Notes: generated by a model not told the origin, from the sequence alone. A DNA stretch of 20,000 nt from an uncultured Candidatus Sumerlaeota bacterium (GCA_964389675.1 CAYMEV010000019.1:59383-79382), one strand, 5' to 3'. Shown: positions 1 through 20,000, numbered from the stretch's first letter. Numbers and translations are program-made.

Positions 1-318
1 ATTAGATATTATGGGTGCTATTCCAATGCCTGCAGGGGCAAAAGGAAAAAGAGGGACATAAAGATAATTAATGATCCCCCGGATATAAGGTCAGCCCGCA
101 GGTCATGGGCAATGTTGATATACAGGGTATATGAGATAGATCGCTGAAATGTCGCGTTTTTTGTCTGCAGCTCTGATATGAAAATAATAGCCTTTATTCA
201 AAAAAGGCATGAGATTATAAAGATGCTAAAACATATAGGTATGTACCCTACAGAAATACCTGTAATAGAATCAAGGGCATCACCTCCTGAATACCTCAGA
301 GCTTCTGCTACTTTATAG
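1..318 (+). pseudogene. IS91-family (Y2/HUH rolling-circle) transposase, C-terminal remnant, runs off window start
   Basis: Frame 1 reads IRYYGCYSNACRGKRKK...SWAMLIYRVYEIDR*...CSSDMKIIAFI...IIKMLKHIG...RASPP. This matches the typical IS91-family C-terminus (RYYGxY; W..LI..VYEIDPLxCxxC..MKIIAFI...IL.HLG...RAPP). In-frame TGA at 145-147; final TAG at 316-318. Confidence 0.8.
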
Positions 319-612
319 ATTAATATTTTTTAACAGGATTTATAGTCATCAAAAGGGCTATTGTTATTTTTGCCTTAAAAGAGGCCAAAAAGCCTATAAA
401 ATAAGCAATTTGAGAAAAATTATGTGGTTTCATTAGAAATTAATACCCAAAATTCAAAATATATGCAGAATATTATAAGGATTTGAATAATCTGGACCAG
501 ATTTATGAGATTTGAGCTAAAGGGTAAAAATTGATTTTCTTATCAGTATGAGCGGGAAATATCTGCATCCCTGACTTTATACAAGACTGTTGCAAAGCCT
601 TTTTAATAAAAC

Positions 613-1275
613 TTAGCGAATTTTTGGTATAGGGTTTTCATCCTTCCAGCCACAGTAGCAATCGCAGGTATAATCCGGATTGCATATTAGTGTTACGAAA
701 ACAGTTTCGCACTGGATTGTTTTGCATAAGCCCCAGGAGCAATAACACTCAAAGGTATGAGATTTCGGGTTATTGAGCCTTGAGCCTGTTTTGAATGCAA
801 AAGGAACTATATCTGACATTACTTTTATTTCTCTTACGGTATGTTCAGTTAATTCTGAATTATCTTCAAGCAAATAGATTATTCTAATAATATCATTATA
901 TTTAATCTGTTTTTTATCCAGCATTACCTTTGCTCTGATGCCATTGCTCTTAATATCGGAGACTGTGGATGAAGCCGTCTGGGAATTATTCAATTCATCA
1001 GTTCCAGTTAAGCTTTTATCCCATGCAGCATAAATCAGCTCATCCATATCTGCTGATTTTAAATATACTTTTATTGCAGATATATTTTTTTGAGCTGCCG
1101 GTTCAAAGCATATTAGTAAGCCATATTGACTGTTATCCTCAAAATATCCAAAAAACATATCTCCTTCATTAAGATCAGTTTTTTCAGCCATATCAAAAAA
1201 ATTTGATAAATCAGCCGCATGTAGAATTACAGCCGATAAACCGATTGCCAGAAATAAAACAAAAAATCTTTTCAT
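613..1275 (-). CDS. Exported hypothetical protein with Cys-rich C-terminal tail
   Basis: 220-aa ORF with AGGAGG RBS upstream, Sec-type signal peptide (MKRFFVLFLAIGLSAVILHA) and 8 Cys in the C-terminal segment. No family recognised. Confidence 0.8.
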   Translation of the reverse strand: MKRFFVLFLAIGLSAVILHAADLSNFFDMAEKTDLNEGDMFFGYFEDNSQYGLLICFEPAAQKNISAIKVYLKSADMDELIYAAWDKSLTGTDELNNSQTASSTVSDIKSNGIRAKVMLDKKQIKYNDIIRIIYLLEDNSELTEHTVREIKVMSDIVPFAFKTGSRLNNPKSHTFECYCSWGLCKTIQCETVFVTLICNPDYTCDCYCGWKDENPIPKIR

Positions 1276-1325
1276 ATAGAGTACCTCCTTATATTTGCCA
1301 GCTTTGCAACAACCACCATAGATTA

Positions 1326-1354
1326 ATTATATGGTAATTTAAGCCTTCAGTCAA
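1326..1354 (-). promoter_or_regulatory. Sigma70-type promoter for 613..1275
   Basis: Minus strand TTGACT (1354-1349), 17-bp spacer, TATAAT (1331-1326), about 50 bp upstream of the ATG. Confidence 0.75.
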
Positions 1355-1369
1355 GGGGGAAAATATATT

Positions 1370-1389
1370 TGTCAAAACAAAATAGAAAT
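1370..1389 (-). repeat. 20-bp IS terminal repeat, copy 1 (inverted partner at 18055-18074)
   Basis: TGTCAAAACAAAATAGAAAT is the exact reverse complement of 18055-18074. Confidence 0.9.
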
Positions 1390-1798
1390 GTCCCATTTTT
1401 ATAATATCCTGAATTATAGATTCTATTCCTGTTAGTTTGAATTTTATATTCCAGACATGGCCGGGTTTTGCTGATTCTTTGCTTTGGATTTTTCTTAGAC
1501 CCATTTCTTTTATCAATATATCTTGAAAAGTCCCGAATAATCTCTCCGCCCTGCCCCTGGTCCGGGGAGAAAAAGCACGGATAACTAAAACGCCATGATC
1601 ATTCATAGCCCTCTCAAACTGACTCATAGATTTCTCACCAAGCAACTGCTCCTCCATGATCTGCTTCTTAGCATTTATATACTGCCTCGATTAAATGTGA
1701 AATATAACCCCTGAATTTGTCCATTGCAGGGATTGTACCTTCATAATCATAAAATCTGTAAAACCCATCAATACCATAGATGGACATCTGTCCTCTAA
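1370..1798 (-). mobile_element. Degenerate ISNCY/IS1202-like (DDE) insertion sequence: transposase fragments plus right terminal IR
   Basis: Minus-strand fragments LEDRCPSMVLMGFTD / RFYDYEGTIPAMDKFRGYI / SQFERAMNDHGVLVIRAFSPRTRGRAERLFGTFQDILIKEM resemble the ISNCY core (W.E.RG...L...IDDAT; S.QAKGRVERLF.T.QDRL.KE). Deletions and frameshifts are present. The element ends in GGACATTTCTATTTTGTTTTGACA (1393-1370). Confidence 0.8.
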
Positions 1799-1820
1799 TC
1801 AATTAATTAAGCTTATACAT

Positions 1821-2070
1821 CTAGGCAGCTTTTTTGTCAATAAAGCCATTACATTCATTCCTTTTTCCCATGGGAGAGAGATATCCATTTTCCTCCAGCA
1901 TCCAATGATGATTATAAGTATCGGATAGTTCCTTTATATTGTGATAGGTCCTGCCATATATTATCTGTTCCTTCAATGATCTTTTGAAGTGTTCTACAAT
2001 TCATTGGTCTCTGGTTCTCTCAGGTAACAAAAGCTGGGACAATTCCCCGGTCAGACCTCACAGTTGATAC
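1821..2070 (-). pseudogene. IS3-family/integrase-core transposase C-terminal remnant
   Basis: Minus strand, with frameshifts: STVRSDRG..GI/PSFCYLREPETN/IVEHFKRSLKEQIIYGRTYHNIKEL...YNHHWMLEENGYLSP...KKAA*. This resembles rve integrase-core ends (R.DHG; P.TNG..ERF.RTLKEQ...YN..W...K.GY.SP). Confidence 0.7.
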
Positions 2071-2245
2071 AACGAATAAAGAGGCCGGCCACTTATGAAA
2101 CAGATCAATGACTAGCAGGCACAACAGTAATATTACAGTCTTTCCGGGGACTCGAATTTAATTTCTTCCGAAACAGCCTTGCTGGAAAACATGCCACAGG
2201 CAGTCAAAACAAGCACACGGACTGGTGTGACCGTATAATTATATG

Positions 2246-2446
2246 CTATTTCCGTTTTTGCAGTTTAATCCAATTTTTGAGCCCTTCATGTATATCTTCC
2301 CACAGCTCGCCCTAGTAGAGCAGGTGGGTTTTTCCTTCGCTGGTGTATTCTATGGCTTTCATTATCTTATCTTTCTCCTTACGAAATTCCGACCTTGTAT
2401 CAAGACCATATTGCTGAAACAATTCATTCACAGATATCTTGACCAG
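2246..2446 (-). pseudogene. Unidentified gene fragment with internal stop
   Basis: Minus frame LVKISVNELFQQYGLDTRSEFRKEKDKIMKAIEYTSEGKTHLLY*GELWEDIHEGLKNWIKLQKRK* is protein-like on both sides of a TAG (2314-2312). No convincing start or RBS; family unknown. Confidence 0.35.
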
Positions 2447-2650
2447 TTAAACATACTGCGTAAAACAAAGCTCTCACAAACCTAAAAACAAGACTTAAGC
2501 GCATATACAAACTGACATTAAAAAAAAGTATGGTTAAGTTATAAAGTCTCTAAAGATCAGAAATAAGGTGCCTATACTACTGTCAACAGTTTATACTGCA
2601 AATCAATCTCTTGATTAATATAAATACCTAAATTATAATGACATACTGTC

Positions 2651-2666
2651 TGGAATAAGATTTGCA
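2651..2666 (+). promoter_or_regulatory. Possible sigma54 (-24/-12) promoter
   Basis: TGGAATAAGATTTGCA has exact GG-N10-GC spacing with TTGCA at -12; the -24 box deviates from TGGCAC. Confidence 0.4.
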
Positions 2667-2693
2667 ATATAATCCTGCATAGCAGGATTATAT
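2667..2693. repeat. Perfect 12-bp-arm palindrome
   Basis: ATATAATCCTGC-ATA-GCAGGATTATAT, with no U-tract following it on either strand. Confidence 0.8.
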
Positions 2694-2903
2694 AAAAGAA
2701 GAACACCGGAGAAAATAGCTCTCTAAAAAATAGCATATAACTATTTCAACTATTATGAGAGCATATGTCCTTTCCGTTATGAGAAGGAATACAGACCTTT
2801 TAGGAAAATCATTGGAAAGACAGTCAACAAATACCTATCAGTTTTCTTATCAGTTTACAGAGCAAAAGCCCATTCTATGAAATATGAGTAAATATATTAA
2901 AAA

Positions 2904-2932
2904 TTGACAGTTTTCTGCAGTAATATTAGAAT
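2904..2932 (+). promoter_or_regulatory. Sigma70-type promoter for 2984..3424
   Basis: TTGACA (2904-2909), 17-bp spacer, TAGAAT (2927-2932); RBS AGGAGG at 2973-2978. Confidence 0.7.
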
Positions 2933-2983
2933 AATTAAGAATATAGAAAGCATTTAATAAGCCAAAAAATATAGGAGGTTTTT

Positions 2984-3424
2984 ATGAAAATATTTAAGTT
3001 ATCTGTATTTTTTCTTGCTGTGATCATGATCTTCAGCTTTGTGGCTGTAAACGCGGGTGAAGAAAAGGAACCGCAGGGAATACAGCTGGTAAAACAGCTC
3101 TGGACAGATATGAAAAACGCTGATGTTGAATCAATCGGCAAGTACATCTCACCTCAGTTTCAATCCATCCATGAAGACGGGACAAGGAACAGGGATGAGC
3201 AGATCGAGCTTATAAAGAATCTAAAGATGGGTGAATATGCATTATCTGATTTCTGCATCACAGAAAATGATTCAATAATAATTGTAACATATTTTGTTTC
3301 AGTCGCTGAGACACTTGAAGGGGAAAAACTGCCGGATGTCAAGGCTGCAAGGATGAGCGCATGGCAGAAGACGGATGAAGGCTGTAAATGGATCATTCAT
3401 GCCAATCTCAGGGCTATGAAATAA
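2984..3424 (+). CDS. Exported NTF2/SnoaL-like (DUF4440-type) protein
   Basis: Signal peptide, then W..MKNADVESIGKYISPQFQSIHEDG..NRDE...and RMSAWQKTDEGCKWIIHAN, a typical NTF2-like pattern. Has its own promoter, RBS and terminator. Confidence 0.8.
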   Translation: MKIFKLSVFFLAVIMIFSFVAVNAGEEKEPQGIQLVKQLWTDMKNADVESIGKYISPQFQSIHEDGTRNRDEQIELIKNLKMGEYALSDFCITENDSIIIVTYFVSVAETLEGEKLPDVKAARMSAWQKTDEGCKWIIHANLRAMK

Positions 3425-3440
3425 TTATTTAATTAAAGAC

Positions 3441-3472
3441 GGCAGGGATGCGCTTATCCCTGCCCTTTTTTT
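3441..3472 (+). terminator. Intrinsic terminator
   Basis: GGCAGGGAT-gcgctt-ATCCCTGCC stem-loop followed by C and T7, just after the 3424 stop. Confidence 0.85.
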
Positions 3473-3483
3473 ATGCCATAATA

Positions 3484-4509
3484 TCATACCTGATATACGC
3501 TTTCAGAATCTTCAGGAAGCCTTACCCACATCCTGTCCAGAATGATCACAGCAATTGCTGCTATATTTACGACAGCGATGAAGGAAAGGGAAAATATAAC
3601 ACTTATGTTTTCGGGATAGTTGATCAGTGTACCGCAGGTATTTATGGTAGTGTGGAAAAGGGTGCAAATAAACAGGCTTCCCTTTGTATGATTATAGATC
3701 CATGTAAAAAGGAAAGTAAGCCCTATATTCCAGTAGCACCTGTCAAGGATGGCCCCCGGGCCCCCCGGATACATGCCGTTTATGTACAGCGGCAGATGCC
3801 AGAGTGTCCATATGACAGACAGAATAAGAGTTGATATCAGAGGTGAAAAATGCCACTGCAGCCTGGGAAGTGCAAAGCCTCTCCATCCTATCTCTTCTCT
3901 CAAAGGCCCTCGGACAAGCCCTATATAAAAGAATGATACTATAAGCAATAAAACTGAAGAATATGAAATGTGAGGGTAAATAACGGAAATCGGAGATCCT
4001 GTCCCGATAACCCCTGACAGGCCTGAGATAATATAGATAGCCAGAGGAACGAGAAACGCGATCAGATACCATTTTTTTGAGACACTGAAGTAATAGAGTT
4101 TTTTAAGTAACTGCCTTATACCTGATATGCAGCTCAATCCGCCGCTGATAATATAGGCTGCTATTGCTGCATTTATTAACAATAGAAAGATTGTAATAAA
4201 GGAGGTCCCGGCAATGGGTATGCCCAGATAATAAAACAGCAGAAACAGGGTAATTACCATAGCTGTAAGAAAGACAATGCATCTTGCAGTCGTTTTATTA
4301 TCGGTTTTATTCGGCTTCAAAAAGGCTGAAAGCATAATTGCAGCTATTGCAGGCCCTGATCCGCCTATGGCTGATAAAAGAAGTTTTATATTATTGTCGG
4401 TCGTGCCAAGAATATTTGGCAACAGGAAAAAAAACCATGTGATCAGGAAATTCAGCAAAAAAAAGGATATCAGCTGGTATTTTCTTATATGCTCCTTAAT
4501 AGAATTCAT
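3484..4509 (-). CDS. CPBP family (CAAX/Abi) intramembrane glutamic endopeptidase
   Basis: Polytopic membrane protein with GPLREEIGWRGFALP (EExxxR), WTLWHLP and LFHTTIN (HxxxN) motifs; GGAGG RBS. Confidence 0.92.
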   Translation of the reverse strand: MNSIKEHIRKYQLISFFLLNFLITWFFFLLPNILGTTDNNIKLLLSAIGGSGPAIAAIMLSAFLKPNKTDNKTTARCIVFLTAMVITLFLLFYYLGIPIAGTSFITIFLLLINAAIAAYIISGGLSCISGIRQLLKKLYYFSVSKKWYLIAFLVPLAIYIISGLSGVIGTGSPISVIYPHISYSSVLLLIVSFFYIGLVRGPLREEIGWRGFALPRLQWHFSPLISTLILSVIWTLWHLPLYINGMYPGGPGAILDRCYWNIGLTFLFTWIYNHTKGSLFICTLFHTTINTCGTLINYPENISVIFSLSFIAVVNIAAIAVIILDRMWVRLPEDSESVYQV

Positions 4510-4678
4510 AAAATACCTCCATTATATATTAATATTTTTTAATTCATTCATTTTCCAGATCAGCCAGTCAGGCATATGATTATTTCCATATACTGACAGG
4601 GAAAATTGAATAATTAACCTGAGGACATTTAATGCAAAAATAGTGTTCTGCAGTGCTGATATAATAATCTGAACCTGT

Positions 4679-4879
4679 TTAACCGCCGTGAAATATATGA
4701 AATACTATTACATTTGCATTATCAGGGACTTTATATGTATCGTAATCCTCCTCAGGGACATAAACATCATTTACCATGACAGTGATCAGTACATATATAT
4801 AATTCATCTCTTTTAAGACATCTGAAACGGTCATCCCCTCTTTCCATTCCAGTTTATCCCTGTTATTTACAATTATCAT
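4679..4879 (-). CDS. thiS: Sulfur carrier protein, ThiS/MoaD family
   Basis: 66-aa ubiquitin-like pattern (M.IVN...TVSDVL...VMVND.YV) with C-terminal GG; ATGA overlap with thiF. Confidence 0.88.
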   Translation of the reverse strand: MIIVNNRDKLEWKEGMTVSDVLKEMNYIYVLITVMVNDVYVPEEDYDTYKVPDNANVIVFHIFHGG

Positions 4880-5484
4880 GCAGATACCCTGTTTATAAGT
4901 ATTTCAACAGCCAGATTAGCCTGCATGGCTGCTACAACAGTGACCCTTGCCGAACAGAGGCCTATGTTCATGTCCGTGGCCTGGTCGCCTACCATATAGA
5001 TGTTCCCGGCTCTGCTTATTCTTATATCTTCCGTTTTTCCTATTCCAGAGATACCGCTGGCGCATATTATCGGGATAGACGGAAAGGCTTTCAGCCATTT
5101 TTCAATAAGCCATTTCTTTGACTCTGCCCTGTCAAAAGCCTCGATCATGATATCAGCTGAGTTAAATGTCTCAGAAATATCATCGGGGCACAGCTTCTTA
5201 TATTTTAATTCAAGGTTTATCTCAGGATTAATATTTTTTATATGGCCTGCAAGCGCTTCGACCTTTATTTTTCCTATATCCTGAAGAAAGAAATGCTGGC
5301 GGTTCAGGTTCGATATCTCAACCCTGTCATAATCTGCAAGGATCAGCTTTCCAATCCCGGCCCTTGCAAGCATGACAGCGACATTTGACCCCAGTCCGCC
5401 GCAACCGGCAATCCCTATGCAGTATTTACCGAGGATCTCAGCACTGCCCGGGACATTCCGCCTGTATATTTCATTATAATCCAT
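4876..5484 (-). CDS. thiF: Sulfur-carrier adenylyltransferase, short ThiF family lacking the Zn-binding CxxC pairs
   Basis: IGIAGCGGLGS nucleotide-binding loop, D.DRVEISNLNRQ, EAFDRAESK and A.MQAN motifs. Confidence 0.9.
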   Translation of the reverse strand: MDYNEIYRRNVPGSAEILGKYCIGIAGCGGLGSNVAVMLARAGIGKLILADYDRVEISNLNRQHFFLQDIGKIKVEALAGHIKNINPEINLELKYKKLCPDDISETFNSADIMIEAFDRAESKKWLIEKWLKAFPSIPIICASGISGIGKTEDIRISRAGNIYMVGDQATDMNIGLCSARVTVVAAMQANLAVEILINRVSA

Positions 5485-5490
5485 ACTGAT

Positions 5491-5533
5491 AAAAAAAAGC
5501 CGCTGATATATTTTTTCTTATTATATCAGCGGC
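5491..5533 (-). terminator. Intrinsic terminator after the AOR gene pair, containing an extended -10 motif
   Basis: 12-bp stem GCCGCTGATATA/TATATCAGCGGC (5499-5510, 5522-5533) followed on the minus strand by U8 (5498-5491). Confidence 0.8.
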
Positions 5534-5541
5534 CTGAAGAT

Positions 5542-7542
5542 TTATAAAGCTTTTTTTACGATCTCAACGAGTTCGGGAAGGTCAATCTGGAGCTTTTTCA
5601 GCCTCTCAATAGTCGGGATCCCGTTCATTGTCCACCCTTTACGCTTATAGGCAGCCTCCATGACCTTATCATACTGCTCATAACGGTATTTTCTCAATAT
5701 ATTAAGTTTTTCCTCCACTGATTTACCTTCCGGGTCGACTCCTATAAGCTCTTTAAGCTGTTTATCATACCTTTCGCTTCGCGATTCGTATTCCTCTGGC
5801 GTCACAGGCCCCACAGCCCTCATTGGCGGATAATCGTCCTTCCTGGTCCCGTACCCGAGAAGTATGCAGAGTATTCTCTGAAGGTTATATACCCTTTCAG
5901 ACTGCTCAATCATTTTTGCCTCATCGACCTTTATTCCTGTCATACCTTCAAAGAATTTCCAGTAGTTTTCCACATGCTCCGGTATTTTTGCTGCTACCTG
6001 GGGCGGGTACTTGGTCTTATTATCAGCAGGGGTAATATCATTCCAGACTATCTTGCAAAGCCCCAGAAGGCCGAACCATGTCCTGAAAAGCGGATAGTAA
6101 TAGAGCGCTTCAGCCTTATCCTCAAATGAAGGTATCTGGTTATTGACCATATCCATAAATATCAGCCATGCCTCATCATGCTGAGGGCCTTTCAATGCCA
6201 TGGCATACCCTGCCTGCTGGGCAAGGGATTCCTTTGTGACATACTCGGAAACCTCAAGCCCCTTTACCTCCATTCCTATATCATCCAGGAATTTCCTGTC
6301 AGCTCCGTATTCCTTTTCCCATTTATTCTTCAGGTAACGGATTCCTCTGCCGACATCTACTCCGAAGCCCTCTCCCCTGGCCATTTCATGCAGGCATTCA
6401 AGGGCTTCGTCCTTTGCTCCAAACTTCAGTTCCTTACCGCCTGTATGCTCCTTTGTTATTACGCCTGCTTCATATGCCTCCATCACAAAAGCCATGCAGG
6501 TCGCAAATGATATTGTATCTATTCCGTATGTATCAGCATAGAAATTGTATTCTATGATAAAGGGCAGGTCAAAGCATCCCATATTGGAACCGCCTGCAGC
6601 AGTCTCATACTCCGGGCCGTCCACACAGACTTTCTGCCCCTTGTATGGACCTGTCCGCAGTTCAAAATCATCCACTGTCTTTGCACATGCCATTGAACAG
6701 CCAAGCCAGCATGCATCCGATGCACCCTGAGTAAACCACTCTCTCTGCATGACAAAGGAGCTTATTTTTGCGGTATCCTTATGCTTGCCGAGCCTGTAGT
6801 TCATGACAGGCAGAAGGTCATAAGCATCCATAACATCAACAATGTTTGCTGTACCTACATTCCTCATCCTGCACTGGTCTTTATCCAGCGTTGCCATCTC
6901 AGCATTGACCTTCATGCCCCTGTCTCTGATCATTTTGGCATCCAGCGGTTTATTCAGGTCATCAATTACTTCAATGGCTCCTGTCGGGCAGATATATGCA
7001 CATGATGTACATCCGGTACAGTGAGGGTCTACTTCATTGAAAGGCATTGTGAGATGCCTCTTAATACCTCTGCCGGCATAATCGATAATATCCTGAAGCA
7101 TGAATTCCTTACATGCGCGGACACATCTCCCGCACAATACACATGCTTTCTCATTCTCGTCAGTGAGTTCGCTTTTGTATTTCTCTTTATCTGTAGCGCC
7201 GCATTTTTCTGCAATCAGATTAATAACCGGCACATTCGGAAACCTGCCAAGAAACATCTCTGCAAGGGTTTTGCGGTGTTTTAATACTTTCTCTGAATGG
7301 GTCTCAACGCTTATTTCTTCCCTGACAGGAAAATTACAGGATGTTACAAGCTTTTTTTTGCCTCTCTGCTCAATTTCAACCATGCACAGCCTGCAGGTAC
7401 CGTCCGGTGTCAGATCCTTATGGTGGCAAAGGGTCGGTATATCAATCCCCAATGACTTTATAGCAGTAAGAAGATATGAATCCCTGACAACTTCTACCTT
7501 TTTGCCGTTAATAGTTATTGTTATTTTATTATCAGCCATCAT
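5542..7542 (-). CDS. Fusion: NuoG/HydA-like N-terminal Fe-S domain ([2Fe-2S] + 2x[4Fe-4S]) joined to the C-terminal domains of a W/Mo aldehyde:ferredoxin oxidoreductase
   Basis: aa ~1-195: IPTLCHH..GTCRLCMVE..VTSC, CVLCGRCVRAC, CTGCTSCAYICPTGAI. aa ~200-666: AFOR_C motifs LLPVMNY, CWLGCSMAC, GPEYET, GIDTIS, VKGLE, GLCK, GWTMNGIPT.ERL..L. GGAGGTG RBS; ATGA overlap with the upstream gene. Confidence 0.92.
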   Translation of the reverse strand: MMADNKITITINGKKVEVVRDSYLLTAIKSLGIDIPTLCHHKDLTPDGTCRLCMVEIEQRGKKKLVTSCNFPVREEISVETHSEKVLKHRKTLAEMFLGRFPNVPVINLIAEKCGATDKEKYKSELTDENEKACVLCGRCVRACKEFMLQDIIDYAGRGIKRHLTMPFNEVDPHCTGCTSCAYICPTGAIEVIDDLNKPLDAKMIRDRGMKVNAEMATLDKDQCRMRNVGTANIVDVMDAYDLLPVMNYRLGKHKDTAKISSFVMQREWFTQGASDACWLGCSMACAKTVDDFELRTGPYKGQKVCVDGPEYETAAGGSNMGCFDLPFIIEYNFYADTYGIDTISFATCMAFVMEAYEAGVITKEHTGGKELKFGAKDEALECLHEMARGEGFGVDVGRGIRYLKNKWEKEYGADRKFLDDIGMEVKGLEVSEYVTKESLAQQAGYAMALKGPQHDEAWLIFMDMVNNQIPSFEDKAEALYYYPLFRTWFGLLGLCKIVWNDITPADNKTKYPPQVAAKIPEHVENYWKFFEGMTGIKVDEAKMIEQSERVYNLQRILCILLGYGTRKDDYPPMRAVGPVTPEEYESRSERYDKQLKELIGVDPEGKSVEEKLNILRKYRYEQYDKVMEAAYKRKGWTMNGIPTIERLKKLQIDLPELVEIVKKAL

Positions 7543-10500
7543 TTCACCTCCACTGAATCAAATTTGCAGACTTCATAGCACATGCCGCATTTAATGCATT
7601 TATCCTGATCAATTTTCAGCTTCTTTTCTTCCGGTTCTGAAATTGCCCCTGTCGGACAGACTTTTACACATAATTTGCAGTAAACGCATTTCTCAGTATT
7701 TATACTGTATTTTATGAGATCCTTGCAGACTCCGGCTCTGCACCTCTTCTCCCTTATATGCTCCTCGTATTCATCCCTGAAATACCTGATGGTGCTAAGT
7801 ACGGGATTCGGCGCTGATCCCCCGAGCTGGCACAGGCTGGCAGCCTGGATTGTCTCTGCTGTCTCTTCAAGAAACTCTATATCCCCTTCCCGGCCTTCAC
7901 CATTGCATATCCTTTTCAATGTATTGCTTAAGGCAAATAAGCCTTCCCTGCATGGCGTACATTTTCCGCATGATTCATCAACCAGGAAATCAATGAAATA
8001 ACGGGCGACATCTACCATACATGTCTTATCATCCATGACAACCATGCCTCCGGAACCCATCATGGAACCGGCATCGGTCAGGCTGTCGAAATCTACCTTC
8101 ATATCAAGCATATCAGCAGGGATACATCCGCCTGAAGGGCCTCCTGTCTGAACAGCCTTGAACTGCCTTCCCTCAGGGATACCCCCTCCTATATCGTATA
8201 TTATCTCACGCAGGGTTATACCCATAGGCACCTCGACAAGGCCTATATTGTTAACATTTCCAACCAGTGAAAAGACCTTTGTTCCTGATGAGCCTCCCCA
8301 TGGATTTTCTGAAACATCACCTGAACCGATAGATGCAAACCATTCAGCACCCCTGTCCATTATTACCGGGATATTTGCCCAGGTCTCGACATTGTTGAGG
8401 ACTGTGGGTTTATCCCTGTATCCGTATTCTACATTATGCACATATTTTGCCCTGGGCTCGCCTGCCCTGCCTGCCATGGATGCCATCAGGGCTGAAGATT
8501 CACCACAGACGAAAGCTCCTGCACCGCGGTGTATTGATATCTTAAACGAGAAATCCGTACCAAGTATATTATCACCCAGCAGGCCGTGCTTCTCAGCATC
8601 CAACAGAGCTTTTTCAAGCCTTTCCAGAGCAAGCGGGTATTCTTTCCTTATATAGACATACCCTTCCTTTGCACCGATTGCCTTTGCTCCAATAAGCATG
8701 CCTTCAATGACGGAATGGGGATCTGTCTCGATTATGCTGCGGTCCATAAATGCTCCCGGGTCACCCTCGTCCGCATTGCAGACCAGGTAAGGGGTTTCAT
8801 TCTTCTTTTTTACTACCCTGGCGCAGGACTGCCACTTTATACCTGCAGGGAATCCGCCTCCGCCTCTTCCCCTGATACCCGATGCAATTACATCCTTTAT
8901 TATATCATCCGGCTCCTTTGCAAGGGCCTTTTCAATTCCTTTATATCCTCCGCGCGCAATATAGCTCCTTATGTCTTCAGGGTCAACAAGCCCCTTGTTC
9001 CTCAGGGCTATCAGCTGCTGTTTGCTGAAGAAGGAGATATCATCAATTCTGGCGGCTGTCTTTTTTGAGACAGGATCCTTGTGAAGCAGTCTTTCAACAA
9101 CATTTCCGCCTATAAGATGCTTCTCTATTATCTCGTCTATATCCTTTATCCCAACCTTCTGATAAAAGGTACCTTCAGGCTGAACCACAAGGATGGGGCC
9201 TACGGAGCAGAAACCGTTGCACCCGGTTCCCACAACAAGGTAATCATTTTGCAGATTCTTTTCCTTTATTGCTTCATCAAGCTTGTCCTTAAGCCTCATT
9301 CCGCCTGCAGCGACACAACCTGTTCCTGTGCATACCATAAGCATGGATTTAAACTTGCCAAGCCTTATGTTCTCATCAGAGGATATCTTTTCCAGCTCCC
9401 CCTTCTTAACGGGCCAGTATTCAAGATGCTTAATATCTGTTGATGCTGCAGTACCTGAGGGTTCTGATCCTTCGTGTTTCTTTAGTATCTTTTCAACATC
9501 CTTTGCCTGGACATTGCCGATCACCTCTTCACCTATCTTGACAACAGGCGCTATACTGCATGCTCCAAGGCAGCGCACTCCTTCAAGGCTGTATTTTTTG
9601 TCCTTTGTGGTACCGCCCTCCTTTATTCCGAGGACCCTTTCAAAGGAGCTTAGGATATTCATGGCTCCCTTTACATGGCATGCAGTACCCGTACAGACCT
9701 GAATGACAGTATCCCCCTTAGGTTCAAGGCTGAAGGATTTATAAAAGGTTGCTATATGATACAGCTCTGATTTTGCAGTCCTTGTATATTTATTGAGCAG
9801 GTCAATAGCCGTCTTTGATATATGCCTGAACTGGTCCTGTATCTCCTGCATCATCTCGATCACATAATCTTTGTCCGAGTTGTATTTTTTTATAATTGCC
9901 TCAATCTTATCTATATCGGCCCTGTCTTTCTGGACAGGTATCTTTTTCGGCTGAACAAGCTTTGTCACCTTATTTTCTGCAATCCTCCAGGATGGAGTAA
10001 TATCCCTGTTCTTAACGACTACGGCCTTTATCTTCTTATCACGGAATACTGTGCCTATGCCGCCCCTGCCTGCCTGCTTGTTCCTTGCTACTCCCCTGCG
10101 CCAGTCCCAGAATGAAAAATTAAGGACACCCATATATGCATGCTCTGCACCTTTACCTGCAGAAACGACGGCTATATTCTTCATATCCATTTCATCATCA
10201 GCGTACATATAGGTCAGTTCCTCTGAAACAAGGTGGGAATTGACGCTTTCAAGTGGAGCCTTTTCAATCGTAATTCTTTTTTTGACTGCATCTATAACGA
10301 TAATTACATCGCTTTGTGCTTTCCCTACAATACTTAAGGCATCAAAACCGGCAAACTTGAAATAGGGCCCGAAATACCCGCCAACATTACAGTCCATAAT
10401 ACTGTGAGTAAGAGGGGATATTGTAGTAACTATCGTTTTGCCTGATCCGGGGAATGATGTTGTACCACCAAGCGGGCCTGCAGAAAAGCATATCGGGTTG

Positions 10501-10745
10501 CTGCTGTCAGTCCACTTTGTACCCTCCTTGATCTCCCTGAACATCAGCCACAGGTCAAAACCCTTGCCCCCGACCCACAGGTCTTTCATCTGCTGTGTAA
10601 CCGGATGGATTGTTACTTCATTCTTGTCAAGGTCAACCCTGAGCGTGCGGTCTGCATATCCGCGGTTGATTTCAGCTATCTCAAATTGAAATTCACATAG
10701 GATTTCATGTGCCGATCTCAACTTTTCTATATCTTTTTCCAGCAT
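7539..10745 (-). CDS. Fusion: AOR N-terminal domain + NuoE/HydC + thioredoxin-like [2Fe-2S] + NuoF/HydB (FMN/NADH) + 2x[4Fe-4S]
   Basis: aa ~1-245 AFOR_N (GY..RTLRVDL, GGKG, GPLGGT, SPLT, NVGGYFG, GFDA, AGRGGIG.VF..KKIKAVVV). aa ~280-425 NuoE (ATFY, VCTGTACHVKG, CLGACSIAP). Then VCTGTGC..GCNGFCSVGP, NuoF motifs RGRGGGGFP, NADEGDPGAFMDR, GAGAFVCGE, NNVET, GGPSGG, ESCGKCTPCREG, and two CxxCxxCxxxC ferredoxin motifs. AAGGAGG RBS. Confidence 0.93.
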   Translation of the reverse strand: MLEKDIEKLRSAHEILCEFQFEIAEINRGYADRTLRVDLDKNEVTIHPVTQQMKDLWVGGKGFDLWLMFREIKEGTKWTDSSNPICFSAGPLGGTTSFPGSGKTIVTTISPLTHSIMDCNVGGYFGPYFKFAGFDALSIVGKAQSDVIIVIDAVKKRITIEKAPLESVNSHLVSEELTYMYADDEMDMKNIAVVSAGKGAEHAYMGVLNFSFWDWRRGVARNKQAGRGGIGTVFRDKKIKAVVVKNRDITPSWRIAENKVTKLVQPKKIPVQKDRADIDKIEAIIKKYNSDKDYVIEMMQEIQDQFRHISKTAIDLLNKYTRTAKSELYHIATFYKSFSLEPKGDTVIQVCTGTACHVKGAMNILSSFERVLGIKEGGTTKDKKYSLEGVRCLGACSIAPVVKIGEEVIGNVQAKDVEKILKKHEGSEPSGTAASTDIKHLEYWPVKKGELEKISSDENIRLGKFKSMLMVCTGTGCVAAGGMRLKDKLDEAIKEKNLQNDYLVVGTGCNGFCSVGPILVVQPEGTFYQKVGIKDIDEIIEKHLIGGNVVERLLHKDPVSKKTAARIDDISFFSKQQLIALRNKGLVDPEDIRSYIARGGYKGIEKALAKEPDDIIKDVIASGIRGRGGGGFPAGIKWQSCARVVKKKNETPYLVCNADEGDPGAFMDRSIIETDPHSVIEGMLIGAKAIGAKEGYVYIRKEYPLALERLEKALLDAEKHGLLGDNILGTDFSFKISIHRGAGAFVCGESSALMASMAGRAGEPRAKYVHNVEYGYRDKPTVLNNVETWANIPVIMDRGAEWFASIGSGDVSENPWGGSSGTKVFSLVGNVNNIGLVEVPMGITLREIIYDIGGGIPEGRQFKAVQTGGPSGGCIPADMLDMKVDFDSLTDAGSMMGSGGMVVMDDKTCMVDVARYFIDFLVDESCGKCTPCREGLFALSNTLKRICNGEGREGDIEFLEETAETIQAASLCQLGGSAPNPVLSTIRYFRDEYEEHIREKRCRAGVCKDLIKYSINTEKCVYCKLCVKVCPTGAISEPEEKKLKIDQDKCIKCGMCYEVCKFDSVEVK

Positions 10746-10812
10746 TCATAACCTCCTTGCCGACAGATTAATTAATATTATTCATAATACAGATTAATTT
10801 TATTCACACGTG

Positions 10813-10840
10813 ATTCTATTTTAATCGCATAAAAAATCAA
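10813..10840 (-). promoter_or_regulatory. Candidate sigma70 promoter of the AOR operon
   Basis: Minus strand TTGATT, 16-bp spacer, TAGAAT. The direct repeat ACAGATTAATT (10763-10773, 10789-10799) lies between it and the RBS. Confidence 0.4.
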
Positions 10841-10947
10841 TTAAAAAAAGCCCTGGATATTAAAGCCATGTATAAAGAACATATTAAAAAATCAAAACTA
10901 AATCAATTATATTTCGTATGATTTTTTACAATATTTGAGAGGAAGTT

Positions 10948-12663
10948 ATGATAAAGCGTTTTATCAGTTATTATAAACCGCACAAACTGCTGTTTTTTAT
11001 TGATATGGGGGTGGCCTTCCTTGCTTCAGGCCTGGCAATAATGATCCCTGCAATGGTCAGAAAGCTTCTTAGTACCCATATACCCGAAGCCAATATCAGG
11101 ATTATAACATACTATTTTCTGATAATGATCCTGATATACCTTGTTAAGATGGTCTTTGAGTACATAAGAATGAAATGGGGGCATATACTCGGAGTCAGGA
11201 TGGAGTATGACATGAGGGAGGATATCTTCCGTCATATCCAGAAGCTTTCATTTAATTATTTCGATAATACAAAAACAGGACATATAATGTCCAGGATCTC
11301 AAATGACCTGAATACAATCGCAGAGGTTGCCCACCATGCGCCCGAGGATCTGATACTCTCAGTCTTTCTTATAATCGGTTCTTTTATCTTCATGTTCACC
11401 TTCAACCCCATACTTGCCCTTATAGCACTGATACCCCTGCCTTTCATGATGATCTGGGGAGTGAAATACGGAGGCAAGATGAGGCACGGGTTCAGAAGCG
11501 TTCGAAAGAAGATAGCAGATATAAACAGCACTGTTGAGAACTCCGTTCAGGGTATAAGGGAGGTAAAATCATATGCCAATGAGGACCTGGAAATTGAGAA
11601 GTTCGAGAATGTAAATATACATTTCAAGCTTGCCAAGGAGAAGATGTACACACTGATGGGGATCTTCTATTCCGGCTTTCATTTCCTCTCAGACATGTAT
11701 TACCTTACTGTAATTGCAGGGGGTGCATGGCTTTATCTGAAGGGAGAGATAACACCTTCAGACATAGTAGCTTTTATCCTGTATATAAACCTTATCTTAA
11801 ATCCCATACAGCGCCTGATGAATTTTACTGAGCAGTTCCACTCTGGAGCTGCCTCATTTGAAAGGTTTGTTGAAATTATGGATATTGAGCCGGATATAGA
11901 GGACAGGCCAGGTGCTGTTTCCTTCAGCCCCGTAAAAGGCAGGATAGACCTGAAGGATATATGGTACAAGTACAGCTCTTCGCCGGACTGGATACTTAAA
12001 GACCTTTCATTCAGCATTCGCGAGGGTGAATCTGTAGCTATTGTAGGAGAGTCCGGTGCGGGTAAAACCACCATCGTATCATTGATACCAAGGTTCTATG
12101 AACCCCAGAAGGGAAGTATTACAATAGACGGCCATGACATAATGGAATTAAAACAGCATTTCCTGAGGGAAAATATAGGGCTTGTCCAGCAGAATGTATT
12201 TCTCTTTGACGGTACTATCCGTGAAAACATTATGTACGGCAGAGCAGGAGCTACAGAGGAAGACCTCATAGAGGCAGCAAAAGCTGCCAATATCTATGAC
12301 TTTATCATGGAGCTACCTGACACATTTGATACATATGTGGGAGAACGGGGAGTAAAGCTGTCAGGGGGGCAGAAACAGAGGATATCCATTGCCAGGGTGT
12401 TCCTGAAAGACCCTCCCATACTTATATTTGATGAAGCAACATCCTCACTCGACAATACATCTGAAAGCCTCATCCAGGATGCCATGTTCACATTGAGCAG
12501 AAACAGGAGCACCATCATCATCGCCCACAGGCTGTCGACAGTAAAAAATGTCAACAAGATAATCGTACTTCACCAGGGAACCATAGTGGAAGAGGGAAAC
12601 CATGACACTCTCATCAAAAAGGAAGGGTTCTACTACAGGCTCTATACAAAGAACCTTATCTGA
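10948..12663 (+). CDS. ABC exporter half-transporter (fused TMD + NBD)
   Basis: N-terminal TM helices, Walker A GESGAGKT, signature LSGGQKQR, Walker B ILIFDEATSSLD and H-loop IAHRLST. Confidence 0.95.
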   Translation: MIKRFISYYKPHKLLFFIDMGVAFLASGLAIMIPAMVRKLLSTHIPEANIRIITYYFLIMILIYLVKMVFEYIRMKWGHILGVRMEYDMREDIFRHIQKLSFNYFDNTKTGHIMSRISNDLNTIAEVAHHAPEDLILSVFLIIGSFIFMFTFNPILALIALIPLPFMMIWGVKYGGKMRHGFRSVRKKIADINSTVENSVQGIREVKSYANEDLEIEKFENVNIHFKLAKEKMYTLMGIFYSGFHFLSDMYYLTVIAGGAWLYLKGEITPSDIVAFILYINLILNPIQRLMNFTEQFHSGAASFERFVEIMDIEPDIEDRPGAVSFSPVKGRIDLKDIWYKYSSSPDWILKDLSFSIREGESVAIVGESGAGKTTIVSLIPRFYEPQKGSITIDGHDIMELKQHFLRENIGLVQQNVFLFDGTIRENIMYGRAGATEEDLIEAAKAANIYDFIMELPDTFDTYVGERGVKLSGGQKQRISIARVFLKDPPILIFDEATSSLDNTSESLIQDAMFTLSRNRSTIIIAHRLSTVKNVNKIIVLHQGTIVEEGNHDTLIKKEGFYYRLYTKNLI

Positions 12664-12714
12664 AAAAATGCCTCAGGCTTTTTAAGCTATAATCAATGCA
12701 GGATAAACGCTGTC

Positions 12715-13287
12715 CTACTTTTCAAGCCCGAGTTCAACAATCCTCTTTTTCAGCTCTGGATATGCCTTGATAATCTCAGCCCCATCTCCCGATTTATAAT
12801 GTTTCGGGTCAAATCCCGGTGCAACTACCAGGGCAATAAGGCTGAATGCATCTTCAGACCGGTCTGTCGGTATTTCAGCCATCCATGTATTCGGAGGTAC
12901 AATAATTTTTGGAACTTCACCATTTCTGATATCAGGACCCAGTATCCTTTCCTCAAGGTTACCGTCTGGATGAAGAAGTACCATCCTCTGGGATACCCCG
13001 CAGATATAGATAAATATCTCTGTGGAATCTATACTGTGCCAGCCTGCTTTCTCATGCCCTTTAAGCATATGATAAATAACGGAAACAGCATTCCTCTCAT
13101 CTTCCTTTCCTGCATTGAATTCAGAACGGAATGTTTCCCTGAAATGCCCTCCGCAATCAGTCTCCAGCGGCACAAGGCCAAGTATTTCAATAACTTCCTC
13201 TGCTGTTACAGGCTTATCAGGGCCTTCAGAAAAGGAAAAAGATACAGCAAAAATAATAATAATAAAAAATGGAAAGAGCTTTTTCAT
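12715..13287 (-). CDS. Cupin_5 (DUF985-like) protein with N-terminal signal peptide
   Basis: A.EVI..LGL.PL...GGHFRETFRS, S.IYHML, WH.IDSTEIF, LGPDI..GE.P..IVP..TW.A and LVVAPGFD motifs; leader MKKLFPFFIIIIFAVSFSFS; ATGA overlap with the upstream gene and a GGAGG RBS. Confidence 0.88.
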   Translation of the reverse strand: MKKLFPFFIIIIFAVSFSFSEGPDKPVTAEEVIEILGLVPLETDCGGHFRETFRSEFNAGKEDERNAVSVIYHMLKGHEKAGWHSIDSTEIFIYICGVSQRMVLLHPDGNLEERILGPDIRNGEVPKIIVPPNTWMAEIPTDRSEDAFSLIALVVAPGFDPKHYKSGDGAEIIKAYPELKKRIVELGLEK

Positions 13288-15836
13288 TGTTTTCCTCCAA
13301 TAATATTAATTTCTTCGTCAATATCCCTGTCAACGGCAAGAAGCCTTGCAGGCATATCAATACCCTTATTAAAGCCATTTATCACTCCGAGAGAGAGCCT
13401 GAAAAGCTGGCACAATACATCATCAATGATCTCAGCAGGCACACCGTAATAAAGAAAATTTACAGGTGTCAGGTCCCCCAGAAGGAATATATATTTATAG
13501 GGCCTTTCAGCGGATATACCGCTAATACCGGTGGTATCCAGGAAATGCACTGTAATTTTATTCCCCTGTATGGCACCTGTCTGAGAGTCCTTAAACAGCT
13601 CAGAAGAAATGCTGATTTCGGTATTTCCTATCCTGGGGCGGGGATTGTCAAAGAGTGACTGAAGATATTTTGTAAGGTCAGTAAACTCTGATGTCTTTGT
13701 GCTTCCGCTGGCTATAAAAAGATACTGCCTATGGCCATTTACCAGCAGATCTTCAAAAAAATCGCCCTTTAACACTGACCTGCCTGTAACCCCGATAATA
13801 ACATCCGTATTTAAAACCTTATTTTCTGATACTTCCTCAATACATCTGAACTGGTTATCTCCAGGATTCTCAACCTTTATATCAATGCCTGTTACACTTC
13901 CTTCATAGGTTTTCACGCTCAGGCCATTAAAGAGGGCAGAACCAATATTCCCTCTTGAACCAATTATAATTGCATTCCTTTTATAAAATCCCTTACCGAA
14001 GCTGTGCAGTACAGTTTCTACCGCATTTATAATGGATTCAGCACATACCCTGGCTTCACGGTTCTTTGTCTCAGATATGGCTATTGAAAAAACAGGGAAT
14101 GCAAGCCTGCCATGCCTGTTCTCTACTTCTTCAACCTTATCAAATCCGTTCCTTGTATGTTCAATACTGCCGTAAAAAACAGATGACAGCCATTCCTCAA
14201 ACCCTTTTGACTGCTCATCTTTACCGGGTAATTCAGGATAATTGCATTCCTTCAGCACCTCGCCGAGGGTCTTGCCTGAAAGGCAATACTCATTTATCAG
14301 GGGGGAAAGGTATCCGCCATCCTCAATAAGAAGAAGCATCTGATCTTCTTTTTTTGCTTTGAATGCTTCGTCAAAGAACAGGTGAAAACCTGTCATCTGC
14401 ATTGCAGACTTAAAATCCATAATGCTGGACCTGAGCATGCTATCAAGGTATTTCAGCCTGTCTATACTGGAATATTGCCTGGATAGAATATAGTTCCCTT
14501 CTATATAATCCCTTACATCAACCTTCTGAAGTGAATAAAAACGGTAGTTGTCATCAGGCAGTGAGAATAAGGCCTCAAAATATTCATCAGGCACTATTCC
14601 TTTATACTTTATGAAAAGGGTTGTAAGATTTCTGCAGTCAAGCATCTCATAGGATTTTATAAGGCCAAGGATCTGGGATGTAATATGGTGTATAAGCAGG
14701 ATCCTCACATCCTTAAGGCTTTCTTTCCTTGATTTAGCAAGCCTGTAAAGGTTCGGCATCTTCTCGAAGTGCTCTTTGAACCCTGCGGGTCTGCGTTCCC
14801 TGTCAATACTTATATTAAGGCATGATGAATTCCTAGAGACATCAATGTCTATCCAGTGATACCCCTGTATCAGCTGAAATTTCTGTTTCATTGAGATCAG
14901 CTGTATCACCTCCCTGTTCTCAAATAAAAACAGTATCTTCGACAGAATGTCCTTTATCTCCCTGTCCTTATCCAGAAGAAGCAGGTTTATTTCCTCTGAA
15001 AACCAGATAAACTTGATACTGCTCAGGTTCGGCAGGCCTGATGATATAAGGAGGCTGAAAAGCTCCGGGAACCTCCCTGGAGTTTCCTTATACTCCTCAA
15101 GATGGTTTTGTGAAGCATTATGAATACCAAGCAGTATCTGTTCAGCAATTTTATCAATATCATGGAGGTATTGCCTTGTCTCAACCTGGGGAACAGTCCT
15201 GTGGGGTATCCTTTTCAAATAAAGCCTGGAATCCTTTGAGTCCTCGATAGTGATCCTTAAAAACCCCTCTCCCTCAACATATTCTAACAGAAAATAATAC
15301 TCAGCTTCCTTATCCCGGGAAAGGTGAAAGGGAAACATCAGAGCCGGGATCTCTGGAGTTTGGTCTGACCGCTCCTTCTTAAAATATCCGGGAAACAGCA
15401 GGCCACCCCAGCGCGCCCTCTGAAGTGAATCAAAGACTATATGCAGATGATTGTAGAACAGCTCAGGGTGCATCAATATCCTTTTTGAAAGGGACCTCCT
15501 CATATAGAATGATATTGCACTTATGTTCAGCTCATATAATTCCGGCGTCAGCTTCTTATCAACGCTTCTTGACAGGAGCATATCTGTATTCTTCGTCCTG
15601 CAGTATTCAAGTATGTCATTAGCCATGATATGCGTCCATTTTGACAGTCCGGAAAATATATGTATGTTTGCAAGGTTTATAAGTATTAATCCATCTTCCT
15701 GGCTGAGAAAGGGTATCCCCATATTATGCAGCTGTTCTAAAAGCCCTGAAAGGCTCTTTTCTCCCGGACTTTTATCCCCATTTCTCTTTAATTTGCCAAG
15801 CAGTTTGCCGATCGTCTTATCAGATTTATTTCCCAT
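13284..15836 (-). CDS. 850-aa protein: unknown N-terminal ~350 aa plus divergent S-adenosylhomocysteine-hydrolase-like NAD-binding region
   Basis: Colinear AdoHcyase-like motifs LIHHIT, LLIEDGGY, GSIEHTRNG, LAFPVFSIAISETK, IIGSRGNIG, DVIIGVTG, LLGDLTPVNF, GVPAEIID. The ORF is solid; the function is inferred. Confidence 0.65.
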   Translation of the reverse strand: MGNKSDKTIGKLLGKLKRNGDKSPGEKSLSGLLEQLHNMGIPFLSQEDGLILINLANIHIFSGLSKWTHIMANDILEYCRTKNTDMLLSRSVDKKLTPELYELNISAISFYMRRSLSKRILMHPELFYNHLHIVFDSLQRARWGGLLFPGYFKKERSDQTPEIPALMFPFHLSRDKEAEYYFLLEYVEGEGFLRITIEDSKDSRLYLKRIPHRTVPQVETRQYLHDIDKIAEQILLGIHNASQNHLEEYKETPGRFPELFSLLISSGLPNLSSIKFIWFSEEINLLLLDKDREIKDILSKILFLFENREVIQLISMKQKFQLIQGYHWIDIDVSRNSSCLNISIDRERRPAGFKEHFEKMPNLYRLAKSRKESLKDVRILLIHHITSQILGLIKSYEMLDCRNLTTLFIKYKGIVPDEYFEALFSLPDDNYRFYSLQKVDVRDYIEGNYILSRQYSSIDRLKYLDSMLRSSIMDFKSAMQMTGFHLFFDEAFKAKKEDQMLLLIEDGGYLSPLINEYCLSGKTLGEVLKECNYPELPGKDEQSKGFEEWLSSVFYGSIEHTRNGFDKVEEVENRHGRLAFPVFSIAISETKNREARVCAESIINAVETVLHSFGKGFYKRNAIIIGSRGNIGSALFNGLSVKTYEGSVTGIDIKVENPGDNQFRCIEEVSENKVLNTDVIIGVTGRSVLKGDFFEDLLVNGHRQYLFIASGSTKTSEFTDLTKYLQSLFDNPRPRIGNTEISISSELFKDSQTGAIQGNKITVHFLDTTGISGISAERPYKYIFLLGDLTPVNFLYYGVPAEIIDDVLCQLFRLSLGVINGFNKGIDMPARLLAVDRDIDEEINIIGGKQ

Positions 15837-16854
15837 CTCTTTGCTCTCTCATCTTTTTTATGTTCTCCTTCAGCTCTTTGAAGTGTTTTCTCCCGGTTAT
15901 CTTTGAAACCTCGTCTATATTCTCCTTCCTGTTTATAAGTATTTTGAGTTCCTCAACCTCTTTTTTCAAACTCTCCTGCCTTGAATATACCCTTTTTGCC
16001 ATATCCTTAAATATTAATGCAAGCTGTCCTATCTCATCCTTTCTTTCAGATACACTGTCAAGCTCCTGGCTTATCCGGTAATCCCCCCGGGCTATATCCT
16101 CTGCTGATTCAGCAATTGCCACGACAGGGGATGTTATCTTCCTAATAACAAAGCCGGAGGCATACATGCCTGCGGCCATGATAAAGAAACAAAGTATCCC
16201 TATATTATAAAGGTCAAAAACCTCAAAGGCTGCACCAAAATCAAGCCATACCGTTATAAGGCTGACCGCATATGTCAGTATGACAGACGGTATGATAATA
16301 TATGTGACCAGTAGCATATTCCTTGTTGCAATTGTCAGGACAATCTTTTTTGACAATATCAGAAGTACAGGGACCAGAAGTAGTGCAAAGACTGAATTTG
16401 TTATGAAGGCCGGCAATATAAGGGTATATATGGTCTTCATAAACTCAAATCCATAAACCAGGCTGTCAATATAGCTGGAAAGGAATATCGGCCCTGAGCT
16501 TGAAAGGACAATGATAAATATCATGGACTGGTAGTCCTTTATAGTCTTAAATACCCTGTTTCTGAAAAATCCCGGTATCACGCCTATTAATCCATTGCAT
16601 ATGCTCCAGTTCCATGCATAAAGGATATCCAGCCCCTGGAAGGCATAACCAAGCCTGTCCCCTGTAAAACCAACTATAAAACCGGCCAGAGGGCCGTAAA
16701 GAAAGCCGATAAACAGAGGAAGGACGATCTGCGGCCTGAGCTCCACAAAATCAGAACCGGGCAGTATCAGGTATTTTCCTGACAGATAGTTGAAAAATCC
16801 ATAGAAGATCCCGCAGATCAATGATATTAAAATACTTTTTTTAGAAACTTTCAA
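15826..16854 (-). CDS. ECF transporter S-component-like membrane domain fused to HAMP and a C-terminal coiled coil
   Basis: N-terminus ELRPQIVLPLFIGFLYGPLAGFIVGFTGD...WNWSI.NGLIG.IPG (S-component signature), further TM helices, then HAMP (ITSPV..IAESAEDIARGDY...RKDEIGQLA..F..M). TTG start overlaps the minD-like gene. Confidence 0.8.
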   Translation of the reverse strand: MKVSKKSILISLICGIFYGFFNYLSGKYLILPGSDFVELRPQIVLPLFIGFLYGPLAGFIVGFTGDRLGYAFQGLDILYAWNWSICNGLIGVIPGFFRNRVFKTIKDYQSMIFIIVLSSSGPIFLSSYIDSLVYGFEFMKTIYTLILPAFITNSVFALLLVPVLLILSKKIVLTIATRNMLLVTYIIIPSVILTYAVSLITVWLDFGAAFEVFDLYNIGILCFFIMAAGMYASGFVIRKITSPVVAIAESAEDIARGDYRISQELDSVSERKDEIGQLALIFKDMAKRVYSRQESLKKEVEELKILINRKENIDEVSKITGRKHFKELKENIKKMREQRDGK

Positions 16855-17599
16855 TTTTGCTTATTATCTGTTTATATATTTTTGTCAGATCATGATCAGG
16901 ATTCCTGAATGAGAATATGCCCTCGCTTGCAAGCTCCATCATATCATCAGAATGAGGGACAACAGCAAATACCGGGCATCTGTAAGTCTTCTCCACCTTT
17001 TTCATTATATCATCAGTACTGAATTTAAGTGGAGACTTATTTACAATGAGAGCCATTTTCGGGATCTCAAGCTGTCTTGCGATCTCAATGGTGATATCCG
17101 TACCCTGGTAATCCTGGTGGTCAGGCCTGAGTATAATGATCAGCAGGTCTGAAAGAGCTATTACAATGAGTGTATCGTCACTGAGCCCCGGATGCGTGTC
17201 AATGAGAAGATAGTCAAGCTTAAGCTCTGATATGGCATTCTGAAACCCCTCATTCAGCATATTGACATCATAACCTTCATGAAGTACCCTTGTTATATCG
17301 TCAGTATCGACACTGGAGGGTATCAGGAACAACTCGCCTCCGTTCTGGATCTTCAGCCCGTCCTTCATGCTGTATGAAGCCTTCCTGATAGTGCAGTTCC
17401 CCCACAGGTAGTCATTCAGCGAATAGGTAATATTCTGCTTATCCAGTCCGAAAGGTACATGTATGCCGGGAGACTGTATATCTGTATCAACAACCGCCAC
17501 CCTATAGCCATCCCCTGCAAGAAGATAGGCTATATTGGCCGTAGTATTCGTCTTGCCGGTACCTCCCCGAAAGGAATGAATTGAAATAGTCTTACCCAT
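16841..17599 (-). CDS. MinD/ParA-family ATPase
   Basis: Deviant Walker A SFRGGTGKT (Arg in place of the signature Lys), VVDTDIQSPG, DYLLIDTHPG and IVNK. Confidence 0.92.
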   Translation of the reverse strand: MGKTISIHSFRGGTGKTNTTANIAYLLAGDGYRVAVVDTDIQSPGIHVPFGLDKQNITYSLNDYLWGNCTIRKASYSMKDGLKIQNGGELFLIPSSVDTDDITRVLHEGYDVNMLNEGFQNAISELKLDYLLIDTHPGLSDDTLIVIALSDLLIIILRPDHQDYQGTDITIEIARQLEIPKMALIVNKSPLKFSTDDIMKKVEKTYRCPVFAVVPHSDDMMELASEGIFSFRNPDHDLTKIYKQIISKIESF

Positions 17600-17748
17600 A
17601 AAAATTATCCATACACTACATTTATCTCACACCTATCATATTACAAAAAATGGCTTTTTCAAAGAAAAACCATGACCATCTGATGATACCCGGGAAATAC
17701 AATTTTATTGACAGCAAAGCCTAACTGGATAATCATCATGTATCTGAA

Positions 17749-17973
17749 ATGAAAGACAGGAATAATATAAGATCCATCATATATATATCATTATTCTGGT
17801 CTTTTCTTATTTCTTCCATAACTGCAGTTTCTACATTCAGTCAGAATCCGGACATACTGCTTTTCCAGGCAAGGTTTTATCTGTTCCTGTTCTGCTTTTT
17901 TTCAAACCTTCTCATCTTTGCAGGTATAAGCACTGCAGTATTTATCATCAAATACAGGAAAACTGAATTATAA
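17749..17973 (+). CDS. Small hypothetical membrane protein (2 TM)
   Basis: 74-aa ORF with two hydrophobic segments flanked by basic residues; no clear RBS and no family recognised. Confidence 0.45.
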   Translation: MKDRNNIRSIIYISLFWSFLISSITAVSTFSQNPDILLFQARFYLFLFCFFSNLLIFAGISTAVFIIKYRKTEL

Positions 17974-18054
17974 CCAGAAAGCAATAATATATATTGTTTT
18001 TCTTGCCGCCTTCAGATAGGAAAATTTGTTTAGACACCATAATAATATGCAAAG

Positions 18055-18074
18055 ATTTCTATTTTGTTTTGACA
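18055..18074 (+). repeat. 20-bp IS terminal repeat, copy 2 (isolated ISNCY-like end)
   Basis: ATTTCTATTTTGTTTTGACA is the exact reverse complement of 1370-1389; no transposase is adjacent. Confidence 0.85.
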
Positions 18075-18089
18075 ACTGATTAATATTCC

Positions 18090-18119
18090 TTGACATCATG
18101 CAGATTATTATGTTAACAT
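18090..18119 (+). promoter_or_regulatory. Sigma70-type promoter for the metallopeptidase gene
   Basis: TTGACA (18090-18095), 18-bp spacer, TG-n-TAACAT (extended -10, 18111-18119); GAGG RBS at 18147-18150 before ATG 18160. Confidence 0.55.
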
Positions 18120-18159
18120 GATATATTGGAGTATTATTAAATTAGAGAGGTATTAAAGA

Positions 18160-20000
18160 ATGTTCAAATCCAAACAAATCCAAACAAATCCAAACAAATC
18201 CAAACAATAGTCCTGCTATTGACCCTGCTACTATCTCTAGCTATTTATGCTGATGATTCCAATTTGCATTATCTTATTACAGAAGAAAAGCTAAGAGAAG
18301 GCCAGATTTCTCAAGAGATTAAGGCTCTTTATTCACCATTTCTTCAAATCAGGGCTATCGAAATAAATCCTATTTTATCAATGGAGCAAAGCTTAAAAAA
18401 GGGTGATAAGATAATCATTAATCTGGAAGAAGATAAAGCATATCATGCAACATTAACAAAATTTAGTAAATCTAAGCATGGTTCCATCATTATCGTAGCC
18501 AAAGTGGATAATGCCTTCTATAGCAGATTTATACTAATAACCAATAAAAGCAGTAGCATAGGGATCTTTGAAATTATTGATGAGAATTTTGAAGTATATT
18601 TTTTTAATACCGCACCCTTTGACAACAGGACATACATTATCCAGTACGATCCGAGTGAGGATAATAAATCTATATGTCTGCCTTATGATCCCAGTTTTCT
18701 TTTTGGCAATACAAAGGCTGAAAATGAGAAAAGCCCATTTACTTGCCGGGAAAAATCCAAAGACGATGATCCATATCATCTTGAAATAAACATTTACCCA
18801 CCTGGTTCTGGTTCCTTATACAAATTAAATAATAACAACGGATTATACACGTCAGTCCTTTGTCAAAATGGTTATGATAATTATCATTTGCCTGGGGACA
18901 TTTTGGATTTCTTAGTAACACCAGATAGGATACCTGATTCCGCTGGTGGTTCTGAATCTGTTTTATATAATGAATATAATTTCTTTAAGGAGTGGACCAG
19001 CGGAAACGGCAACGAAATTACCGAAATTATTGAGGTTGACTATTTACAACTGGAAAAGAAAAAACAAAGATACTTTCAATTTCAAATGCCGTCTGAAGAT
19101 TTAGCACTTACTGCGAATTTTATAATTCCTGACCAGTTAAATGTTCCTGATGACACCATTGATCTAATGATTGTTTATACCAGCAAGGCCCAGGACTATA
19201 TAGAGACATTATATAAAAGCGGAATTAATAATTTTATGGATTATTTGATCCAATACCTAAATGAATCCTTATATAGTAGCGCGGTTAATATAAATATAAA
19301 CCTTATACGTCACCGATTAGTCAGCTATGATGAGTCAGAAGACTTTACTGAGAACCTTGATCGCATTATTCATCCAGAAGACGGCTATTTAGATATTGTG
19401 CTGGAAGAGAGGAATATGATTAGCGCAGATCTAGTGGCTTTAATAGTTAGAGATGCACAGCATGAAGAAGATAAAAATGGTTATATACTGGGAAAAGCTG
19501 GTAGCCTGAGAGAGAAGGAGCTCTATCCTGGCTCTTATAGGGGTAATCCGGGTGATGGTGATATTAATACTTATTTTGACTTACAAAATATAAATATTTG
19601 CCGATGGGATAAAATCTATGATATATCACCTGAGAAAGAATTTGTAAGTATAATTTCACTTTGTCATCCCGAGCAGAGTAATCCTTATAATTATCTTCTG
19701 ACATTTACCCATGAAATAGGACATAATCTTGGTGCAGGCCATCATGAAAAGCAGTATAGGCCAGGTCCCCAAATGTACGAAAGACATGATATTCCGGAAT
19801 ATACAGGATATTCAAAGGCATATAATTTAAGAAGGTCCTCGGACGGAAAATATTTTAGAACTGTTATGGCAAGCCAAAGAATAATTATGGGAATTGAACA
19901 TGTACAAATTGGAATGTTTTCCAACCCTGACATAACCATTGGTTTAGGAGCTTATCTGGGAGATTTCTACTCTGATGGAACTGATGCTCATAATAATGCC
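18160..20000 (+). CDS. Secreted reprolysin-like/metzincin zinc metallopeptidase, 5' end frameshifted by a tandem repeat, runs off window end
   Basis: Absent from the ORF track because it has no stop in the window. One frame is open from 18141 to 20000: TIVLLLTLLLSLAIYA|DD signal h-region, then IDLMIVYT..A, ADLVALIV, TFTHEIGHNLGAGH (HExxHxxGxxH, 19710-19742), Met-turn TVMA (19860-19871) and FSNP. ATG 18160 is in another frame and stops at TAG 18208-18210. First in-frame ATG is at 18381. Confidence 0.88.
18165..18207 (+). repeat. Tandem repeat (CAAATCCAAA)x4 plus partial CAA
   Basis: Four perfect 10-bp units at 18165-18204, immediately after the ATG at 18160. Confidence 0.97.

Follow-up and report, generated by a model that had tools for sequence, protein, structure and literature searches.

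An AOR/WOR-family oxidoreductase divided between two polypeptides and joined to the parts of a Bfu-type module in an uncultured Candidatus Sumerlaeota bacterium

The window, i.e. the whole stretch of 20,000 nt that was analyzed, belongs to a metagenome-assembled genome of an uncultured Candidatus Sumerlaeota bacterium (GCA_964389675.1, CAYMEV010000019.1:59383-79382). It contains two adjoining genes (Table 1), the products of which combine domains of an aldehyde oxidoreductase (AOR) with iron-sulfur and flavin domains. Neither ORF has a stop or a frameshift. The two genes overlap by ATGA, with the ATG of gene 2 at 7542-7540 and the TGA stop of gene 1 at 7541-7539; a GGAGG is located in front of gene 2 (7551-7547) and an AAGGAGG precedes the ATG of gene 1. 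An earlier note on this DNA had claimed intact fusions, coupled by ATGA plus a ribosome-binding site, and both points are borne out by direct reading. The operon is flanked by a ThiF-type gene and an ABC exporter; no polyferredoxin ORF was found among the flanking genes. The ThiF-type gene is on the same strand, 57 nt downstream of gene 2, and a ThiF homolog occurs downstream of gene 2 in 25 of 76 loci, a set that includes the window. PMC13328260, in the part available, describes worX/thiF in the neighbourhood of WOR genes. The ThiF-type gene is probably the third member of the operon and probably a cofactor-maturation partner of the split AOR.

Table 1. Positions of the genes, domains and signals of the locus in the window.
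Feature	Position (nt)	Strand	Basis
Gene 1 (P0001), 1068 aa	7539-10745	minus	intact ORF; AOR domain 1 + BfuC-like + BfuB-like fusion
AOR/WOR domain 1, residues 1-251, base of pterin site	9993-10745	minus	AFOR_N 33-246; 1aor_A alignment
Linker AOR domain 1 to BfuC, residues about 252-280	9906-9992	minus	no Pfam domain match
BfuC/NuoE-like thioredoxin-like [2Fe-2S] domain, residues 281-423, cluster C1	9477-9905	minus	2Fe-2S_thioredx (PF01257), 4.1e-53, 179.6 bits
N-terminal [2Fe-2S] domain of BfuB, residues 477-553, cluster B5	9087-9317	minus	fdxn_Clost (NCBIfam [2Fe-2S] ferredoxin), 6.5e-21
BfuB/NuoF-like FMN/NAD core + B1 [4Fe-4S], residues 589-997	7755-8981	minus	Complex1_51K 621-793; SLBB 825-873; NADH_4Fe-4S 912-996
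C-terminal 2x[4Fe-4S] of BfuB, residues 1013-1063, clusters B3, B4	7557-7709	minus	two Fer4
Translational coupling gene 1/gene 2	7539-7551	minus	GGAGG, then ATGA; direct sequence reading
Gene 2 (P0002), 666 aa	5542-7542	minus	intact ORF; WorA-type BfuA Fe-S domain + AOR domains 2-3
BfuA N-terminal domain, residues 5-191, [2Fe-2S] A1, [4Fe-4S] A2 + A4	6970-7530	minus	WorA match
AOR/WOR domains 2-3, residues 197-666, [4Fe-4S] ligands + catalytic residues	5545-6954	minus	AFOR_C, 9.2e-87
ThiF-type adenylyltransferase gene	4876-5484	minus	NF006395 ThiF, 223.8 bits vs cut-off 159

The product of gene 1 begins with AOR domain 1. The AFOR_N match (5.4e-47; 160.5 bits) is far over the Pfam cut-off, and residues 32-251 align with residues 6-210 of the Pyrococcus furiosus AOR (PfAOR; 1aor_A, E 1e-22), which is the whole of domain 1. 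The domain keeps the Asn of the 'N.GG' motif and the 'GRGG' of this enzyme; the Arg of 'GGRY' is replaced by Lys, as in FOR. N120, G226, R227, G228 and G229 are invariant in an alignment of 37 sequences, unsplit enzymes among them. The chain then runs through a stretch with an AlphaFold2 pLDDT below 50 (residues 250-261) into the BfuC-like domain, the best solved relatives of which are BfuC subunits of bifurcating enzymes (8a6t_C, HydC, 4e-37; 9mqx_C, WorC, 6.7e-33). The BfuB part (residues 466-1065), inside which the B5 domain falls, covers the full length of HydB (7q4v_B, 2.6e-218) and WorB (9mqx_B, 3.2e-215); TIGR01959 nuoF_fam matches the core with 1.6e-136, under the family cut-off of NCBIfam. 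The alignment of residues 881-1065 with HydB (E 4.8e-70) runs end to end and pairs every Cys, and the His/Cys stretch between B1 and B3 is present. We propose that the B3/B4 domain is the ferredoxin side. The cysteines of C1 (C351, C356, C392, C396) and B5 (C472, C477, C509, C513) as well as those of B1, B3 and B4 are all invariant among 46 sequences. No AFOR_C was found in gene 1 by Pfam. PF02730, PF01257 and PF01512 occur together in 116 of the 120 listed clusters of gene 1 homologs, with the window's own counted.

Gene 2 starts with Fer2_4 (residues 5-83) and two [4Fe-4S] motifs (130-191), which are followed by AFOR_C (214-653; 292.1 bits, far over the cut-off) at profile positions 8-385 of 385; Pfam finds no AFOR_N in it. 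PF13510 and PF01314 are present in 115 of the 120 listed clusters of gene 2 homologs and AFOR_N in none of these 120. Residues 6-196 align with residues 4-189 of WorA (9mqx_A; E 1.4e-40; 36% identity in Foldseek), and the His-ligated cluster A3 is absent from this domain as it is from WorA. Its cysteines (C39, C50, C53, C69, C134, C137, C140, C144, C175, C178, C181, C185) are invariant in the 37 sequences. The Pfam/NCBIfam scans hence recovered the domain content that had been claimed for both genes, and the alignments the full set of Cys motifs.

The AOR part of gene 2 contains four [4Fe-4S] ligand cysteines, C278-x3-C282-x3-C286 plus C496, which are also invariant. The first three correspond to 'C..C...C' in 1aor_A and 8c0z_A but are spaced one residue wider at the start (C-x3-C, not C-x2-C); the counterpart of C496 in 8c0z_A is the Cys of 'GxC'. 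E311 in GPEYE aligns with the GPEYE of 1aor_A and H455 with the His of 'GGCH' in the same protein; both are invariant in the 37 sequences. The catalytic residues near the metal in PfAOR are Glu313 and His448. Two DxxGL(C/D) motifs are the pterin-binding motifs in the PfAOR structure. The first is present as D337-T-Y-G-I-D342, with D337 and D342 invariant in the 37 sequences; the second reads G-L-L-G-L-C496, with Gly where 8c0z_A (AorB) has an Asp, the counterpart of D489 in PfAOR. This Gly and the C-x3-C spacing are clade-wide and common to unsplit relatives. Solved relatives of domains 2-3 are distant (8c0z_A, 3.2e-22; 1aor_A, 1.8e-16; BamB farthest, 4.9e-6), and the identity of the AOR part to solved AORs stays at about 20-22%; compared with PfAOR, this part carries ~75 additional residues.

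AFOR_N and AFOR_C are thus both present, on two polypeptides and not on a single-chain catalytic subunit. The AOR alignment of gene 2 starts at about residue 217 of the C. autoethanogenum AOR (9g7j_A) and at residue 240 of 1aor_A. The sequence '...KKIKALVVKYSG..N.PAD..RI..' of the unsplit relatives corresponds in the window to '...KKIKAVVVKNRD' from gene 1 and 'DDLNKPLDAKMIR' from gene 2. Because of these alignments to solved AORs and the linker sequences of the unsplit enzymes, the break is placed in the linker between domains 1 and 2. This is where the earlier note had put it, and the coordinates of the break (~nt 10010) and of the resumption (~nt 6950) are the same.

A fusion of this kind in a metagenome-assembled genome could come from an assembly chimera or a decaying gene, and run X1, possibly the source sample itself, is the only one with a contig that spans the AOR_N/NuoE junction (9905-10007). 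Contigs of an independent metagenome run (X2), however, are identical to the window across the other two junctions, gene 1/gene 2 and Fe-S/AOR_C. Moreover, among separate assemblies 26 complete first ORFs of 990 aa or more contain the N-C-B fusion, as do three more that are cut by contig ends, and another species of the same genus has a 1068-aa ORF with 86% identity. With both reading frames open throughout, a chimera or gene decay is extremely unlikely; the split architecture is no assembly artefact.

A tblastn search of a species-genome collection with the domain-1 part gave at least 416 confirmed relatives, the best 80 of which, all from metagenome-assembled genomes, were examined. The same split, in the order AOR_N - C - B - A' - AOR_C, is present in 75 of these best 80 and the remaining five are unsplit. 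Gene 2 follows gene 1 in 64 of the 64 split loci with downstream sequence; the other 11 stop at a contig edge. Judging from these sequences, the split layout is common in uncultured anaerobes. A 39-row tree groups the split forms in a single clade (SH-aLRT 99) that adjoins the unsplit ~720-aa AORs. The 1068-aa N-C-B fusion is a derived state: BfuB is a separate gene in 34 of the 75 split loci and these branch deeper in the tree. The early-branching locus L074 is split yet has neither BfuC nor BfuB; L009 and L027 are without B5, B3/B4 and the cluster half of NuoE, and L050 gives no match to the FMN domain. There are family members without Bfu clusters, and the split of the AOR does not by itself call for bifurcation. 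The earlier note had described the locus as if a hydC-hydB-hydA' cassette had landed in-frame. The content of the module is as described; a single landing, however, is only one of several possible histories, because the N-C-B fusion is derived and L074 is split without BfuC and BfuB.

The next point is whether the two halves rebuild one AOR. In the complex model they join with ipSAE values of 0.93, 0.93 and 0.92 against 0.00 for the best of three controls, a score that may partly reflect likeness to, or memory of, solved single-chain AORs; the ipSAE mark is reached by 58 of 80 solved complexes and by 2 of 110 mismatched pairs. The runs share at least 89% of contacts with a partner pLDDT of at least 88, and the modelled interface comprises residues 278-284, 336-342 and 490-499 of gene 2 and 89-105, 112-124 and 196-231 of gene 1. 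Alternatively, the AFOR_N of gene 1 could be a relic or serve another role, unpaired, and the gene 2 product could be an incomplete or inactive AOR. The lone models do have low confidence at residues 276-285 and 494-522 of the gene 2 product and at 94-101 of gene 1, which is equally expected of interface loops. The unpaired state is nevertheless very unlikely in view of the cofactor-contact residues of domain 1, which are invariant in the 37 sequences including unsplit enzymes, a mean column identity of 75-76% in either half, the constant pairing in 64 of 64 loci and the complex model. A two-chain AOR, as claimed before, is further supported by conserved cofactor-contact residues on both halves, and no second AFOR_N or AFOR_C was found elsewhere in the 3.57-Mb, 93.8%-complete genome. 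From the model and these data we infer that the two halves assemble into one AOR.

The matches of the inserted module (BfuB to HydB/WorB at about 1e-215, BfuC to HydC at 4e-37, BfuA to WorA at 1.4e-40) strongly suggest that it is a Bfu. All Bfu members contain A1 and A2, according to the available part of Schut et al. (2022, PMC9304861), and gene 2 has one [2Fe-2S] and two 4-Cys motifs. An enzyme that assembles alike might still oxidize aldehydes simply with NAD(H), or separately with ferredoxin, and have no obligate coupling; the NuoEF-like module would then be a mere NAD+ reductase, with the role that the FAD subunit has in AorABC. Aldehyde oxidation at about -560 mV (PMC9304861, in part) can reduce NAD+ and ferredoxin uncoupled, and L009 and L027 lack the ferredoxin-side clusters; the caveat raised for WOR1 in the accessible text of a review (PMC12096430), that only joint reduction of ferredoxin and NAD+ was shown and no endergonic step demonstrated, applies here as well. 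The window protein, in contrast, retains all Bfu-specific parts, namely B5, B3/B4, C1 and the B1-B3 His/Cys stretch. Its BfuB matches that of structurally characterized bifurcating enzymes with 2.6e-218 versus 7.2e-107 or weaker for subunits of complex I and NAD-FDH, and its BfuC with 4e-37 versus about 1e-22 for complex I subunits. We consider the uncoupled enzyme unlikely.

The metal is most likely tungsten. Genes that adjoin the operon in relatives encode, among 76 loci, WtpA (9), WtpB (5), a WtpC-like ATPase (12), MoeA (5) and MobB (5), with WtpA over its cut-off (356 bits versus 355; 302.4 versus 242.75); the window's own contig carries WtpA (over cut-off), MoaC and two MoeA genes. An aldehyde is the presumed substrate. 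The same architecture could also act on something other than a simple aldehyde, such as glyceraldehyde-3-phosphate or a sulfonate, or carry out a BamB-like reduction, with the module perhaps running in the confurcating direction. This AOR clade has no characterized or solved member (best 3.2e-22, about 21% identity), it has its own Gly at the second pterin motif and the ~75 additional residues, and no catabolic gene is conserved beside the operon among the loci compared; known WORs include sulfonate-oxidizing, GAP-oxidizing and ring-reducing members (PMC13328260, available sections). The invariant GPEYE Glu and His455, on the other hand, align with the Glu/His pair of aldehyde-oxidizing AORs, and BamB is the most distant solved relative; a different substrate is thus rather improbable. 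We favour, as the likely reading, that the operon encodes an AOR/WOR-family pyranopterin oxidoreductase that is a WorS-less, Bfu-type aldehyde:NAD+/ferredoxin oxidoreductase. Points against it are the low identity to solved AORs, the Gly at the second pterin motif together with the C-x3-C spacing, the family members without Bfu clusters and the caveat on WOR1.

Domain 1 is located on the BfuC+BfuB chain and domains 2-3 on the WorA-type BfuA chain. In such an enzyme domain 1 would, on assembly, close over domains 2-3 and create a buried bis-pterin site. Electrons from the aldehyde oxidized at the metal would pass to the AOR [4Fe-4S] cluster (C278, C282, C286, C496) and from there over the fused BfuA clusters A4-A2-A1 to the BfuBC core, in which the FMN site would reduce NAD+ and the C1/B3/B4 branch ferredoxin in a presumably obligate coupling. 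The direct BfuA-AOR fusion would take the place of the WorS polyferredoxin 'wire' of WorABCSL and bind exactly one catalytic site to each bifurcating core (1:1).

Among the closest known systems is WorABCSL from Acetomicrobium mobile (PDB 9MQX; Class IV WOR, Type 2 Bfu), in which an AOR-family tungstopterin unit is also wired to BfuABC. WorA is the best match of the gene 2 N-terminal domain, and WorB and WorC match the corresponding parts of gene 1. The split enzyme differs in that it has no WorS polyferredoxin, WorA zinc finger or adaptor helix, and in that the counterpart of WorL is cut in two, with the halves fused to different Bfu subunits. Its AOR part is only weakly similar to A. mobile WorL (E 6.5e-12; Foldseek 19% identity) and belongs to another WOR clade. 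The Class IV WOR described in the available text of PMC13328260 (WorLSABC) has five subunits with WorS between WorL and WorA, whereas two chains are found here; the 1:3 ABC:SL nanowire, as far as its description was available, could not form likewise. In Type 1 Bfu enzymes (FeFe-HydABC, Nfn-Bfu, Fdh-Bfu, F420-Bfu) BfuA bears the catalytic domain (Schut et al. 2022, PMC9304861, in part). The split enzyme resembles these in having the catalytic domain directly after the BfuA Fe-S domain, with predicted electron entry via A4. However, the accessible part of the same paper names no Wor among Type 1 and lists Wor-Bfu under Type 2, and here two of the three catalytic domains are on BfuA and the third is on the BfuC(-B) chain.

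The unsplit AORs (L078-L082; MAGs of Anaerolineae/Chloroflexota, Clostridia and Tepidanaerobacteraceae) are 55-57% identical in domain 1 and 59-62% in domains 2-3. They share the C-x3-C-x3-C, the Gly of the second motif and the linker sequence at which the window's AOR is broken, but are single polypeptides of 717-727 aa and are themselves uncharacterized; tblastn found no Bfu genes within their fetched flanks. AorABC from Aromatoleum aromaticum (PDB 8C0Z) and PfAOR (PDB 1AOR) are the best solved relatives of domains 2-3 and of domain 1, respectively. Both align with the split AOR at the cluster Cys, at the Glu/His pair and in the first pterin motif. Unlike the latter they have a single-chain catalytic subunit and no Bfu module; PfAOR reduces ferredoxin, and AorABC NAD+ via an FAD subunit and a polyferredoxin.

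AOR-family and Bfu-type bifurcating enzymes are both in active structural study. It is known that the BfuC cluster domain moves during bifurcation. On a speculative and rather doubtful reading, the bis-pterin site would span two chains, with domain 1 tied firmly to BfuC(-B) and domains 2-3 to BfuA as separate arms of the core, and a ring would close: A - B - C - AOR_N :: AOR_C - A. The assembly of the whole enzyme might then be gated by insertion of the cofactor and closure of the AOR, or catalysis might be mechanically coupled to BfuC; the family would stand as a self-contained tungsten enzyme that bifurcates at a 1:1 ratio and needs no wire, and as a major unrecognized route by which uncultured anaerobes from sediments and digesters, spread over more than 12 phyla, oxidize aldehydes. 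No description of this layout was found in the literature on tungsten oxidoreductases and Bfu enzymes, as far as its text was accessible. The five-class scheme of tungsten oxidoreductases from 2026, in the part available, presumes an intact large subunit. A widespread family whose large subunit is divided between domains, with one half fused to BfuC(-B) and the other to BfuA, would extend this scheme by a class and give the Bfu type with the catalytic domain on BfuA a Wor member. Such a family would also demonstrate that two chains can form a deeply buried pterin site between them. A fixed 1:1 stoichiometry with no polyferredoxin wire would also offer a compact system for the question of how a third substrate feeds the flavin-cluster bifurcation site. 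For the role of each Bfu part, comparisons are at hand in nature: unsplit forms, split forms without Bfu, split forms with a separate B, fully fused forms and reduced forms without the ferredoxin branch.

Most of the carriers come from sediments and are fermenters or syntrophs that have not been cultured. Because of this, the split enzyme may matter for the NADH/ferredoxin balance in anoxic carbon turnover.

The region 5542-10745 of the window is filled by two intact ORFs on the minus strand, whose domains are listed in the table. Profile matches returned the content that the earlier note had proposed from the sequence alone, namely AFOR_N with 2Fe-2S_thioredx, Complex1_51K and Fer4 in gene 1 (protein P0001), and Fer2_4, 2x[4Fe-4S] and AFOR_C in gene 2 (P0002). 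The translational coupling claimed there is also present: the gene 2 ATG overlaps the gene 1 TGA (ATGA), and a GGAGG lies 5-9 nt upstream. An AAGGAGG precedes gene 1. Downstream of gene 2, after a gap of 57 nt, lies a ThiF-type gene in the same orientation. A scan for promoters and terminators gave weak consensus matches alone (25 observed vs 14.4 expected); Rfam at gathering thresholds had no match in the whole window, and no Moco/Wco riboswitch was found upstream of gene 1.

Genes and domains of the split aldehyde oxidoreductase (AOR) in the window
Feature	Position	Strand	Evidence
Gene 1, P0001	7539-10745	minus	intact ORF, 1068 aa
AFOR_N	gene 1 residues 33-246		profile match
2Fe-2S_thioredx, NuoE/BfuC type	gene 1 residues 281-423		profile match
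Clostridial-type [2Fe-2S] ferredoxin domain	gene 1 residues 477-553		profile match
Complex1_51K, NuoF/BfuB type	gene 1 residues 621-793		profile match
SLBB, NuoF/BfuB type	gene 1 residues 825-873		profile match
NADH_4Fe-4S, NuoF/BfuB type	gene 1 residues 912-996		profile match
Two Fer4 motifs	gene 1 residues 1013-1063		profile match
Gene 2, P0002	5542-7542	minus	intact ORF, 666 aa
Fer2_4	gene 2 residues 5-83		profile match
2x[4Fe-4S] domain	gene 2 residues 130-191		profile match
AFOR_C	gene 2 residues 214-653		profile match, positions 8-385 of 385-position profile

Residues 32-251 of gene 1 cover the entire domain 1 of the P. furiosus AOR (aligned to 1aor_A residues 6-210; E 1e-22), and the AOR part of gene 2 first aligns at residue 240 of 1aor_A and residue 217 of 9g7j_A. 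Unsplit relatives carry the linker '...KKIKALVVKYSG..N.PAD..RI...'; its equivalents in the window are '...KKIKAVVVKNRD' in gene 1 and '...DDLNKPLDAKMIR' in gene 2. By alignment to these chains and relatives, the AOR is cut exactly at the linker between domains 1 and 2, the same N/C-domain break point that the first reading had chosen.

The module that lies between the two halves was compared with subunits of structurally characterised bifurcating enzymes. Residues 466-1065 of P0001 span the full length of their BfuB subunits (HydB 7q4v_B, 2.6e-218; NiFe-HydB 7t2r_B, 1.8e-215; WorB 9mqx_B, 3.2e-215); matches to the non-bifurcating NuoF and FDH-beta were 7.2e-107 or weaker. The final 188 residues align end-to-end with HydB (4.8e-70) with all cysteines in register. 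The NuoE-like part is also closer to HydC (8a6t_C, 4e-37) and WorC (6.7e-33) than to complex I subunits (~1e-22). For residues 6-196 of P0002 the best match was WorA from WorABCSL, the bifurcating tungsten enzyme of Acetomicrobium mobile (9mqx_A residues 4-189, 1.4e-40). Like WorA, P0002 has a [2Fe-2S] and two [4Fe-4S] motifs and is without the third, His-ligated cluster; the WorABCSL structure paper describes WorA as devoid of this cluster (A3), with the electron route S4-A4-A2-A1 (PMC12318220). In contrast, the zinc finger and adaptor helix of WorA and the WorS polyferredoxin have no counterpart in the split enzyme, and AOR domains 2-3 of gene 2 follow directly after the Fe-S domain. These matches identify the inserted module as a Bfu core of the WorABC kind.

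To test for an assembly chimera or a pseudogene, the two junctions within the fusions and the one between the genes were compared with contigs from four sequencing runs (X1-X4); the earlier note had proposed mapping reads across both AOR junctions. The independent marine-sediment run X2 contains contigs identical to the window, which bridge the junction between gene 1 and gene 2 (7053-7892) and that between the Fe-S and AOR_C parts (6831-7081). The AOR_N/NuoE junction is bridged by run X1 only, which is possibly the source; it has no cover in X2-X4, where it falls in a coverage gap. The sole same-genus genome among 30 relatives compared has a 1068-aa ORF with 86% identity; the other 29 share the domain level only, so the lineage is thinly sampled. 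Both artefacts are rejected on account of the intact ORFs, the two junctions bridged by X2, the 1068-aa ORF in the same genus and the occurrence of the same split elsewhere. The window DNA occurs in marine-sediment metagenome runs.

The architecture is found in many other genomes. In the search with P0001, 116 of the 120 listed clusters, the window's own included, combine PF02730, PF01257 and PF01512 (54-86% identity). They bear generic names alone, e.g. 'NAD(P)H-dependent oxidoreductase subunit E' or 'NuoF'. With the AOR_C part of P0002 as the query, 120 clusters with at least 71% identity were listed; PF13510 and PF01314 occur together in 115 of them and AFOR_N in none. Among their names are 'aldehyde ferredoxin oxidoreductase C-terminal domain-containing protein' and '(2Fe-2S)-binding protein'. 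An automatically named cluster in the ESM Atlas has the same architecture and 94 members. When the junction peptide was searched against a library clustered at 50% identity, 15 of the 74 matches were representatives aligned across the whole junction, which points to a compact family. A domain-1 query of a collection of species genomes yielded at least 416 confirmed relatives among 600 pattern matches. The best 80 of these (L003-L082) are all from metagenome-assembled genomes, with no cultured carrier among them. Of the 80, 23 have no NCBI lineage label and 57 carry a total of 16 phylum labels, i.e. Myxococcota (14), Bacillota (10), Krumholzibacteriota (7), Pseudomonadota (5), Cloacimonadota and Chloroflexota (3 each), Acidobacteriota, Fibrobacterota, Eiseniibacteriota, Elusimicrobiota and Sumerlaeota (2 each), and Synergistota, Thermodesulfobacteriota, Planctomycetota, Coatesiibacteriota and Bacteroidota (1 each). 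The architecture search suggested in the earlier note recovered the same split in 75 of the best 80 of at least 416 loci. The split AOR/Bfu feature is real, conserved and widespread.

Gene 2 provides the cluster ligands C278-x3-C282-x3-C286 and C496, and its GPEYE Glu, D337xxGxD342 and H455 align with their counterparts in 1aor_A or 8c0z_A (AorB of AorABC); across 37 sequences the cluster Cys, the GPEYE Glu, D337/D342 and H455 do not vary. Gene 1 has an invariant Asn in 'N.GG' (N120) and an invariant 'GRGG' (226-229), and the Arg of 'GGRY' in PfAOR is replaced by Lys, as in FOR. Two departures occur clade-wide: one extra residue between the first two cluster Cys, and a Gly in the second pterin motif where AorB has Asp. 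Unsplit members share both of them, so neither is a sign of decay brought on by the split. In the genome as a whole (3.57 Mb in 58 contigs, 93.8% complete), AFOR_N and AFOR_C have exactly one match each, and the split locus provides the two of them.

We also modelled a complex of P0002 197-666 with P0001 1-260, each as a 37-row alignment. The ipSAE values were 0.93, 0.93 and 0.92, vs 0.00 for the best of three controls. They pass a mark that is reached by 58 of 80 complexes with solved structures and by 2 of 110 mismatched pairs. Because single-chain AORs are solved and may be known to the model, this outcome shows likeness to the AOR fold and does not demonstrate binding. At least 89% of the contacts agree between runs, and the partner pLDDT is at least 88. 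The interface has 317-322 contacts, in which the cluster loop, the two pterin motifs and the GRGG region take part. In AlphaFold2 models of the single chains the mean pLDDT is 74.9 for P0002 (Fe-S part <50) and 82.7 for P0001. The parts with low confidence when modelled alone are interface loops (P0002 276-285 and 494-522; P0001 94-101), together with the inter-domain linkers 250-261 and 428-442 of gene 1. Foldseek gave the same outcome as the sequence comparison.

Five of the best 80 loci (L078-L082) encode an unsplit AOR of 717-727 aa, with 55-57% identity to domain 1 and 59-62% identity to domains 2-3. In the remaining 75 the AOR is split, and the order is always AOR_N - C - B - A' - AOR_C, where C, B and A' are the BfuC, BfuB and BfuA-type Fe-S parts. 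Like the window, 26 of these loci have a complete N-C-B fusion (990 aa or more), and 3 more have one cut by the contig end. In 34 loci BfuB is a gene of its own, and the first ORF (about 412-510 aa) extends no further than the NuoE-like domain. The remainder have shorter fusions of 771-910 aa (6 loci), a first ORF of 685-732 aa (3 loci) or AOR_N alone with 262-276 aa (3 loci). Gene 2 comes next in all 64 split loci with remaining sequence; the contig edge ends the other 11. Among the shorter fusions, L009 (2396-4762) and L027 (7001-9316) have only the N-terminal half of NuoE and are without the clusters B5 and B3/B4, and L014 and L063 are without B5. L050 (7001-9142), the one scanned of the 685-732 aa group, has no Complex1_51K (FMN) match and has kept the NuoE and NADH_4Fe-4S regions. 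By their domain content L009, L027 and L050 look like natural non-bifurcating derivatives of gene 1. In L012, L036 and L045 a single tblastn alignment to gene 1 continues past the stop that closes the first ORF after the NuoE-like domain; here the N-C and B genes seem to lie in one frame with a stop codon between them, and fusion and fission may differ by one codon.

A quick IQ-TREE phylogeny of the concatenated AOR parts was computed from 39 rows, a chosen subset of loci with complete genes, and rooted with four distant paralogues taken from these loci. All split forms group together (SH-aLRT 99) to the exclusion of the unsplit enzymes, which indicates that the AOR was split a single time, within a clade of AORs of ~720 aa. 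Full N-C-B fusions are scattered among the separate-B forms; as judged from this tree, the 1068-aa fusion of the window is a later step than the split. L074 (6971-9756), from a Coatesiibacteriota genome, is sister to all other split forms (SH-aLRT 100). Here one gene (264 aa) encodes AOR_N alone and the next (660 aa), after a gap of 8 nt, a BfuA-type Fe-S part plus AFOR_C; tblastn detected no NuoE/NuoF homologue in the 7-kb flanks. Given its position, L074 is either a pre-Bfu intermediate or a secondary loss. The data are compatible with arrival of the Bfu genes in one event as well as after the split. The paralogues used as outgroups only are single-chain AORs of 591-641 aa, a few kb from the split or unsplit enzyme (L011:12516-14525, L033:4873-6645, L079:1426-3297, L082:4192-6030); their tblastn pieces are 22-30% identical.

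The 2026 classification of tungsten oxidoreductases recognizes five classes, all with an intact WorL; the five-subunit WorLSABC makes up Class IV. The words 'split' and 'fusion' are absent from its main text, where 'fused' occurs once, about ModBC (PMC13328260). The Bfu family paper places Wor-Bfu in Type 2 (extra subunits), and the FeFe, Nfn, Fdh and F420 enzymes in Type 1 (catalytic domain on BfuA); its main text has no instance of 'fused', 'fusion' or 'split' (PMC9304861). The WorABCSL structure paper contains no split AOR-Bfu form (PMC12318220). The earlier note knew the architecture from no characterised enzyme, and neither the literature searches nor passages of these three papers and of PMC12096430, PMC3971608 and PMC6147048 described an AOR that is split or fused to Bfu parts; supplementary tables may list such proteins uncommented. 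Unlike WorL, the AOR of the split enzyme is not a single chain. The enzyme is outside Class IV as defined, because it is without WorS and does not have five subunits. One earlier study reportedly defined 92 WOR clades, and a published BfuB tree has 57. In architecture the split enzyme appears to be an undescribed form of an otherwise known enzyme type, with a putative activity, metal and substrate.

On this evidence the split enzyme would work like Wor-Bfu. By analogy with WorABCSL (PMC12318220) and the Bfu scheme (PMC9304861), an aldehyde would be oxidised at the pterin metal. Electrons would then pass from the AOR [4Fe-4S] via A4, A2 and A1 to the FMN/cluster site of BfuB, from which one branch would lead to NAD+ and the other via C1 and B3/B4 to ferredoxin. 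The direct fusion would stand in for the WorS wire, with one catalytic site per core. A review points out that the results on WOR1 extend no further than reduction of Fd together with NAD+, and include no endergonic step (PMC12096430). Ferredoxin-side clusters are lost in some members of the split-AOR family. We infer the function of the split AOR-Bfu enzyme with moderate confidence.

The genomic context was compared in 76 loci. In 25 of them, the window included, a ThiF-like gene was located downstream of gene 2. WtpA, a tungstate-binding protein, is encoded next to the operon in 9 (356 bits vs a cut-off of 355, and 302.4 vs 242.75); WtpB (5 loci), a WtpC-like ATPase (12, below the equivalog cut-off), MoeA (5) and MobB (5) are also neighbours in subsets of the loci. 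Beyond these cofactor and transport genes, no conserved catabolic neighbour hinting at the substrate was found in the loci compared. The contig of the window (C19:31070-40057, 19-28 kb before it) encodes MoaC, two MoeA genes and a WtpA, which is above the cut-off with its two pieces summed. The neighbouring genes fit a W- or Mo-pterin enzyme that is made and used, and do not prove the identity of the metal.

Elsewhere in the window, three overlapping genes on the minus strand (13284-17599) look like an operon. They encode a ParA/MinD-like ATPase (16841-17599), a membrane protein that has HAMP and an ECF-S-like region (15826-16854), and a protein of 850 aa (13284-15836) for which Pfam gave no match at E <= 0.001. 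On the plus strand, an ORF that starts at 18219 and runs past the window end at 20000 has a reprolysin-like (M12B) metallopeptidase region after a long unmatched N-terminal part.
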